Source: Dehalococcoidales bacterium
GTDB lineage: Bacteria > Chloroflexota > Dehalococcoidia > Dehalococcoidales > RBG-16-60-22
Direction: 5' to 3'
Assembly (NCBI GenBank): GCA_034430495.1
Contig: DAOUEG010000048.1
Location: 709 to 64,708, forward strand
Length of the DNA stretch: 64,000 nucleotides
Below are positions 1-64,000 of this stretch, piece after piece (position 1 is the stretch's first letter; every line of letters starts with the position of its first letter). The notes beneath the pieces are model-generated. The model made no database searches, was not told the DNA's origin, and worked only from the letters and a program-made list of their open reading frames with translations. A program made the position numbers and the translations under genes.

Positions 1-502
1 GCATCTCGAACAGCAGGCCCGTCAGCAAAACGAGCTTGCTCAGGAAGCCGATGTAGTTGCCGATGCGGGGGAAGAACTCCGCCACGCTGCTGCCGAAGGT
101 GGCCAGGAACTTCATCGTCCAGGGCGCTAGCACGAGGAACCCGAAGGCCACCCCGCCGAGGAACATCACGAAAATCCAGGGGATGATGAGAAAGACCCAC
201 CTCTTCTCCCGGGGGGTCAGCGCCGGGGCCACGAACATGATGAGCTCGTAGATGAGGACGGGCATAGCCAGGATGATGCCGCCGACGATGCTGACCAGCA
301 TGATGGAACTGGCGCGCTCCATCATATCAATGGACGTGAAGGTAATCTGCCGCGCCGGGTACTCCAGAATGTCGAAAATCTGCTGGTAGAAAATGAAGCA
401 GACGACCGACCCGATGAAGATGACGATGATACTGACGATCAGGCGGTTGCGGAGCTCGCGGATGTGGTCCATGAAGGACAGCTTCGGCGTTTCACTGCTC
501 AT
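1..502 (-). CDS. tatC: Tat translocase subunit TatC (C-terminal part lies beyond the window edge)
   Basis: Own translation from ATG at 502: MSSETPKLSFMDHIRELRNRLIVSIIVIFIGSVVCFIFYQQIFDILEYP...FVAPALTPREKRW... This is a TatC-like N-terminus with several TM helices. It lies directly downstream of two TatA/B genes. The ORF runs off the window, so it is absent from the track. Alternative start at 472. Confidence 0.85.
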   Translation of the reverse strand, partial: MSSETPKLSFMDHIRELRNRLIVSIIVIFIGSVVCFIFYQQIFDILEYPARQITFTSIDMMERASSIMLVSIVGGIILAMPVLIYELIMFVAPALTPREKRWVFLIIPWIFVMFLGGVAFGFLVLAPWTMKFLATFGSSVAEFFPRIGNYIGFLSKLVLLTGLLFEM

Positions 503-806
503 CGTGCGTTGACCGACCGGCCGGGAGCGAATCCCGGGAGGGTTTCGGCGGGGTAGTTTCAGGGACTTTGGTCTTGGCGGCTTCGTCCTTGGGCGGCGAC
601 GGCCGGTTTTCGGCCTCTTTCCGGGCGTCGTCCAGCGCAATCTCGCGGGCCATGCTGGCGGTCAGTTCCGAGGTAATGCGGCGGATGTTGCGGATGATGG
701 TGCCGAGTGTCCGCATGATTCCGGGAATCTTGGAGGGTCCCAGCACCACGATGACGACCACCACGATGAGGAGAAACTCCCAGAAGCTGATTCCCAGAAA
801 CTCCAT
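492..806 (-). CDS. tatB: TatA/B-family Tat translocase subunit (TatB-like)
   Basis: MEFLGISFWEFLLIVVVVIVVLGPSKIP...: an N-terminal TM helix, a Gly-Pro hinge and an amphipathic helix. It overlaps the tatC start. Confidence 0.8.
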   Translation of the reverse strand: MEFLGISFWEFLLIVVVVIVVLGPSKIPGIMRTLGTIIRNIRRITSELTASMAREIALDDARKEAENRPSPPKDEAAKTKVPETTPPKPSRDSLPAGRSTHDEQ

Positions 807-869
807 GGCGTGTCAGTTTCCCCGGACGAACGCCCGCTCATAAGCGGGCCATCCCTCCGGCCGGCCTTC

Positions 870-1124
870 CTAGGCCTTCTTGACGGTCTTTCTGGTGGTG
901 GTGCGCTTGCGCGTGGTGGTGCGGGAAACGGCGGCGCGTTTCGGTGCTTTCTCCTCCTCTGCCTCTTCTTCGTCTGCGTCTTCGTCTCCGGAGACCCCCC
1001 GTTTGAAGGAACGGATGCCTTTGCCGAGGGCGCTGCCGACCTGCGGCAGCTTGCCCGCGCCGAAAATAATGAGCACGATTACCAAAATGAGAATTATTTC
1101 CCAGGGGCCAATCCTGCTGAACAT
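870..1124 (-). CDS. tatA: Tat translocase subunit TatA (84 aa; the real gene inside the 363-aa track ORF)
   Basis: [43 protein letters not shown] is the canonical TatA N-terminus. It is followed by an acidic stretch and then a T/R/K-rich tail ([16 protein letters not shown]). ATG confirmed at 1122-1124. Confidence 0.85.
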
Positions 1125-1271
1125 CTCCCCGCACCTCCTGAAGGTCTTCCTCCCTAAATTATAGCGCGTTTGCCTGACGCCTCCAAGTAAGTCGGTCAAC
1201 AATCTTGCGGCAGACTCATTTTGCCGGGTTGTGGTTTGGTACGGGCCGGGACGAGGGTCTATAATGAACGT

Positions 1272-2159
1272 ATGAGGATCAAGGCGTTTGAAATCCAGGA
1301 GCCCCTGCCGGAGCTGGAAGGGCCGCACGCCATCGCCATGCTGGAGCCGTGGATAGATGCCGGCAACGTGGGTTCGATGACGCTGTCCTGGCTCGAGGAC
1401 GAAACCGGGGCGCGCCCGCTCGCCGAGCTGGTCAAACCGGGCGCCTTCTACGATTTCACCCGCTACCGGCCGATGACCTACTTCCTCGGAGCGGAACGCC
1501 GCCTGCGCCTGCCCAACACCCGCATCACCTTCGCCAAGCGGACGGACGGCCCGGACTTCCTCTTCCTGCGCCTGCTGGAACCCACCAGCTTCGGCGAATA
1601 CTTCGTGGAATCCGTCGTCAGGGTGCTGGAAACCTTCGGCGTGAGCCGTTTCAGCCTCGTCGGGAGCATGTACAACCTGGTGCCCCATACCCGTCCGCCG
1701 ATGGTGTCCGGCAGCGGCTCCCCGGCCGCCCTGCGACGGCAGCTGGAAGAGCTCGGCGTCCGCGGCGGCCGCTACGAGGGGCCGACCTCGATTTGCTCGG
1801 CCATCACCCAGCGCATGGCGGACCTGGACCGCGAGACGATGACCATGATCGTCAGCCTGCCGCAGTACACCCAGCTCGACGACGACTACATCGGGACGCT
1901 GCGGCTGCAGGGCATCCTGGCGTCGCTCTACGGCTTCTCCCTGCCGGACGAGACCATCCACCAGGCCGAGCTGCAGCGGGAGCAGATCAACGAGGCGGTG
2001 GCGGCCGACCCGCAGGTGAAGGACATAGTAGACCAGCTGGAACGCAGCTACGACCTGCCCGCCGGGGAAGACGAGCCGGACGAGGCCGAGACCCCGGCGC
2101 TCTCGCCGCAGGTGGAGGACTTCCTGCGGGAGATGGAGCGCCGCTTCCGGCGGGAGTAG
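1272..2159 (+). CDS. PAC2 (proteasome assembly chaperone 2-like) family protein
   Basis: [35 protein letters not shown]...[15 protein letters not shown]... resembles bacterial PAC2-family proteins. Assignment is from memory of the family. Start chosen at the internal ATG 1272. Confidence 0.55.
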
Positions 2160-2160
2160 G

Positions 2161-2490
2161 CTAGAGCTTCGTCCGGGCGTTCCGGGCGTTTTTCACCATC
2201 GTTTCCAGCCGCTTGATCTGGTCCTGGAGCACCAGCCGTCCCCTGAGGGTGAGGATGTAGTTCTTGCGGCGGCGCTCATCGCTGTCCCGGGCGATGAGCG
2301 CCTGCTTCTCCAGCGCCGCCAGGACGCCGTAGAGGGTGCCCGGCCCCAGCTTGACGGCGCCTTCGCTGATGCGCCGCACGTCCCGCATGATGCCGTAGCC
2401 GTGGCGCGGCTCCACGAGACAGAGCATGGCGTAGTAGGTGGCCTCGGTGAGGGGCAGGTAGGGGCTGGTATCGAACGCTGGCACGATCAC
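2161..2490 (-). CDS. PadR-family transcriptional regulator
   Basis: [48 protein letters not shown] is a PadR winged-HTH signature. The start codon is GTG at 2490 or, with better SD spacing, GTG at 2484. Confidence 0.8.
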
Positions 2491-2499
2491 CTCCCGACG

Positions 2500-2543
2500 G
2501 TTACTATAACGTAAGACGATACATCGTCAGACGATATAGTAAC
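2500..2543. promoter_or_regulatory. Nested inverted repeat upstream of padR (candidate autoregulatory operator)
   Basis: The outer arms GTTACTATA (2500-2508) / TATAGTAAC (2535-2543) and the inner palindrome GACGAT-AC-ATCGTC (2515-2528) share one centre. The outer arm overlaps a minus-strand TATAGT -10-like hexamer. Confidence 0.45.
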
Positions 2544-2572
2544 ACGTCCGGACGGGAGCCGTCAACCGATAT

Positions 2573-3460
2573 TCAGCTCATCCAGACGGGGCCGGTCGTG
2601 CCGGTTATCTGCCAGGTACCGTCCGTCTTGGCGAGAACGTAGACCCGGCCGGTCCCGTCGAAGCTGCCGACCTGCAGCGCGCCGTACACCTGACAGGTTT
2701 CCCCGTCGCCGGGGTGGATATTGCCCAGGCTGATGACCACGCCGCCGCCGGCTACGGTCATATTCGGGCCTTCGAACGAAAGGCTGTCCATGCCGGCGAC
2801 CCAGTGGATCCCGGCGGAGAGATCGGCCAGCTGCGAGGATATTTCGTCCCGGAGCGTCGCAGCCAGCAGGTGCGGGTCCGGCGCCGCCGTGGGATTGACG
2901 GGCGTGGCATCACTGGTGGTATAAATCAGATACAGGCTGGAAAGGTCCAGCGTGCCGGGCGGATTGTTGGAATCCGTGGTCAGCAGGCGGCGTATCACGG
3001 CGGCGTAGACGGCCGCCATGTCGTCTTCCGGGAGCGCATCGGCCACCGGCGGACGGGTGATGGTCAGCTGCAGGACGTAGTCTTCCGGCGGGATGCCGCC
3101 GGCCTGTTCCGGGTAGGGCTGGATGGAGGCGGCGATGCTGTAATCGAGGAAGGTGGCCGTGGTCGGGTCGGAGCCCAGTGCGGTGAAGGTCACGCCGGCG
3201 GCGGCGCTCCCCCTGGTGAAGCGGACGGTAAAGACGGCCTCGCCGGCGGTGACGCACTGGACGCCGCGGGGGCAGCGGCTGTCCTTGCTGACCTCTTGGA
3301 AGGTGAGGCGCAGGTTCTCGGCGGGCAGGAAGGCCTCGCGGTGGATGGGGACGTCGAACGTCTGGCCGAGGGTAGCCTCGACGACCTGGTTCGAGGCACA
3401 GCCCCCCAGCGGCAGCACCGCCGCGATGAGCCCGAGCGCCAGCAGCAGCAGCTTTTTCAC
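2573..3460 (-). CDS. Hypothetical lipoprotein
   Basis: The N-terminus VKKLLLLALGLIAAVLPLGGCASNQ is a signal peptide plus lipobox (LGGC). The longest ORF extends to 3499. GTG at 3460 gives a normal signal peptide. Confidence 0.6.
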   Translation of the reverse strand: MKKLLLLALGLIAAVLPLGGCASNQVVEATLGQTFDVPIHREAFLPAENLRLTFQEVSKDSRCPRGVQCVTAGEAVFTVRFTRGSAAAGVTFTALGSDPTTATFLDYSIAASIQPYPEQAGGIPPEDYVLQLTITRPPVADALPEDDMAAVYAAVIRRLLTTDSNNPPGTLDLSSLYLIYTTSDATPVNPTAAPDPHLLAATLRDEISSQLADLSAGIHWVAGMDSLSFEGPNMTVAGGGVVISLGNIHPGDGETCQVYGALQVGSFDGTGRVYVLAKTDGTWQITGTTGPVWMS

Positions 3461-3831
3461 GAGCCGTCCTCCGGCCGCCCGGCCATGCCCCGGCGGCACT
3501 CGCTCTTATCGAGCCCGGCCTGCCACGCCGCGCAGCAGTCCGGCTTGACCGGCTGGACGGTGCAGGTCGACAGGCCGTCCTCCCGGGCTAGGAAGGCGCA
3601 GGCGCCGTCCACGTGGCGGATGAGGTAGTAGTCGTTGTACTGCCAGCGGGAGTCGAGGTAGGCGCTTTCCCACTCGTCCACGGTCAGGCCCAGGCAGGTG
3701 GCGAGGCGGGTTATCTCGTGGGGGCGGACCCAGGCTTGGTGGAGGGTGCAGCAGGTGCCGCAGCGGCGGCAGGCCATGGGCTGGTGCGAGGGGGCCAGCG
3801 GGAGGGATTCGGCGTCGGTGGTGCTATCCAT
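3457..3831 (-). CDS. YkgJ-family cysteine-cluster protein (UPF0153)
   Basis: Carries the CRRCGTCC motif and downstream conserved Cys (GACAFL, STCTV), typical of YkgJ/Fe-S-or-Zn cluster proteins. Confidence 0.7.
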   Translation of the reverse strand: MDSTTDAESLPLAPSHQPMACRRCGTCCTLHQAWVRPHEITRLATCLGLTVDEWESAYLDSRWQYNDYYLIRHVDGACAFLAREDGLSTCTVQPVKPDCCAAWQAGLDKSECRRGMAGRPEDGS

Positions 3832-3895
3832 ACCAAAAATATTGAGGGGAGCCCGGCGCGGCGGCCGAAGTTCCCCTCAATGTAGTGTAATTAAC

Positions 3896-3976
3896 CTACT
3901 TCTTTTTCGGAGCGGCCGGTTTGGCCTGCCCGGGTTTTGGCTTGCCCGCGGGGTGTTGGGCACCCTTGTGTCCCAT
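3896..3976 (-). CDS. Candidate 26-aa Lys/Pro-rich small protein
   Basis: Own translation: MGHKGAQHPAGKPKPGQAKPAAPKKK*. A GGAGG lies ~12 nt upstream of the ATG, and a TGTATAAT-like element lies ~100 nt upstream. It is below the track size cutoff. Confidence 0.3.
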   Translation of the reverse strand: MGHKGAQHPAGKPKPGQAKPAAPKKK

Positions 3977-4151
3977 AGCTTGATGCGCCTCCTTTTCTTG
4001 AAATCACCTACTAGACCCGGCAGGCATCTCGACCGGACGCCGGGCGCGTCTGCTGGCTGGGTTACCCTTCTATTATACAGGAAAACGGGCCCGGTAGCTA
4101 GATATTATGTCTAATATATTTCCCCGTACCTTCGGGGGGTGAAGGCAGTCT

Positions 4152-5207
4152 TCAGCCGGAAAACGAGGGACGCAGCCCGGCCGTGGCCGTCTCCGGCGGC
4201 AGGATGCAGACGTTCTCCTGCTGGAGGACCTGGTAGTAGAACTGGTCGCTCGTCGGCACCGGGGAATAGAGGAGCGAGCCGCGCGGCGTCAGCCTGACGT
4301 GGGTCCAGAAGCGGCCGGCGTCGAACCCGGAACAGGTGGCCAGGTTGAAGCTGACGAGATTGTGAGCGTCCAGCCAGGCGAAGACTTTGAGGAGCCCGGC
4401 TGCGAGGTCGCGGAGGTCTTGTTCGGTGAGGTCGAGGAGGGAGGCCCGCTCCGGGAACACCGCCATGATGTCCGAGAGGCGGCCGAGCGGGGCGAAGGCG
4501 GTCAGCCACTCCACGTCTCCGAGCCGGCCGATGTAGCGCTCGCCGAGCTGTTTTTCCCGCGCCAGCAGGTCGCCCCAGTAGTTGCTGCCGTGGGCCGCAT
4601 GGTACCGGTCCGAGGCCTCGAGCACCTCCCGCTGGCTGTTCGTCGGGTAGTAACCCGCGTTGCTCTGGAGGTGGGGATGGACGAGGCTGCCGCCGGATTC
4701 CGGCATGTAGTTCCAGGCGATGAAGCGGTACCGCGCCGCCGGGTCCGCCCGGGCCACGCCTCGCAGGTGGGTAAGGGCCGCCATCAGGGCGTCGGCGACG
4801 AGGTCCTCGTCGAAGGCGTCCAGGCGGACGAAGTGCCGCTCCGGCGAGACGACGACGACGGCGCCGTGGACGTCGTAGGGGCCGAGGTTGGGGAAACCGT
4901 AGGCCTCCCCGATCCGGATGGCACCCCCCGGCACGAGGTCCGGCGGAAAGACGGGCGTGATGCGGGTCACGTTCGGGGGGCAGAAGGGGCAGAACAGCTC
5001 GCGGGACTGGCGTTCCAGGGCGTCCAGGTCCGGCCGGATGATGCGGTCCAGACTGAAGGGCACCAGCCGCAGGGTACGCCCGGTGAGCGGGTCGGTGCGG
5101 AACTCCACCGGCGTCGCGGCTTCCGCGAGCTCGCCGGTGGCAGCGTCACGGACGAGCAATCGCCCCTGGTGGACGGCGGTGCGGAACTCGATGGGATTGG
5201 CGGTCAT
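4152..5207 (-). CDS. Galactose-1-phosphate uridylyltransferase-like (GalT / HIT-superfamily) nucleotidyltransferase
   Basis: Carries an FCPFCPPN zinc-site motif and the LVHPHLQ (HxHxQ) active-site motif. Confidence 0.7.
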   Translation of the reverse strand: MTANPIEFRTAVHQGRLLVRDAATGELAEAATPVEFRTDPLTGRTLRLVPFSLDRIIRPDLDALERQSRELFCPFCPPNVTRITPVFPPDLVPGGAIRIGEAYGFPNLGPYDVHGAVVVVSPERHFVRLDAFDEDLVADALMAALTHLRGVARADPAARYRFIAWNYMPESGGSLVHPHLQSNAGYYPTNSQREVLEASDRYHAAHGSNYWGDLLAREKQLGERYIGRLGDVEWLTAFAPLGRLSDIMAVFPERASLLDLTEQDLRDLAAGLLKVFAWLDAHNLVSFNLATCSGFDAGRFWTHVRLTPRGSLLYSPVPTSDQFYYQVLQQENVCILPPETATAGLRPSFSG

Positions 5208-5210
5208 GCG

Positions 5211-5765
5211 CTATTTTACTATGGCGCTTATCCGCTTGAAAACCTCGCCGCAGCCTTGCTGCAGCATTTCGAAGAGCGCCATCTCCACATTGGTGGGGCT
5301 GACGCCGGCGGCGGCCATCCGCTGGTAGGCGGCGGTTTCGTTGGCGGGGTCGCGGGAGGCGCAGCCATCGGCGACCACGTGGACCTGGAAGTCCCGCCCG
5401 GCGAGGGCCAAAGCGGTCTGGTAGACGCAGATGTGGGTCTCGATGCCGGCCAGCAGCACCCGGCGCCGGCCGGAGGCTTCGAGGGCCGCCGTGAAGACGG
5501 GTTCGTCGCAGGCGGGGAAGCAGGTCTTTTCGATGGGTACCACGTCCGGGAGCAGCTCCCGAATCTCCGGCAAGGTCGGGCCGAGCCCCCTGGGGTACTG
5601 CTCCGTCAGGATGACCGGCAGCCCGAAGACCGCGGCCCCGCGGACCAGCTTGAGGACGTTCCGCAGGAGGCGGTCGCGGTCGTGCATGGCGGGGAAGAGC
5701 CGTTCCTGGTAGTCAATCAGGACGAGGACGGCCTCGTCGGGCGTGAGCCTGTCCGGTATGGTCAT
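5211..5765 (-). CDS. Isochorismatase-family cysteine hydrolase
   Basis: VLVLIDYQERLF..., LLAGIETHICVYQTALAL and VADGCASR are the typical isochorismatase/nicotinamidase fold motifs, including the catalytic Cys. Confidence 0.75.
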   Translation of the reverse strand: MTIPDRLTPDEAVLVLIDYQERLFPAMHDRDRLLRNVLKLVRGAAVFGLPVILTEQYPRGLGPTLPEIRELLPDVVPIEKTCFPACDEPVFTAALEASGRRRVLLAGIETHICVYQTALALAGRDFQVHVVADGCASRDPANETAAYQRMAAAGVSPTNVEMALFEMLQQGCGEVFKRISAIVK

Positions 5766-5799
5766 GCGGTACCTCGCGGCGCGGGGCCTCCGGGCGGTG

Positions 5800-7059
5800 C
5801 TAGGCCAGGAAACCGCCCCTGACCCCGGCGATGTAAATGCCGGTGATGATGGCCGTGGTGATGACCCCGGCCACGTTCGGGCCCATGGCGAAATTCAGTA
5901 TCATGGCCTTCTTGTTGACGGAGTAGGCGCACTTCTGCGCCACCTTGGCCGTGGTGGGCACGCAGGAGACGGCCGCCAGGCCGATGAGCGGATTGAACGG
6001 CTTCTTGGAGAATCTGGCGTAGATGAGCCCGCCGATGATGCCCCCCAGGCCGGACAGCACGAGCGCGATGATGCCGAGCAGGAGCAGCAGCAGGACCTTC
6101 GGGTTGAAGATGACATCAACCCCGAGCAGCGCGCCGAGCGTGAACCCGAGGAAGAGCGTCGAGCCGTAGAGGAGCGGGCCGGCGAGGAACTCCTGGAAGC
6201 GCGTGATGCCGGCTTCCTTGACGGCGAGGCCGAGGAAGAAGGACGCGAAGAGCGGCGTGGCCACCGGGAAGAGGAACGACAGCAGCGTGAAGGTGGCGAT
6301 GCAGAAGGCGAACTTCTTGCCGGCGGAGACGGTCGGGATTTCCCGCCAGTTCATCTCGATGCCGCGCATTCGGCGCGGGATGATGCGCGCCAGGAACGGG
6401 TAGCCGGCGTAGGTGATGCCGAGGTACACGTAGGCGACGATGGTGATGGGAATGAAGAGGTCCGGCGCCATCTGGAGCGAGCCGTAGAGGACCATCGGGC
6501 CGTCCGCCCCGCCGATGAGGGCCGTCGCCGCGGCGTTGCCGGGATGGAACCCCATCGCCATGGCGATGGGCAGCACGAGGATGGTCCCCAGCTCCGCGAA
6601 GATGGCCAGGAAGAAGCTCATGCCCGGCTTGGCGAGCAGGATATCAATATCCGTGATGGCCCCGATGCCGAGGAAGACGAGACAGGCGATGAGGCCGTTG
6701 CTGAACATATAGGTATAGATAGGCTGGAGGAAGTCCACCTGGAGGAAGGCGGTCAGCTCGTCCACGTTGGAGAGGGACGGGTTGATGAACAGGTTGCCGA
6801 CCGGCCCGTGGGCCGTCTGGTACAGGCCGTTGGTGATGGTGCCGCCGCTCGCCGTCGTCACCTCCAGCACCATCAGGCCGGCGTTGACGGCTATCATGCC
6901 GATGCCGAGCGGCAGCATGATGAGCGGCTCCAGGACGTGCTTGTAGGCGAGCCAGATGAGCAGAATGCCAAGGACGACGAGCAGCACCCGTCCCCAGGCC
7001 TGGCTCGGGTCCGTGATGAAGAACGTGTAGATGCCCTGGAAAAACTGTAAGAAGAACAT
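5800..7059 (-). CDS. Na+-translocating decarboxylase beta subunit (OadB/GcdB/MmdB family)
   Basis: 419-aa polytopic membrane protein. MFFLQFFQGIYTFFITDPSQAWGRVLLVVLGILLIWLAYKH...IGGADGPMV... resembles the family. It sits next to a biotin carrier gene. Confidence 0.85.
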   Translation of the reverse strand: MFFLQFFQGIYTFFITDPSQAWGRVLLVVLGILLIWLAYKHVLEPLIMLPLGIGMIAVNAGLMVLEVTTASGGTITNGLYQTAHGPVGNLFINPSLSNVDELTAFLQVDFLQPIYTYMFSNGLIACLVFLGIGAITDIDILLAKPGMSFFLAIFAELGTILVLPIAMAMGFHPGNAAATALIGGADGPMVLYGSLQMAPDLFIPITIVAYVYLGITYAGYPFLARIIPRRMRGIEMNWREIPTVSAGKKFAFCIATFTLLSFLFPVATPLFASFFLGLAVKEAGITRFQEFLAGPLLYGSTLFLGFTLGALLGVDVIFNPKVLLLLLLGIIALVLSGLGGIIGGLIYARFSKKPFNPLIGLAAVSCVPTTAKVAQKCAYSVNKKAMILNFAMGPNVAGVITTAIITGIYIAGVRGGFLA

Positions 7060-7064
7060 CCGGC

Positions 7065-7232
7065 CTATCCTGCCTTCGTCCTGGAGGCGGCCTCTTCAGC
7101 CTTGGCGGGTTTTTTCTCCCGGATGAAGAACGCGATTGCCTTGATGATGAACGTAACGAGCACCGCGATAATCGCGGCGATGCCGTAGGCAATGAGTGCG
7201 AATATGATAGGTGAAAACGAATGGTCGTTCAT
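7065..7232 (-). CDS. Small single-TM subunit (OadG/MmdD-like) of the decarboxylase
   Basis: Own translation: MNDHSFSPIIFALIAYGIAAIIAVLVTFIIKAIAFFIREKKPAKAEEAASRTKAG* (55 aa). It lies between the biotin carrier and beta subunit genes. It is below the track cutoff. Confidence 0.5.
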   Translation of the reverse strand: MNDHSFSPIIFALIAYGIAAIIAVLVTFIIKAIAFFIREKKPAKAEEAASRTKAG

Positions 7233-7271
7233 GTTCGCCTGCGTTTTTAACGATGCGATTGGTCGGACGGG

Positions 7272-7493
7272 CTAGTAGTCTATCACGGCGATAATGTCAC
7301 CGGGCTTGACCACCTGGTCTTCCTTGATGGATATCTCCGCGACCGTCCCGTCCACCGGCGAGGTGATGGGGTTCTCCATCTTCATGGATTCCAGGATGCA
7401 GATGATATCGCCCTCTTCCACGGTGTCACCGACCTTGACGTCAATGCTGATGATTTTGCCGGTAATAGGGACTTCAACCTTTTCCTGGGCCAC
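7272..7493 (-). CDS. Biotin carrier (biotinyl/lipoyl attachment domain) protein, 73 aa
   Basis: The ILESMKMENPITSP biotinylation motif (E-x-M-K-M) sits in a minimal biotinyl domain. Confidence 0.85.
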   Translation of the reverse strand: MAQEKVEVPITGKIISIDVKVGDTVEEGDIICILESMKMENPITSPVDGTVAEISIKEDQVVKPGDIIAVIDY

Positions 7494-7673
7494 TTTCGGA
7501 CTCCTCTCTCAACGCCGGAGGTCGTAAACGATGAAGGGCGAAAGGCCCGATTAACGAACCCTTCGCCCTATTATACTTGATTGTCGTGCCCAAGTCACGC
7601 GCAAAGATATGCGTGAATCGTCGCTCAAAGCGGGAAACGAGGTGCCCGGGTCAGGCGCAGACCGGCGCGTGAA

Positions 7674-10454
7674 TCAGGCGGCAGCGCCGACCGGCTGCGG
7701 CGGAAAAGCGAACTTGCTCTTGGACTCGATGACGATGTCCTCGTCCTTGGTATCCACGACGACGTAGGACACATAGGTGTTCTCGGCTATCTTGAGCTCC
7801 GGCACCTTGCCGCGGGTGCCCTTGTTTTTCCCGGCGCCCTTTTCGAGCTCCCTGATAATCTTCTCCACGTCCCACTTGATGCTCTTGGTGGAGTAGACCA
7901 CCAGCTTGTCGCCGTCCAGTTCCGCCTGGGTAATCTCCGGCAGCGTCTTGGGGGCGTCCTCGGGGGCGTCCGTCATGAGCCGGGCCGGGATTTCCCTGAC
8001 GGCGGCAAGCACCGCTTCCCGGATATCCGGGTTCTTGATGGTGGCCCTGACCTCGAAGACGCGGCTGAACACCTTGAACTCCTCCCGGAGCACGGCCTCG
8101 GAGAGCTTGTCCTCGACCATCGTCTGGATGACGCGGCGGAGCGGGCGGGCGCCGTAGACCTCGTCGTAGCCCTTGTCGCCGAGGAGGTCCTTGGCGGCGT
8201 CGGTCACGCTGAGCTTGATTTCCTTATCGGCGAGCTGGGTGCTGACGTTGGCCAGCATCAGGTCCACGATGGCGCGTATCTGCTCCTTGGCGAGCGGGTG
8301 GAAGACCACGGTGCCGTCTACGCGGTTGAGGAACTCCGGCCGGAAGGCTTTCTTCAGCTCCTGGAGCAGGTTGTCCTTCATGCGGTCGTAGCTCTGCTCG
8401 CGGGCCTTGGCCTGGTCCGAGCGCTGGGCGAAGCCGAGCGCGGTTCCCTTGCGGATGGTCTCGGCGCCGATGTTACTCGTCATGATGATGACGCTGTTGC
8501 GGAAGTCCACGCGGCGGCCCTTGGCGTCCGTCAGGTGGCCGTCGTCGAAAATCTGTAGCAGCAGATTGAAGACGTCCGGGTGGGCCTTCTCGATCTCGTC
8601 GAGCAGGATGCAGCTGTAGGACTTGCGCCGGACAGCCTCGGTGAGCTGGCCGCCCTCGTCGTAGCCGACGTAGCCGGGCGGCGCCCCGACGAGGCGGGAC
8701 ACGGCGAACTTCTCCATGAACTCGGACATATCAATGCGGATGAGGGCGTCCTCGCTGCCGAACATGAACTCCGCCAGGGCCCGGGCCAGCTCGGTCTTGC
8801 CGACGCCGGTGGGGCCGAGGAAGATGAAATTGCCGATGGGACGGCGCGGGTCCTTGAGGCCGGCGCGCGCCCGGCGGATGGCCTTGGAGATGGTGTCAAT
8901 GGCCTCGTCCTGGCCGACGATGCGCTCGTGGAGGACGTCTTCCATGTTGAGCAGGCGGCTCGTCTCGTCGTCGGAGAGTTGGACGACCGGCACGCCGGTC
9001 CACATGCTGACAACCTCGGTGACGTCGTCCTTGCCGACCACGACATTGTCCTGGTCCTGCTCGTTCCGCCACTCGTCTTCCATCTGCTGGGCCATTTCCT
9101 CGATGCGGGTCTCTTCGTCCCGCTTCTCGGCGGCCACGTCGTACTGCTGGGTGGTGAGGGCCTCTTCCTTTTCCTTGCGGATGTTATCGAGCTCAGCCTT
9201 CTTCTCCTTGAGCGTGAGGGGCATGGTGTAGTGCTTGATGCGCACGCGGGAGGCGGCCTCGTCAACGAGGTCAATGGCCTTGTCCGGCAGGAAGCGGTCC
9301 GGGATGTAGCGCGCCGCCAGGTTGGAGGCGGCGGCCAGCGCCTCGTCGCTTATCTTGAGGCGGTGGTGCTCTTCGTAGCGCTCCCGGAGGCCGCGGAGGA
9401 TTTGCAGGGTCTCGTCCACGGAGGGTTCCTCGACGAGGACCTTCTGGAAGCGGCGTTCCAGGCCGGCGTCCCGCTCGACGTACTTGCGGAAGTCGTCCAG
9501 TGTGGTCGCGCCGATGCACTGGAGCTCGCCGCGCCCGAGCGAGGGCTTCAAAATGTTGGCGGCGTCCACGGCGCCTTCGGCGGCGCCGGCACCGACCATG
9601 GTATGGAACTCATCAATGAAGATGATGCAGTTGCCGGCGGTCTTAATCTCTTCGATGATTTTCTTGAGACGTTCCTCGAACTCGCCGCGGTACTTGGTGC
9701 CGGCCACGAGCGAGCCCATGTCGAGGGCGATGAGCCGCTTGTCCGCCAGGGTCTCCGGCACGTCGCCGCTGATGATGCGGTGGGCCAGCCCTTCCACGAT
9801 GGCCGTCTTGCCGACGCCGGGCTCGCCGACCAGGGCAGGGTTGTTCTTGGTGCGGCGGCTGAGGATCTGGATGAGCCGCTCGATCTCGTTATGGCGCCCG
9901 ATGACGGGGTCCAGCTTGCCGGCGCGGGCGGCGGCGGTGAGGTCCGTGCCGAGCTGGTCGAGGGCGGGGGTGCGGCTGGAGCCGCGCGGCAGGCGCTGCT
10001 TGCTGGGGGTGCTCTGGGTCAGGATGTGGCCCACCTCGGCGCGGGTGCGTTCCAGGGTGATGCCGAAGCTGTCCAGCACGCTGGCGGCGACACCTTCGCC
10101 TTCGCGGAGGAGGCCGAGCAGCAGGTGTTCGGTGCCGATATAGTTATGGCCCATCTGGCGGGCCTCGTCAATGGCAAGCTCGATGACCTTCTTGGCGCGC
10201 GGGGTCAGGCCGGTCTCGCCGGTGCCCGGCTTCTCGCCCCGGCCGATGATGAACTCCACCGCCGAGCGTACCTTGTTGAGGCCGATGCCGAGGTTGGTGA
10301 GCACCCGGGCCGCCACGCCCTCTTCTTCCCGCACCAGCCCGAGCAGGATGTGCTCGGTGCCGATATAGCTGTGGTTCAGGTTGCGGGCTTCTTCCTGGGC
10401 GATGGTGAGGACCCGGCGGGCTCGCTCTGAAAACTTCTCAAACCTGCTGGCCAT
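7674..10454 (-). CDS. clpC: ATP-dependent Clp protease ATP-binding subunit ClpC (926 aa, with a C-terminal extension)
   Basis: Two N-terminal Clp repeats ([13 protein letters not shown] / [13 protein letters not shown]), Walker A motifs [15 protein letters not shown] and [15 protein letters not shown], and a UVR-like middle domain. Confidence 0.95.
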
Positions 10455-10595
10455 AAATCAATCCTGTGCGTCCACGCGAAACGGTGCTGCTATCCTCATG
10501 TTATAACAAAACCAAAAGTGACGCAAGCAAAGAATAGCCTGATTGTGCGTGGGGGGCGGCATGCATATTGGGGAGGGTCAGGAAGGGGGAATACC

Positions 10596-10763
10596 GAACA
10601 GGCAGAAATAGCAAAGCCCCCTGGCGGTGGCATATTTTCCACAAGGAGTCGCCCCCTCAGTATCGTCTGCGCTGAAGCGTTTCACTTCCGTGTTCGGGAT
10701 GGGAACGGGTGGGACCGCTCCGCTAAAACCACCAAGAGGCTTAAAGCTCTTGTCTGCCTGTTC
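10596..10763 (-). repeat. 11-bp inverted repeat bracketing the 5S gene (candidate precursor processing stem)
   Basis: GAACAGGCAGA at 10596-10606 is the exact reverse complement of TCTGCCTGTTC at 10753-10763. The two arms flank the 5S coding segment. Confidence 0.5.
10618..10736 (-). rRNA. rrf: 5S ribosomal RNA
   Basis: The minus strand reads CUUGGUGGUUUUAGCGGAGCGGUCCCACCCGUUCCCAUCCCGAACACGGAAGUGAAACGCUUCAGCGCAGACGAUACUGAGGGGGCGACUCCUUGUGGAAAAUAUGCCACCGCCAGG. This closely parallels the E. coli 5S core (CCCACCUGACCCCAUGCCGAACUCAGAAGUGAAACGC). The terminal helix I pairs. Ends are +/- a few nt. Confidence 0.95.
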
Positions 10764-10796
10764 AGTTGTTAAGGGTCGCTTTCACAACCAATGACT

Positions 10797-10825
10797 ATTC
10801 TAGCATACTTTTCCGCCGTTGAAAA
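10797..10825 (-). promoter_or_regulatory. Candidate sigma70-type promoter for the 5S rRNA gene
   Basis: Minus strand: TTTTCA, then 17 nt, then an extended -10 (TGC TAGAAT), ~55 nt upstream of the mature 5S 5' end. Confidence 0.45.
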
Positions 10826-11123
10826 GAGGGTAACGCGGTGCCCCTGCAAAGAGGTGAAAAAATCCTCCCACGCGCGGAAAACCCAGCATGGGTAGCTAGA
10901 ACCGCCCTTGACAACCCTGAGGACACATGCTAGGTTAGGAGAGGGTTTTTTCCGGACAGGCACAGTACGCTCCGGCACCACGCCGGAGCGCCTCCCGTTA
11001 CCGGCCACAGCGTGAACGGGCGCCTTACGGATGCCCCCGTATGATGATGGAATGGTAAACATCGCCGAAGTTCCCACCATACCGCCCGCTTCTTCCATGA
11101 AACTGCCGCGAGGTGACAACGAC

Positions 11124-11414
11124 ATGAGCATAGAGCTGGTTCACATCGGTTTCGGGAACATCATGGCGATGAACCGGGCTATTGCCATCGCCTCGCCGAA
11201 CTCCGCCCCCACCAAGCGCACCATCCACGAAGGAAAAGCCAGCGGCATGGTGATTGACATGACCAGCGGGCGGCGGACCAAGGCCGTCATCTTCACGGAC
11301 AGCGGGCACATTATCCTGGCGGCCCTGGCGCCGGAAACCATCGCCAGCCGCCTGCAATCGAGCCGCAACGGGGGTCTCCGGCAGGACTCCCACGACGGTG
11401 ACGATGAACCCTGA
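11124..11414 (+). CDS. remA: RemA/YlzA-family (DUF370) regulatory protein
   Basis: [77 protein letters not shown] is near-colinear with Bacillus RemA. Conserved remA-gmk arrangement. Confidence 0.85.
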
Positions 11415-12030
11415 ACCCGACCTCTCCTCGTACCTCAACCCCCCACCGCTCCTCGTCATTCTCTCCGGGCTGTCCGGCGCCGGCAAGGACGCCGTCCTGG
11501 CCGAGCTCCGCAAGGACGGCCCGCCCCTGGAAATCATCGTGACGATGACGACGCGCGCCCTGCGCCCCGGCGAGCGGGACGGCGCGCCCTACCACTTCAT
11601 TTCCCGGGACCGCTTTCTCGCCATGCGCGACGCCGGTGAGTTCCTGGAATGGGCCGAGGTCTACGGGAACTACTACGGCAACTCCCGGTCCGAGGTTAGG
11701 GCCGCCCTGGACGCCGGCAAGGACGTCCTCCTCAAGGTGGACGTTCAGGGGGCGGCCACCATCAAGCAGCTCGTGCCGGAAGCCATCGCCGTTTTCCTGG
11801 CTACGCCGACGCTGGCCATGCTGGAGGCGCGGCTGCGCAACCGCCGGACGGAATCCTCCTCAGACCTGGCGCTGCGGCTGAAGACGGCCGCCCGGGAGCT
11901 CGAACAGCTGCCGCGGTTCGACTACGTGGTGATGAACGACGAGGGCGGCATAAAGCAGGCCGCCGCGGACGTCCGCGCCATCATCACGGCGGAAAAGGGC
12001 CGTATCGGGCGGCGCCGCCCCACCGTCTGA
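11398..12030 (+). CDS. gmk: Guanylate kinase
   Basis: P-loop [27 protein letters not shown] and [11 protein letters not shown]. Start is GTG 11398 or ATG 11404. Confidence 0.9.
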
Positions 12031-12035
12031 CCCGG

Positions 12036-13055
12036 CTACGTCCAGAAATGGAGCAGCCAGGAGAAGATGTAGCCGAGCGCGCCGCAGATGGGGAAGGTGA
12101 GGATCCACGCGGCGACGATGTTGCCCGCAATCCCCCAGCGCACCGCCGAGAACCGCTCCGTGGCGCCGACGCCCATCGTCGAGGCGCTGATGAGGTGCGT
12201 GGTGCTGACGGGAATCCCGAAGGCCGAGGCGACCTCGATGACGGTGGCGGCGGAGGCCTGCGTGGTGAACCCCTGCACCGGCCGGAGCGTCGTGACCCGG
12301 GTGCCCATCGTCCGGATGACCTTCCAGCCGCCCATGGCCGTGCCCGTGCTGATGGCGACGGCCGGCACCAGGATGACCCACCAGAGACTGGCCGAGGCAA
12401 TCGAGAGCCGGTCCCAGATGGTGGGGTCGTTGAAGTAGACGACCATCGCCATGGCGATGACGCCGATGGGCATCTGGCCGTCGTTCTTGCCGTGGCTGTA
12501 GGCCATGAAGACCGTCGTCAGGTACTGGCCCCGGGAGAAGTTCCGGCGTATGGCGTCCGGCGCGGAGCGCCGGAACAGCCAGTAGATGGCTATCATCCCC
12601 GCGTAGCCGCCGGCGAACCCGAGCATCGGCGCGATGACCACCGCCAGCAGCACCGTTACCATGACGTTCCAGACGACGGCGTGGATGCCGGCGACGGCGA
12701 TGCCGGCCGCGGCCAGCCCGGCGATGAACCCGTGGTGGAGGCTGATGGGCAGGCCCATCCAGGTGGCGAGCGTGCCCCAGATGATGATGGAGGCCAGCGC
12801 CGCGATGACGGTGGAGAAGGAGATGGCGTCCGCCGCCAGGATGCCCTTGCCGATGGTATGGGCGACGGCGGTGCCGGTGCAGGCGCCGGCCAGGTTACCG
12901 GCGGCGGCGAGGGCGATGGCCGTCCGCGAGGAGAGCGAGCGCGCCCCGATGGCCGGCGCGATGGCGTTGGCGGCATCGTTGAAGCCATTGACGACGGCGA
13001 AGCCGATGGTCAGCAGGATGATGAAGATGAAGAGGACCAGCGACGAATCAGGCAT
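12036..13055 (-). CDS. pit: Inorganic phosphate transporter, PiT family
   Basis: Carries GFNDAANAIA and HGKNDGQ signature repeats. The real start is ATG at 13055 (MPDSSLVLFIF...). The upstream part of the 442-aa track ORF is non-coding-looking. Confidence 0.9.
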   Translation of the reverse strand: MPDSSLVLFIFIILLTIGFAVVNGFNDAANAIAPAIGARSLSSRTAIALAAAGNLAGACTGTAVAHTIGKGILAADAISFSTVIAALASIIIWGTLATWMGLPISLHHGFIAGLAAAGIAVAGIHAVVWNVMVTVLLAVVIAPMLGFAGGYAGMIAIYWLFRRSAPDAIRRNFSRGQYLTTVFMAYSHGKNDGQMPIGVIAMAMVVYFNDPTIWDRLSIASASLWWVILVPAVAISTGTAMGGWKVIRTMGTRVTTLRPVQGFTTQASAATVIEVASAFGIPVSTTHLISASTMGVGATERFSAVRWGIAGNIVAAWILTFPICGALGYIFSWLLHFWT

Positions 13056-13677
13056 GCTTGAGGGCCACTCCCTCGAGGACGTTGGCGACGTCCTCGGCGC
13101 GGTCCGTGGCAGACTCGAGGTGCTCGTAAATCTCGCGCCACTTGATGAGCAGGGCGATATCCGAGGTGTTCTCGAAGAGCTCCGCCATGGCGGCGCGGTA
13201 GACGCGGTCCGCCATGTTCTCCAGCCGGTTGAGCTCCACGCAGCCGGCCATGATGTTCTTGAGCTCCTTGCGGTGGCGCAGGCCGGAGACGGCCTTCTGG
13301 ACCTCCACGGCGCCCTTGACGATGATGCCGGCGAGCTCCTTGGCGCGGCCGGTGGGCTGGTCAATCTTATAGATGAACATGGCGTCCGCGGCGGAGTGGA
13401 TGAAGTCCATGATGTCGTCCATGGTGTGGGCGAGCAGGGCGATGTCCTCGCGGTCGAAGGGAGTGACGAAGGTGCGGTGGAGGAGGGAGATGATCTGGTG
13501 GGTGATGGTATCGCCCTTGTGCTCCAGCTCGGTAATCTCGGCGACGCGGCTGTCCACGAACTCCCAGGTGGTGAGCATTTCCAGGAGCTCCTCGGCCGCC
13601 TTCAGGATGTTCTCGGCGCTTTCCTCGAAGAGCTGGAAGAACTTGCTTTCCTTGGGGATAAAGGCCAGTCTCACCAT
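13048..13677 (-). CDS. DUF47-family (PhoU-like) PiT accessory protein
   Basis: MVRLAFIPKESKFFQLFEESAENI...ELEHKGDTITHQI...FDREDI... is the typical YkaA/DUF47 pattern. There is an 8-nt overlap with pit. Confidence 0.8.
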   Translation of the reverse strand: MVRLAFIPKESKFFQLFEESAENILKAAEELLEMLTTWEFVDSRVAEITELEHKGDTITHQIISLLHRTFVTPFDREDIALLAHTMDDIMDFIHSAADAMFIYKIDQPTGRAKELAGIIVKGAVEVQKAVSGLRHRKELKNIMAGCVELNRLENMADRVYRAAMAELFENTSDIALLIKWREIYEHLESATDRAEDVANVLEGVALKHA

Positions 13678-13813
13678 CGCAGTTGCTCCTTTACCGGACG
13701 TTCGTGAAAGACCGGGACAGCCGGAGGGCGGCGCGCCGGGCGACCCCGAAAAACCTACCCGAGTTTATTCGGAAAATGTTAAGAATGTCAAGGCGGAGCC
13801 GGGCCGGAAGAGG

Positions 13814-15205
13814 CTACTCCTCGCCATCGAGGCCGAGGGGTTCGTCACCGCCGTCATCGGGCGATTGGCGGCCGAGGGCCCGCTGCCAGATGGACTTGAG
13901 CCGGTCGGCCATCTTCTGCTCGTAACCGAGGCTGCCGGGGGTATAGAACTGCTTGCCCTTGAGGGAGTCCGGCAGGTGCTGCTGCTCGACGACGTGCTCC
14001 GGGAAGTCGTGGGCGTACTTGTAGCCCTCGCCGTAGCCCATCTCCTCCATGAGGGGGGTGGGGGCGTTGCGGATGTTCAGGGGGACGTCCTCGCTGGCGC
14101 CGCCCTTGATCTCCTCGCGGGCGCGGTTGTAGGCGGCGTAGAGGGAGTTGCTCTTGGGGGCGGTGGCCATATAGACGGCGGCCTGGGTCAGGGCCAGATT
14201 GGCCTCCGGCATGCCGATGAAGTGGACGGCCTGCTGGGCGGCCATGGCCTGGACGAGGGCCTGCGGGTCCGCCAGGCCGATATCCTCCGAGGCGAAGCGG
14301 ACGATGCGCCGGGCGATGTAGAGCGGGTCCTCCCCGTTCTCCAGCATGACGGCGAGCCAGTAGACAGCGGCGTCCGCGTCCGAGTCCCGCATGGACTTGT
14401 GGAGGGCGGAGATGAGGTCGTAGTGCTGCTCGCCGGCCTTGTCGTAGATAGCGGCGCGGCGCTGGAGGGCGTCCTCGATGATGGTGAGGCTGACGACGCG
14501 CTTGCCGCGCTCGTCCGGGGGGGTGCTCTGGGCGGCCGTTTCCAGCGTGTTGAGGGCGATGCGGGCGTCATGGTTGCACATGGCGATGAGGTGGCTGATG
14601 GCCTCCGAGGAAATCTCCACGTTGAGGGTGCCGATGCCCTGGAGCTTGTCCTTGAGGGCGCGCATGATGAGGACCTGTATCTCCTCCTCCGAGAGGGGTT
14701 TCAGCGGCAGGACGCGGGAGCGGGAGAGGAGCGGCGAGGTGACCTCGAACGAGGGATTCTCCGTGGTGGCGCCGATGAGGGTAATGGTGCCGTCCTCGAC
14801 GAAGGGCAGGATGACGTCCTGCTGGGCCTTGTTGAAGCGGTGGATCTCGTCAATGAAAAGGATGGTCTTCTGGAGGTGCACCTTGCGGCGCTCCTGCGCC
14901 TGCTGGATGGCCTTGCGGAGGTCGTTGACGGAAGCGCTGGTGGCGCTGATGGGGGCGAAGAAGGCGCCGGTGCTGGAGGCGATGATAAAGGCGAGGGTGG
15001 TCTTGCCGCAGCCGGGCGGGCCCCAGAAAATCATGGAGGGGATGCGGTCCGCCTCGATGGCGCGGCGGAGCACCTTGCCCTTGCCGATGAGGTGCTCCTG
15101 GCCCACGTAGGTATGGAGGCTGTTGGGGCGCATGCGGGTGGCGAGCGGGGCGCCGGCCAGGGCCTGCTGGTCGTCCTGGTGGTCGAACATATTCATGCTG
15201 CTCAT
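13814..15205 (-). CDS. rarA: Replication-associated recombination protein A (RarA/MgsA AAA+ ATPase)
   Basis: MRPNSLHTYVGQEHL, Walker A GPPGCGKTTLA, FIDEIHRFNKAQQD and GATTENPSFE. Confidence 0.9.
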   Translation of the reverse strand: MSSMNMFDHQDDQQALAGAPLATRMRPNSLHTYVGQEHLIGKGKVLRRAIEADRIPSMIFWGPPGCGKTTLAFIIASSTGAFFAPISATSASVNDLRKAIQQAQERRKVHLQKTILFIDEIHRFNKAQQDVILPFVEDGTITLIGATTENPSFEVTSPLLSRSRVLPLKPLSEEEIQVLIMRALKDKLQGIGTLNVEISSEAISHLIAMCNHDARIALNTLETAAQSTPPDERGKRVVSLTIIEDALQRRAAIYDKAGEQHYDLISALHKSMRDSDADAAVYWLAVMLENGEDPLYIARRIVRFASEDIGLADPQALVQAMAAQQAVHFIGMPEANLALTQAAVYMATAPKSNSLYAAYNRAREEIKGGASEDVPLNIRNAPTPLMEEMGYGEGYKYAHDFPEHVVEQQHLPDSLKGKQFYTPGSLGYEQKMADRLKSIWQRALGRQSPDDGGDEPLGLDGEE

Positions 15206-15301
15206 CGCCGGCCTCCTTCCCGGTTGCCGCCGGTCAATCCAAGGCTATTGTGGCACAAAAGGAGGGGACTGTCCAGCGTATTTTGTCGCGTTTTGGTGAG
15301 G

Positions 15302-15925
15302 CTAAATAGTACCACGGATGATGGTGACGGTGCCGAAAAAGGCGCGCTTCTCCGCGACGACGGTGATGCCGGCCTCGCGGACGAGGGCGGCGAGGTCAAT
15401 AAAGGCGAAGGACGGGTAGTACTTGCTGTCGATGGTGCGGATGAAGCGGTAGGCGAACCAGCGGCGCAGCCCCCGCGGGGGGAGGTAGTAGTCCACCACG
15501 AAGACGGTGCCGCCGGGGCGGGTGACGCGGCGCATCTCCGCGAGCACCTTGGGCCGCATGTCCGGGGGCATATCATGGAGGGCGAAGGCGACGTGGGTGA
15601 CATCGAAGCTGGCGTCCTCAAAGGGGAGCGCGGCGGCATCCCCTTCCACCAAAGTGACGTTACGGTAGCGGTCCCTGGAGCGGGCGACGGCGAGCATGTC
15701 CGGGGAGAGGTCCAGGCCGGTGACGATATTGCCCCGCCGGGCCAGGGCGAACGCCTGACGGGCGGTGCCGGTAGCGACATCCAGCACCTTGACCTGCGGG
15801 CCGGGCGGCACGAGGGCGGCGACCTGTTTCTCCACGACCTTGAACGGGATGGTCACGAGGTCGTAGTAGGCGTGATGCTTCTTGAAGAACGCCTTGATGT
15901 AGGCGTAGTCGGCGGATTGGTTCAT
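15302..15925 (-). CDS. Class I SAM-dependent methyltransferase
   Basis: VLDVATGTARQAFALA (motif I), LPFEDASFDVT and RPGGTVFVVDY. ATG 15925 avoids the 41-nt overlap with the upstream gene. The longest ORF reaches 15967. Confidence 0.8.
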   Translation of the reverse strand: MNQSADYAYIKAFFKKHHAYYDLVTIPFKVVEKQVAALVPPGPQVKVLDVATGTARQAFALARRGNIVTGLDLSPDMLAVARSRDRYRNVTLVEGDAAALPFEDASFDVTHVAFALHDMPPDMRPKVLAEMRRVTRPGGTVFVVDYYLPPRGLRRWFAYRFIRTIDSKYYPSFAFIDLAALVREAGITVVAEKRAFFGTVTIIRGTI

Positions 15926-15926
15926 A

Positions 15927-16400
15927 TTAGAAGGTACGGCCGGGTTGGTCGTCGTTTTCTCCGCCAATCTTGCGCCATCGCTCCCGGTTAGGAAACGTCA
16001 GGACGAGAGCGGCCATAGAAACGAGGATAAAGGGCAGTGAAATATACACTTCCGCACCGAGGACGGCCAGAATGAGGCCGTAGATGCCTATCGCTTCAAA
16101 AAGTGAGGCGCGCACTATAATAAAGTTCAGGGCGTCCGCCGACGCATTACCGGAGCCACGTATGAACCTGGTGAGGACCGATGGAAAGCCGGCACCGAGC
16201 AGTAAGGTAATGACAGCGAGGACCGCCAACGCTATTTCGATGAGCTGAAAGTCAGGGTCGGCGGGGTCAAAGATGCCGCCTATCACGTTCGGGACGAGGA
16301 GGTAGGCAATAAGGAGGTACATCAACCCGGCCGTCAGCATGAGGGAATACATGATCTGGGCATTCTTGAGAGTACGTCCCGATCCAAACAGCTCCAGCAT
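15927..16400 (-). CDS. Hypothetical integral membrane protein
   Basis: Contains four predicted hydrophobic helices. No recognisable family. Packed tightly in a co-directional gene string. Confidence 0.5.
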   Translation of the reverse strand: MLELFGSGRTLKNAQIMYSLMLTAGLMYLLIAYLLVPNVIGGIFDPADPDFQLIEIALAVLAVITLLLGAGFPSVLTRFIRGSGNASADALNFIIVRASLFEAIGIYGLILAVLGAEVYISLPFILVSMAALVLTFPNRERWRKIGGENDDQPGRTF

Positions 16401-16430
16401 TCGAGTTTTCCTCCTCCGCGATAACGATTG

Positions 16431-17003
16431 CTACCTGAGGATGATATCGTCCAGCTTGCGCTTGGGCACGTGGTGGACGCCGTTGGCATCCCGCCAGTAC
16501 TTGATGCTGCCGTCCGGGGGGAGCTCCTCCAGCACGACCTCTTCCTTGGGGCGGCCGAGGGAGAGGACGAGCAGGATCTCATACCGGGCGGGGATATCCA
16601 GCGCGGCCCGCAGCTCCGGCTGCTTGATGCTGCCGTGCATGCAGCCGCCGAGGCCCCGCTCCCGGGCGCCGAGGAAGATGCTCTGGGCGGCGATGCCGTG
16701 GTCGCAGAACCAGTTTTTGGCTATCTCGGTATCCGCCAGCACGACGATGTAGGCGGCGGGGCGCTCGCCCTCCGCGGGGCCGGGCCAGTCCGTCAAATAG
16801 CCGGCCCAGCCGAGGGTAGCGAAGACCCTGGCGCGCTCGGCGGCGTCCGTGACGGTGAGGTACTTGAGGGACTGGAGGTTGGCGCCGGACGGGGAGAGGC
16901 GGGCGAGGTCAATGAGCTCGCGGAGGGTCTCTTTGGAGACGGGGACGTCCTCGTAGAAGCGGCGGCAGGTGCGGTTGGATTTGACGAGGTCTCGTACTGA
17001 CAT
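16431..17003 (-). CDS. Nitroreductase-family flavoprotein
   Basis: RTCRRFYEDVPVSKETLRELIDLARLSPSGANLQ is the canonical nitroreductase N-terminal motif. Confidence 0.8.
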   Translation of the reverse strand: MSVRDLVKSNRTCRRFYEDVPVSKETLRELIDLARLSPSGANLQSLKYLTVTDAAERARVFATLGWAGYLTDWPGPAEGERPAAYIVVLADTEIAKNWFCDHGIAAQSIFLGARERGLGGCMHGSIKQPELRAALDIPARYEILLVLSLGRPKEEVVLEELPPDGSIKYWRDANGVHHVPKRKLDDIILR

Positions 17004-17013
17004 GGGTGACTCC

Positions 17014-18342
17014 TTACTCTTTGTGGCGTACCACCTCGAACCGGTAGAGGTTGACGGGCTCGTCCGGGTGGATGCCGGCCTTCTGGCGGCAGATAGCGAT
17101 TTGCTGCTCCACGGTGTCCACGCCCTCGAGGTCCGGCAGGAGCAGGCCGCGCCGCCAGCCGGACTCCACGATGAGCCCGTACCGCTTGGGGTCGAGGGTG
17201 CTCATGTCATCCACGGGCACCGGGCTGGTGAGGACGTCCACGGTGTACTCCAGGTCGGCCAGCTCCTCCTCGCGGACGGGATGGAAGCGGGGGTCCTGGG
17301 TGGCGGAGCTGATGGCGTTGGTGATGATTTCCCAGGCGATGTCCGGCTGCTGGGGCTCGAAGGTGCCGATGCAGCCTCGCAGCGAGCCGTCCTTCTTGTG
17401 GATGGAGACGAAGACGCCGGCCTTTTCCTGGAGTTCCGGGGTGGGGTCTTCCGGGGCGTCGAGGCGGCGGCCCTCCTTGACGAGCGTCTCCACGGTGGCT
17501 CGGGCGAGGCCCACGAGGGGGTCGGTGGGGGACTTCGGGATAATGACGCCGGCGTAGCCGACGACGGCATCGCGGTCGCCGGTGGCGTCGCCGCTCGTGG
17601 CGTACTTGACCGGCTCCCCGGCGGCGGCGCCGAGCTCTTTCGCCACGGTAATGAGGACCATGGCCGGGCCGAAGGCGCACATGGTGATGTGGAGCTCGCG
17701 GTAGCGGCGGTCCAGCTCCGCATCGTCGAGGGCGACGATGGCCTCGACGGCCTTATAGTCCTTCTCCCGGGCGGTGGCGTCCGGCTCGTAGTGGGTCATG
17801 TCCCCGCTGGCCAGGACCAGGGCCTCGCGGCCGGTCTCGCTGAGGGTGCGGGCGATGTCCCGCCCGATTTCCCGGTAGAGGGCCGCCGGGGCGAGGGACA
17901 GGATGATGGGGACGATTTTCACGTCCGGCTTGAGGTACTGGAGGAAGGGGAGCTGTATCTCCACGGCGTGCTCCTCGCGGTGGGCGGCGGTGTCCGCCTC
18001 CAGGTAGCCGGAGTGGTTGATGAGCTCGAAGGCGAGGGCCTCGTCCACCTCCACGTCCCCGAGGGGGGTACGCCAGGTGCCTTCCGGCATGACGGAAAAC
18101 GGCTTGCCCCGGCCGCTGTGGGACGGCCCGATGATGATGACGGTATCCGTGAGGCGGACGCGGGAGATGGTGGCCCCGGCCACGGCGCCGGAGTAGATGT
18201 AGCCGGCGTGCGGCACGAGGAGCCCGATGGCCTCCGTCCGGGCCGCGTCCGGGTCCACCAGGGCGGCGACCATCTTCTTCAGTTCCGAGGCGGTGCCGGG
18301 ATAGAACGACCCGGCGGCGTACGGCTGACGTACCATTTTCAT
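17014..18342 (-). CDS. Fusion of AmmeMemoRadiSam system protein B (Memo-like) and protein A (AMMECR1 domain)
   Basis: The N-terminal half has the Memo motifs AAGSFYPG and [14 protein letters not shown]. The C-terminal half has AMMECR1 motifs [19 protein letters not shown] and RRGLLLPD. Confidence 0.85.
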
Positions 18343-19373
18343 CCCTCCGGCGGGGCGGGATTGCGGAAATTGAGCTCCGTCCCGCAGACCTGGCAGGCTG
18401 AACCCTTCAGGTTGACGAGCTCGGTCAGGTAGCCCAGCCGCCGCACGACGAGGCTGCCGCAGTTATAGCAGCGGGTGGACTCGCTCTCGTGGCCGGGGAC
18501 GTTCCCGGCGTAGACGAACTTGAGGCCGGCTGCCCGGCCGATATCGCAGGCCTTGTCAATGGTGGTGACGGGGGTGGGCGGCAGGTGGCGCAGGTTGTGG
18601 TGGGGCTGGAAGCGGGTGACGTGCCAGGGGGTGAGCTCGCCGAGCTCGGCGACCATCCAGCGGGCGATGCCTTCGAGCTGCTCGTTATCGTCGTTCATGG
18701 TGGGGATGATGTTGGTGACCACCTCCACGTGCATGTTCCAGACCTGCCTGGCGCGGACGGTGACCTCCAGAATCTCGTCCCACTGGGGCACCCCGGCGAT
18801 GTCCTTGTAGAACTCGTCCGAGAAGCCCTTGATGTCCACCCGCCAGGCGTCCAGGTAGGGGCCGATGGCGTCCAGGGCGGCCGGCGAGGCGTAGCCGTTG
18901 GTGACGTAGGCGGTGTAGAGGCCGGCTTCCTTCGCCAGCCGGGCGGACTCCAGCGTGTGCTCGAACCAGATGGTGGGCTCGTTATAGGTCCAGGCCATGC
19001 CCTGGCAATCGTACTGCCTGGCCAGCTTGACGGAGGCTTCCGGCGTGAGGGTGCGGCAGGCTTTCTCGAGGGCCTCGCCGTCGGCGGTGGAAATCTCCCA
19101 GTTCTGGCAGTGACGGCACCGGAAGTTGCAGCCGATGGTGCCGAGCGAGAAGCAGAGGCTGCCGGGGTAGAAGTGGAAGAGGGGTTTTTTCTCGATGGGG
19201 TCCGCCGCCAGCGAGGAGACCCGGCCGTAGTTCAGGTTGTAGAGGGTGCCGCCCTCGTTGCGGTACATCCCGCAGGCGCCGAGCTTGTCCGGGTTGATGC
19301 GGCAGTGCCACTGGCAGGTGTGGCACTGGACCCGGGAACCCGGCAGTTTCTCGTAGATGGCCGCCTCGTGCAT
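18339..19373 (-). CDS. AmmeMemoRadiSam system radical SAM enzyme
   Basis: [12 protein letters not shown] auxiliary Cys motif, the radical-SAM [11 protein letters not shown] (CxxxCxxC) motif, and a C-terminal CYNCG...CQVCG. Confidence 0.85.
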
Positions 19374-19447
19374 GGTACCCCCTCAACGGGCATTGTAACA
19401 CCGGGGCGGCGGCCTGTACAGGACTTAACTCACCCGGGGCGGGAGCG

Positions 19448-20656
19448 TCAGATGATGGCCTTGAGGAACCACGAGTAATCGTAGTTGAAGACCGGCGAGA
19501 GGATATAGAAGGACACCAGATGGAGGACGATGACGAGGACGACGAAGCCGATGGCGACCCAGCGGAGCTTGCCCGTCTTACGGCGCTTGAAGAAGCCGAT
19601 GAGGTCCCCCAGGCCGAGTGCCATGCCGAGGCAGACGGCGCCGATGGTGGGGTAGAAGTAGTACGGGTAGGTGGCCCGGTCGGTGATGATATCAGCGGGA
19701 ATCCAGATGAGGTAGGTGCCGATGAACCAGGCCGCGCCGAAGAGCCCGGCCTCGCTGCCGCGGATGGCCTTCCAGACCAGATAGAGGAAGGCGGGAATGG
19801 CGAGCGCCCAGACGGTGAAGCTGATGGCGGAGGTATAGTGGGGGTCAACGTAGTAGGCCATCGGCTTGTAGCCGATGAGCCACGACCAGGGCCGGCTCAG
19901 CGCGGGATGGTTCACGTTGGCGAAGGTGAGGCTGCCGGAGAGCTGGAGCATCTCCTTGATGCGGGCGATGGGGTCCAGCGCCGTGCTGAAATGGCGGGTG
20001 ATGACCCAGGCGAAGAGGATGAGCCCCTCCACGAAGGTCACGATGGAGAAGAGGGCGGTCAGGCTGAACCACCAGGAGTGTTTCTGGCGCTTGCTGAACA
20101 GCCAGTGCATGAAGACGACCGGCGCCGCCAGGGCACCGTCCAGCTTGGCCAGGGCGCTCAGGCCGATGCCGACCCCGGAGAGCAAGTACCGCTTGCTGAC
20201 GTAGAGCAAAAAGGCGGCCAGCATGAGCGTCACGTAAAACACGTCCAGCATGGCGACGTGGTTCTGGACGAAGGAGGCGTTCTCGAAGGCGAGAAAGAAG
20301 GTGGCCAGATTGGTGGTGGTACGGCCCATCTCCAGCTTGCGGCAGAGGAAGTAGAAGAGGACGATGCCGGCCGTGCCGAAGAGGATGGGGAAGACGCGCC
20401 AGCCCCAGGGGTTATCGCCGAAGGCCTCGATGCCGCCGACGATGATGAGCTTGGCGAGGTCCGGGTGCTCCGGGCGCTCGGTCGTGTGCTGGGTCATGAT
20501 GACGCGGGCGTCCCTGACGTAGTGAATCTCGTCCAGGATGGTTTCCGTGGGAGTGGTGATGATGGCGAAGTGCATCGCCAGCGTGAGAGCGACGATCACG
20601 CAGAGGAAGAAGTGCTCCCAGCGTATCACCCGCAGGACGCGCGCTTTCACTTCCAC
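19448..20656 (-). CDS. GT39/PMT-family polyprenyl-phosphate-mannose-dependent protein mannosyltransferase-like membrane protein
   Basis: Polytopic membrane protein with a loop-1 DEIHY (Asp-Glu) motif typical of PMT/GT-C enzymes. It overlaps the upstream PPM synthase gene by 10 nt. Confidence 0.7.
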   Translation of the reverse strand: MEVKARVLRVIRWEHFFLCVIVALTLAMHFAIITTPTETILDEIHYVRDARVIMTQHTTERPEHPDLAKLIIVGGIEAFGDNPWGWRVFPILFGTAGIVLFYFLCRKLEMGRTTTNLATFFLAFENASFVQNHVAMLDVFYVTLMLAAFLLYVSKRYLLSGVGIGLSALAKLDGALAAPVVFMHWLFSKRQKHSWWFSLTALFSIVTFVEGLILFAWVITRHFSTALDPIARIKEMLQLSGSLTFANVNHPALSRPWSWLIGYKPMAYYVDPHYTSAISFTVWALAIPAFLYLVWKAIRGSEAGLFGAAWFIGTYLIWIPADIITDRATYPYYFYPTIGAVCLGMALGLGDLIGFFKRRKTGKLRWVAIGFVVLVIVLHLVSFYILSPVFNYDYSWFLKAII

Positions 20657-21729
20657 GTCCAGTTACGGTTGATGAAGTAGTTCCAGAGGAAGGCGATGAC
20701 GATGCCGATGAAGTCCGACAGGACATCGAACACGCCGAAGGCGCGCGTAAAGAGCAAAAAGACGCCGGTCTGGATGCCGGCCCCGGCCAGCGAGATGAAG
20801 TTGAACTTGAGCAGCCGGCCGATGAAGCTCTTGCCGGCGCGGCGGCTGCGGAAGGTGACGGTATCGTTGAGGATGAAGTTGGTGATGATGGAGACCTCGA
20901 TGCCGATGAGCACGGCCACCCAGTCCATGCTGCCGGACAGGCCGGTCAGGCGCGAGAGCAGCGTGTAGACGCCGAGGTTGACGCCGGTGCCGATGAGGCC
21001 GACGATGATAAACTTGACGAAGAAGCCCATCTCTCCGGTGCGCACCATGAGGCTGAGGATGTGGCGCAGGTACTCTATCTGGGTGCTCGCCTTGAGCTTG
21101 GAGGCGCCGGCGGAGCGGTCCTCGAAGACGTAGGGGACCTCCACCACGTTCTCGAAGCGGCCGAGCAGCAGGATTTCCATGGCGATCTTGTAGCCGATGG
21201 GCTTGAGGACGTCCGGGTCCACCCGGTCCCGGCGGAACATGAAGAAGCCGGACATGGGGTCCTTGACGCGGCGGACGGCCGGCAGCAGCACGTGGGCGAT
21301 GAGCGAGGCCCCCCGGGAAATTATCTTGCGGAGGGTGCTCCAGTGGGGGACGCCGCCGCCGGGTACGTAGCGGCTGCCGAAGGCCATGTCCGCGCCGGAT
21401 TCGATGGCTTTGACGAGGTCCGGCAGCTTCTCCGGCGGGTGCTGGAGGTCCGCGTCCATGACGCCGATGATGGAGCCCCCGGCGTGGCGGATGCCGTGGA
21501 TGACGGCGGTGGAGAGGCCGCGCTCCTCGGTGCGGACGAGGAGGCGGACGGGGAACTCGCCGGCGAGGGAGTTGACGATGTCAATGGTGCCGTCCTGGCT
21601 GTTATCGTCCACGACGATGACCTCGTAGTCATACCCGGCGAGGGCGGCGTGGATACGGGTGAGGAGCGGCCGGACGTTGTCACGCTCGTTGTAGGAAGGC
21701 ACGATGATAGAGACTTTTTCCGTGGTCAC
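20647..21729 (-). CDS. Polyprenol-phosphate mannose synthase (GT2, DPM1/Ppm1-like) fused to a GtrA-like membrane domain
   Basis: VSIIVPSYNERDN, VIVVDDNSQDGT, DADLQHPPE and DPMSGFF are GT2 motifs. The C-terminal ~130 aa has 4 TM helices ending in WNYFINRNWTWK (GtrA-like). Confidence 0.8.
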   Translation of the reverse strand: MTTEKVSIIVPSYNERDNVRPLLTRIHAALAGYDYEVIVVDDNSQDGTIDIVNSLAGEFPVRLLVRTEERGLSTAVIHGIRHAGGSIIGVMDADLQHPPEKLPDLVKAIESGADMAFGSRYVPGGGVPHWSTLRKIISRGASLIAHVLLPAVRRVKDPMSGFFMFRRDRVDPDVLKPIGYKIAMEILLLGRFENVVEVPYVFEDRSAGASKLKASTQIEYLRHILSLMVRTGEMGFFVKFIIVGLIGTGVNLGVYTLLSRLTGLSGSMDWVAVLIGIEVSIITNFILNDTVTFRSRRAGKSFIGRLLKFNFISLAGAGIQTGVFLLFTRAFGVFDVLSDFIGIVIAFLWNYFINRNWTWK

Positions 21730-21840
21730 AATGACTCCCGGGGGGACCGGCAGGTCCCCGGCCGCGTTCCACTAGATTATAACCTCTTTACGAATTGGTT
21801 TCAAAAGATTATAATAGAGTGGTTCCTTCCGAGTATATTT

Positions 21841-22776
21841 TTGAAGCTGGAGTTGCCCGTGGCTGTTGTATACGTTGCCTCCGTGGAAGCCGGCGCCGGC
21901 AAGACGTCAGTCTGCGCGGGCCTGGCCCGAAATCTGGTGGACGCCGGGAAGAAGGTCGGCTACCTGAAGCCGAACGCCGACGAGGCCGGGGACGGCGACC
22001 TGACCTTCATGAAGGGATTGCTGCAGCTCGGCGACGGCCCGGAAGCGGCCAACGGCCGCGATATCGTCCTCGTGGAGGCAAGGCTCGGCGGCACGGTCGA
22101 GGAAAGCCAGACGGTCTACGGGGCCGCCCGCGAGATGCAGGCCAAGGTCATTGCCGTTGAAGCCTACGCGGAAGAGGCGCCGGACTACGCGGCCGTCTAC
22201 AAGGGCTTCGGCGACGGGCTGGTCGGCCTGCTCGTCAACAAGGTGCCGAAGAGCCGCCTCGACGAAGTGCGGGGCACCGCCGCGACGCGCTGCAACGATG
22301 CCGGCGTGCGGCTGCTCGGGGTCATCCCGGAGAGCCGGACGCTGCTGGCCGTCTCCGTGCAGGAGCTGGCCGAGCGGGTGAGCGGCACCATCATCAGCGA
22401 GGCCGACAAGGCGGACGACCTCGTGGAGAGCTTCATGCTCGGCGCGATGGTGGTGGGCTCCGGGGTGGACTACTTTAAGATTATGGAACGCAAGGCGGCC
22501 ATCGTGCGGCAGGACCGGCCGGACATGCAGCTGGCGGCGCTCGATACGCCGTCCGCCTGCCTGGTGCTCGGCGGGAGCACCGAGCCGCCGCTCTACAACG
22601 TTTTGGAGCGGTCGCGGCTGCGGGGCGTCCCGGTCATCAGCACGGCGACGCCGGTGAGCGACATCGCCGAGGCGCTCGACGAGATGCTGCTGGCGTCCCG
22701 CATGAGCCAGGAAAAGAAGCTTCCCAGGCTGGCGGAGCTGGTCAAAGACAGCCTGGACATCAGTACGCTGGTGTAG
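21841..22776 (+). CDS. Pta N-terminal-like protein (BioD/CobQ-like P-loop domain plus DRTGG domain)
   Basis: VAVVYVASVEAGAGKTSVCAGLA P-loop-like start, and a C-terminal ACLVLGGSTEP...VPVIST segment resembling a DRTGG domain. The start (TTG 21841/21853 or GTG 21859) is uncertain. The upstream part of the track ORF is an antisense shadow. Confidence 0.55.
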   Translation: MKLELPVAVVYVASVEAGAGKTSVCAGLARNLVDAGKKVGYLKPNADEAGDGDLTFMKGLLQLGDGPEAANGRDIVLVEARLGGTVEESQTVYGAAREMQAKVIAVEAYAEEAPDYAAVYKGFGDGLVGLLVNKVPKSRLDEVRGTAATRCNDAGVRLLGVIPESRTLLAVSVQELAERVSGTIISEADKADDLVESFMLGAMVVGSGVDYFKIMERKAAIVRQDRPDMQLAALDTPSACLVLGGSTEPPLYNVLERSRLRGVPVISTATPVSDIAEALDEMLLASRMSQEKKLPRLAELVKDSLDISTLV

Positions 22777-23015
22777 CCGGCACCGTACTCCGGCCGAGAA
22801 GGGAGCCCACCGACAACCAAGCTAACCGTCATCCGCGGCCAACCGCATTCCCCGCACGCGCAGCAACCCATCGGGGAGAGTTCCTGGGGTGGTTTCAAGA
22901 CTTTACCTTGGGAATTTTTATTTGGCCGGAATGACCGGGATGGTGGCCTGCCGGACAGCGAGGCCCGGCCGGAGCGGGCCGGATAGAGACTACAATCTGC
23001 AAGGAGGGAAGGTGA

Positions 23016-23375
23016 TTGAATGCGTTAGGTAGACATCTGCTGATAGAACTGCATCAATGCGACCCGGAGGTTTTGAACGACCTGAGCGCCATCCGCGGGG
23101 CCATGCTGAAGGCGGCCGTGGACTGCGGCGCTGTGGTGATGGGTGATTCGTTCCACCGCTTCAGCCCGCAGGGAGTGAGCGGGGTGGTGGTCATCGCGGA
23201 ATCCCACCTTTCGGTCCACACCTGGCCGGAGTACGGCTACGCCGCGGCGGACATCTTCACCTGCGGCACGACGGTGGACCCGAAAATCGCGGCGGACGTG
23301 CTTATCGAGGCGCTCGGGTGCAAGAATCCCAACCTGACGGAAATCCAGCGCGGGATTCTGGTGGCCGCGGCCTGA
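23016..23375 (+). CDS. speH: S-adenosylmethionine decarboxylase proenzyme (SpeH type)
   Basis: GRHLLIEL..., VVIAESHLSVHTWPE (Glu-Ser self-cleavage site) and DIFTCG. Confidence 0.9.
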   Translation: MNALGRHLLIELHQCDPEVLNDLSAIRGAMLKAAVDCGAVVMGDSFHRFSPQGVSGVVVIAESHLSVHTWPEYGYAAADIFTCGTTVDPKIAADVLIEALGCKNPNLTEIQRGILVAAA

Positions 23376-23388
23376 CGCGGCGCCTGTT

Positions 23389-24309
23389 ATGGATACCGAA
23401 TCTGGTACGTGGCTCCACGACAAAATAAGTAAAGATTTCATCCAGATGTACCGTCTGGACGAGGTGCTGTACGACGGCCGGACGGACTACCAGTCCGTGA
23501 AAATCGTGCGGACCAGCTCTTTCGGGCTGTGTCTCGTGCTGGACGGCAAGATACAGTCCAGCGAGGCGGACGAGTTCATCTACCACGAGACGCTCGTCCA
23601 CCCGGCCATGCTGCTGCACCCGGAACCGAAGCGCGTCTTCATCGCCGGCGGGGGCGAGGGGGCGACGCTCCGGGACGTCCTGCGCCACAAAAGCGTGGAA
23701 AAGGCGGTGATGGTGGACATTGACGCGCAGGTGACGGCGCTGAGCCGGCAGTACCTGCCGAACGAGAGCGCCGGGGCCTTCGAGGACCCGCGGGCGCAGG
23801 TCTACCACGAGGACGCCCGGGCGTTCCTGGAGGCCAGTGACGAGCGGTACGACGTTATTATCATAGATTTGCCGGACCCCATCGAAGAGGGCCCGGCCTA
23901 CCGGCTGTTCACCAGGGAATTTTACCGGACCGTCCACGACCGGCTGACACCCGAAGGGTGCGTCTCCGTGCAGGCCGGCTCCGCCTCGCCGACGGAGCTG
24001 CTGAACCTGACGGCGGTCCACAAGACGCTGGAAACCGCCTTCCCGGTGGTGGCGGCCTTCAGCACCTACATGCCGTGCTTCGGGGGGGAGTGGGGCTTCT
24101 GCGTGGCCTCCCGCGGGGCGGACCCGCGGGCGCTGGCGCCGGCGGACGTTGACGCGAAGCTGCAGGAACGCGGGCTGAGCGGCCTGCGGCACTACGACGG
24201 CGTGACCCACGTGGGGATGTTCGCGCTGCCGGTGTACCTGCGCGAGGCCATCAAGGCGCAGACGCGGCTCATCGCCGACGATGACCCGCTCTACCTCTAC
24301 GGTACCTAG
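23389..24309 (+). CDS. speE: Polyamine aminopropyltransferase (spermidine synthase)
   Basis: YQSVKIV, LVLDGKIQSSEADEFIYHE, FIAGGGEGATLR and VIIIDLPDP. Confidence 0.9.
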   Translation: MDTESGTWLHDKISKDFIQMYRLDEVLYDGRTDYQSVKIVRTSSFGLCLVLDGKIQSSEADEFIYHETLVHPAMLLHPEPKRVFIAGGGEGATLRDVLRHKSVEKAVMVDIDAQVTALSRQYLPNESAGAFEDPRAQVYHEDARAFLEASDERYDVIIIDLPDPIEEGPAYRLFTREFYRTVHDRLTPEGCVSVQAGSASPTELLNLTAVHKTLETAFPVVAAFSTYMPCFGGEWGFCVASRGADPRALAPADVDAKLQERGLSGLRHYDGVTHVGMFALPVYLREAIKAQTRLIADDDPLYLYGT

Positions 24310-24378
24310 CGCGGGCCTTCCGTACAAACGAGCAGGCCGGCACGCGTGCCGGCCTGCTGTCTTATCCAGGAACGATGC

Positions 24379-24681
24379 CTAGCGGTTGGCCCGGATCTTG
24401 TTGAAGCATTCGCTGCAATAGACGGGGCGTCCCTCCCGAGGCTCGAACGGAACCTCCGTATCCCGCCCGCATTCCGCGCAAATTGCGGGGAACATCTGAC
24501 GGGTCCGGAAGCCGCCTCCGCTGCTGCCGAGCCGTTCCGCTTTGCGGGCCTGCCGGCAGGTCGGGCAACGCTTGGGTTCGTTAGTGTAACCCTTGGACTG
24601 GAAGAATTCCTGTTCCGACGCGCTGAAGGTGAAGGTTGAGCCGCAATCGGAGCACTGGAGCGTCTTGTCCTCGAAACTCAA
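24379..24681 (-). CDS. Zinc-ribbon protein with a CxxC-x17-CxxC module (paralog 1)
   Basis: MSFEDKTLQCSDCGSTFTFSASEQEFFQSKGYTNEPKRCPTCR, followed by CAECG-x17-CSEC. TTG start with a GGAGG SD. It is a paralog of 33863-34159. Confidence 0.75.
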   Translation of the reverse strand: MSFEDKTLQCSDCGSTFTFSASEQEFFQSKGYTNEPKRCPTCRQARKAERLGSSGGGFRTRQMFPAICAECGRDTEVPFEPREGRPVYCSECFNKIRANR

Positions 24682-24796
24682 CGGATAACCTCCTTTCTAC
24701 AAGTAGTTGGTTAGTGCTAAGGTCATCCATTTCGTTCGAGTCGAGATACGGTACTGGCATACGTATATCTGACCTAGGCTGAAAACCACTTCGCCT

Positions 24797-24825
24797 ATTA
24801 TATACCGCAGTTTTTGCAATAGCAA
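24797..24825 (-). promoter_or_regulatory. Candidate promoter for zinc-ribbon paralog 1
   Basis: Minus strand: TTGCTA, 17 nt, TATAAT. This implies a ~110-nt AT-rich leader. Confidence 0.4.
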
Positions 24826-24961
24826 TAGGTTTGAAAATAAAAATTTCCAGGGGATTTCTACCTGAACCACAACGTGGTAGACCCTTGAGGACGCCCGGGC
24901 GGATTTACCCGTCCCGGTTATTCTGGTATACTAGACCAGTTGCCCGCGGACGAACGGAACG

Positions 24962-26104
24962 ATGGAAATACGGCTCGATTATCACGCCCTGACACCGCTC
25001 TACCTGCAGATAGCGGACCAGCTCCGGGAGTGCATCGCCACCGGAGAGGTCAAGCCGGGCGAACGCCTGCCGCCCATCCGGGCGCTGTCCCAGACCCTCA
25101 ACGTGAACCCCAACACCGTGGCCCGCGCCTATCTGGAGCTGGAGCAGGAGCGGGTCATCGTCTCGCGGCGGGGGGGCGGCACCACGGTAGCGCCGCGGGG
25201 CGGCACGCCGGACATCCAGGCGGCGCGCCAGAAGAAGCTGCTGGAGACGGTGAACGAGGACGTGGTGCGGTCGCTGAGCCAGGGCTACAGCCCGGAAGAG
25301 CTGGAAGCGGCCTTCTACCTGAGCCTGGAGCGGTGGCGGGAGGAGCGGCGGGCCCAGGCCGAAGAATTGGCCGAGCCGCCGTCCTCGGCGGCGGCGGGGC
25401 GGGTCGTCCGCATCGTCGGGAGCCATGACCTGGCGCTGAGCATATTGCTCGACATCATGCGCAACCGGGACACGGAGCTGTCCTTCGACGTCATCCACGC
25501 CGGCAGCCTCGGCGGGCTCATCGCCCTCCAGGAAGAGCGGGCGGACCTGGCCGGCACCCATCTCCTCGACGAGGAGACCGGCGAGTACAACGACCCCTAC
25601 GTCAAGCGCATCCTCACCGGGCGGCGGATGGTCATCATCAATCTGGTCTACCGCGTCCAGGGGCTCATCTACGGGACGGGCAACCCCAAGCACATCGAGA
25701 CGCTGGCGGACCTCGTCCGGCCGGACGTGACCTTTGTTAACCGGCAGAAAGGCTCCGGGACGCGGGTGCTGCTCGACATGCAGCTCAAGAAGGACGGGCT
25801 CGACCCGGCCGCCATCAAGGGCTACGACGTGGAGCTGGACACCCACCTGGCGGTGGCCTCCCACGTGTCCCGCGGGCAGGCGGATGTGGGGCTCGGCATC
25901 GAGGCGGCCGCCCGCGGCAGCAATCTCGGCTTCAAGCCGCTCTTCCGGGAGCGGTACGACCTCGTCATCCCGCGGGAGGTCTACGACGACCCGCGGCTGG
26001 CGGCGCTGTTCGAGATTATCCCGAGCCAGGAGTTCAAGGCCATCATTGACCGCGTCGGCGGGTACGATACGGCCCACACCGGCGAGACCCGGTTCATCGA
26101 ATAA
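24962..26104 (+). CDS. GntR-type HTH regulator fused to a periplasmic-binding-protein-like (PBP-like, oxyanion-type) domain
   Basis: The N-terminus PLYLQIADQLRECIATGEVKPGERLPPIRALSQTLNVNPNTVARAYLELEQERVI is a GntR HTH. The C-terminal ~240 aa (HAGSLGGL...VNRQKGSGTR...) resembles the PBP-like domain found in molybdate/tungstate-linked regulators. That second assignment is from memory. Confidence 0.65.
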   Translation: MEIRLDYHALTPLYLQIADQLRECIATGEVKPGERLPPIRALSQTLNVNPNTVARAYLELEQERVIVSRRGGGTTVAPRGGTPDIQAARQKKLLETVNEDVVRSLSQGYSPEELEAAFYLSLERWREERRAQAEELAEPPSSAAAGRVVRIVGSHDLALSILLDIMRNRDTELSFDVIHAGSLGGLIALQEERADLAGTHLLDEETGEYNDPYVKRILTGRRMVIINLVYRVQGLIYGTGNPKHIETLADLVRPDVTFVNRQKGSGTRVLLDMQLKKDGLDPAAIKGYDVELDTHLAVASHVSRGQADVGLGIEAAARGSNLGFKPLFRERYDLVIPREVYDDPRLAALFEIIPSQEFKAIIDRVGGYDTAHTGETRFIE

Positions 26105-26128
26105 ACCTGAACTGACGGCAAAGCAAAA

Positions 26129-26162
26129 CCGCCCGGCGGCATCCGCCGGGCGGTCTGTTTTT
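26129..26162. terminator. Bidirectional rho-independent terminator
   Basis: CCGCCCGGCGG-cat-CCGCCGGGCGG stem followed by TCTGTTTTT, with an A-run on the other side. It lies between convergent genes. Confidence 0.7.
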
Positions 26163-26176
26163 ACCGGATAGTGGCC

Positions 26177-28255
26177 CTAAATCTGGTGGGCGATGAGGGC
26201 GCCGGCCGCGGTGGCCTCGGCGATGAGGTGGGGCTCGTTGCAGTCCCCGATGAAGTAGACCTCCGGGGCCTTGTCCCTGAACGTCTCCATCATCTCGTCG
26301 TTAGGGTCGAGCGGCAGGGTGGTAACGATGGTATCCGCGTGGAGGAGCTCCTCCTTGCCGTCCGCGGTGGTCAGGGCGAGGCGCCCGTTGGCGATGCCCT
26401 TGTAGGTAACGCCGAGGTAGCGCTTGACGCCTTTCTTATCGAACCAGGGGAAGAGGAGGTACTTATCGTCGCCGGTCATGCCCTCGCCGAGGTTTTCCGT
26501 CTCCTCGACGATGGTGACCCTGCGTCCCCGCTTGGTGAGGAACTCGGCCGTCTCGCAGCCCATAATCTTGCCGCCGATGATGACGACGTTCTTGCCGACC
26601 ATGGGCAGGAAGAGCTTGCTGAGCTTGGCGATGGTCTGCGGCCGCATGAATTTCAGGGCCAGCTTGACCTGCTTATGGAGCTTGGCGCTGGTGAGGACGT
26701 TGGCGCCGCCGAAGCCGGGGATGTTCGGCGAGGAATGCTTGCCGCCGGCGGCGACGATGATAACGTCCGGCTTGAGCTGGTCAATGACCTCCGGGGTCAC
26801 CTCCTGGCCGAGCTCCTGGCGGACGCCGAGCTTCTTGAACTGGCCGTCTTCCCAGTCCACGAAGGCCATCATGTCGTCCACTTCCACTTCCTTGACGGTG
26901 CCGGCCAGCGGGATGAGCCCGCCGAGCTTGGGCTGCTTGTCGAAGATGGTGACGCGGTGGCCGCGGACGGCGGCGCAGCGGGCGGCCTCCATGCCGGAGG
27001 GGCCGGCGCCGACGACGAGGACGTTCTTTTTCTTTTCGGCGGGGGCGTAGGTGACCTCCGTCTCCCGGTTGATGCGCGGGTTGACGCGGCACTGGACGTA
27101 CTTGTTCTGGAGGCGTACGTCCATGCAGTGCAGGCAGCCGAGGCAGGGGCGGATATCGTCGAGGCGGCCTTCCTTGACCTTGTTGGGGTAATCGGGGTCG
27201 GCGAGGAAGCGGCGGGTCATGCCGACGTAGTCCAGCACGCCGTCCCGGAGGGCCTTCTCGCCGAGGTCGTAGTCCAGCCGGACGGCGGAGAGGACCGGCA
27301 CCTTGGCGAACTTCTTGACGGCGGAGGCGAAGGGCAGGATGGAGCCCTTGCCCTTGTTGCTCCAGTCGAGGTCCTTGGGCGGGTTGTCTATCAACTCCGG
27401 GTAGAAGAAGCGGTCCGGGTGCATGAGGCCGTCGCGGTGGCCGTAGAGGTGGCCGCGGACCTGGATCATCTCGGCGCCGGCGGCCTCGAAAATCCTGGCG
27501 AACTCGAGGCCTTCCTCCATCGGCGTGGCGAGCGGGTGGTGATACTCCGCGATGTTGAGGATGACGCTGACGGCGAAGTTGGGGTAGTTCTTGGCGCGAA
27601 TCTTGCTGATAATCTCGGCGACGAAGCGGGCGCGGTTCTCCAGGGTATCGGCGCCGTACTGGTCCGTGCGGCGGTTGAAGACGCGGGAGAGGAAGCTGTT
27701 GGGCAAAGTGCAGGTGGCGGCATTGATTTCGCAGCCGTCCCAGCCGGCCTCGTAGGCCCGGCGGGCCGCCTGGACGAACATATCCTGGACCATGGCCACC
27801 TCTTCCAGGGTCATCTCCTTGGTGGGCACGAAGTCCGTCCCGGGGAGCATGTCCTCGGTGAGGGTGGAGGAGCAGCGGGCGTTGGTGAGGTCGCGGAGGC
27901 CGGTGGGGTTCCAGGGACCGGAGTGGATGAGCTGGATAAAGATGCGGCAATCGTATTGGTGGACGCGCTCCGCCAGCTTGCTGAAGCTGGGGATGAGGGC
28001 GTCATCGTGGAGGCGGAACTGGACCGGCGGATGGTGAACGCCGAGGGGATATTCCACGCCGCAGGACTCCGTCAGCAGCAGGCCGATGCCGCCCTTGGCG
28101 AGGTTTTCATAGTAGTTTAGGCAGCGTTCGCCGACGAAACCGGTATCCGGCTCGATGGTGGAGGAACCCTGGGCCGTCTTGACCCACCGGTTCTTGGTGG
28201 TAACCTGGCCGATCCTCCCGGGTTCGTACAGCCGGGTAAACGTTTCGCTCGTCAT
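26177..28255 (-). CDS. Old-yellow-enzyme / 2,4-dienoyl-CoA reductase-like FMN, FAD/NAD(P) and [4Fe-4S] oxidoreductase
   Basis: OYE-like N-terminus (IFIQLIHSGPW), a CLGCLHC...C iron-sulfur motif, and a VLVVGAGPSGMEAA dinucleotide fold. Confidence 0.85.
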   Translation of the reverse strand: MTSETFTRLYEPGRIGQVTTKNRWVKTAQGSSTIEPDTGFVGERCLNYYENLAKGGIGLLLTESCGVEYPLGVHHPPVQFRLHDDALIPSFSKLAERVHQYDCRIFIQLIHSGPWNPTGLRDLTNARCSSTLTEDMLPGTDFVPTKEMTLEEVAMVQDMFVQAARRAYEAGWDGCEINAATCTLPNSFLSRVFNRRTDQYGADTLENRARFVAEIISKIRAKNYPNFAVSVILNIAEYHHPLATPMEEGLEFARIFEAAGAEMIQVRGHLYGHRDGLMHPDRFFYPELIDNPPKDLDWSNKGKGSILPFASAVKKFAKVPVLSAVRLDYDLGEKALRDGVLDYVGMTRRFLADPDYPNKVKEGRLDDIRPCLGCLHCMDVRLQNKYVQCRVNPRINRETEVTYAPAEKKKNVLVVGAGPSGMEAARCAAVRGHRVTIFDKQPKLGGLIPLAGTVKEVEVDDMMAFVDWEDGQFKKLGVRQELGQEVTPEVIDQLKPDVIIVAAGGKHSSPNIPGFGGANVLTSAKLHKQVKLALKFMRPQTIAKLSKLFLPMVGKNVVIIGGKIMGCETAEFLTKRGRRVTIVEETENLGEGMTGDDKYLLFPWFDKKGVKRYLGVTYKGIANGRLALTTADGKEELLHADTIVTTLPLDPNDEMMETFRDKAPEVYFIGDCNEPHLIAEATAAGALIAHQI

Positions 28256-28282
28256 GCGTTGCAGCTCCTGTCGTTTTTTCCA

Positions 28283-29212
28283 TTATACCTTTACGCCGAA
28301 AAATGAGTCCACTTCCGCCATGGCCGGTCGCAGGAGGGCGAGGGTCTTCTCCAGCTGCTTTTCCTCGTCGGGGGCGAGCTCCGCCTCGACGACCTTGTAG
28401 ATGCCGCCGGTGCCGAGCTGGACGGGCACGCCCATGCTCAGGTTGCGCTGGCCGTACTCGCCATCGAGGACGACGGAGCTGGGGACGATGCTGTGGGTGT
28501 TGTTGACGATGGCGTCCACGATGTCCCGCATGCCGACGGCGGAGGTGATGCCGGAGGTGCGGCCGGTGCGGAGCTCCTCGAAGCTGCGCAGGATTTCCGG
28601 GATGTGGGCGAGGATTTTGATCTTGGTGGCCTCGTCGAACTTGACCGGCTTGCCCTTGACCCGGACCGAGCTGAAGAGGAGGACCTGGCTCTCGCCGTGC
28701 TCGCCGATGGCGAAGCCTTCGACATCGCGGGTGACCTGGCCGAGCGTCTGGGCGACGAGGGCGCGGAAGCGGAGGGTATCGTTCATGGAGTAGCCGAGCA
28801 GGCGGTGGCGGTCGAAGCCGGTGGCGAGCTTCATGGCGTAGTTCAACGGGTCAACCGGGTTGGTGGCGGTGACGACGACGGCGGAGGGGCAGAGGTCGCG
28901 GACCTTCTCGCCGACATCGCGGATGATGGGGAGGTTCTTGTCCAGCATCTCCATGCGCGACTTGATGAGGCCCTGGGGGGCGCCGCCGCACATGATGACG
29001 ATGTTGGAGTCCTTCATATCGTCGTAGCCGCCGGGCCGGATATCCACCTTCTTGTCGGTGATGGCAGTGGCCATATCCATGGCGAGGTGCTCCACGAGGT
29101 TGGTGCGGTTGGGGGCGATGAGGATGAGTTCGTCGGCCAGGCCCTGGAGGGCGAGGATGAAGGCGACGTTCGAGCCGACGTAACCGGAAGCGCCGATGAC
29201 GGTGATTTTCAT
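28283..29212 (-). CDS. LDH/MDH-family L-2-hydroxyacid dehydrogenase (archaeal-type LDH-like MDH fold)
   Basis: MKITVIGASGYVGS, TATNPVDP and IGEHGES (catalytic His). The substrate-loop sequence is GGAPQGLIKSRMEML. Confidence 0.85.
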   Translation of the reverse strand: MKITVIGASGYVGSNVAFILALQGLADELILIAPNRTNLVEHLAMDMATAITDKKVDIRPGGYDDMKDSNIVIMCGGAPQGLIKSRMEMLDKNLPIIRDVGEKVRDLCPSAVVVTATNPVDPLNYAMKLATGFDRHRLLGYSMNDTLRFRALVAQTLGQVTRDVEGFAIGEHGESQVLLFSSVRVKGKPVKFDEATKIKILAHIPEILRSFEELRTGRTSGITSAVGMRDIVDAIVNNTHSIVPSSVVLDGEYGQRNLSMGVPVQLGTGGIYKVVEAELAPDEEKQLEKTLALLRPAMAEVDSFFGVKV

Positions 29213-29565
29213 GGTGTCTGCTCCTCGGTGTAGAAGTAATGTACTAGTACATATACTACAAGTGATACGGGGGCCTTGGCAACGATGCCGGGTCGAGCCG
29301 GTCGTTGCCGCCGTGAAGGTCGAGACGTATCTCTGCGGCCGTTTTTCTCAGCCGCGAACACTGCCCCGAGCGGGTTGTGCCTGACGGCGGCGAACCACCC
29401 GGTCCGCCCCGCCCTGAGAACCATCGTCTACCACCCCGTGGTACTTTCCTTCTATTGTACCACATTTATCCGTTTTCAGGGCACCACGTTTGTTTCAGGG
29501 CGTGCAACCTGCTAGAATGACGCATAAAAACCGCACGGGAGTCCGCCACTGGCGGGCGAGGAGGC

Positions 29566-29790
29566 GTGATGACGATTCGGAATTTCTACCGGGAGAAGTG
29601 CACCGGCTGCGGCCGCTGCGTGGCCTGCTGCCCGATGGATGTGTTGCGGCTCGACCCGCAGGACGGCAAGGCGGTGGTGGCCTACCCGGACGACTGCGTG
29701 GCCTGCTGGGGCTGCGAGTCTTTCTGCCCGGCGGGCGTCTTCGACGTCGCCCCGGACCGGGGCCGCGGCGAGATGGCCTCGCCGTACTAG
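29566..29790 (+). CDS. 2x[4Fe-4S] ferredoxin (74 aa)
   Basis: Two cluster motifs: CTGCGRCVACCP and CVACWGCESFCP. Confidence 0.85.
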   Translation: MMTIRNFYREKCTGCGRCVACCPMDVLRLDPQDGKAVVAYPDDCVACWGCESFCPAGVFDVAPDRGRGEMASPY

Positions 29791-29807
29791 GAGAACGGAG
29801 CGATACG

Positions 29808-31502
29808 ATGAAGCGACTGGAAGATCTCGGAACGGTTATCACCACGGACGTCCTCGTGCTCGGGGCCGGCGGGGCCGGCACCTGTGCCGCGCTCAAGGCC
29901 AGGCGACCGGGTGTGGACGTGCTGCTGCTCGATAAGGGCGGCGTGGGCTACTGCGGGCAGGTGCCCATCGGCGGGGGCATCCTCGCCTACGTCTACCCGG
30001 ACTACGCCGACCAGTGGGTGGAGAAGGTCACCCGCCAGAGCTTCTTCTTCAACAACCAGCACTGGACGGAGGTCTACGCCAGGTCCTTCCACCCGGTGAC
30101 GATGGAGCTGGCGGAGATGGGGCTGACCTTCCACCAGGAAAACGGGAAGATGAAGATACTGGACTGGGGGCCGCACGTCCACGTGACGCTCTTCGACGCC
30201 CCCAAGTCCCTGGCGGCGCTCAAGCAGACGGCCTTACAGCGCGGCGTGAAGACGATGGACAAAATCAACATCGTTGACCTGCTGACGCGGGACGGCCGCG
30301 TGGTGGGCGCGGTGGGCCTCGGGCTGGTGGATGGCAAGACTTACCTGTTCAACGCCAAGGCCACCATCATCGCCATGGGCAACTGCGGCTATATGCACGA
30401 GAAGACCTATGCCTCCTGCCTCGGCGACGGCGCCGCGGCCGGCTACCGGGCCGGGGCGGAGCTCGTCAACGCGGAGTTCGGCTCCAGCTACGTGTGGGGC
30501 ACCAAGGTGCTCGGCAAGGAGCTCTTCGGCATCCACTTCTACCTCTACCTGGAGAACGCCAGGGGCGAGAAGATCATGGGCAAGCACTTCCCGGACCTCA
30601 TGGAGCACGTCCAGCCGGTCTACACCTTCGACCCGCGCGTCATTGACGCCATGCAGAAGGAGGTCCAGGCGGGCCTGGGGCCCATCTACCTCAACCTGCG
30701 CGGGCTGAGCGACGCCCAGATAGCCGACTGCGCCGAGGACGTGGTCGAAGACTTGAGCCACCTGATGGCGAACGATAACCTGATGCTCCTGCGGGAGAAG
30801 GCCGGCATCGAGCCGAAGGAGGCGCTCATCGAGATGGGCCCGAAGCTCCTCTACAGCGGCGGCGGCATGCGGACGGACACGACCGGCCGGACGACGCTGG
30901 CAGGGCTGTGGGCGGCCGGGGCCGCCTCGTCCAACGGCTGGTCCAACGGCGGGGGCGGCCAGGGAGGTCTCGGGGTGGCCTCGGCGGCCATCACCGGGTT
31001 CGTGGCCGGGGAAAACGCCGGGGCGTACGCGGCGGGGGCCGGGCTGATGGGTATTGACGCGGCGGCCGCGGAAAAGGTCTTGAGCCGGGTGCTGGCCCCG
31101 ATGAAACGGAAAGGCGATACCGACCCGTCCAGGGTCACCTACCGCGTCCACGACGCCGTCGTGCCGATGAAGTACACCCGCCAGCGGGAGGCCGGCCGGA
31201 TGAAGGAGGCGCTCGGCATCGTCAGGGAAGCGCGGGAGATGCTGGCGCGGGTGGGCGTGAGCAACTACCACGACCTGGCCCGCTACCACCAGGCGGCGAG
31301 CATGGCGCTGGCGGCGGAGGGTACCTTCAACGCGGCGCTGCTGCGGGAGGAGAGCCGGGCCGGCCACTTCCGCGAGGACTTCCCAGAGCGGGACGACGCC
31401 AACTGGTTCAAGTGGATAACCGTCCGCGAGCAGGGCGGCGCGCCGAAGCTGGACACCCTGCGGATACCGGTGGAGACGTACCGCCTCCGGCCGGAAAGCT
31501 AA
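29808..31502 (+). CDS. FAD-dependent oxidoreductase of the fumarate reductase / succinate dehydrogenase / AprA flavoprotein superfamily
   Basis: DVLVLGAGGAGTCAA FAD fold, and C-terminal ESRAGHFREDFPERDD typical of this superfamily. The real start is ATG 29808 with an AGGAG SD. The upstream part of the track ORF overlaps the ferredoxin gene in another frame. Confidence 0.75.
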   Translation: MKRLEDLGTVITTDVLVLGAGGAGTCAALKARRPGVDVLLLDKGGVGYCGQVPIGGGILAYVYPDYADQWVEKVTRQSFFFNNQHWTEVYARSFHPVTMELAEMGLTFHQENGKMKILDWGPHVHVTLFDAPKSLAALKQTALQRGVKTMDKINIVDLLTRDGRVVGAVGLGLVDGKTYLFNAKATIIAMGNCGYMHEKTYASCLGDGAAAGYRAGAELVNAEFGSSYVWGTKVLGKELFGIHFYLYLENARGEKIMGKHFPDLMEHVQPVYTFDPRVIDAMQKEVQAGLGPIYLNLRGLSDAQIADCAEDVVEDLSHLMANDNLMLLREKAGIEPKEALIEMGPKLLYSGGGMRTDTTGRTTLAGLWAAGAASSNGWSNGGGGQGGLGVASAAITGFVAGENAGAYAAGAGLMGIDAAAAEKVLSRVLAPMKRKGDTDPSRVTYRVHDAVVPMKYTRQREAGRMKEALGIVREAREMLARVGVSNYHDLARYHQAASMALAAEGTFNAALLREESRAGHFREDFPERDDANWFKWITVREQGGAPKLDTLRIPVETYRLRPES

Positions 31503-32038
31503 CCGGCGGCCAGCTTCCTGCCGAGGCGTTCCAGCCGCCGCTTGAGGGCTGGCTGGCGGGAGGCATCTTTCGGGAGCTTGGCGAGGGCGGTGACCCCGCC
31601 GCGCCACGTCATGCCGAGCAAGTCCCCGTAGGTCCGCAGGTTCCGTAACGCCGCCATGAGGCTCTCTTCCGCGACGGCGAGACCGGCCAGTCCCTTGCCG
31701 CGCAGGGCCGGCCAGACGGGGCAGGTGCGGTCGAGGAAGGTCTTGAGCTGGCCGGACAGCAGCCCCATGTAGCCGGGCGTGGCCAGCACGATGACATCGG
31801 CGGCGAGCAGCCGGGGAAGGATGTCCTGCATGTCATCGTCAATGACGCAGGCGCCGCGCCCGTTTTTATCCCGCTTCTCGCAGGCCAGGCAGCCGCGGCA
31901 GGGTTCGATGGTCCGCTCCCTCACCAGCACCCGGTCGGTCACGGTGCCGGCGGCGGTCGCAGCCGCCAGCAGCGTGGACAGCATCCACTCCGTGTTGCCC
32001 TTCCGGGGCGAGCCGCAGATACCCAGAATGTTCATCAT
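31499..32038 (-). CDS. Flavodoxin-like / iron-sulfur flavoprotein (Isf)-like NADPH-dependent FMN reductase family protein
   Basis: MMNILGICGSPRKGNT, and the compact Cys motif CRGCLACEK...C. Its 3' end overlaps the convergent FAD oxidoreductase stop by 3-4 nt. The start is uncertain (ATG 32038 vs GTG 32065). Confidence 0.7.
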   Translation of the reverse strand: MMNILGICGSPRKGNTEWMLSTLLAAATAAGTVTDRVLVRERTIEPCRGCLACEKRDKNGRGACVIDDDMQDILPRLLAADVIVLATPGYMGLLSGQLKTFLDRTCPVWPALRGKGLAGLAVAEESLMAALRNLRTYGDLLGMTWRGGVTALAKLPKDASRQPALKRRLERLGRKLAAG

Positions 32039-32103
32039 GCCGGTAGTCCGGGTACCACTATACACCCTGGGCGGCTCCGGGGATACCCTGACGCCGGTGG
32101 GGC

Positions 32104-33360
32104 CTAGCGGGAAGCGGCCGGGGTAGACCGGCGGGGCCGGTGGTGGTGCGGCGGCCGGCGGCGGCGTGGCTGGCGGGGTGCGACCGGTTGCTCCGGGGCG
32201 CGGGACGGGCGGCGTTCCGGGGGGGCCGCGTCGGGGTCCGGCTGGTCGTAGTCGAACCCGGCTACCTTGCGGCGCTCCAGCGGCCGCTTGAGAATCTTCT
32301 CCAGCGCGCGCACCTTGTTGTCGTCGGCGTGGGAGACGAAGGTGAGGGCCTCGCCGTTGTTATCAATGCGTCCCGTCCGCCCGATGCGGTGGATGTAGTC
32401 ATCCGGGCTCTGCGGCATATCGTAGTTGATGACGTGGGAGATGGAGAGGATGTCAATGCCGCGGGCGGCGATGTCCGTGGCGACGAGGATTTTCACCGAG
32501 CCGGAGCGGAAGCTGTCAATGGCCACCTGGCGGCGGTGCTGGGGTAAATCGCCCTGGAGGGAGGTCACGCGGTAGCCGGCGCGGCGGAGCTGGTCCGTGA
32601 GGCGCTCGGCGCGGTGCTTGGTGCGGGTAAAGACGAGCACGGAATCCGTCTCGGTCGTGTCCAGATAGCGCTTGAGCAGGGAGGTCTTGAGGTGCGGCGC
32701 CACCGGGTAGAGGGCGTGGGAGATGGTGCGGGCCGGGGCGGTGAGGCCGATCTGGATGGTGAGGGGCTTGCGGAGCACCTCGTTGGTGAGCTTGCGGATG
32801 CCGGGCGGCATGGTAGCGGAGAAGAGGAGGGTCTGGTGCTCCTGCATGATGCAGCTCAGGATGTTGTGGATATCCGGCAGGAAGCCCATATCGAACATGC
32901 GGTCCGCCTCGTCAATGACGAGGACCTCGAGGGCGTTGAGGCGGATGGTGCCGTTCCAGAGGTGGTCGAGCAGGCGGCCCGGGCAGGCGACGATGATATC
33001 GGCGCTGGGGAGGCGGGTCTTCTGGTCGAACATGCTGACGCCGCCGTAGATGGGGACGGCCTTGAGGCCGGTCTCTTCCCCGAGGGAGTTGAAGACGTCG
33101 CAGGTCTGCTCGGCGAGCTCCCGGGTGGGGGAGACGACGAGGGCGCGGATGTTGCCGCGGGGGCCCTCGATGAGCTTCTGGAGGAGCGGCAGCACGAAGG
33201 CGGCCGTCTTGCCGGTGCCGGTCTGGGCGAGGCCGATGATATCCCGCCCGGCCAGGATGGGCGGGATAGCCTGGTCCTGGATGGGGGTGGGCTCTTCAAA
33301 CCCGAGGGCCTCGACGCCGGCCATGATGCTCGGGTGGAAGTCAAATTGCTGAAAGGTCAT
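32104..33360 (-). CDS. DEAD-box ATP-dependent RNA helicase with an Arg-rich C-terminal tail
   Basis: Q motif FEEPTPIQ, AQTGTGKT, VIDEADRMFDMGF, SAT and HRIGRTGR. Start is ATG 33360 (MTFQQFDF). Confidence 0.9.
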   Translation of the reverse strand: MTFQQFDFHPSIMAGVEALGFEEPTPIQDQAIPPILAGRDIIGLAQTGTGKTAAFVLPLLQKLIEGPRGNIRALVVSPTRELAEQTCDVFNSLGEETGLKAVPIYGGVSMFDQKTRLPSADIIVACPGRLLDHLWNGTIRLNALEVLVIDEADRMFDMGFLPDIHNILSCIMQEHQTLLFSATMPPGIRKLTNEVLRKPLTIQIGLTAPARTISHALYPVAPHLKTSLLKRYLDTTETDSVLVFTRTKHRAERLTDQLRRAGYRVTSLQGDLPQHRRQVAIDSFRSGSVKILVATDIAARGIDILSISHVINYDMPQSPDDYIHRIGRTGRIDNNGEALTFVSHADDNKVRALEKILKRPLERRKVAGFDYDQPDPDAAPPERRPSRAPEQPVAPRQPRRRRPPHHHRPRRSTPAASR

Positions 33361-33608
33361 AAAACTCCTGTAAGAGGGGACCGCCGGTGGGCGGCCGGAA
33401 ACGGCATGCGAAAGAAGCGGCGTACGCGCCGCCGCGGGCGGCGGCAAGAACGGCGAAGGCCGGAAGGGATGGTGAAATAGAGTGGCGGTTCAGAATGCTA
33501 TCAGACGTCCGGTCCGGGCCGAAGGCGGCTGGACCGGGGGGGAGAAGCTTCCTGGCAACGTCCCTGGCGGAACCGGCGGTACCGGCGTGGGCCAGGTCCC
33601 TGGGCAAC

Positions 33609-33794
33609 TTAACCCTGCCGCCGGCGCCGCCGGGCGTTGGCCTTAGCCCGGATGCGGGCGGCCTCGCTCTTGGGCACGAAGTGGCGGTTGGCTTTCAGTT
33701 CCCGGAGGACGCCGCTCATCTGCACCATTTTCTGGAAACGGCGCAGCAGCGATTCCTGGGACTCGCCTTCATGTATGGTTACTTCTAGTGACAA
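33609..33794 (-). CDS. rpsU: 30S ribosomal protein S21
   Basis: ESQESLLRRFQKMVQMSGVLRELKANRHFVPKSEAARIRAKANARRRRR is an S21 pattern. TTG start. Confidence 0.85.
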   Translation of the reverse strand: MSLEVTIHEGESQESLLRRFQKMVQMSGVLRELKANRHFVPKSEAARIRAKANARRRRRQG

Positions 33795-33862
33795 TGCTTT
33801 CTCTTATTTACGGTCACTCCGGGCAGCAGGGCCACCCGGAGTGATCCGTTATTTTGCTTGCT

Positions 33863-34159
33863 TTAGTGGCGCGGGCTGATTTTCCTGAAGCAGTCGCTGC
33901 AGTACACAGGCTTGTCGCCGCGGGGCTGGAACGGAACCTCGGCCGTCTTGCCGCACTCGGCGCAGACCGCCTCGTACATCTGGCGCGGCGCTCCGTAGGA
34001 ACCGCCCTGGCGTTCCGTCTTGCGGGCGCGCCGGCAGTCCGGGCAGCGCTTGGGCTCGTTCAGGTAGCCCTTGGACTGGTAGAACTCCTGATCTTCGGCG
34101 CTGAATACGAAATCAGAACCGCAATCAGCGCATCGAAGGGTCTTATCCTCGAAACTCAT
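33863..34159 (-). CDS. Zinc-ribbon protein with a CxxC-x17-CxxC module (paralog 2)
   Basis: MSFEDKTLRCADCGSDFVFSAEDQEFYQSKGYLNEPKRCPDCR...CAECG-x17-CSDC. It is colinear with 24379-24681 over its full length. Confidence 0.75.
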   Translation of the reverse strand: MSFEDKTLRCADCGSDFVFSAEDQEFYQSKGYLNEPKRCPDCRRARKTERQGGSYGAPRQMYEAVCAECGKTAEVPFQPRGDKPVYCSDCFRKISPRH

Positions 34160-34271
34160 CGGATGCCCTCCTCTCTTTGTATATTAGGTAGAGTTCGGGA
34201 CATCCAATTCCGAAGAACACCCTTTACCAGGGATTTCCGGGCCGTGGTACTCCCCTCAACCAACTTTACAT

Positions 34272-34300
34272 AGTATACCTTTTTTCCGACAGGTTGGCAA
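34272..34300 (-). promoter_or_regulatory. Candidate promoter for zinc-ribbon paralog 2
   Basis: Minus strand: TTGCCA, 17 nt, TATACT. Confidence 0.45.
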
Positions 34301-34405
34301 GTGGTTTTTGTCACCTTTTCTGGAAGCCGGGACGAGCGGCGCGATTGACTGGCCGGGTCAATGTGAGATAATAAAAAAGGAACGCCGGACCCGGGGAGAA
34401 GAAGC

Positions 34406-35233
34406 ATGGAGACCAACACCGAACTGAACGAAACCAAGCCAGCCGTGGAGCCGGACCTGTTCGAGCTCGAGAAAAAGCCCATCATGGTCAAGTCCATTGA
34501 CCGGGCGGCCATCATCCTGCACTGCATCAGCGACGGCATCAACACCGTCTCGGACATCGCGGCGTACTGCCGGCTGGGGAAGTCAACGGTGCACCGGCTG
34601 CTGAACGCCCTGCGGGAAGCCGGCCTGGTGATGCGGGACCCGGTGAACCGGGACTACCTGTTCGGGGACCTGCTGTCCCGGCTGGTGACCAACCCGCGCA
34701 TGACCCACGAGTACCTGGTGCGGGCGGCGGCGCGGGAGATGGCGTTCCTGGCGGACTACACCAAGGAAGCCGTTTCCCTGGGGGTGAAATCCGGGATTAA
34801 CTTCATCGGTCTGGCCAGCCTGCCGAGCGCCCACGCGCTGCGGGTGGTGGACGATACGAATTTCCACGGTGACCTCTACGCCGGGGCGAGCGGCCGGGTG
34901 CTGCTGTCCCAGCTCGGCAGCGCGGAGGTGCAGCGGGTAGCGCAGTTCTTCCAGGCGGAGTTCGCGGAGGGGCCCAACCGCTTCAACGAGGCGCGTTTCC
35001 TGGAGGACATTGACCGCATCCGGGAGCAGGGCTACGCGGTTTCCGGCGGGGAGCGGGTCTACGGGGCGATGTGCATCGCCGCGCCGGTGCGGTACTACCA
35101 CGTGCCGGCGGCGCTGAGCATACTGGGGCCGGAGAGCCGGCTGACGCCGCACACGCGGGAATACCTGGACCTGCTGCTGGCCGCGGCCAACCGCATCGGG
35201 CAGCGGGTGCGGGAAACGCGGAAACTGACCTAG
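34406..35233 (+). CDS. IclR-family transcriptional regulator
   Basis: VKSIDRAAIILHCISDG...VSDIAAYCRLGKSTVHRLLNALREAGLV is the HTH. The rest is an IclR effector domain. Confidence 0.85.
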   Translation: METNTELNETKPAVEPDLFELEKKPIMVKSIDRAAIILHCISDGINTVSDIAAYCRLGKSTVHRLLNALREAGLVMRDPVNRDYLFGDLLSRLVTNPRMTHEYLVRAAAREMAFLADYTKEAVSLGVKSGINFIGLASLPSAHALRVVDDTNFHGDLYAGASGRVLLSQLGSAEVQRVAQFFQAEFAEGPNRFNEARFLEDIDRIREQGYAVSGGERVYGAMCIAAPVRYYHVPAALSILGPESRLTPHTREYLDLLLAAANRIGQRVRETRKLT

Positions 35234-35244
35234 CCCGGCACCGC

Positions 35245-36228
35245 CTAGACGTACTTCATCTTGTGGCAGCGTACCTGCTGGGTGCCGATGGTCTGCAGCT
35301 CCGGCTCCACCTGGGAGCACTCCTCCATGGCCTCCGGGCAGCGGGTATGGAACCGGCAGCCGGGGGGCGGGTTGAGGGGCGAGGGCATCTCGCCGGTGAG
35401 GATAATCTCCTGGACGTCCGGCCCTTCCTCTTCCGGCAGCACGAGCATGGAGGCGGAGATGAGCGCCCGCGTATAGGGGTGGAGCGGCTTCTGGAACATC
35501 GTCTCCGTATCTCCGTACTCCACAATCTGCCCGAGGTACATGATGGCGGTCAAGTGACTCATGTAGCGGACGGTGGCCAGGTTGTGGGCGATGATGAGGT
35601 AGCTGAGGTGGTACTGCTCCTGGAGGTCCTTGAGGAGGTTCATGATCTGGGCGCGGATGGAGACATCGAGGGCGGAGACGGGCTCGTCGAGGACGACGAG
35701 GCTCGGGTTGAGGGCGAGCGCCCGGGCGACGGCGATGCGCTGGCGCTGGCCGCCGCTGAACTCGTGGGGGTAGTGGTCCATGTGGCGGGGCTCCAGCCCG
35801 ACGGCCCCGAGCAGCTCCATGGCGCGCTCCCGGACCTCTTCCTTGGTTTTTTTGGTGTTGACCACGAGCGGTTCCCCGATGATGTCCCGGACGCGCATGC
35901 GGGGGTTCATGGAGCTCCAGGGGTTCTGCTGCACGGCCTGGACGCGGGGCCGGTATTCGTTCTTGAGGCGGGCGGCGGACCACTTGGTGATGTCATCGCC
36001 CTCGAAGAGGATGGCCCCGGAGGTGGGACGTTCGAGGAGGAGGACCTGCTTGGCGATGGTCGTCTTGCCGGCGCCGGACTCCCCGACGAGGCTCAGCGTC
36101 TGGCCGGCCGGGATCGAGAACGAGATGCCGTCCACGGCCCGCACGTAGCCCGCGATGCGCTGGAGAAAGCCCTGGGTCACGGGGTAGTACTTGGTGATGT
36201 CCTGCGTTTCCAGTATGACGTCAGCCAT
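35245..36228 (-). CDS. Peptide/nickel-type ABC transporter ATP-binding protein (OppF/DppF-like)
   Basis: Walker A GESGAGKTT, signature FSGGQRQR, Walker B LVVLDEP, and a C-terminal oligopeptide-type extension with CRFHTRCP. Confidence 0.9.
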   Translation of the reverse strand: MADVILETQDITKYYPVTQGFLQRIAGYVRAVDGISFSIPAGQTLSLVGESGAGKTTIAKQVLLLERPTSGAILFEGDDITKWSAARLKNEYRPRVQAVQQNPWSSMNPRMRVRDIIGEPLVVNTKKTKEEVRERAMELLGAVGLEPRHMDHYPHEFSGGQRQRIAVARALALNPSLVVLDEPVSALDVSIRAQIMNLLKDLQEQYHLSYLIIAHNLATVRYMSHLTAIMYLGQIVEYGDTETMFQKPLHPYTRALISASMLVLPEEEGPDVQEIILTGEMPSPLNPPPGCRFHTRCPEAMEECSQVEPELQTIGTQQVRCHKMKYV

Positions 36229-36231
36229 GGT

Positions 36232-37209
36232 CTATTTCACTCTCCAACAGGCCACGGAATGGCCGGGCTCGATATCGATCAGCTGGGGCTGCTGCGTATC
36301 GCAGATGTCCATGTGGACGCTGCAGCGGGGGTAGAAGCGGCAGCCGACCGGCAGGTTGGCGAGAGAGGGGGGCTGGCCTTCGATCGAGTAGAGCCGGTCG
36401 TCCTTGCGGTCGAGCCGGGGAACGGAGTTGATGAGAGCGACGGAGTAGGGATGGAGCGGGTGTTTGAACAGCGCGCTCGTCTTGGCCGTCTCGACGATCT
36501 TGCCGGAGTACATGACCGCCACGCGGTCGCACATCTTGGCGATGACGCCGAAGTCATGAGTGATGAAGATGATGGCGACGTTGGTCTGCTTCTGGACGTC
36601 CTTGAAAAGGTGGATGTACTGGGCCTGAATGGTGGCATCGAGGGCGGTGGTGGGCTCGTCCGCGATGAGCACGCGGGGGTAGCACGACATGGCGATGGCA
36701 CCGACGACGCGCTGGCGCATGCCGCCGCTCATCTGGAAGGGGTAGTCCTTGAGGCGGCGTTCCGGGGCGGGAATCTTGAGCAGGCGGAGGGCGTTGATGA
36801 CCTCGTCCTGGACCTGCGTTTCCGTGAGCTCCTTGCGGAGGCGGATGGATTCCGCGATCTGGTCACCGACGGTGTAGACGGGATTGAGGGAGGTCATGGG
36901 GTCCTGGAGGATCATGGAGATGAGCCGACCGCGGACCTGGCGCATGGCTTTGGGGCTGAGCTTGAGAATATCAATGCCGTTGATGACGATGCGGCCGGAA
37001 ACGATCTTGCCGGGCGGGTCCGGCAGCAGGCGGAGGAGGGAGAGACCGGTGACCGTCTTGCCGCAGCCGGACTCGCCGACGATACCGAGCGTTTCGCCTT
37101 CATCGACGTAGAAGCTGATGCCGTCCACGGCCTTCTGCTCGCCGGCCTTGGTGAAGAACGAGATGCCCAGGTTTTCCACTTCCAGGAGGTGGGTACTGAC
37201 TTTGCTCAT
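36232..37209 (-). CDS. Peptide/nickel-type ABC transporter ATP-binding protein (OppD/DppD-like)
   Basis: GESGCGKTV, MSGGMRQR, LIADEPTTALD and CRFYPRC. Confidence 0.9.
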   Translation of the reverse strand: MSKVSTHLLEVENLGISFFTKAGEQKAVDGISFYVDEGETLGIVGESGCGKTVTGLSLLRLLPDPPGKIVSGRIVINGIDILKLSPKAMRQVRGRLISMILQDPMTSLNPVYTVGDQIAESIRLRKELTETQVQDEVINALRLLKIPAPERRLKDYPFQMSGGMRQRVVGAIAMSCYPRVLIADEPTTALDATIQAQYIHLFKDVQKQTNVAIIFITHDFGVIAKMCDRVAVMYSGKIVETAKTSALFKHPLHPYSVALINSVPRLDRKDDRLYSIEGQPPSLANLPVGCRFYPRCSVHMDICDTQQPQLIDIEPGHSVACWRVK

Positions 37210-38081
37210 AGCTGCCTCAATCTCGGATCGAGTTTGTCACGGAGCCAGTCACCGAAGAAGTTCCCGGAGAGCACAACCAGCCCGATGAGAATGCCCGGGA
37301 AGGTGGAAATCCACCAGGCCCGATCGATGTCGTTCCGGCCATCGGCAACCATGTTACCCCAGGAGGGCTCGGGAGGGGGCACGCCGACGCCGAGGTAGCT
37401 CAACGCCGCTTCGGCGAGGATCATGCTGCCGACCGCCAGCGTCATGATGATGATGAGGGGGTTGATGACGTTGGGGAAGATATGCCGGAGCATGATCCGG
37501 AAGGTGGAACAGCCGTTGATGCGGGCCTGGGCCACGAAATCGACCTCCCGCAGGCGCAGCGTTTCACCCCGTATCAGCCGGGCGTAGGGCGCCCAGCCGA
37601 GCATGGACAACGCGATGATCACGGTTGTTATTGACGGTCCCATGATGGCCGCCAGCAGCAAGGCGATAATCAACCCCGGGAAGGCCATGGCCACGTCGAC
37701 CACCCTCATGAGGAAGGCGTCCAGCCTCCCTCCCAGATAGCCGGCCAGAATGCCGAGCACCGTGCCGATGAAGGAGGTGATGAGAATGACGGCGAGCGAG
37801 ACGGTGAGGGAGATGCGGGCGCCGAAGATGGCCCGGCTGAGGATGTCACGGCCGAGGTTATCCGTGCCGAGGAGGTGTCCGGCCATGCCTGGGGCCAGGC
37901 GCCGGTGGATCAAATCGGTCTTGATGGGATCATACGGGGCCAGTAAGGGGGCAAAGATTGCGGTAAGCACGAGGGCGGTCAGGATGACCATCGGCAGCAC
38001 GAGGGTGAGCATGCGTACCACCCGGAAGCGGACGGTGAGCGCCGTGCCGACCTTGGCGGGGTTGCTTGTCGCTGTTACCAT
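37206..38081 (-). CDS. ABC transporter permease (OppC/DppC-like)
   Basis: Polytopic BPD-transporter fold with an EAALSYLGVG EAA-loop. 4-nt overlap with the ATPase gene. Confidence 0.85.
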   Translation of the reverse strand: MVTATSNPAKVGTALTVRFRVVRMLTLVLPMVILTALVLTAIFAPLLAPYDPIKTDLIHRRLAPGMAGHLLGTDNLGRDILSRAIFGARISLTVSLAVILITSFIGTVLGILAGYLGGRLDAFLMRVVDVAMAFPGLIIALLLAAIMGPSITTVIIALSMLGWAPYARLIRGETLRLREVDFVAQARINGCSTFRIMLRHIFPNVINPLIIIMTLAVGSMILAEAALSYLGVGVPPPEPSWGNMVADGRNDIDRAWWISTFPGILIGLVVLSGNFFGDWLRDKLDPRLRQL

Positions 38082-38090
38082 GTTCGACCT

Positions 38091-39017
38091 CTATGATTTC
38101 TGATATCTGATCTGCGGATCGATGTAGGCGTAGAGGACGTCCACAAGCAGGTTCACCAGGAGAACGACCGCCGCGACGAACAACACCAGGGACTGGACGA
38201 CCGGAAAGTCACGGGCGGTCACGGCATCGAGCATCAGCTTGCCCATGCCGGGCCAGTTGAAAATCTGTTCCGTGATGACGGCGCCGGTGATCATCATGGC
38301 TATCAGCATGCCGGCGATAGTGAGCGGGGCGATGAGGGCATTCCGCAGGGCATGTTTCCAGATGATGACCCGTTCCGGCAGGCCCTTGATGCGGGCGAGC
38401 TTGATATATTCACTATCCAGGATGTCAAGCATGCTGGAACGGATGAGCCGCATCATGCCGGGCAGCAGGAAAAAGGCCATCGTGCCGACGGGCAGGACGT
38501 AGCTGAGCGCGCCGTTATTCTGTCCGCCGGCCGGCAATATGGGCCAGTCGACGGAAAAGACGAGGATGGCCATGATAGCCAGCCAGAAGCCCGGCAGGGC
38601 TTGGCCGAGAATGGCCAAAAACTTGACCCCCTGGTCATATATGGTATCACGGCGGACCGCGGCCAATACCCCCAGGAGCAAGGCCAGCCCCATGCCTACT
38701 ATAAAGGCAAAGCCGCTCAGCTTGACGGTGTTGGGGAGGGCATCGCCGATCATGGCCACGACGGTGCGGTGTTTGATATAGGAGGTGCCAAGGTCCCCGG
38801 TGAGGAGGTTCTTCGAGTAGATACCGAACTGCACGATCAGCGAGCGGTCGAGGCCGAACTGGTGGCGCATCACGGTCAGCTGCTCCGGCGTTGTCGTCGG
38901 GGTGCGCAGCAGGTCGGAGGGATCACCGGTGAGCCTGACGACCACGAACACCAGGAACATGATGCCGAAGAGGGCAATCACCGTTTGTATGAGCCGCATT
39001 ACGATGAAACGTGTCAT
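38091..39017 (-). CDS. ABC transporter permease (OppB/DppB-like)
   Basis: The MTRFIVMRLIQTVIALFGIMFLVFVVVRL start is typical of OppB/DppB. It also has the SEYIKLARIKGL EAA-loop region. Confidence 0.85.
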   Translation of the reverse strand: MTRFIVMRLIQTVIALFGIMFLVFVVVRLTGDPSDLLRTPTTTPEQLTVMRHQFGLDRSLIVQFGIYSKNLLTGDLGTSYIKHRTVVAMIGDALPNTVKLSGFAFIVGMGLALLLGVLAAVRRDTIYDQGVKFLAILGQALPGFWLAIMAILVFSVDWPILPAGGQNNGALSYVLPVGTMAFFLLPGMMRLIRSSMLDILDSEYIKLARIKGLPERVIIWKHALRNALIAPLTIAGMLIAMMITGAVITEQIFNWPGMGKLMLDAVTARDFPVVQSLVLFVAAVVLLVNLLVDVLYAYIDPQIRYQKS

Positions 39018-39166
39018 CTGTCCTGTCCTATCGACGATTGGAGTAGGGTACCGAAACTTCTATTCTATAAGGTTTCCGGGGGCGGCGGCTGGTCAAGTCC
39101 CCCGGAGAGCTATATTTTTGTCTGAGCGGTACGGCTGACCATGCTGTTTGGTCTCTTCAAGTGTAC

Positions 39167-39195
39167 ACTATAAAGCACTGGCCTAGCCCTGTCAA
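39167..39195 (-). promoter_or_regulatory. Candidate promoter for the ABC permease/ATPase operon
   Basis: Minus strand: TTGACA (39195-39190), 17 nt, TATAGT (39172-39167), ~150 nt upstream of the permease ATG. Confidence 0.5.
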
Positions 39196-39487
39196 CTTTG
39201 GAACGTAAAAAACTCTGCGGGACGTTTGCAGGGGTGATATTGGAACGGTCAACACCGTACGGTTGGTCCGGTTATCGAAACAGCCAGCCCAAGAGAACCG
39301 TTCCGGCGGTGCGCCGGCCTGGAACACGTCCCGGGAAGAAACCGGGTACCGCAGGGCGAAAATGGAGCCGGCGAGGCCCCGGTGCGGCGGCGCACGAAGC
39401 TCCGGCGCGGTGAATTTGTAAAATCGCCACCGAAATCTGTACCGTCCGGAGTGAGCTACCTTATTTAGAGACGGCGGCGGGGGAGAT

Positions 39488-39517
39488 TTGAATTTCGGAG
39501 GGACCGGCGCGTACAAT
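39488..39517 (+). promoter_or_regulatory. Candidate promoter for the cupin gene pair
   Basis: TTGAAT, 18 nt, TACAAT, ~45 nt upstream of ATG 39561, which is preceded by a GGAGAG SD. Confidence 0.4.
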
Positions 39518-39560
39518 AGGGGCTAACCGGTCACTCCCTGAGAAAACGAAGGAGAGATAT

Positions 39561-40022
39561 ATGCAGGCAGGTAAATACGGCAAATACTTTCTGGAAGAGC
39601 CCTGGGGCGTCATTCACCCCGGTACCCCGGAGGACGCGCCGAAGTATATCGGGCTGGGGCAGGAGCACCGGGTCGAGCACTGGCAGGAACCGCTGACCCA
39701 GGTGCTGCGGCCCATCTACCGGCCCTACGTCATGATCCCGCAGGGCCACCGGCACGCCGTGCCCGAGGTCCTCTACTTCATCGGCGGGGACCCGATGAAC
39801 TTCGAGGAGTTCGGGGCGGAGGTGGAGTTCACCATCGGGGAAGGCGACGACGCCGAGGTCCACGTCATCACCAAGACGACCTGGGTCCAGGTGCCGGGCA
39901 ACGTCCCCCACTGCCCCCTCAACTTCAAGCGGGTGGACAAGCCCATCATGTTCGGGCACATCATGTTCGCCGACACGTTCGCTTCCACCGTCGTCGGCAA
40001 GAACCCCCTGGAACGGGACTAA
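39561..40022 (+). CDS. Cupin-like protein, unknown function (paralog A)
   Basis: PQGHRHAVPEVLYFIGG fits cupin motif 1 (HxH-x3-E-x5/6-G). VPGNVPHCPLN fits motif 2. Confidence 0.55.
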   Translation: MQAGKYGKYFLEEPWGVIHPGTPEDAPKYIGLGQEHRVEHWQEPLTQVLRPIYRPYVMIPQGHRHAVPEVLYFIGGDPMNFEEFGAEVEFTIGEGDDAEVHVITKTTWVQVPGNVPHCPLNFKRVDKPIMFGHIMFADTFASTVVGKNPLERD

Positions 40023-40125
40023 CCGGGCCAAGGCGCTTTCCCGCCAATAAATAGTAATCAACGGGCCGCTGCGTGGGATGTCATTTCCCGGACCGGCGGC
40101 CCGTTCATGTTCAGTGAGGACAACC

Positions 40126-40617
40126 ATGACTTCCAGGTACGAACAGTACGTCGTCAGGAAACCGGCCATCGTTACGGCGGACTACGAGGACGCGATGCCG
40201 GAGGGCGACGTCATCCCCAACGTGAGCGACGTGGATACCGGGCCGCGCGTCATCTTCTCCCACGCCCTCGTGCCGGCGTCCGATACGATGGTGGAGTACG
40301 GGATAATCTCCGGGGACACCGTCATCGGCGACCGGGACGCCAAGAACGTCACCGAGCCGCACCGGCACAACTACGAGGAGATTTTCCTGTTCCTCGGGAC
40401 GGATAAGAACAACACGGCGGACCTGGGCTGTGAGGTGGAGTTCTGGGTGGGCGAAGGCGACGACCTGGAGAAAATCATCTTCACCACCTCATCCAGCATC
40501 TACCTCCCGCCGAACGTCGTCCACTTCCCCCAGATATGGCGGAATGTGCGGCGGCCGGTGATGACGTTGGTCATCATGCCGGCGGCGCGGGAGCGGCGGC
40601 TGGAAACGGTGAGCTAA
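40126..40617 (+). CDS. Cupin-like protein, unknown function (paralog B)
   Basis: EPHRHNYEEIFLFLG and LPPNVVHFPQIW. It shares the block G(A/C)EVEF-x-(I/V)GEGDD-x-E with paralog A. Start is ATG 40126 with a GAGG SD. Confidence 0.55.
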   Translation: MTSRYEQYVVRKPAIVTADYEDAMPEGDVIPNVSDVDTGPRVIFSHALVPASDTMVEYGIISGDTVIGDRDAKNVTEPHRHNYEEIFLFLGTDKNNTADLGCEVEFWVGEGDDLEKIIFTTSSSIYLPPNVVHFPQIWRNVRRPVMTLVIMPAARERRLETVS

Positions 40618-40632
40618 CGCCGCGGCGCCTCT

Positions 40633-41232
40633 TCATTTCAGGCCCAGCTTTTCGTTGCGGGCCAGCAGGCTCACGGCTTCCTGCGAGCGCCGGACGCGCG
40701 TTTCGCTGCGCCTGGCGCTGGCTATCCAGGCGATGTACTGCTTCCGGTGGGAGGGCGCCAGCTTCTCGAAATTTTCGCGGGCGGCTGTGTCGGCGGCGAG
40801 GGCGGCTTCGAACTCCGGGGGCATCTCCCACGGCTGCCGACTTTCCGGCACCCTGTCCCAGCTGCCGTTTTGCTTCGCCTCGTCAATGATGCGCCGGCCG
40901 GCCTCCGTCATACGGCCTTCCTGGAGCAGCTTCTCGACGCGGCGCTTGTTGTCCGCCGACCAGACCGCCGTGGCGGTGCGGGGGGTGAATTTCCGGGCGT
41001 AGCGCTCGCCGTCGAGGTTCTTGATGAGGCTGTCAATCCACCCGAAGCAGAGGGCTTCCTCCACCGAGTCCTCGTAGGGGATGCTCGGTGTGCCGGTCGC
41101 CTTCTTGAAGAAGACGAGCCAGACTTCTCTGGCGGCGGCGTGGTGCTCCCTGAGCCACGAACGCCAGTCGTCCCGGTCTGTCACGTACAGCTGATTGTCA
41201 GACGGCACGCTAAACCTTCTGGCAGCCGTCAC
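40633..41232 (-). CDS. YdeI/OmpD-associated family protein (DUF1801-related)
   Basis: WRSWLREHHAAAREVWLVFFKK...SIPYEDSVEEALCFGWIDS...RKQYIAWI pattern. The longest ORF overlaps the upstream gene by 23 nt. Confidence 0.65.
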   Translation of the reverse strand: MTAARRFSVPSDNQLYVTDRDDWRSWLREHHAAAREVWLVFFKKATGTPSIPYEDSVEEALCFGWIDSLIKNLDGERYARKFTPRTATAVWSADNKRRVEKLLQEGRMTEAGRRIIDEAKQNGSWDRVPESRQPWEMPPEFEAALAADTAARENFEKLAPSHRKQYIAWIASARRSETRVRRSQEAVSLLARNEKLGLK

Positions 41233-42037
41233 AAAAATAGACGCTGCCTCCCATATAGGCCTGTTTGATAATGGTGCCCCCGCACACCGGGCAGGGTTTT
41301 TGGGCGGTCGCCTGGCTCAGCTTGGTGACGTACCCCCCTGGCCGGCCGAGCAGGTCCCGCGTGGTATCCCGGCCGCCCTGCTCCGCCATCTCTCTGAGCG
41401 TGGCTTTCACGGAGCGGAAAAGGGCGTCCTTCTCGCCGCCGGTAAGATTTTCGACCTTTTGCCTGGGGTGAATTCTGGCGTTGTAGAGGATATCCTGCGA
41501 GACCCCGTTTCCCAGCCCGGGGATGCGCTGCCCGGTGGCCAGCAAGGCCTTGAGGCTCAGCTTCTGGACCTCGGGGGCGGCGATGAGGCGGTCGAAGTAG
41601 TCCTGGTCGAACTCGTCCGATAGCGGCGACGGCTTGCCGACGGCGGCCTCGTAGTAGGGGTTACTGAAGTCGCCTTCCCTGAAGCACCACAGGCCGCCGT
41701 ACATCTGGACGGAGGCGCTGACGGCGGTACCGTCCTCGAACTCGATCAGGAGCTGGTGCCTGGCGGGGCGCCGCTCGTCCCTGGCATGAAACCTGAGCAC
41801 GACGCCGTCGGTAAACAGGAGCACGGCGTCACCGGCCCTGATTTCCACCATGCCGCCGCGGGCGACGGCCGGGCCGACCGTCTGGCCGCGCAGCAGGGCA
41901 TCATACCCTTTCGGGTCGCCGTGGTACCAGGCAAACTTGTGAGGGGAAAGACCGGCGATAACCCGGGCCACGGTCTTGCCGCCAACGGTCTGGTTGAGTT
42001 GCCTCGAGAGAAATTCCGCTTCCGGTAGTTCAATCAT
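41210..42037 (-). CDS. Fpg/Nei-family DNA glycosylase homolog with an atypical N-terminus (MIELPE)
   Basis: The N-terminus MIELPEAEFLSRQL compares with canonical MPELPEVE. An H2TH region (LLATGQRIPGLGNGVSQDILYNARIHP) and a C-terminal zinc finger (CPVCGG...CDGCQ) are present. Confidence 0.8.
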   Translation of the reverse strand: MIELPEAEFLSRQLNQTVGGKTVARVIAGLSPHKFAWYHGDPKGYDALLRGQTVGPAVARGGMVEIRAGDAVLLFTDGVVLRFHARDERRPARHQLLIEFEDGTAVSASVQMYGGLWCFREGDFSNPYYEAAVGKPSPLSDEFDQDYFDRLIAAPEVQKLSLKALLATGQRIPGLGNGVSQDILYNARIHPRQKVENLTGGEKDALFRSVKATLREMAEQGGRDTTRDLLGRPGGYVTKLSQATAQKPCPVCGGTIIKQAYMGGSVYFCDGCQKV

Positions 42038-42235
42038 CGGCCGCGTCCCACCAGTGAGGTAGAGTATCCTGCCTGATTATAGATGATGCCGATTGAAAGT
42101 CAAGATAAGGTTTATTGGAGAAGGAAGTGGAGCTGGGGGGATCCGCCGGTCAAATTGACAGATACCGGTGGAAAAGCTACACTCCCTTCAAAGCTGTGCT
42201 GCAAACAGCACGCGCCGGTAAGGGGGGACACTGTC

Positions 42236-42856
42236 ATGGATGTTTCGGACGCCATTCTGAAGAGGGCAAGTATCCGGAGAATCAAGCCGGACCCGGTGGA
42301 AAGGGCCAAGATCGAAAAGGTGCTGGAGGCAGGCCGGCGGGCGCCGTCATGGGGGAACACGCAGCCGTGGCGCTTCATCGTCGTTCAGGACAAGGCGAGG
42401 AGAGAAGAGATAGCCGCGGCCGGGGGCATGCCTCAGATCAGCGGCGCGCCGGTGATTATCGTCTGCTGTGCCACCATTGACGACTTCACCAAGAAGGGGC
42501 ACGGCGCGGCGCTGGAGAGCCTCATTCCCGCGGGAGCGATGACGGAGGAGCTTAAAAATTTCGTCCTGCAGAGCGACCAGTTCGCGCCGTACCTGAAGGG
42601 AGAGGCGGTGATGACCGTCCGGGCCGGCGAGCAGCTTATGATAGCCGTCGCCTACATGACGCTGGAAGCGGTCAACCAGGGCCTCGGTACCTGCTGGGTG
42701 GGGGCGATAACCCCGGCCGGCGTCCACAAGGCCATGAACCTGCCGGATACTATCTTCGTCCACTCCTTGCTGCCCCTGGGGTATCCCGACGAGGACCCCA
42801 AGCCCCGGCCGAGAAAAGCCATGGACAAAATCGTTTTCTGGGAGAACTACGGGTAA
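42236..42856 (+). CDS. Nitroreductase-family protein
   Basis: ILKRASIRRIKPDPVERAKIEKVLEAGRRAPSWGNTQPWRFIVV. Start is ATG 42236. Confidence 0.8.
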   Translation: MDVSDAILKRASIRRIKPDPVERAKIEKVLEAGRRAPSWGNTQPWRFIVVQDKARREEIAAAGGMPQISGAPVIIVCCATIDDFTKKGHGAALESLIPAGAMTEELKNFVLQSDQFAPYLKGEAVMTVRAGEQLMIAVAYMTLEAVNQGLGTCWVGAITPAGVHKAMNLPDTIFVHSLLPLGYPDEDPKPRPRKAMDKIVFWENYG

Positions 42857-42884
42857 AAGCGTCTGTTTCCAAGGGTGGTGAACA

Positions 42885-42969
42885 TGGAGCCGGGGGTATT
42901 CGAACCCCCTGCCTCCGGGGTGGACCCATCACCCGATCCCACTTCTGGGTCACCATATACCGTGGCTCC
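42885..42969 (-). pseudogene. Degenerate tRNA-like element (tRNA-Ala-derived 3' half, aberrant core, no CCA)
   Basis: Its 3' 32 nt, GGAGGCAGGGGGTTCGAATACCCCCGGCTCCA, match 30/32 with the variable-loop, T-arm and acceptor strand of tRNA-Ala (43419-43494). Its 5' end GGAGCC can pair with the 3' strand. No canonical D or anticodon arm could be folded by hand, and the conserved G53:C61 pair is broken. Confidence 0.5.
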
Positions 42970-42990
42970 CCTGCGACGTCGTGAAGACCT

Positions 42991-43368
42991 CTAGAAATGA
43001 GGGTCTTCCAGGTCCTCGAAATCCTGTGCGTCTATTTCCCAAAGGTACTCATTCAAATCGACTTCATAGCCGTCCGAGACCTTGACACCTTCTTGTTCCA
43101 GGAGCCATTTTTGGTGTTCTTTGCCATCAACGGACGGCAACGAAAGCGTCCCCTTTGAATTTATGACGCGGTGCCACGGCAAGTCATACTTTTCAGACAT
43201 GGAATGCAGGGTCCGCGAAACCTGTCTTGCAGCTCTCGGGGCCCCCGCCCACCGGGCGATCAGCCCATAGGTAAGAACTTTACCCTTGGGGATATTTTTG
43301 ATTATCCGGAGGGTATCTCTCGTGAAATTGGTGATGTCGTCGTCCATTGGTTCGGCCTGGCTCGGCAC
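42991..43368 (-). CDS. Alkyltransferase-like protein (ATL; MGMT-family DNA-binding domain lacking the acceptor Cys)
   Basis: VLTYGLIARWAGAPRAARQVSRTL...DLPWHRVINSKG: the active-site PCHRV is replaced by PWHRV, as in ATL proteins (E. coli YbaZ, S. pombe Atl1; recalled). Confidence 0.8.
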   Translation of the reverse strand: MPSQAEPMDDDITNFTRDTLRIIKNIPKGKVLTYGLIARWAGAPRAARQVSRTLHSMSEKYDLPWHRVINSKGTLSLPSVDGKEHQKWLLEQEGVKVSDGYEVDLNEYLWEIDAQDFEDLEDPHF

Positions 43369-43418
43369 CAGTGGTTTATCTCCAAAAGTGGTTCCAGCCT
43401 TTACGACTTTTCAGGTGG

Positions 43419-43494
43419 TGGTGGAGCCGGGGGGATTCGAACCCCCTACCTCCTGCTTGCAAAGCAGGCGTTCTCCCGAGTGAACTACGGCCCC
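43419..43494 (-). tRNA. tRNA-Ala (anticodon UGC), CCA encoded
   Basis: GGGGCCG-TA-GTTC-ACTCGGGA-GAAC-G-CCTGC-TTTGCAA-GCAGG-AGGTA-GGGGG-TTCGAAT-CCCCC-CGGCTCC-A-CCA. This is a full cloverleaf with the G3:U70 alanine identity pair and a TGC anticodon. Confidence 0.95.
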
Positions 43495-43602
43495 GCGCTG
43501 TCAGGATTATAGCATACCGGCCCGGCGCCGGGCACGCTGCCGCCGATTGTCAGCTACCGGCATTGTTGCTATACTGGAACTGTTGTTTTTCAGGGCCGAC
43601 CG

Positions 43603-45057
43603 ATGAACTACGAGACCGTTATCGGGCTGGAAGTCCACGCCCAGCTCCTCACGCACAGCAAGATGTTCTGCGGCTGCTCGGCGGACTATGCCAGCACGCC
43701 GCCGGATACCCACGTCTGTCCCGTCTGCCTGGGGATGCCGGGGGTGCTGCCGGTCATCAACCGGCAGGCGGTTGAGTACACCATGATGACGGCGCTGGCC
43801 CTCCACTGCACGGTGCCGGAGTACACCAAGTTCGACCGCAAGAACTACCACTACCCGGACCTCATGAAGGCGTACCAGATATCCCAGTACGACGAACCCA
43901 TCGGCCTGGGGGGCTGGCTGGAGATAGAGGCGGAGGGCGTGCGGCAGCGTATCCGCGTGACGCGGGTGCACCTCGAGGAAGACACCGCCAAGCTCTCCCA
44001 CCGGAGCGGCCTCGGCGGGGACTTCTCCCTGGTGGACGTCAACCGGGCGGGCTGCCCGCTCATGGAAATCGTCGGGGAGCCGGACCTGCGCTCGCCGGAG
44101 GAAGCCCGCCAGTACCTTATCAAGCTCCGCAGCATCTTGCAGTACCTCGGCGTGTCCACCGGCAACATGGAGGAGGGCAGCTTCCGCTGCGATGCCAACA
44201 TCAGCGTGCGGCCGGAGGGGAGCACCGAGCTCGGCGTGAAGGTCGAAATCAAGAACATGAACAGCTTCCGGGCCGTGTTCCTGGCCATGGAGTACGAGGC
44301 CACCCGGCAGCGCAAGGCCCTCGCCGAGGGCAAGCCCATCGTGCAGGAGACGCGCGGCTGGGTGGAGGCCAGCGGCAAGACGGTCTCTCAGCGCACCAAG
44401 GAGTACGCCCACGACTACCGCTACTTCCCGGAGCCGGACCTGCCGCCGATGATCATCTCCCGCGAGTGGGTCGCGGCGGTCAAGGCGCGGCTGCCGGAGC
44501 TCGCCGAGGCGCGCCGCGACCGGTTCATGGAGGGGTTCGGGCTGCCCCGCTACGATGCCGAGCAGCTCACCGTCAGCAAAGCCCTGGCGGACTACTTCGA
44601 GGCGGCGGCCGGTGCCGGCGCGGACGTCACGCCCAAGGACGTCAGCAACTGGCTGCTCGGGGAGGTGAGCCGTATCCTCAACGCCAACCAGGCGGACATC
44701 GAGGCGTTCGGGGAAAAGGTCGCGCCCGCGCGGCTGGCGGAGCTTATCGCGGCCTCCCGCGGCACCATCAACGCCGCCACGGCCAAGTCCGTCCTCGAGG
44801 AGATGTATCAGAGCGGCCAGAGCGCCGGGGACATCATCGCGGCGCGGGGCCTGAGCCAGATCAGCGACACGGCGGAGCTTGAGAAAATAGCCGCCGAAGT
44901 GATAAACTTGAATGTGCAGCCCGTGGCGGACTATCGGGCCGGGAAGGAACAGGCCCTCAAATTCCTCGTCGGGCAGGTCATGAAGGCGACCAAGGGGCGG
45001 GCCAATCCCCAGGTCGTCAACGACGTTCTCAAGCGGAAGCTGGATGAGGCCGGGTAG
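43603..45057 (+). CDS. gatB: Asp-tRNA(Asn)/Glu-tRNA(Gln) amidotransferase subunit B
   Basis: MNYETVIGLEVHAQLLTHSKMFCGC...VCPVCLGMPGVLPV...YHYPDL... is a canonical GatB. Confidence 0.95.
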   Translation: MNYETVIGLEVHAQLLTHSKMFCGCSADYASTPPDTHVCPVCLGMPGVLPVINRQAVEYTMMTALALHCTVPEYTKFDRKNYHYPDLMKAYQISQYDEPIGLGGWLEIEAEGVRQRIRVTRVHLEEDTAKLSHRSGLGGDFSLVDVNRAGCPLMEIVGEPDLRSPEEARQYLIKLRSILQYLGVSTGNMEEGSFRCDANISVRPEGSTELGVKVEIKNMNSFRAVFLAMEYEATRQRKALAEGKPIVQETRGWVEASGKTVSQRTKEYAHDYRYFPEPDLPPMIISREWVAAVKARLPELAEARRDRFMEGFGLPRYDAEQLTVSKALADYFEAAAGAGADVTPKDVSNWLLGEVSRILNANQADIEAFGEKVAPARLAELIAASRGTINAATAKSVLEEMYQSGQSAGDIIAARGLSQISDTAELEKIAAEVINLNVQPVADYRAGKEQALKFLVGQVMKATKGRANPQVVNDVLKRKLDEAG

Positions 45058-45081
45058 CCGGTACGGGGGAGAGACAACGGC

Positions 45082-45303
45082 ATGGACACCTATTTATATA
45101 TAGCGCAGATAGTGGTGGCGGTGGCCCTCATCGTCGTCTCGCTGCTCCAGGTACGGGGCGGCGGGCTCGGCGGCATCTTCGGGCAGGCGGACACGGTCTA
45201 CCGGACGAAGCGGGGCGTCGAGAAGACGATGTTCCAGCTGACCATCGTGCTGGCGGTCATCTTCGTGATCCTGGCTATCGTCTCGCTCCGGATTACCGGC
45301 TGA
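45082..45303 (+). CDS. secG: Preprotein translocase subunit SecG
   Basis: 73 aa with two TM helices. The pattern LLQVRGGGLGGIFG is typical of SecG. Confidence 0.8.
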   Translation: MDTYLYIAQIVVAVALIVVSLLQVRGGGLGGIFGQADTVYRTKRGVEKTMFQLTIVLAVIFVILAIVSLRITG

Positions 45304-45329
45304 GACCGCCCTCTGGAAAGAGTCCTCGC

Positions 45330-45361
45330 GCGGCGGGCTGCAAAGCCCGCCGCTTTCGTTT
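45330..45361 (+). terminator. Rho-independent terminator after secG
   Basis: GCGGCGGGCT-gcaa-AGCCCGCCGC stem followed by TTTCGTTT. Confidence 0.7.
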
Positions 45362-45511
45362 GGGCGGGCCGGCACCGGCCGCTTCGCGGCGACCCGCCGC
45401 CTCACGTACGGCGCCGTGACTGAAAAAGGGTTGGAAATGAACCTGTAGCTATTGACAAACGGGGGAAGGTTTGTTAACCTCCTAGGCAAGACAACCGAAG
45501 GAGGTCCGGAA

Positions 45512-45655
45512 ATGGTTCAGGCCTATTGCATGAAGGACAGAAAAAAGGTTGAAATCAAGAATCCCAGGAACGTGACACTGAAGAACGGCCGGCCGGCTGT
45601 CCAGGGCGTCTGCCCCATCTGCGGGACCAAGGTTTTCCGCATCGGGAAGGGCTAG
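45512..45655 (+). CDS. Small zinc-ribbon protein (DUF5679-like), 47 aa
   Basis: MVQAYCMKDRKKVEIKNPRNVTLKNGRPAVQGVCPICGTKVFRIGKG. A GGAGG SD lies 7 nt upstream. A TTGACA-17-TAACCT promoter candidate lies upstream. Confidence 0.6.
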   Translation: MVQAYCMKDRKKVEIKNPRNVTLKNGRPAVQGVCPICGTKVFRIGKG

Positions 45656-45805
45656 CAGGCCGGAGCTTGTCCCTGCCGGGCAACCGGCACCACGCGTGGC
45701 AAAACCGGAGTGCTGGAAACAGCCCGCCCACGGGACCCTGTGGCAGCGGGTGAGGAGAGGCGCAATCACCCGGAAAGGAAACGGCGAGCCGCGAGTGGCC
45801 ATGAC

Positions 45806-45846
45806 GGGGAGGTACGGAGTAATGACCGTGCCTCCCCTGTTTTTTT
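45806..45846 (+). terminator. Strong rho-independent terminator (plus strand)
   Basis: GGGGAGGTACGG-agtaatga-CCGTGCCTCCCC stem followed by TGTTTTTTT. It lies ~150 nt past the DUF5679 stop and abuts the convergent ybjQ stop. Confidence 0.7.
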
Positions 45847-46159
45847 ACTCCAGGACGACCGCCGTGCCGTAGGCGAGGACCTCGGCGGCGTTCTGCATGA
45901 CCATCGAGGTGCCGAAGCGGACGCAGATGACGGCGTTGGCGCCCATCTCCTCGGCCATGTCCTCCATACGCTTGAGGGCCTCCTCGCGCGCCTGGGCCAT
46001 CATCTGGACGTACTCGGTAATCTCGCCGCCGGCCATGTTGCGGAAGGCGGCCATGATGTCCTTGCCGATGTTCTTGGCCCGGATGGTGCTGCCGCGCGCC
46101 ATGCCGAGGGTGCGCTTGACCTTCTTACCTTCGACGCTTTCCGTGGTGGTGATAATCAA
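45845..46159 (-). CDS. YbjQ-family protein (UPF0145)
   Basis: The 104-aa sequence MIITTTESVEGKKV...GANAVICVRFGTSMV...AYGTAVVLE is the typical YbjQ pattern. Confidence 0.8.
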   Translation of the reverse strand: MIITTTESVEGKKVKRTLGMARGSTIRAKNIGKDIMAAFRNMAGGEITEYVQMMAQAREEALKRMEDMAEEMGANAVICVRFGTSMVMQNAAEVLAYGTAVVLE

Positions 46160-46365
46160 TGCTCCACCTCCTTGAATTCGTCCTTCTTCGTGAGACGGTC
46201 CTTGACGGCGACGCCGAGCAGAATGACCACGCCGACGCCGATGACGCCGGCGGCGATGCGGAGCAGGAGGGGGACGGCGTCAGAGACGAAGAAGCCCTTG
46301 ACCGCCCAGCCGATGAGTACGAGGACACCGATACCGATGAGGGTATACCCGATGTTCTGCCACAT
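46156..46365 (-). CDS. Small two-TM membrane protein
   Basis: 69 aa with two hydrophobic helices. 4-nt overlap with ybjQ. Confidence 0.45.
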   Translation of the reverse strand: MWQNIGYTLIGIGVLVLIGWAVKGFFVSDAVPLLLRIAAGVIGVGVVILLGVAVKDRLTKKDEFKEVEH

Positions 46366-46383
46366 GGCCCGTACCTCCGTACG

Positions 46384-47748
46384 CTAGCGTTTCCGTTTCC
46401 AGGTGGTGCCCTGGGGGGTGTCTTCCAGGACGACGCCCAGCTCCGTCAGCTTGTCGCGGATACCGTCCGCGAGCTGGAACTGCTTGGCCTTGCGGAGCTC
46501 GGCGCGGGTGGCGATGAGGAGCTCGATGAAGGGGCCGGCGTCACCGGCGCCGTCGCTTTCCGGGGCGGCGAAGGTCAGCCCGAGCACGCCGCCGAGCTCC
46601 TTGAGGGTAGTCTGGAGCGCGGTGACGTCCTCGCCGGCGTCGGCCGCCTTGTTGATGTCCCGGACGAGGTCGAAGAGGACGGCGAGGGCCTGGGGGGTGT
46701 TGAAATCATCGTCCATGGCGGCGATGAAGGCGTCCCGGCCGGTCTTCGGGTCGGTGCCGGCCGGGGCCGAACCGCCGGTACGGGTGGCGGCCTGGCGGAG
46801 CCGCTCGGCGCCCTTCTCCGCGGCGGCGAGGGCTTCCTCCGAGTAGGTGAGGGGGCTGCGGTAGTACGAGCCGAGCACGAACACCCGCAGGCCGTCCGAG
46901 GAGACGATGTCCAATGCTTCACGGATGGAGATGAGGTTGCCGAGCGACTTGCTCATCTTCTCGCCGCCCATCTGGAGGGCGCCGTTGTGCAGCCAGTACC
47001 GCACGAAGGGGGCCTTGCCGGTGTAGCTCTCCGACTGGGTAATCTCGTTCTCGTGGTGGGGGAAGACGAGGTCCTGGCCGCCGCCGTGGATATCAATCTG
47101 CTCGCCGAGGTATTTGAGGGACATGGCGGAGCACTCGATGTGCCAGCCGGGCCGTCCCGGTCCCCAGGGGCTGTCCCAGGCGGGCTCGCCGGGCTTGGCG
47201 GCCTTCCAGAGGACGAAGTCCAGCGGGTCTTCCTTCTCCTCGCCGGGCTCGGTGCCGGCCCCGGTCATCATGTCATCGAACTTGCGGCGGGACAGCTTGC
47301 CGTAGTCGCTCACCTTACGGACGCGGAAATAGACGCTGCCGGCGGCGGGGTAGGCGTAGCCCTTGTCCACCAGGCCCTGGATGACGTCCAGTATCATCGG
47401 CACCTCTTCCGTGGCGTAGGGGATGACGTCCGGCGGCGCCACGTTGAGGGCGGCCATGTCCTCGAAGTAGCGGGCGGTGTACTTCTCCGCCAGCTCCCGG
47501 ACCGGGACCTCCAGGCGGTTGGCGCGGTTGATGAGCTTGTCGTCAATGTCCGTCACGTTCTGGACGGCCTTGAGGTTGTAGCCGCGGAAGCGGAGGTAGC
47601 GGCGGATGACATCGAAGAGGATGTAGCTCATGGCGTGGCCGAGGTGGGCGTCATCGTAGGGGGTGACGCCGCAGACGTACATCGTCACCGGGTCGCCGAT
47701 GGGCGTGAACTCCTCTTTTTTCCCGGAAAGGGTGTTGAAAATCTTCAT
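46384..47748 (-). CDS. cysS: Cysteine--tRNA ligase
   Basis: YVCGVTPYDDAHLGHA (HIGH region) and KMSKSLGN. Confidence 0.95.
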   Translation of the reverse strand: MKIFNTLSGKKEEFTPIGDPVTMYVCGVTPYDDAHLGHAMSYILFDVIRRYLRFRGYNLKAVQNVTDIDDKLINRANRLEVPVRELAEKYTARYFEDMAALNVAPPDVIPYATEEVPMILDVIQGLVDKGYAYPAAGSVYFRVRKVSDYGKLSRRKFDDMMTGAGTEPGEEKEDPLDFVLWKAAKPGEPAWDSPWGPGRPGWHIECSAMSLKYLGEQIDIHGGGQDLVFPHHENEITQSESYTGKAPFVRYWLHNGALQMGGEKMSKSLGNLISIREALDIVSSDGLRVFVLGSYYRSPLTYSEEALAAAEKGAERLRQAATRTGGSAPAGTDPKTGRDAFIAAMDDDFNTPQALAVLFDLVRDINKAADAGEDVTALQTTLKELGGVLGLTFAAPESDGAGDAGPFIELLIATRAELRKAKQFQLADGIRDKLTELGVVLEDTPQGTTWKRKR

Positions 47749-47843
47749 GTCAAGCCGCCTGTCATGGTAATCGGTCGGGCGCGGGCACGGGGCCGGCCCC
47801 GTTTCATTATACCAGCCGAAGGCGCCGGAAGGAATGCCCCCGT

Positions 47844-48488
47844 TCAGAGGAGGGCGATGACGAGCGGGATACAGAACACGACGAGGGGTACGAGGTTCAT
47901 CGAACCGTAGGTGCGCATGCCGTGCCGGACGATCGGGAAGCCGTAGTAGACCGCCGTGGTGCCGGCGATAACGTCCGGCGGGTACCTCTTCAGGGGCACG
48001 CGGCCTTCCTTGGCGAAATGGGCGACGTTCTCGCGGTGGCGGTCGAGCAGCCCGGCCGCGTCCAGCCCTTCCGGGACGGACTGGTAGAGGCCGCCCTCGT
48101 TGACGGGCTTGAAGCCGCTCCCGGCGGTGATGACCAGGCCGCCGTCCTCGAAGAGGGTCTCGAAGTACCAGGTGATGGACCGCTTGGCGGGGATGACGCA
48201 GGCCAGCTCCGCGCCGGGGCCGGCAAGGACGAGCACCTTGAGGACGCGTGACCAGAGCGGGGGTTTTTCCAGCTGGAGGCCGACGGGGGTGAAGCCGAGC
48301 AGGGTGAGCGCGTCCACGGTTTCCAGGGATTTTTCGCGGGCCCCGAACCGGAGCTGGTCGCCCTCGCGGAAGGTGCCGCGGATACCGCCCGGCAGGACGT
48401 AGAGGAGGGCCCGGGGCAGGTAGCGCCAGACGCCGTAGGCGGCGATGAGCGCGCCGATGACGACGAAGATGACGTGGCCGAGGCTCAT
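47844..48488 (-). CDS. Hypothetical membrane-anchored protein
   Basis: N- and C-terminal hydrophobic helices. No recognisable family. 4-nt overlap with ispF. Confidence 0.5.
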   Translation of the reverse strand: MSLGHVIFVVIGALIAAYGVWRYLPRALLYVLPGGIRGTFREGDQLRFGAREKSLETVDALTLLGFTPVGLQLEKPPLWSRVLKVLVLAGPGAELACVIPAKRSITWYFETLFEDGGLVITAGSGFKPVNEGGLYQSVPEGLDAAGLLDRHRENVAHFAKEGRVPLKRYPPDVIAGTTAVYYGFPIVRHGMRTYGSMNLVPLVVFCIPLVIALL

Positions 48489-48961
48489 GAGCGCTCCTCG
48501 ATGACGGCCACGGCCAGCGCGGCGATGCCCTCCCCCGCGCCGAGACTGCCGAGGGTGTTATTGGTGCTGGCCTTGACGCTGACGGACTCTACGTCAATCT
48601 CCAGCGCGGCGGCGAGGTTGGCCCGCATGACGTCAATATACTCCCGCAGCCTGGGGCGCTCGGCGACGACGGTGACGTCCACGTTGGCCGGTGCGTAGCC
48701 CTTCTCGTCCAGCAGGTCCGCGACCCGTTCCAGCAGCACGAGCGAGGAAATCCCTTTCAAAGATTCGTCGCCGGGAGGGAAGTGAAGGCCGATGTCCCCG
48801 AGCGCGGCGGCGCCGAGCAGGGCGTCCATGACGGCGTGGGTGAGGACGTCGGCATCGCTCCAGCCGTCGAGGCCCTTCTCGAAGGGAACGGTAACCCCGC
48901 CCAGCACGAGCTTCCGGTCCGCCACGAGCGGGTGGATATCGTAGCCGATGCCGGCCCTCAT
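48485..48961 (-). CDS. ispF: 2-C-methyl-D-erythritol 2,4-cyclodiphosphate synthase
   Basis: MRAGIGYDIHPL...GWSDADVLTHAVMDALLGAAALGDIG. Confidence 0.9.
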   Translation of the reverse strand: MRAGIGYDIHPLVADRKLVLGGVTVPFEKGLDGWSDADVLTHAVMDALLGAAALGDIGLHFPPGDESLKGISSLVLLERVADLLDEKGYAPANVDVTVVAERPRLREYIDVMRANLAAALEIDVESVSVKASTNNTLGSLGAGEGIAALAVAVIEERS

Positions 48962-49650
48962 GAGAACTCGCCCCGCTGGCGGAGGATGTTGTGCGCCACG
49001 GTCAGGTCGTCCGGGGTGGTAATCTTGATGTTATCGTAGGCGCCCAGGTAGAGCTTGACCTTGTGGCCGAGCCGCTCCACGAGGGAGGCGTCGTCGGTGG
49101 CTTCCTCGGCGTCCTGGAGGTGGGCTATCTGGATGACATCGAACCGGAAGACCTGCGGTGTCTGGACGGCCCAGAGGTTCTGGCGGGAGAGCGTTTCCAC
49201 CACGGTGAGGTCTTCGTCCGCCCGCTTGATGGTGTCCGTGACGGGCACGGCGGCCACGGCGGCGCCGGTCTCACGGGCGGCCTCCAGGCCGCGCTTGATG
49301 ATAGCCGCGGTGACGAGGGGACGAGCGCCGTCATGGATCATGACGTAGTCGAACCGGTTGAGGCGCTTGAGGCCCTCGGCGACGGAGTCCTGGCGGCGCG
49401 GGCCGCCGATGCAGATGTGGGTGACCTTGGACCAGGCCTCCCCGCCGATGAGATGGCGGCACATCTCTTCCTTCTCCCCGGCGATGACGATGACGATCTG
49501 GCTGATGGCGTCCGATTCCTGGAAGGGCCGGGTGGCGCGGAGCAAAATGGGCTCGGCGCCGAGGGGGGAGAGCACCTTATCAACGCCGCCCATGCGGAGG
49601 CCCTGCCCGGCGGCGACGATGACGGCGGCGACGATTGGTTTGGTGGTCAT
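48958..49650 (-). CDS. ispD: 2-C-methyl-D-erythritol 4-phosphate cytidylyltransferase
   Basis: AVIVAAGQGLRMG...DKVL, VMIHDGARPLV and VPVTDTIK. Confidence 0.9.
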   Translation of the reverse strand: MTTKPIVAAVIVAAGQGLRMGGVDKVLSPLGAEPILLRATRPFQESDAISQIVIVIAGEKEEMCRHLIGGEAWSKVTHICIGGPRRQDSVAEGLKRLNRFDYVMIHDGARPLVTAAIIKRGLEAARETGAAVAAVPVTDTIKRADEDLTVVETLSRQNLWAVQTPQVFRFDVIQIAHLQDAEEATDDASLVERLGHKVKLYLGAYDNIKITTPDDLTVAHNILRQRGEFS

Positions 49651-49692
49651 TGGCTTATCTCTTGGTGAAGCAAAATGAGCTTAATAGTAAAT

Positions 49693-50589
49693 TTAGTTTT
49701 TGTTTGCATTGCTAGTTTTATAACTGGTACCTCGCATTTTCAATATCTGAGTAAGATATGGGTCCTTGATTTTGCTTTGGAGGCTTTTAAATTCAGCTCT
49801 AATTTGGCGTAGAGCTAATTTCCCTCCGCCTTCTTTCTTGATGAAGGGATATAACGTGAGCAATTTATATAACATTAAGAATACGAGCTTCCGAAAATAG
49901 CCTGACCACTCAATTAGCCCGTCTTCACTAAATTCAACTTCGGCAAAACAACCAGGTATTTCATCGTTACCATCGATTATTTTCCTTCCCATGGGAGTGT
50001 GAAGGATTGTATGAACAAACTGTGATAATTCGTTAAACAACGATTTCCATTCTTTAGTTTCTGTTTTGGTGTTTATCTCTGCCTTTTCAATAATATCTAG
50101 CAAATAGGATTCCTGTTTACGAAACCCTCCCTTGACCCAGGACTTGAAATTATGCTGGTTAGTCGTTGCGTCGTCATTACACTTATTGAATTTATAATGC
50201 TCCGCCGAAAAATATAGCCCATAGAGGAAATTTTCTAAGATGCACCTTTGTAACAATATTGCTTGCCTATAGTGTCCGCACATTGCCAAGAAAAAACTAG
50301 TCTTTAGGTCGCGCATTATTTCGTTACAAATTATCGTGAGATACTCATTTTCTGAAAGATTGAAATAGGCGGTTCCTATTACAAAGCAGGCGCATTGTAG
50401 CAATCGCCCATTTGAACATACGTGTTCTGCCAACCCTTTCTTCGTAATGAAGCTGTGACTTAGTAGTTGATATGTATAAAGCTCTCCTCCGGCAAATTCA
50501 TTGTCGTCCCTTAAGTGTCGAAAGAGATCAATGCAATTGGTTACTTGGCAATGTGCGCAAGTATCCCGCAAGTCAGTTTTTTGCTTCAT
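49693..50589 (-). CDS. Low-GC orphan protein of unknown function (298 aa)
   Basis: Long intact ORF in a segment with roughly 33-40% GC (hand count of sample stretches), against ~65% in the flanks. Its ATG overlaps the radA TGA (ATGA at 50586-50589). It has an N-terminal CAHCQVTNC motif. No confident family assignment. Confidence 0.7.
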   Translation of the reverse strand: MKQKTDLRDTCAHCQVTNCIDLFRHLRDDNEFAGGELYTYQLLSHSFITKKGLAEHVCSNGRLLQCACFVIGTAYFNLSENEYLTIICNEIMRDLKTSFFLAMCGHYRQAILLQRCILENFLYGLYFSAEHYKFNKCNDDATTNQHNFKSWVKGGFRKQESYLLDIIEKAEINTKTETKEWKSLFNELSQFVHTILHTPMGRKIIDGNDEIPGCFAEVEFSEDGLIEWSGYFRKLVFLMLYKLLTLYPFIKKEGGGKLALRQIRAEFKSLQSKIKDPYLTQILKMRGTSYKTSNANKN

Positions 50590-52001
50590 CCTTGCCCCTC
50601 CTCTTCAAATAGCGGGCTTAAATCCGGCGTCTCGTCGCCCTTTTCCACGAGGGCGGCATTGACCGCCTCGCGGAGGGTAGCGGCCTTTACCAATCGGATG
50701 CCGTCCGGGGCGGCGTACCTGGGGCCGTTCTTCGGCACGATGCAGGCGGTGAAGCCGAGCCGGGCCGCCTCCTGCAGGCGGCGCTCCATCTGGGCGGCGG
50801 CGCGGAGCTCCCCGCTCAGCCCCACCTCGCCGATGGCGGCGGTGTGGGCGGCGACCTCTTTATCACGGAAGCTGGAGGCGATGGCCAGGGCCGTGCCGAG
50901 GTCGGCGGCGGGCTCGCCCACCTTGAGGCCGCCGGTGACGTTGACGAGGATGTCCTGGTTGCCGAGTTTTGTCCCCACCCGCTTGGTGAGGACGGCGGTA
51001 ATGAGCAGCAGGCGGTTGTAGTCCACGCCGTTGGCGGTGCGGCGGGGCATGCCGAAGGCGGTCGTGGTGGTGAGGGCCTGTATTTCTACGAGTAACGGGC
51101 GGGAGCCCTCGATGGTGGGAACGACGGCGGAGCCGACGGCGGCGGCGCCGCGCTGGGAGAGGAAGGCCTTGGAGGGATTGGCGACCTCCTCGAGGCCCTT
51201 TTCCTTCATCTCGAAGACGCCTATCTCATTGGTCGAGCCGAAGCGGTTCTTGACGCAGCGGAGCAAACGGTAGGCGGAGAACGGCTCTCCTTCCAGGTAG
51301 AGCACCACGTCCACGATGTGCTCCAGCACGCGCGGCCCGGCGATGGCGCCCTCCTTGGTGACGTGGCCGGTGATGAAGACCGAGACGGCCTGCCGCTTGG
51401 CCCACTGCATGAGGCGCATGGTGCACTCCCGCACCTGGGTGATGCTGCCGGGGACGGACTCCACGGAGGGGAGGTAGACGGTCTGGATGGAGTCCACGAC
51501 GAGCAGGGAGGGGGCCATCTGCTCCACGTGCTCCAGGACGGCCTCCAGGTCCGTCTCCGCCATGATGAAGAGGCCCTTGCCGCCGAGGCCGAGGCGCTCC
51601 GCCCTTAGTTTGATCTGGTGGGCGGTCTCCTCACCGGTGACGTAGACGACGGATTTTTGCGATGAAGCAAGCGAAGCTGAAGCCTGCAGCAGCAACGTGG
51701 ACTTGCCGATGCCGGGGTCGCCGGAGATGAGGGTGAGCGAGCCGGCCACGAGGCCGCCGCCGAGGACGCGGTCGAACTCCCCGATGGCGAGCGGGAAGCG
51801 GTCGGCGGTCTCGATGGAGACCTCGGAGAGCTCCTGCGGCGGTGATATGGGCATGACGGGGCGGGCGGGCGCGGCCATCGCGGAGGCCCTGATTTCTACC
51901 ATGGTGTTCCACTGTCCGCAGTCCGAGCAGCGGCCGAGCCACTTGGAAGACTCCTTGCCGCACTCCTGGCACACGTAGACGATTTTATCCGCCTTGCTCA
52001 C
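50586..52001 (-). CDS. radA: DNA repair protein RadA/Sms
   Basis: Zinc finger YVCQECGKESSKWLGRCSDCGQWN, Walker A GDPGIGKST, the KNRFG motif, and a Lon-like C-terminal domain. Confidence 0.95.
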   Translation of the reverse strand: MSKADKIVYVCQECGKESSKWLGRCSDCGQWNTMVEIRASAMAAPARPVMPISPPQELSEVSIETADRFPLAIGEFDRVLGGGLVAGSLTLISGDPGIGKSTLLLQASASLASSQKSVVYVTGEETAHQIKLRAERLGLGGKGLFIMAETDLEAVLEHVEQMAPSLLVVDSIQTVYLPSVESVPGSITQVRECTMRLMQWAKRQAVSVFITGHVTKEGAIAGPRVLEHIVDVVLYLEGEPFSAYRLLRCVKNRFGSTNEIGVFEMKEKGLEEVANPSKAFLSQRGAAAVGSAVVPTIEGSRPLLVEIQALTTTTAFGMPRRTANGVDYNRLLLITAVLTKRVGTKLGNQDILVNVTGGLKVGEPAADLGTALAIASSFRDKEVAAHTAAIGEVGLSGELRAAAQMERRLQEAARLGFTACIVPKNGPRYAAPDGIRLVKAATLREAVNAALVEKGDETPDLSPLFEEEGQG

Positions 52002-52187
52002 GGTTTGACTTTAGCGGATTTGGCCGGGATTGGCAAGGCGATTTTGTCGCGGTTTGGCGACTGTTTCAAAGCTGAAACGAGCGTGGAAAACGAATTGCCG
52101 AACGAGACAAATATCGTATTCCCGTATCTCCGCCGGCGGTAGTATAATAGTGTCACTGAAAACAAGCAGGCACGGGAGGCGGCGGCA

Positions 52188-53372
52188 ATGACCGAGACAA
52201 ACGGCACCAAGAAAGCGGCGCTGAAAGACATTATCCTCAAGCTCCACGAGGGGCTCACCGCCGAGGCGGCCAGGGACCGCTTCGAGAAGGAAGTGGGCAA
52301 CGTGACCTCGACGGAGATAGCCGAGCTGGAGCAGGGGCTCCTCGACGAGGGGCTCACCGCGGAGGAAATCAAGAAGTTCTGCAACGTCCACGCCCTCATC
52401 TTCCAGAGCGCGCTGGAAAGCGTCGAGATGGCGGAGACCTCGCCCTCGCACCCGGTCTACCTCTTCAAGCAGGAGAACCGGGAGATAGAGAAGCTGCTCG
52501 ACGCCCTGCAGCGGGCGAAAGCCAAGAAGGGCATGACGGCCCTGCTGACGATGCTGCGCGGCATCGCCACCCACTACGAGCGCAAGGAGCAGTTCCTCTT
52601 CCCGTTCCTCGAAAAGAAGAATTTTACCGGGCCGTCCAAGGTGATGTGGGGCAAGGACAACGAGATACGCGATATGCTCAAGGCGGCCATCGCCGAGCTC
52701 AAGGACACGCCGGCGGAGAAGCTGGAGACATTCCGGGAGAAGACCCTCGCCCCGCTCATCGAGGAAGTGAACGGCATGATTTTCAAAGAGGAGAACATCC
52801 TCTTCTCCACGGCCCTGGAAAAGCTCGACGCGGCGGACTGGGTGGAAATCCTGCGGGAGAGCGAGGAGGTGGGCTACGTGTTCATCGAAAAGCCCGCCGA
52901 GGCCTCCCACCTCATCGCCAACCTGACCGGGACGGTCGTCGAGGAGGCCTGTGTCGGCGACGGCGTCATCACCTTCCCGACGGGCGCTATATCGGCCGCC
53001 GAGATACTGCCGCTCCTCAACGCGCTGCCGGTGGACATCACCTTCGTCGGCGCGGACGATACGGTCAAGTACTTCTCCAAGGGCAAAGACCGCATTTTCA
53101 CCCGCTCGACGTCCATCATCGGGCGGAACGTCAAGAACTGCCACCCGCCCCAGAGCCTCGACGCGGTGGAGCGCATCGTGCAGTCCTTCAAGGACGGCAG
53201 CCGGGACTCCTACGAGTTCTGGCTGACCATCGCCGGCAAGTTCATCTACATCCGGTTCTTCGCGCTGCGGGACGCCGCCGGGAAGTACCTGGGGGTCATC
53301 GAGGTGGCGCAGGACGTGACCCGCATCCGGGCCCTGGAGGGAGAAAAGAGGCTGATAGATGAGCGAGATTGA
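52188..53372 (+). CDS. DUF438 domain protein (hemerythrin-like plus PAS-like regions)
   Basis: N-terminus LKDIILKLHEGLTAEAARDRFEKEV...FCNVHALIF, and C-terminal VGADDTVKYFSKGKDRIFTRS...GRNVKNCHPP. This is the typical DUF438 architecture (recalled). Confidence 0.65.
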   Translation: MTETNGTKKAALKDIILKLHEGLTAEAARDRFEKEVGNVTSTEIAELEQGLLDEGLTAEEIKKFCNVHALIFQSALESVEMAETSPSHPVYLFKQENREIEKLLDALQRAKAKKGMTALLTMLRGIATHYERKEQFLFPFLEKKNFTGPSKVMWGKDNEIRDMLKAAIAELKDTPAEKLETFREKTLAPLIEEVNGMIFKEENILFSTALEKLDAADWVEILRESEEVGYVFIEKPAEASHLIANLTGTVVEEACVGDGVITFPTGAISAAEILPLLNALPVDITFVGADDTVKYFSKGKDRIFTRSTSIIGRNVKNCHPPQSLDAVERIVQSFKDGSRDSYEFWLTIAGKFIYIRFFALRDAAGKYLGVIEVAQDVTRIRALEGEKRLIDERD

Positions 53373-53583
53373 TCTGAACAGCACGCTGTTCGAAATAACC
53401 GAGGCGCACAGGGACCTCATCCCGGTGCTGGCGGAGCTCGGCTTCGCCGGGGTGACCAACGAGGCCATGCGCACCACCCACGCCAAGGTGATGACGCTCA
53501 CCAGCGGCAGCGAGCAGCTGGGTATTGACCCGGTGAAAATCCGGGCGGCGCTCGAAGCCGCCGGCTATACGGTCAAGACCTAG
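53359..53583 (+). CDS. DUF1858 domain protein
   Basis: 74 aa with LFEITEAHRDLIPVLAELGF. It is the usual small partner of DUF438 genes and overlaps that gene by 14 nt. Confidence 0.6.
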   Translation: MSEIDLNSTLFEITEAHRDLIPVLAELGFAGVTNEAMRTTHAKVMTLTSGSEQLGIDPVKIRAALEAAGYTVKT

Positions 53584-53595
53584 GAACGGAGGTAT

Positions 53596-54138
53596 ATGCG
53601 TATGCACCTGCAGCACTGGGTTCTGCTGGCCATCATGGCGGCCGGAGGGGCGGCGGTCATCGGCAGCTATGTCTGGGGATTCAGCGCGCACCCGGGTTCC
53701 GCCGAGGCGCTGTGGGGCGGGGTCACCGGCTGGCTGCGGCAGTTCAACTACGTCACCATGCTGCTGGCCGCGCTGGGCTACTTCGCTTTCGCGTTCTGGC
53801 TGTTCTTCCGGGCCGACCCGGACACGGTAACGGTTTTCGGCGGGGCGCGCTACTGGCTGTTCCACGTTATCTTCGTGGTTATCCTGGTGCCGTCGGCGCT
53901 GTGGATGCCGCTGCTTTTCGGCTACCTGGCCCAGCCGGGCGGCGGGCAATGGGCGGCGGTCAGGCTGGTGCTCGTGCTGGCAGGCATCGGGTCGCTGGCG
54001 CTACTGGCCGCCATCCTTACCGTGAGCCCGCGCGAGACCGGAACGTCTTACTGGCTGGCGGTCGCCGGGGCGGCGGCCTTCTGCGTGCAAACGGCCGTGC
54101 TCGACATGCTGGCGTGGCCGGCGCTGTTCAGGACCTAG
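53596..54138 (+). CDS. Hypothetical integral membrane protein
   Basis: ~5 hydrophobic helices. No recognisable family. Confidence 0.5.
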   Translation: MRMHLQHWVLLAIMAAGGAAVIGSYVWGFSAHPGSAEALWGGVTGWLRQFNYVTMLLAALGYFAFAFWLFFRADPDTVTVFGGARYWLFHVIFVVILVPSALWMPLLFGYLAQPGGGQWAAVRLVLVLAGIGSLALLAAILTVSPRETGTSYWLAVAGAAAFCVQTAVLDMLAWPALFRT

Positions 54139-54983
54139 GGGGCGGCGCGTTCCCGGGTGCCGACGAGCAGCACGCCGGGGCCGCCGTGCACGCCCAGGCC
54201 GGCGCCCATCTCGAACACCGGTATCTGTTCTTTCGGGAACAGACCACCGAGGCGCTCCCGCAGTGTCTCCGCCCGGTCCGACACGGCGCTGTGCACGATG
54301 ACCACCTCCGCCAGATCACGCTTGTCCGCCACGAAGCCGCAGAGCCGGTCCAGGCCGGCGGACAGGCTCCGCACCATCCCGGCCCGGACGATTTGACCCT
54401 CCCGGAAGGTAAGCAGCGGCATGACGTTGATGATGGCAGCCACCATGCCGATGGCCCGCGACACGCGGCCGCCCCGCACGAGGTACTTCATGGTGCTGAA
54501 CATGCCGAGCATGTCCGTCCGGCGCAGGGCCGCGCGGGTGCGCTCGAGAACGGCCGTATAGTCGCTGCCGGCTTGAGCCGCGCGGGCCGCCTCCATGACG
54601 ACGATCGCCAGACCGGCCGAGTTCAAGCCGGAGTCAATCACCTCTATCGGACACCGGGGGTGGAGGTTCGCGGCGGCGATGGCGGCGGCGTTGCAGGTCC
54701 CGCTGATTTTCGAGGAAATGTGGATGGAAACGATGCCCTCCGCATCGTCGCAGAAAGCGGCGTAGGCGTTCTCGAAGTCCTCCGGCGTGGGCTGGGAACT
54801 GGCCGGATGATGGGGTGATTCCGCCAGGAGACGGAAAAACTCGTCCGGAGTGATGTCCACGCCGTCACGGTATGCCCGGTCCCTGAAACGCACGTAGATG
54901 GGCACCACGGCAATGCCGAGTTCAGCAGCCAGCCCAGGAGGGATATCCGCGGTGCTGTCAGTGACGATTTTGACAGCCATCAC
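54135..54983 (-). CDS. degV: DegV-family fatty-acid-binding protein
   Basis: MMAVKIVTDSTADIP...DGVDITPDEFF...SSQPTPEDF...HISSKISGT. Confidence 0.85.
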   Translation of the reverse strand: MMAVKIVTDSTADIPPGLAAELGIAVVPIYVRFRDRAYRDGVDITPDEFFRLLAESPHHPASSQPTPEDFENAYAAFCDDAEGIVSIHISSKISGTCNAAAIAAANLHPRCPIEVIDSGLNSAGLAIVVMEAARAAQAGSDYTAVLERTRAALRRTDMLGMFSTMKYLVRGGRVSRAIGMVAAIINVMPLLTFREGQIVRAGMVRSLSAGLDRLCGFVADKRDLAEVVIVHSAVSDRAETLRERLGGLFPKEQIPVFEMGAGLGVHGGPGVLLVGTRERAAP

Positions 54984-54989
54984 TCGCCT

Positions 54990-55757
54990 CTATACCGGGC
55001 GCAGCGTCCCGGCGAACACCTGCCAGGCGAGGGCGGACTTGGCGACCAGGCTGAGCAAGATGTACGCCTTCTCGCCGTAGAGGTAGTCCCGCCACTTCCC
55101 CACCTTCCGGTACTGGAACACCATGTTCAGCGCAAAGCTGAAGAAGAAGACGAACAGGGTGGGCAGGATGACGTACACGAAGGTCGGGACGCCGCCGCCC
55201 GCCTGCGCCAGCGAGCCGAAGAAGTAGATGGCGATGGCCACCCACGGGGCGACGCCGGCCAGGCAGCCGACCCAGAAGGAGAGCCAGTGCGTCTTCTCCG
55301 TGGTCTGGTTGTGGACCTCCATGATGAGCCCGCAGAGGTTCATGACGGCGGTGAGGACGAAGGCCATCAGCAGCGCGCCGAGGTCGTAGACGCCGCAGAG
55401 CATCCCGATGAGCACGATCATCAGCGAGGCGCTGAGGGCGTACTCGTACCAGCGGGCCTTGTTGATGCCCTTGCTCAGGTTGGCGGTGTACCACCGGTAG
55501 GCCGGCCCGGCCACGGTGAAGTGGGCCAGCGCGGAGAGGAAGAGGAAGACGGCCACCATGATGCCGAGCGGCAGCTCCACGAGGGCGTCCGTGGACGGCC
55601 AGAGCTTGCCGAGCGACTGGTTCAGGGTGAGGAATGACGTGGTGACGGGCAGGGTGAAATTGTTGCTGAGGACGATGATGACCACGCCCTGGGCCAGGTG
55701 CAGGCAGCCCATGACGAGGTTGTAGGTGCGCAGCCGGCGGAATGGGGTCTCGCTCAT
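54990..55757 (-). CDS. Heliorhodopsin (255 aa, 7-TM retinal protein family)
   Basis: RRLRTYNLVMGCLHLAQ (TM1 His), LSALAHF (TM2 His), RWYEYALSASLMIVLI (TM3 Glu counterion position), FWVGCLAGVAPW, and GEKAYILLSLVAKSALAWQVFAGTL (TM7 Schiff-base Lys). These blocks are colinear with heliorhodopsin 48C12 as recalled. ATG 55757 has a GGAGG SD. Confidence 0.85.
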   Translation of the reverse strand: MSETPFRRLRTYNLVMGCLHLAQGVVIIVLSNNFTLPVTTSFLTLNQSLGKLWPSTDALVELPLGIMVAVFLFLSALAHFTVAGPAYRWYTANLSKGINKARWYEYALSASLMIVLIGMLCGVYDLGALLMAFVLTAVMNLCGLIMEVHNQTTEKTHWLSFWVGCLAGVAPWVAIAIYFFGSLAQAGGGVPTFVYVILPTLFVFFFSFALNMVFQYRKVGKWRDYLYGEKAYILLSLVAKSALAWQVFAGTLRPV

Positions 55758-55790
55758 ACGAAGCCTCCTTCCACGAGGTTGTGGTGAGGC

Positions 55791-55820
55791 ATTGTAACCG
55801 ATGGCGCTGCCCTCTGTCAA
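55791..55820 (-). promoter_or_regulatory. Candidate promoter of the heliorhodopsin-degV unit
   Basis: Minus strand: TTGACA (55820-55815), 18 nt, TACAAT (55796-55791), ~35 nt upstream of the heliorhodopsin ATG. Confidence 0.5.
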
Positions 55821-55835
55821 TACCCTCGCGGGAGT

Positions 55836-56852
55836 TCAGGCCGGGCCGTCGAGGACGCGGCGGGCGCGGACGGTGACCCACTTATTCGGCCGGCCGCCGC
55901 GGCCCCAGTCGCACCAGGTCTTGCCGGCGTAGTTGTACTCCATCTTCCACGTCCCCTGGAGGCCGCCCTTGTCGCGGATGTACTCGAGCGTCCCGGCGAG
56001 GCGGGGGTCGTTGCCATAGCCCAGGCCGGCGAGCGCTCCGGCGACCTGGAGGATATCCGTCACGTAGAACACGGGGAAGCCGAACTTCCACCAGTTGGGG
56101 CTCGGCTTGGGGGCGTAGCCGCAGGGCCAGGCGGCGGTCACCGGGTCCACCGAGAAGAGGAAGTCCACCCCGACCCGGATGGCGGCCTCGATGCGGGGGG
56201 TGCGGTCCTCACGGGGGAGCTTCGAGAAGGCGAGCATGACCTTGGCGGCGCCCCAGGCGCAGGGGAGCTTGTTGTTTGGGCCGCAGCGGAAACCGGGGCC
56301 GCACTTGTAGGCGTAGTAGCGGAGCGGTGCATCACGGTCTTTTTGTTCGGCTATTCCTTCTCCCGTGACGGTGCGGGCCATCCAGTCGAAGGCATTCTCC
56401 AGCTTTTCCGGCGCGACGCCGAGGTCGAGGAGGACGGCCAGCATATTGCCCTGGAGGCAGTCGATGGTGCCGCCGGGCGCGCCGTTGTAGGAAATCTGCC
56501 CCGCCGGCGTCACGGCGTGGTCCAGGTAGTAATTTGCGGCGGCGCCGAGGCGCGGGTCCTCATCGATGGAGGCGCCGAGCTGGGCGAGGGCGATCAGCGA
56601 CCACACGCCGCTCCGGTACTTGGGCCCGTAGCCCCCGCCGGGCTTGACCCAGTAGCCGTCCGGGTGCATGTTGGCGAGGATTTGGGCGATGGGGCCGCGG
56701 CGGTGCGCCTCGCGGCGGGCGGCGGCGAGCTCCGGCTCGTCGGCGGGGAAGAGGTGGCGGAGGGCCAGGTAGCGCGGGCCGGGGTCGGCGGGGTCGAGGA
56801 GCCAGTCCGCGATGTCCGGGGAGGCAACACTCCGGGACATACCACACCTCAC
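55836..56852 (-). CDS. Hypothetical protein, possibly alpha/alpha-toroid (prenyltransferase / terpene-cyclase-like repeat) fold
   Basis: Repeated aromatic/Gly-rich segments (HPDGYWV..GGYG, WSLIALAQLG, CLQGNMLAVLLDLG, WGAAKVMLAF) are reminiscent of toroid repeats. The assignment is weak. Confidence 0.4.
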   Translation of the reverse strand: MRCGMSRSVASPDIADWLLDPADPGPRYLALRHLFPADEPELAAARREAHRRGPIAQILANMHPDGYWVKPGGGYGPKYRSGVWSLIALAQLGASIDEDPRLGAAANYYLDHAVTPAGQISYNGAPGGTIDCLQGNMLAVLLDLGVAPEKLENAFDWMARTVTGEGIAEQKDRDAPLRYYAYKCGPGFRCGPNNKLPCAWGAAKVMLAFSKLPREDRTPRIEAAIRVGVDFLFSVDPVTAAWPCGYAPKPSPNWWKFGFPVFYVTDILQVAGALAGLGYGNDPRLAGTLEYIRDKGGLQGTWKMEYNYAGKTWCDWGRGGRPNKWVTVRARRVLDGPA

Positions 56853-56907
56853 ACGGGAGATTCCGGGGACAGTATAGCCGGAAACGGGGAGGGCGGCAAG
56901 ACGCCCG

Positions 56908-58353
56908 TCACTCCATGACGGTCACCGGGACCGGTCCCGTCTCGGGACCGGAACCCGAGTCCAGGCCGCCATCGGGATCGCCTTCGCCGGACCTGGCCTG
57001 GCGGCGGAAGCCCCGCAGCACCGGTATGACGAGCGACGTTACGAGCAGCGTCGTTAGCAGGTCCGAGCCGGGGAAGGACAGCCAGAGCCCGTTGAGGCCG
57101 ATGAACCGCGGCACGATGAGGACGATGGGAATGAGGAAGAGCACCTGCCGGGCGACCGCCACGATGAAGGCCGGTACCGCCCGGCCGATGGCCTGGAACA
57201 CCATGAGGCCCACGTTGACGAAGCCGAGCAGCGGCATACCGAGGAACATGAACTTGGCCGCCCCGACGGCGACGCTGATGAGCTCCGTATCATTCGTGAA
57301 GACGCGTATCATGGGCGCCGGGATGAAGTAGAGGAAGAGGAACATGACGCTGCCGAGAATGGTGGAGGCCGCGAAGGCCATGACGACGACCTTCATGGCC
57401 AGGCCGAACCGCCGGGCGCCGTAGTTGTAGCCGAGGATGGGCTGGGCCCCCTGGGCGAGCACGAGCGACGGCATGATGGCGAACATGAAGATGCGCTGGA
57501 TGATCCCGAAGGCGGACAGGGCGTAGTCGCCGCCATAGTGCACGACGGAGTTGATGAGGATCATCGCGGACAGACTGCCGCTGACGGTCTGCACGAAGGC
57601 GCCGACGCCGATGGAGAACATCGGGCGGATGATGGCCATTTTCAGCCTCAGGTTGGCCAGGCGCACCTTGAGGAAGCTGTTGCCGTTGAAGTAGTAGAGC
57701 GCCAGGAAGACGAGCGACACCGCCTGGGAGATGAAGGTGGCCCAGGCCGCGCCCTTGACGCCGTAGCCGAGCCAGGCGATGAAGGTGGCATCAAAGATGA
57801 TGTTGGTCACGGCGCCGAGTATCATGGCCACCATGCCGACCCGGGCGTTGCCCTCGGCGCGGGTGTAGTTGAGCAGCGCTAGGGACAGTATCTGGAACGG
57901 CAGCGCGTACATGACGATGCTCAGGTAGTCCCGGGCGAAGGGCAGTACCTCGTCCGTGGCGCCGATGAGCCGCAGCCAGTAGTTGACGAGCGGCAGCACG
58001 AGCGCCATGACGATTACGGAGATGAGAATGCCCAGGCTCAGCCCGTTGCCGAGCGCCTTCTCCGCGTCCTCCGACCGGCCGGCGCCGATGTAGCGCGAGA
58101 TGAGGGACATGCCGCCGATGCCGACCATCTGGCCCATGCCCATGCCGAGCATCTGGATGGGGAAGACGATGGAGAGACCGGCGATGCCGAGCGGCCCCAC
58201 GTTGTGCCCGACGAAGATGGTGTTCATGACGTTGTACATCGTCTGGACGAACATGCCGAGGAAGACCGGCATGGAGAGATGGAAGAGGAGCCGGCCGATG
58301 CGGTCCGTATCCAGGGCGTGATGCAGGCTGGTGGGGGAGGCCGTCTGTTTCAT
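56908..58353 (-). CDS. MATE-family efflux transporter
   Basis: 12-TM protein whose N-terminus has the typical MATE start: RIGRLLFHLSMPVFLGMFVQTMYNVMNTIFVGH. Confidence 0.85.
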   Translation of the reverse strand: MKQTASPTSLHHALDTDRIGRLLFHLSMPVFLGMFVQTMYNVMNTIFVGHNVGPLGIAGLSIVFPIQMLGMGMGQMVGIGGMSLISRYIGAGRSEDAEKALGNGLSLGILISVIVMALVLPLVNYWLRLIGATDEVLPFARDYLSIVMYALPFQILSLALLNYTRAEGNARVGMVAMILGAVTNIIFDATFIAWLGYGVKGAAWATFISQAVSLVFLALYYFNGNSFLKVRLANLRLKMAIIRPMFSIGVGAFVQTVSGSLSAMILINSVVHYGGDYALSAFGIIQRIFMFAIMPSLVLAQGAQPILGYNYGARRFGLAMKVVVMAFAASTILGSVMFLFLYFIPAPMIRVFTNDTELISVAVGAAKFMFLGMPLLGFVNVGLMVFQAIGRAVPAFIVAVARQVLFLIPIVLIVPRFIGLNGLWLSFPGSDLLTTLLVTSLVIPVLRGFRRQARSGEGDPDGGLDSGSGPETGPVPVTVME

Positions 58354-58356
58354 GGC

Positions 58357-59790
58357 TCAGTCCGCGGCGGGGCTCTCCTCCGGGTGAAGTAGCGGCTGCC
58401 CGTGGAGCGCCGGGGCGCTCCCGCCGGGCCCGCCCGCCTGGGACCGGAAGTACCGGATGACGGGGACGATGAGGATGATGACCAAGGTGAAGGTAAAGGT
58501 ATCCGATACGGGGAAGGTGAACCAGACCCCGTTGAGGCCCAGGAAGTGGGCCAGGATGAAGACGGCCGGGATGAGGAAGAGGACGGGCCGGGCGATGGCG
58601 GCCACGAAGGCCCGCCGGGCCTTGCCGATGGCTTGGAATATCATCGTCCCGATGCCGATGGGGGCGATGAGAGGCAGGGAGAGGAGCATGCGGCGGGAAG
58701 CGTCCGCCCCCAGGTTGACGAGCTCGACGTCATCACTGAATATCCGCATGATGGCGTCCGGGATGAAGTACACCACCAGGAAGCCCGCGATGCTGAGCGC
58801 GACGCCCAGGGCGAGCGCCTGGTTCATGGATTTCAGCAGCAGGCCGAACCGCTTGGCGCCGTAGTTGAAGCCGATGATGGGCTGGGCGCCCTGGCTGAGG
58901 ACCATGGCCGGCATGTTGGCGAACATCATGATGCGCTGGACGATGCCGAAGGCGCCGACGGCGAAATCGCCGCCGTGGCGCTCCACCATGTTGATGACGA
59001 TCATCACCGAGAGACTGCCGGCGAACATCTGGGCGAAGGCCCCGAGGCCGATGCCGACCATCTCCTTCATGATCCCGAAGTCCGGCCGCAGGTTGACGCG
59101 GCGGACTTTCAGGTAGCTGTTGCCGTTCCAGTAGTAGAGGGCGAGATAGCCGGTGGCCACCAGCTGGGCCAGCAGCACGGCCAGGCCGGCACCCTCGACG
59201 CCCCAGCCGAGCCAGACGATGAAGACGAAGCTGAACAGGATGCTGAGGAGCGCCCCGGAGACCATGGCCACCATGCCGACGCGGGCGTTGCCCTCGGCGC
59301 GGGCGAAGTTCAGCAGCGAGGTGGACACCACCTGGAACAGGATGGCCACGCCGACGTAAAGCATGTAGCCGTGGGCGTAGGGCAAGACCTCCTCCGAGGC
59401 GCCGATGAGCCGCAGCCAGAAATCGAGGAACGGCAGCAGCGCCAGCATCATGACGCCGCTCAGGATGAGCGACAGGGTGATGCCGTTGCCGAGGGACTTC
59501 TCCGCCCGCTCGTTCTCGCGGGCGCCGAGCATCCGGGAGATGAGCGACATGCCGCCGATGCCGGACAGGCTGCCGAGGCCGAAGCCCATCATCTGGAGGG
59601 GGAAGGCGACGGACAGGCCGGCGATACCCAGCGGCCCCACATCCCGGCCGATGAAAATCGTGCTGATGATGTTGTACATGGACTGCACGAACATGCCCAT
59701 GAAGACCGGTCCGGACAGCTTGAAAAGGAGCTTGCCGACGGCCTCGGTATCGAGGATATTCTTATAGTCTTGCCCGGCGCGTTGCTGCAT
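58357..59790 (-). CDS. MATE-family efflux transporter (tandem paralog)
   Basis: AVGKLLFKLSGPVFMGMFVQSMYNIISTIFIGR. It is colinear with the downstream paralog. Confidence 0.85.
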   Translation of the reverse strand: MQQRAGQDYKNILDTEAVGKLLFKLSGPVFMGMFVQSMYNIISTIFIGRDVGPLGIAGLSVAFPLQMMGFGLGSLSGIGGMSLISRMLGARENERAEKSLGNGITLSLILSGVMMLALLPFLDFWLRLIGASEEVLPYAHGYMLYVGVAILFQVVSTSLLNFARAEGNARVGMVAMVSGALLSILFSFVFIVWLGWGVEGAGLAVLLAQLVATGYLALYYWNGNSYLKVRRVNLRPDFGIMKEMVGIGLGAFAQMFAGSLSVMIVINMVERHGGDFAVGAFGIVQRIMMFANMPAMVLSQGAQPIIGFNYGAKRFGLLLKSMNQALALGVALSIAGFLVVYFIPDAIMRIFSDDVELVNLGADASRRMLLSLPLIAPIGIGTMIFQAIGKARRAFVAAIARPVLFLIPAVFILAHFLGLNGVWFTFPVSDTFTFTLVIILIVPVIRYFRSQAGGPGGSAPALHGQPLLHPEESPAAD

Positions 59791-59807
59791 TGTTCCCTTC
59801 GGTCTGG

Positions 59808-60266
59808 TCAGGCTTCCAGCTTGAAGAGGGCGTCCCGCACGTTCCGGAGCGCCCGGCAGAGGGACGCCAGCTCATCCGGTTCCAGGGAGGACATGTTCTC
59901 CCGGACGGCGTTGACGATGGTGTCTTCCTGCTCCCGGACGAAGCGGCGGCCGGCCCTGGTGAGGCCGATGTTGAGGGTGCGGCGGTCGGCGGTGTCCGGC
60001 TCACGCTCGACGAGGCCGAGCCCCACGAGGTGGTCAATGATGTGGGTCATCTGGGCCTTGGCGAGGACGAGCTGCTCCCCGATGCGGGCGACGTGAAGGG
60101 TGCCTTCCTGGTCGAGGAGGCGCAGCACCTCGTAGTGGGTGAACTTGATGTCCACGTCCAGGTCCGCCAGGGTGGTCTTGATAATCTTCTTGCGGATGAT
60201 GCGGAAGACGAGCGGCGGCAGGGAAAGCAGGTCCGCCGCGACCTTTTCAATGGTTTCCTCGGTCAT
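59808..60266 (-). CDS. MarR-family transcriptional regulator
   Basis: FTHYEVLRLLDQEGTLHVARIGEQLVLAKAQMTHIIDHLVGLGLVEREPDTADRRTLNIGLT is a winged HTH. ATG 60266 has a GGAGG SD 9 nt upstream. The longest ORF extends to 60353. Confidence 0.8.
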   Translation of the reverse strand: MTEETIEKVAADLLSLPPLVFRIIRKKIIKTTLADLDVDIKFTHYEVLRLLDQEGTLHVARIGEQLVLAKAQMTHIIDHLVGLGLVEREPDTADRRTLNIGLTRAGRRFVREQEDTIVNAVRENMSSLEPDELASLCRALRNVRDALFKLEA

Positions 60267-60300
60267 GGGCCCGTTCCTCCGTAGGTTGCTCGCGGACATG

Positions 60301-60317
60301 GTATACTCTGTATACAG
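60301..60317. promoter_or_regulatory. GTATAC repeats / 10-bp palindrome upstream of marR (candidate operator)
   Basis: GTATAC-tct-GTATAC, with the perfect palindrome CTGTATACAG at 60308-60317, in the AT-rich marR/SDR divergent region. Confidence 0.35.
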
Positions 60318-60438
60318 TTTACATTTTGACTGTTGAGAAATTATATAGTTCATATATTAAACTAAAAATACCCGGCCGTCAAGAGGACTTTCGTCCTGCC
60401 GGAGCCTTTCCGGCAGGCTCGAAACGAGCGTGCGCCAT

Positions 60439-60467
60439 TTGACAGTCCCCCGGCAAAACAATAAGAT
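60439..60467 (+). promoter_or_regulatory. Candidate promoter of the SDR-thiolase cluster
   Basis: TTGACA (60439-60444), 17 nt, TAAGAT (60462-60467). Confidence 0.45.
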
Positions 60468-60514
60468 TGAGGAAGACCGCGTTCCCTACTACCAGGACGA
60501 CAGGAGGTATCCCG

Positions 60515-61279
60515 ATGGCAGGCATGTTCCAGGGAAAAGTTGCGCTCGTGACGGGGGCCGGGCTCGGGCTGGGGCGCTGCTCGGCGCAGGCGTTCGCCCG
60601 CGAGGGTGCCAGGGTGGTGGTGGCGGATATTGACGAGAAGCTCGGCAGCGAGACCGTGGCGCTCATCAAGAAGGACGGCGGCGAGGCCGCCTTCGTCAAG
60701 GTGGACGTCAGCGACGACGCCCAGATGAAGGCGCTCATCGAGCAGACCGTCGCCCTCTACGGCGGGCTCAACTTCGCCCACAACAACGTCGGCATCGAGG
60801 AACTGCCGGAGCAGATTACCGACGCTACCGCGGAGAAATTCGACAACCTCGTGGCCGTTGACCTCAAGGGCGTCTGGCTCGGGCTGAAGTACGAGATAGC
60901 CTGGATGGAAAAGCACGGCGGCGGGAGCATCGTCAACACCTCGTCCATCGCCGGGCTCATCGGGGCACCGGGGCAGATTATCTACTCCGGCTGCAAGTGG
61001 GGCGTCAACGGCATGACCAAGGCGGCCGCCGGGATGTACGGCAAGGCCGGCATCCGCATCAACGCCGTCTGCCCGGCCGGCATGAAGGGGACCGGGTTCT
61101 ACAACCGGATGCTGGACTTCAATCCCGGCATGGCCCAGGCCGTGGTGGACATGGTGCCGCTGGGGCGGGACGCGGACCCGGCCGAGGTGGCCGAGGCGGT
61201 CGTCTGGCTGTGCTCGGACAAGGCCGCCTACGTCACCGGTATCCTCATGCCGGTGGACGGCGGCTTCACCATCACCTAG
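60515..61279 (+). CDS. Short-chain dehydrogenase/reductase (SDR)
   Basis: ALVTGAGLGLGR (TGxxxGxG), NNVG, and S...YSGCKWG (YxxxK). Confidence 0.85.
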   Translation: MAGMFQGKVALVTGAGLGLGRCSAQAFAREGARVVVADIDEKLGSETVALIKKDGGEAAFVKVDVSDDAQMKALIEQTVALYGGLNFAHNNVGIEELPEQITDATAEKFDNLVAVDLKGVWLGLKYEIAWMEKHGGGSIVNTSSIAGLIGAPGQIIYSGCKWGVNGMTKAAAGMYGKAGIRINAVCPAGMKGTGFYNRMLDFNPGMAQAVVDMVPLGRDADPAEVAEAVVWLCSDKAAYVTGILMPVDGGFTIT

Positions 61280-61400
61280 CTTTTCAAGCGCCCCCGAACC
61301 GAATCGGAGGCGTCGTAGTTTTACGCCCGTGTCACCCTTCGACCGGCCCCGAGCGCCGGCCTTGCGGACGTGACCGGACGGCGAGAAAGGAAACCGGGAT

Positions 61401-62846
61401 ATGGTCGGGATTACAGCTCTGGGGACGTACCTCCCCATCTTCAGATTGAGCCGGGACGCGCTGGCCGCCATGTGGTCCGGGCGGGGCGGCGCCGGTACGA
61501 AAGCCGTGGCCGGCTACGACGAGGATACCCTCACCATGGCCGTGGCGGCGACGATAGAGTGTCTCAACCGGGCTGGCACCGGGGCGGACAGCCTCACCCT
61601 GGCGACCACGACGGCCCCCTACCGCGAGAAGCAGGCGGCGGCCATGGTAGCCGCGGCGGCCGACCTCGGCGAGGGGTGCCAGACGGCGGACGTCACCAAC
61701 TCCCTGCGGGCGGCCGGACAGGCGCTCAAAGCGGCCTGCGACGCCGTGACCGCCGGTTCCGCCAAGACGGCCCTCGTGGCGGCGAGCGACTGCCGGCCCG
61801 CCGCGGCCAAGGGAACGCTGGAAGCGGCCTTCGGGGACGGCGCGGCGGCGGTGATGGTGGGCTCCGAGAACGTCATCGCCGAGATAAACGGCTGGTACTC
61901 CGTCAACAACGATTTCACCGACTACTGGCGGCTGGCCGAGGAGGCCTACGTGCGCACCACCGAGGGGCGGTTCATTGACGAGAACGGCTACCTGCCGGCG
62001 GTACAGGCCGCGGTGACGGGCCTGCTGGAGCGGCAGAAACTCGCACCGGCGGATGTCACCACCTGCGTCTACTACGCCTCAGACGCCCGCCAGCACGCCT
62101 TGCTGGCCCGGCGAATGGAACTGGACAAGGGACAGGTGCAGGACTGTCTCTACAACGATATAGGCAACACCGGCACGCCGGCGGCGCTCCTCATGCTGGC
62201 GGCGGCGCTCGAAAAGGCCAAGCCCGGCGACCGCATCGTCGCGGCTTTCTACGGGGACGGCTGCGACGCCTTCCTGCTGACCGTCACGGACGCTATCAAG
62301 GGATTTCAGAAGAAACCGGCGGTCTCGGACAAACTGGCCGGCTCCCAGGCGATAGACTATGGGCGCTACGCCGTCTGGAAGGGGCTGGTGCCGCTCGAGG
62401 CGAGCACCCTGCCGGACCGTTCGCCGCTCTCCCTGCCGAACCGCTGGCGGGAGCGCCAGGTCATCACGGCGCTTTACGGCAAGAGGTGCACCAACTGCGG
62501 CACGCCGCAGCTCGCCCAGATTGGCCAGAACATCAGGGTCTGCGTGCAGTGTCAGGCGAGGGACCAATTCGAGCCGTACAAGTTCTCGGACAAGAAGGCG
62601 ACGCTCTTCACCTACGCCATTGACCAGCTCATGCCGACGCAGAACCCGCCCGGCGTCAACGGCGTCATTGACTTCGTCGGCGGGGGGCGGCTCGTCTGCG
62701 AGCTGACGGACTGCGACATTGACAGGCTCGCCGTCGGCATGACGGTGGAGATGACCTACCGCCGCATGTTCGTGAGCCGCGGCATCATCAACTACTTCTG
62801 GAAGGCCAAGCCGGCGACGGACGAACCGGAAGGGGGGAGGTCGTAA
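61401..62846 (+). CDS. Fusion of an HMG-CoA-synthase-like thiolase-fold domain (catalytic residues apparently substituted) with a DUF35 OB-fold/zinc-ribbon domain
   Basis: The N-terminal ~340 aa are colinear with archaeal HMGCS (GITALGTYLP..., GNTGTPAALL, FYGDGCDAF). The C-terminal region has a CTNCG...CVQCQ rubredoxin-like knuckle plus an OB segment, as in DUF35 proteins. Confidence 0.7.
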   Translation: MVGITALGTYLPIFRLSRDALAAMWSGRGGAGTKAVAGYDEDTLTMAVAATIECLNRAGTGADSLTLATTTAPYREKQAAAMVAAAADLGEGCQTADVTNSLRAAGQALKAACDAVTAGSAKTALVAASDCRPAAAKGTLEAAFGDGAAAVMVGSENVIAEINGWYSVNNDFTDYWRLAEEAYVRTTEGRFIDENGYLPAVQAAVTGLLERQKLAPADVTTCVYYASDARQHALLARRMELDKGQVQDCLYNDIGNTGTPAALLMLAAALEKAKPGDRIVAAFYGDGCDAFLLTVTDAIKGFQKKPAVSDKLAGSQAIDYGRYAVWKGLVPLEASTLPDRSPLSLPNRWRERQVITALYGKRCTNCGTPQLAQIGQNIRVCVQCQARDQFEPYKFSDKKATLFTYAIDQLMPTQNPPGVNGVIDFVGGGRLVCELTDCDIDRLAVGMTVEMTYRRMFVSRGIINYFWKAKPATDEPEGGRS

Positions 62847-62847
62847 T

Positions 62848-64000
62848 ATGGACGGTATCAAGAATAAAGTCGCCATCGTCGGGATGGGGTGCACCAAGTT
62901 CGGGGAGCGCTGGGACAAGGGCGTCGAAGACCTCATCGTCGAGGCGGCCTACGAGGCGTTCGAGGACGCCGGCGTCGAGCCGAAGGACCTCCAGGCGGCC
63001 TGGATAGGCACCGTGTTCTCCGGCCTCAGCGCCATCACCCTCTCGCCGCTCCAGCTGCCCTACATCCCGATGACGCGCGTCGAGAATATGTGCGCCACCG
63101 GCTCCGAGGCGCTGCGGGCGGCCACCTTCGCGGTGGCGTCCGGGGCGGTGGACGTGGCACTGGCGGTGGGCGTGGAGAAGCTCAAGGACTCCGGCACGAC
63201 GGGAGTCAAGGGCCCGGCGGTGGTCGGGGACAACGGCGACGGCTCCTCCGGCATCGGGCCGGGGTACAGCGCGCCGGCCTCCTTCGCTTACCTGGGGACG
63301 CGTTACTTCCACGACTACGGCATCCCGCCCGAAGAGGGCAAGCGGATGCTCGCCAAAATTGCCGTCAAGAACCATCACAACGGCAGTTTGAACCCCAAGG
63401 CGCACTTCCAGAACGAGCTGACCATCGAGCAGGTGGTCAACGCGCCCATCGTGGCCTGGCCGCTCGGCCTCTACGACTGCTGCGGCGTCTCCGACGGGGC
63501 CTCGGTGGCCGTCGTCACCCGGGCGGACATGGCCAGGAGCTTCCGCGACGACCCCATCTACATCAAGAGCATGCAGATATGCGCCGGGGCGCGACAGGGG
63601 GCCATGCGGCAGGACTACGACTTCGTCCACATGGACGAGAACGTCATCGGCTCCGGGCGCGCCTACGAGGAAGCGGGCGTCAAGGACCCGCGGAAAGAAA
63701 TTTCCATTGCCGAGGTGCACGACTGCTTCTCCGTCCACGAGATGATCGTCTACGAGGACCTGCGCTTCACCAAGCGGGGAGGGGCCCGGGAGGACATCAA
63801 CGCCGGGACGTTCGAGCTCGATGGCGAGATGCCCATCAATACGGATGGCGGGCTGAAATGCTTCGGGCACCCGCTCGGGGCGAGCGGTCTGCGCATGATG
63901 TACGAGGTCTACAAGCAGCTCCAGGGCAAGGCGGGGCCGCGGCAGGTCAAGAACCCGCGGCTCGGGCTGACCCACAACCTCGGCGGCAACGCCGGGACGG
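62848..64000 (+). CDS. Thiolase-domain protein (SCP-x / archaeal acetoacetyl-CoA thiolase-like); 3' end beyond the window
   Basis: Own translation: MDGIKNKVAIVGMGCTKFGERWDKGVEDLIVEAAYEAFEDAG...RVENMCATGSEALR (nucleophilic Cys). ATG 62848 lies 1 nt after the upstream stop. The ORF runs off the window, so it is absent from the track. Confidence 0.85.
   Translation, partial: MDGIKNKVAIVGMGCTKFGERWDKGVEDLIVEAAYEAFEDAGVEPKDLQAAWIGTVFSGLSAITLSPLQLPYIPMTRVENMCATGSEALRAATFAVASGAVDVALAVGVEKLKDSGTTGVKGPAVVGDNGDGSSGIGPGYSAPASFAYLGTRYFHDYGIPPEEGKRMLAKIAVKNHHNGSLNPKAHFQNELTIEQVVNAPIVAWPLGLYDCCGVSDGASVAVVTRADMARSFRDDPIYIKSMQICAGARQGAMRQDYDFVHMDENVIGSGRAYEEAGVKDPRKEISIAEVHDCFSVHEMIVYEDLRFTKRGGAREDINAGTFELDGEMPINTDGGLKCFGHPLGASGLRMMYEVYKQLQGKAGPRQVKNPRLGLTHNLGGNAGT

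Follow-up and report, generated by a model that had tools for sequence, protein, structure and literature searches.

A DUF35-fused, HMG-CoA synthase-like putative pseudoenzyme and its partner thiolase in a conserved Dehalococcoidales operon

What could a protein shaped like HMG-CoA synthase (HMGS) do once the residues of HMGS catalysis are gone? The question is raised by three consecutive genes at the end of a 64,000-nucleotide stretch of a Dehalococcoidales contig (the window). The first-pass annotation read them as a short-chain dehydrogenase (SDR), a fusion of a dead HMGS-like domain to DUF35, and a thiolase, and proposed that the inactivated scaffold serves the thiolase, together with the upstream SDR, in chemistry resembling beta-oxidation.

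60515..61279, forward strand: SDR1, 254 aa, a classical short-chain dehydrogenase and the first gene of the operon
61401..62846, forward strand: fusion ORF, 481 aa, an HMGS-like thiolase-fold domain, predicted to be non-catalytic, joined to a DUF35 zinc-ribbon/OB domain
62848..64000, forward strand: SCP2-type thiolase ORF, cut by the window end, with 384 of its 396 aa inside the window

Both halves of the 481-aa protein are readily recognized. Its Pfam domains are ACP_syn_III, ACP_syn_III_C and OB_ChsH2_C (DUF35; PF01796, 1.8e-9). In PDB searches, residues 2-330 matched archaeal HMGS (6esq_I, E 1.9e-33) and PhlA (9skh_A, 2.7e-37), and residues 348-473 matched the DUF35 subunit 6esq_E (E 1.2e-10). 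AlphaFold2 predicted one two-domain body (pLDDT 92, pTM 0.93), with the closest structural matches by TM score being 6esq_I HMGS (0.91), the PhlA-like 9skh (0.90), PhlA 5mg5 (0.90) and MucA 9vbt (0.87).

61404..62390, forward strand: HMGS-like domain, aa 2-330, aligned to 6esq_I residues 4-347
62442..62819, forward strand: DUF35 domain, aa 348-473, with a Cys4 zinc ribbon
62487-62552, forward strand: codons of the zinc-ribbon cysteines C363, C366, C381 and C384

All four cysteines are invariant over 35 diverse family members. The fused form is also the usual one. The 120 closest database proteins, 64-90% identical, are all fusions of ~470-490 aa, and most of the best 150 representatives of 50%-identity clusters are fusions of full length (about 445-500 aa), the remainder being shorter fragments or longer multi-domain proteins. 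Fusion relatives are encoded in 374 stretches of species-representative genomes, and proteins of this fused length turn up in hundreds of independent assemblies as well as on closed plasmids from cultured strains. We therefore rejected a frameshift or misassembly as the origin of the fusion, given these recurrent homologues and the confident single-body model.

We mapped the catalytic site by HMMER pairwise alignment and by a 275-sequence MAFFT alignment, using the HMGS of M. thermolithotrophicus (Mt) as reference. Three of the four tetrad residues are replaced.

61608..61610, forward strand: Thr70, at the site of HMGS catalytic Glu82 (TTTAPY string)
61704..61706, forward strand: Leu102, at the site of the HMGS nucleophile Cys114 (NSLRAA string)
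62073..62075, forward strand: Tyr225, at the site of HMGS His238 (YYASD string)
62166..62168, forward strand: Asn256, the retained fourth tetrad residue, equivalent to HMGS Asn270

These are the same three substitutions, in identical strings, that the first-pass annotation had read by eye. In the Glu82 column, 119 of 120 close homologues and 120 of 150 representatives have Thr. At the Cys114 column, Leu is found in 119/120 and 102/150, respectively, and is the commonest residue among the representatives. Tyr occupies the His238 column in 115 of the 120 close homologues, with Y, P, A and S among distant representatives, and the Asn270 column is Asn in 119/120 close homologues but in only 56/150 representatives. 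Among the residues tallied in 270 aligned relatives, we saw no Glu at the Glu82 column and no Cys at the Cys114 column; His was likewise absent from the residues tallied at the His238 column. Judged from sequence, the HMGS-like domain is thus a predicted pseudoenzyme scaffold without the Glu, Cys and His of catalysis.

The thiolase, in contrast to the HMGS-like domain, keeps its catalytic motifs intact. Its start lies 1 nt past the TAA stop of the fusion ORF, and its Pfam domains are Thiolase_N and Thiolase_C_1.

63091-63093, forward strand: thiolase Cys82 in ENMCATGS
63718-63729, forward strand: thiolase His291 in the HDCF motif (VHDCF)
63868-63870, forward strand: thiolase His341 in the GHP motif (FGHPLGASG)

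Across the thiolase family, the Cys is present in 77/77 members, and the HDCF and GHP motifs are each present in all 72 members covering that region. The protein scored 548 bits against NCBIfam NF004810 (cut-off 403), and its best PDB match was the archaeal ACAT 6esq_A (2.4e-64), ahead of BbsB (3.2e-47) and PhlC (~1e-23). It failed the BbsB equivalog (170 bits vs a cut-off of 750). Cys82, His291 and His341 constitute the full catalytic set of SCP2-type thiolases and archaeal ACAT; the intact nucleophile read by the first-pass annotation is confirmed.

A pair of this kind has already been described. Liao et al. (Nat Commun, January 2026) characterized and assayed an ACAT/HMGS-DUF35 complex of P. 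fluorescens (Pf) in which the HMGS is fused and tetrad-less and the thiolase carries HDxF; the complex thiolytically cleaves acetoacetyl-CoA only, does not form acetoacetyl-CoA or HMG-CoA, and loses its activity with the H294Y substitution (PMC12960953). The same authors mined 1,001 'orphan' bacterial HMGS/ACAT/DUF35 loci (PMC12960953), the large class to which our locus belongs. Compared with the Pf protein by its published description, the Dehalococcoidales fusion likewise has its HMGS-like domain N-terminal to DUF35 and has lost HMGS catalytic residues; its partner thiolase carries Cys, HDxF and GHx, and it has no PKS/NRPS neighbours. It differs in retaining the Asn of the E-C-H-N tetrad and in its host, an uncultured anaerobic lineage. 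The novelty implied for this architecture by the first-pass annotation was therefore too high. What is new is the context: the conserved operon, the neighbourhoods in other phyla, and the fusion of the scaffold to an SDR and an SCP2 domain in some relatives.

In Dehalococcoidales, the fusion gene is followed by genes for the thiolase (27/27 loci), a family III CoA-transferase (24/25), an MFE-2-type (3R)-hydroxyacyl-CoA dehydrogenase that we call SDR2 (21/22), and an epimerase-like VOC protein (17/22). More widely, the order fusion then thiolase holds in 76 of 81 loci, often with intergenic gaps below 40 nt. The CoA-transferase matches formyl-CoA, SUGCT and BbsF-type transferases, more strongly for true CoA-transferases (1e-46 to 4e-49) than for racemases (1e-29), and the VOC protein scored 100.9 bits against the methylmalonyl-CoA epimerase model. 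No acyl-CoA dehydrogenase, hydratase, dehydratase or enoyl reductase was found in the operon. Since the first two are lacking, the operon does not encode a full beta-oxidation cycle, and any entry substrate is a guess. PrpD-family and MR_MLE genes also occur among the neighbours.

The upstream gene proposed as the dehydrogenase partner is not the conserved one. SDR1 (Pfam adh_short_C2, 2.2e-59; NCBIfam PRK06172 at 302 bits, under its cut-off of 336) is a variable neighbour, immediately 5' of the fusion gene in 13 of 31 Dehalococcoidales-type loci. The conserved partner is SDR2, encoded downstream of the thiolase just past the window end, whose best PDB matches are (3R)-hydroxyacyl-CoA dehydrogenase/MFE-2 structures (3e-82 to 1e-52). 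In some relatives, an SDR of this same MFE-2 type is fused to the scaffold. We found such Rosetta-stone fusions in P0212 (HMGS-like::DUF35::SDR::SCP2) and P0242 (HMGS-like::DUF35::SDR), and a third, P0188, joins HMGS-like, DUF35 and SCP2. The SDR portion of P0212 shares 46% identity with SDR2.

Our context sample comprised 81 loci and three annotated plasmids. In other phyla, the pair adjoins CoA-transferases, CoA ligases, acyl-CoA dehydrogenases and hydratases. Acidobacteriota carry 3-oxoacid CoA-transferase A/B beside it, Peptococcaceae a MaoC pair, an SDR and an acyl-CoA dehydrogenase, and Deltaproteobacteria CoA ligases; all of these independent contexts feed a 3-oxoacyl-CoA. Full beta-oxidation sets surround the pair on megaplasmids of Novosphingobium, Rhodococcus and Variovorax. 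Transporters and substrate-type regulators (such as MarR, TetR, LysR and sigma-54 activators) are also among the neighbours. Together with the acyl-CoA dehydrogenases and CoA ligases, these are typical of catabolic clusters.

Taken with the residue analysis and the Pf biochemistry (PMC12960953), this context supports the proposed role for the scaffold. The pair most likely carries out carbon-carbon cleavage in a breakdown pathway resembling beta-oxidation, and we think it probable that scaffold and thiolase complete a short catabolic module by cleaving a 3-oxoacyl-CoA. The family III CoA-transferase would activate the free acid, SDR2 would then form the 3-oxoacyl-CoA, the VOC protein may handle a stereocentre at the alpha carbon, and the scaffold-thiolase complex would finally cleave the 3-oxoacyl-CoA by CoA-dependent thiolysis. 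The fused DUF35 domain may tether the dead domain to the thiolase; in solved three-subunit complexes, DUF35 bridges the HMGS-like and thiolase dimers. We infer the physical complex, its catabolic direction, the step order and the substrate class; a hydroxy- or oxo-acid that is branched or non-standard in some other way is the probable substrate. The conserved CoA-transferase, MFE-2-type SDR and VOC genes point to a defined catabolic role, as opposed to the 'evolutionary intermediate' of Liao et al.

Other readings have to be weighed against this one. Many family members carry the label 'hydroxymethylglutaryl-CoA synthase' in JGI annotation, and the protein is colinear with archaeal HMGS. A genuine mevalonate-pathway enzyme is nonetheless refuted at the sequence level by the lost Glu82, Cys114 and His238 equivalents in the window protein and by the lack of a Glu or Cys nucleophile among the residues tallied there in 270 relatives, and the protein falls below the NCBIfam HMGS equivalog cut-offs (225.5 vs 244; 162 vs 353). 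Mutating the tetrad in the archaeal complex also stops HMG-CoA formation (PMC12960953). Together with an artefactual fusion, refuted by the recurrent fused length, we regard this reading as having next to no chance. Somewhat more room, although still not much, is left for a neo-functionalized domain, in which a conserved Thr70/Leu102/Arg103 pocket would bind a bulky substrate by its acyl or CoA portion for the adjacent thiolase site, or support a different reaction. The former active site has not drifted. Across the 35 diverse members (mean column identity 48%), conservation of Thr70 and Arg103 is at least 90%, and Leu102 is invariant in an alignment of closer relatives, which could point to a binding or even catalytic role in place of pure scaffolding. 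The kept Asn256 also counts against the scaffold reading. In solved complexes, the HMGS-like and thiolase subunits still have a continuous chamber or a CoA site in common, even where the catalytic residues are lost. Against this, no replacement nucleophile or general base has appeared, the His238 and Asn270 positions vary widely in distant members, and only PhlC residues contact the substrate in PhlACB (PMC6392133).

PhlA and MucA, from the PhlACB and MucABC acyltransferases, are the closest solved relatives of the dead domain. The first-pass annotation had named the archaeal and BbsAB systems but left these out. PhlACB (PpATase, CsATase) and MucABC (SmaATase) give the domain's best matches in sequence and structure (9skh_A, 5m3k_A, 9vbo_A) and share the tripartite architecture; their HMGS-like subunits also lack the Glu, Cys and His set and have a structural role, with PhlA and PhlB non-catalytic yet required for assembly (PMC6392133). 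A Friedel-Crafts C-acyltransferase that (de)acetylates a small phenolic or tetramic-acid acceptor is still very improbable here. Our thiolase keeps the HDxF histidine lost from PhlC and MucB, whose complexes acylate small-molecule acceptors, and is nearer archaeal ACAT than PhlC by about 40 orders of magnitude in E-value. The PhlACB and MucABC subunits are three separate proteins encoded in antibiotic biosynthetic clusters, whereas the 10 kb around the fusion locus contain no type III PKS or NRPS-PKS, and the neighbours are CoA-ester enzymes. The Glu/Cys positions also differ (Cys/Gly in the PhlACB type, Cys/Glu in MucA, Thr/Leu here). We consider it unlikely, too, that the complex runs biosynthetically, as reverse beta-oxidation, with the thiolase condensing acyl-CoAs, the scaffold recruiting the SDR as a 3-ketoacyl-CoA reductase and the CoA-transferase releasing the acid. 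The thiolase, SDR and CoA-transferase reactions are reversible, scaffold::SDR fusions exist, and in S. acidocaldarius a ketothiolase/DUF35 hub assembles with an SDR ketoacyl-CoA reductase and a MaoC dehydratase into a synthase complex (KT/DUF35/ACR/HCD; bioRxiv 10.1101/2024.07.05.601840). That hub, with an SDR acting on 3-oxo- and 3-hydroxyacyl-CoA bound to it, parallels our SDR fusions and SDR neighbours, but the complex serves biosynthesis, lacks an HMGS-like module and contains the MaoC dehydratase. Our operon lacks both dehydratase and enoyl reductase, the relatives' neighbours are typically catabolic, and the fused Pf complex showed no condensation of acetyl-CoA when assayed (PMC12960953).

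The catabolic cleavage module that we favour resembles several known systems in part. The archaeal ACAT/HMGS/DUF35 complex (6esq) shares all three modules and contains the closest solved relative of the thiolase. Its HMGS is active (Glu82, Cys114, His238, Asn270), is a separate subunit and works biosynthetically, channelling acetoacetyl-CoA into HMG-CoA, whereas the Dehalococcoidales module is predicted to be inactive and is fused to DUF35. The BbsAB benzoylsuccinyl-CoA thiolase of the anaerobic toluene pathway is also an SCP2-type thiolase with HDxF that requires a DUF35 zinc-ribbon partner. The bbs operon shares the logic of family III CoA-transferase, SDR dehydrogenase and thiolase, and BbsB, BbsF and BbsD are all recognizable PDB matches of our operon proteins; unlike bbs, our operon has no acyl-CoA dehydrogenase or hydratase. 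BbsAB is not known to have an HMGS-like subunit. Peroxisomal branched-chain beta-oxidation uses an MFE-2 dehydrogenase, SCPx thiolase and alpha-methylacyl-CoA racemase. SDR2 is MFE-2-type, our thiolase is SCP2/SCPx-type, and the CoA-transferase and the racemase have the family III fold in common. Some relatives also carry an SCP2 domain, a feature of both MFE-2 and SCPx. The resemblance is limited to individual parts. The operon has no hydratase domain, and its transferase is nearer to true CoA-transferases than to racemases.

Two further features lie upstream of SDR1.

59808..60266, reverse strand: MarR-family regulator, 152 aa, divergent from the operon (Pfam MarR and MarR_2)
60439..60467, forward strand: sigma-70-like promoter match, TTGACA-17-TAAGAT, upstream of SDR1, a consensus match only

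The regulator also has NCBIfam MarR-type matches, and 15 of 25 Dehalococcoidales-type loci have a MarR gene upstream. The promoter scan returned 2 sites vs 0.3 expected in shuffles, and the site listed above agrees with the consensus at 10 of 12 positions.

Three co-directional ORFs were called around the fusion:

60515-61279, co-directional with the fusion and thiolase ORFs: upstream SDR, 254 aa
61401-62846, co-directional with the SDR and thiolase ORFs: fusion ORF, 481 aa
from 62848, same direction: thiolase ORF, starting 1 nt past the TAA stop of the fusion and running off the window end

Pfam recognized ACP_syn_III, ACP_syn_III_C and a DUF35 OB-fold in the 481-aa protein; PF01796 scored 37.8 bits against a cut-off of 27.1. 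In a PDB search, residues 2-330 matched PhlA-type proteins (9skh_A, 2.7e-37; 5m3k_A, 5e-32), the archaeal HMGS of the thiolase/HMGS/DUF35 complex (6esq_I, 1.9e-33) and MucA (9vbo_A, 1.3e-16), while residues 348-473 matched the DUF35 subunit 6esq_E (1.2e-10). The first-pass annotation had named the archaeal complex but missed the PhlA and MucA relatives. The fusion has the published DUF35 layout of a zinc ribbon followed by an OB-fold (PMC2954200), here a Cys4 rubredoxin-like ribbon whose C363, C366, C381 and C384 are invariant in a diverse alignment of 35 sequences. AlphaFold2 modeled the fusion as one confident two-domain body (pLDDT 92, pTM 0.93). The best structural matches of this model are the HMGS-like subunits of three solved tripartite complexes (target-normalised TM 0.87-0.91). 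Domain searches, PDB matches and the single modeled body all bear out the earlier reading of a DUF35 fusion.

The archaeal HMGS tetrad is given as Glu82, Cys114, His238 and Asn270 in two sources (PMC12960953; PMC6392133), and we recovered the residue numbering of 6esq_I from the printed alignment. A HMMER pairwise alignment and a 275-sequence MAFFT alignment agree that Glu is replaced by Thr70, Cys by Leu102 and His by Tyr225, with Asn kept as Asn256. Since both alignments place these residues at tetrad positions, the three substitutions proposed in the first-pass annotation (Thr in TTTAPY, Leu in NSLRAA, Tyr in YYASD) were right. The fusion has lost three of the four tetrad residues, the nucleophile and general base among them, and only Asn survives. 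Two HMGS equivalog cut-offs of NCBIfam were not reached (NF003274, 225.5 bits vs 244; TIGR00748, 162.4 bits vs 353.35). With the catalytic Glu, Cys and His replaced and the equivalog scores below cut-offs, an active HMG-CoA synthase is excluded at the sequence level.

The replacements are themselves conserved. In the MAFFT alignment, Thr occupies the Glu column in 119 of 120 close homologues and 120 of 150 cluster representatives; the figures for Leu at the Cys column are 119/120 and 102/150. Neither Glu nor Cys occurred among the residues tallied at the Thr70 and Leu102 columns in 270 aligned relatives. In the diverse alignment, whose mean column identity is 48%, conservation of Thr70 and of Arg103 reaches at least 90%. 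Judged from such alignments, the former active-site positions (window 61608-61610 and 61704-61709) are under purifying selection rather than drifting. In most members, the string "SLR" stands in for the "ACK" of HMGS.

The first-pass annotation had kept a frameshift or assembly error in mind. An assembly artefact is excluded at the sequence level, as the fused form recurs across databases, genomes and plasmids. The best 120 database matches, mostly from MAGs of Dehalococcoidales and Chloroflexi, are all fusions of approximately 470-490 aa with 64-90% identity. Searched exhaustively, the 50%-identity representatives gave 3,003 clusters at E<=1e-3, of which 520 also reach E<=1e-30; the best 150 representatives are mostly full-length fusions, with shorter fragments and longer multi-domain proteins making up the remainder. 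In species-representative genomes, a scan located 374 stretches that encode relatives; among the hosts are Dehalococcoidales, Acidobacteriota, Syntrophorhabdales, Desulfatiglandales, Syntrophaceae, Nitrospirales and Peptococcaceae. The scan used a closer 12-sequence alignment, the diverse 35-sequence alignment having no conserved stretch of 7-10 columns, so the 80 loci are skewed to relatives with at least 42% identity. Cluster members of ten distant representatives added little taxonomy beyond Dehalococcoidia and one Falsibacillus. A tblastn search of plasmids added 35 full-length fused homologues (31-35% identity); they are carried by megaplasmids of cultured Sphingobium, Rhodococcus, Novosphingobium, Variovorax, Azoarcus and Mycobacterium. 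In the three plasmid fusions that we inspected, Glu, Cys and His are likewise missing, and the adjoining thiolases have HDCF and GHP. One 3.7-kb contig binned as a Thermoplasmata archaeon (L074, DAOVMN010000284.1) carries a fused homologue with 44% identity; either the contig is mis-binned or an archaeon carries a dead fusion of bacterial type.

Pfam assigned Thiolase_N and Thiolase_C_1 (6e-36) to the thiolase ORF. A related locus, L001, is 99.65% identical to the window over 12.6 kb with one gap (blastn). Given this identity, L001 is a near-identical strain, and we read the genes past the window end from it; the full thiolase there is 396 aa, against 384 aa for the window fragment. The first-pass annotation had the thiolase starting 1 nt after the fusion with its ENMCATG nucleophile intact, as is the case: the motifs are ENMCATGS (Cys82), VHDCF (His291) and FGHPLGASG (His341). 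Among partner thiolases from related loci, the catalytic Cys is present in 77/77, and both HDCF and GHP are present in all 72 that span that part. The "CxS" motif reads CxT in the window thiolase and in 74 of 77 family thiolases. Among solved structures, the archaeal complex thiolase 6esq_A is closest (2.4e-64); SCP2-type thiolases follow at approximately 1e-52, BbsB at 3.2e-47 and PhlC at only approximately 1e-23. The 384-aa fragment alone passes the SCP2-type equivalog NF004810 (PRK06157; 548.2 bits vs 403) and fails the NCBIfam equivalog for the M. thermolithotrophicus ACAT. A BbsAB orthologue is rejected, the BbsB equivalog NF053628 being far from reached (170.1 bits vs 750).

The first-pass annotation implied that the fused architecture was novel. 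It is already in print: Liao et al. (Nat Commun 2026, PMC12960953) described a P. fluorescens representative with a tetrad-less HMGS-DUF35 fusion and an ACAT retaining Cys, HDxF and GHx, and the architecture flagged here is therefore a known kind. MucA and PhlA also lack the E-C-H-N tetrad, and 1,001 of the 1,030 bacterial HMGS/ACAT/DUF35 loci mined in that study have no secondary-metabolism neighbours (PMC12960953). By 2010, DUF35 was already known to occur fused to thiolase-superfamily, SDR, SCP2 and hot-dog domains (PMC2954200). Like the P. fluorescens protein, the window protein joins an N-terminal HMGS-like domain and a C-terminal DUF35 domain in one polypeptide, and its adjoining thiolase keeps Cys, HDxF and GHx. 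Going by the published description, the P. fluorescens fusion lacks the whole tetrad, whereas the window fusion lacks three of four residues and keeps Asn256. Full-length fused homologues from other Proteobacteria have 31-35% identity to the window fusion. The window pair adds a member from a new lineage to this architecture. Among the papers listed by our literature search on DUF35 in Dehalococcoidia, Syntrophorhabdus, Desulfatiglans or Desulfotomaculum, none mentioned DUF35.

The P. fluorescens complex made neither acetoacetyl-CoA nor HMG-CoA from acetyl-CoA; it cleaves acetoacetyl-CoA thiolytically, and H294Y in HDxF abolishes this activity (PMC12960953). The archaeal complex no longer formed HMG-CoA once its tetrad was mutated (PMC12960953). 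In PhlACB, only PhlC residues touch the substrate, and PhlA and PhlB are required to assemble the dodecamer (PMC6392133). By analogy with these complexes, the window pair would be expected to carry out thiolysis only, and its dead HMGS-like domain may have a structural role. An acyltransferase of the PhlACB/MucABC type is contradicted by the intact HDxF (HDCF, His291) and the CoA-ester context. The thiolase subunit of those enzymes has a remodelled acceptor pocket and lacks the HDxF histidine, whereas the window thiolase has this histidine, and PhlC is distant (approximately 1e-23). The setting differs as well: where those enzymes lie in a phl-like (type III PKS) or muc-like (NRPS-PKS) cluster, the window pair has CoA-ester enzymes, MATE pumps and a MarR regulator around it. 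No PKS or NRPS genes were present within 10 kb on either side in the gene list read on L001, as for the P. fluorescens type.

Genes in 81 loci were called by conservation-weighted ORF selection and clustered, and labels were checked with Pfam and NCBIfam. The thiolase directly follows the fusion in 76 of the 81; the exceptions are contigs that end before the thiolase, a spurious short ORF called between the genes (L009) and a locus without a recognized thiolase (L065). Thirty-two loci are of the Dehalococcoidales type, and downstream counts were restricted to those long enough to tell. A family III CoA-transferase is found downstream in 24/25, a second SDR of approximately 312 aa in 21/22 and a VOC protein in 17/22, with divergent PrpD-family and enolase-superfamily (MR_MLE) genes in 16/19 and 14/19. 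The second SDR has its best PDB matches in (3R)-hydroxyacyl-CoA dehydrogenase/MFE-2 (2et6_A, 3e-82; 1zbq, 3oml and 1gz6, approximately 1e-52). The CoA-transferase matches formyl-CoA transferase, succinate-hydroxymethylglutarate CoA-transferase, YfdE and BbsF, and the VOC protein scores slightly below the cut-off of a methylmalonyl-CoA epimerase model (100.9 bits vs 114.95). Extending the contig through L001 supplied a CoA-transferase, which the first-pass annotation had listed among the downstream genes to look for, together with a second SDR and a VOC gene, and no hydratase in the operon. The first-pass picture of an inactivated scaffold and thiolase working with the upstream SDR is supported overall, except that the conserved SDR partner is the downstream one (21/22); the upstream SDR is present in only 13/31 loci. 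Fifteen other loci have glutaredoxin-like and ferredoxin-thioredoxin-reductase-like/rubredoxin genes upstream of the fusion. These encode a 92-aa glutaredoxin-like protein and a 170-aa ferredoxin-thioredoxin-reductase catalytic-subunit::rubredoxin fusion in place of the upstream SDR (e.g., L003, L005, L009, L011, L014, L015, L022, L025, L027, L029). The two genes show no evident connection to the chemistry of the thiolase. The divergent genes lie past the window end:

L001 15238-17811, divergent from the operon: PrpD/MmgE-family gene and muconate-cycloisomerase-like enolase-superfamily gene

The PrpD-family protein best matches iminodisuccinate epimerase and cis-aconitate decarboxylase in the PDB, and these two genes perhaps make the operon's substrate.

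Other lineages encircle the same pair with differing routes to a 3-oxoacyl-CoA. In Acidobacteriota its neighbours are two VOC genes, an MFS transporter and 3-oxoacid CoA-transferase A and B, while Peptococcaceae place it with an acyl-CoA dehydrogenase, an SDR, a sigma-54 activator and a pair of MaoC hot-dog subunits. In Deltaproteobacteria and Syntrophorhabdales it occurs with AMP-forming CoA ligases, often accompanied by a two-gene biotin carboxylase and PEP-utilising-enzyme genes. In the last group, a 584-aa carboxyltransferase (HMGL-like, PYC_OADA, biotinyl) and a 495-aa biotin carboxylase lie 5' of the pair (L033, L035, L036, L038, L039, L041, L047, L050, L053, L054, L058), often beside a PPDK_N protein, a PEP-utilizer protein, UPF0261, DUF2284 and an AMP-forming CoA ligase. 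From the look of this set, a ketone or similar compound would undergo ATP- and biotin-dependent carboxylation to a 3-oxoacid, and then CoA ligation and thiolysis. We know of no described pathway with this carboxylase/fusion-thiolase gene set.

The annotated plasmid contexts agree with this picture of 3-oxoacyl-CoA supply. On the Variovorax plasmid the order is SDR-MaoC-fusion-ACAT-ACAD-CoA-transferase, and the SDR has 40% identity to the operon's second SDR; Rhodococcus DK17 has fusion-ACAT-thiolase-SDR-crotonase, with a CaiB/BaiF transferase and an ACAD close by. Plasmid p3 of the oestrogen-degrading Novosphingobium sp. ES2-1 (L082, 133596-152966) has ACAD-SDR-fusion-ACAT-ECH-ECH-Ltp-DUF35-P450 with a FadD3-family ligase close by; the cluster, on which we found no literature, also includes MaoC pairs and two VOC genes. 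Since the fused scaffold and thiolase here lie beside a separate Ltp-type "lipid-transfer protein" and free DUF35, one steroid-type cluster holds two different DUF35-dependent thiolase-fold systems. Some relatives are longer: HMGS-like::DUF35::SDR::SCP2 (P0212, 911 aa), HMGS-like::DUF35::SDR (P0242, 800 aa) and HMGS-like::DUF35 with two C-terminal SCP2 domains (P0188, 722 aa). The fused SDR of P0212 is closer to the downstream SDR (46% identity) than to the upstream SDR (33%). The SDR-SCP2 combination echoes the domain logic of eukaryotic MFE-2. A further relative without DUF35 (P0192, 723 aa; HMGS-like, ATP-grasp and Molydop_binding) looks like a chimera or miscall.

We propose that the fusion would act as a non-catalytic scaffold, tethered to the thiolase by its DUF35 module, a known bridge between HMGS-like and thiolase dimers. 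The CoA-transferase would move CoA onto a free acid, and the MFE-2-type dehydrogenase would then oxidise the acyl-CoA to the thiolase substrate. The VOC protein may act at the alpha-carbon stereocentre, and the thiolase would use CoA to cleave the 3-oxoacyl-CoA. The analysis shows directly the residue pattern, the fold, conserved motifs, a conserved operon and domain fusions; complex formation in this organism, reaction direction, step order and substrate class are what we infer here. Acyl-CoA dehydrogenase and hydratase genes are absent from the operon and from the rest of the 64-kb window, so entry is expected at the hydroxy- or oxo-acid level. No other beta-oxidation genes or paralogues of the pair occur elsewhere in the 64-kb window.

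It is conceivable that such a complex runs biosynthetically, as reverse beta-oxidation, given that the ketothiolase/DUF35 pair of an archaeal complex brings in an SDR reductase and a dehydratase; however, the catabolic neighbours and the P. fluorescens assay speak against this. The strong conservation of Thr70, Leu102 and Arg103 suggests another alternative to a passive scaffold, in which the HMGS-like domain may have gained a neo-functional pocket. A further reading, tentative and in our judgment rather unlikely, would make the dead-HMGS::DUF35 protein a selected hub, not a leftover, of a bacterial beta-oxidation "metabolon" like peroxisomal MFE-2 and SCPx. It would dock an SCP2-type thiolase and an MFE-2-type dehydrogenase (fused to the scaffold in some species), Thr70, Leu102 and Arg103 would form part of an enlarged acyl/CoA tunnel, and the Dehalococcoidales route would be CoA-transferase-initiated, on a branched or dicarboxylic hydroxy-acid. 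If true, this would mean an unrecognised CoA-transferase-initiated route in Dehalococcoidales. Returning to the scaffold-and-thiolase proposal, catabolic operons for non-standard acids seem to use the pair as a standard thiolytic module, both in strict anaerobes and in aerobic degraders of pollutants and steroids. The assembled contexts argue against the sole published interpretation, that such complexes are un-recruited evolutionary intermediates. The enzymology would be conventional thiolysis and the architecture is already in print; the main scientific value lies in placing orphan complexes in defined catabolic operons.

The main practical value is in flagging a widespread misannotation. 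JGI/IMG names many family members "hydroxymethylglutaryl-CoA synthase", whereas NCBI uses "OB-fold domain-containing protein". The former label is a functional misannotation for members without the catalytic Glu, Cys and His. Since the catalytic Glu or Cys was seen in none of the 270 aligned relatives, reconstructions for Dehalococcoidia, Acidobacteriota or syntrophic Deltaproteobacteria that deduce a mevalonate pathway from such genes would be wrong.

On the other side of the operon, the window contains:

59808-60266, minus strand: MarR gene, divergent from the SDR, fusion and thiolase ORFs
58357-59790 and 56908-58353, minus strand: tandem pair of MATE efflux genes, immediately 3' of the MarR gene
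54990-55757, minus strand: heliorhodopsin gene, approximately 5 kb upstream (PF18761 on the same gene of L001)

Sigma-70-like hexamers (consensus matches) lie between the MarR gene and the upstream SDR. Many Dehalococcoidales loci (e.g., L005, L009, L014, L015, L025, L029) have the same MatE-MatE-MarR block upstream of their fusion operon, which suggests that efflux is co-regulated with the catabolic operon. The heliorhodopsin gene adjoins a gene for a conserved 334-aa protein without a family match and a DegV/FakA-like gene.
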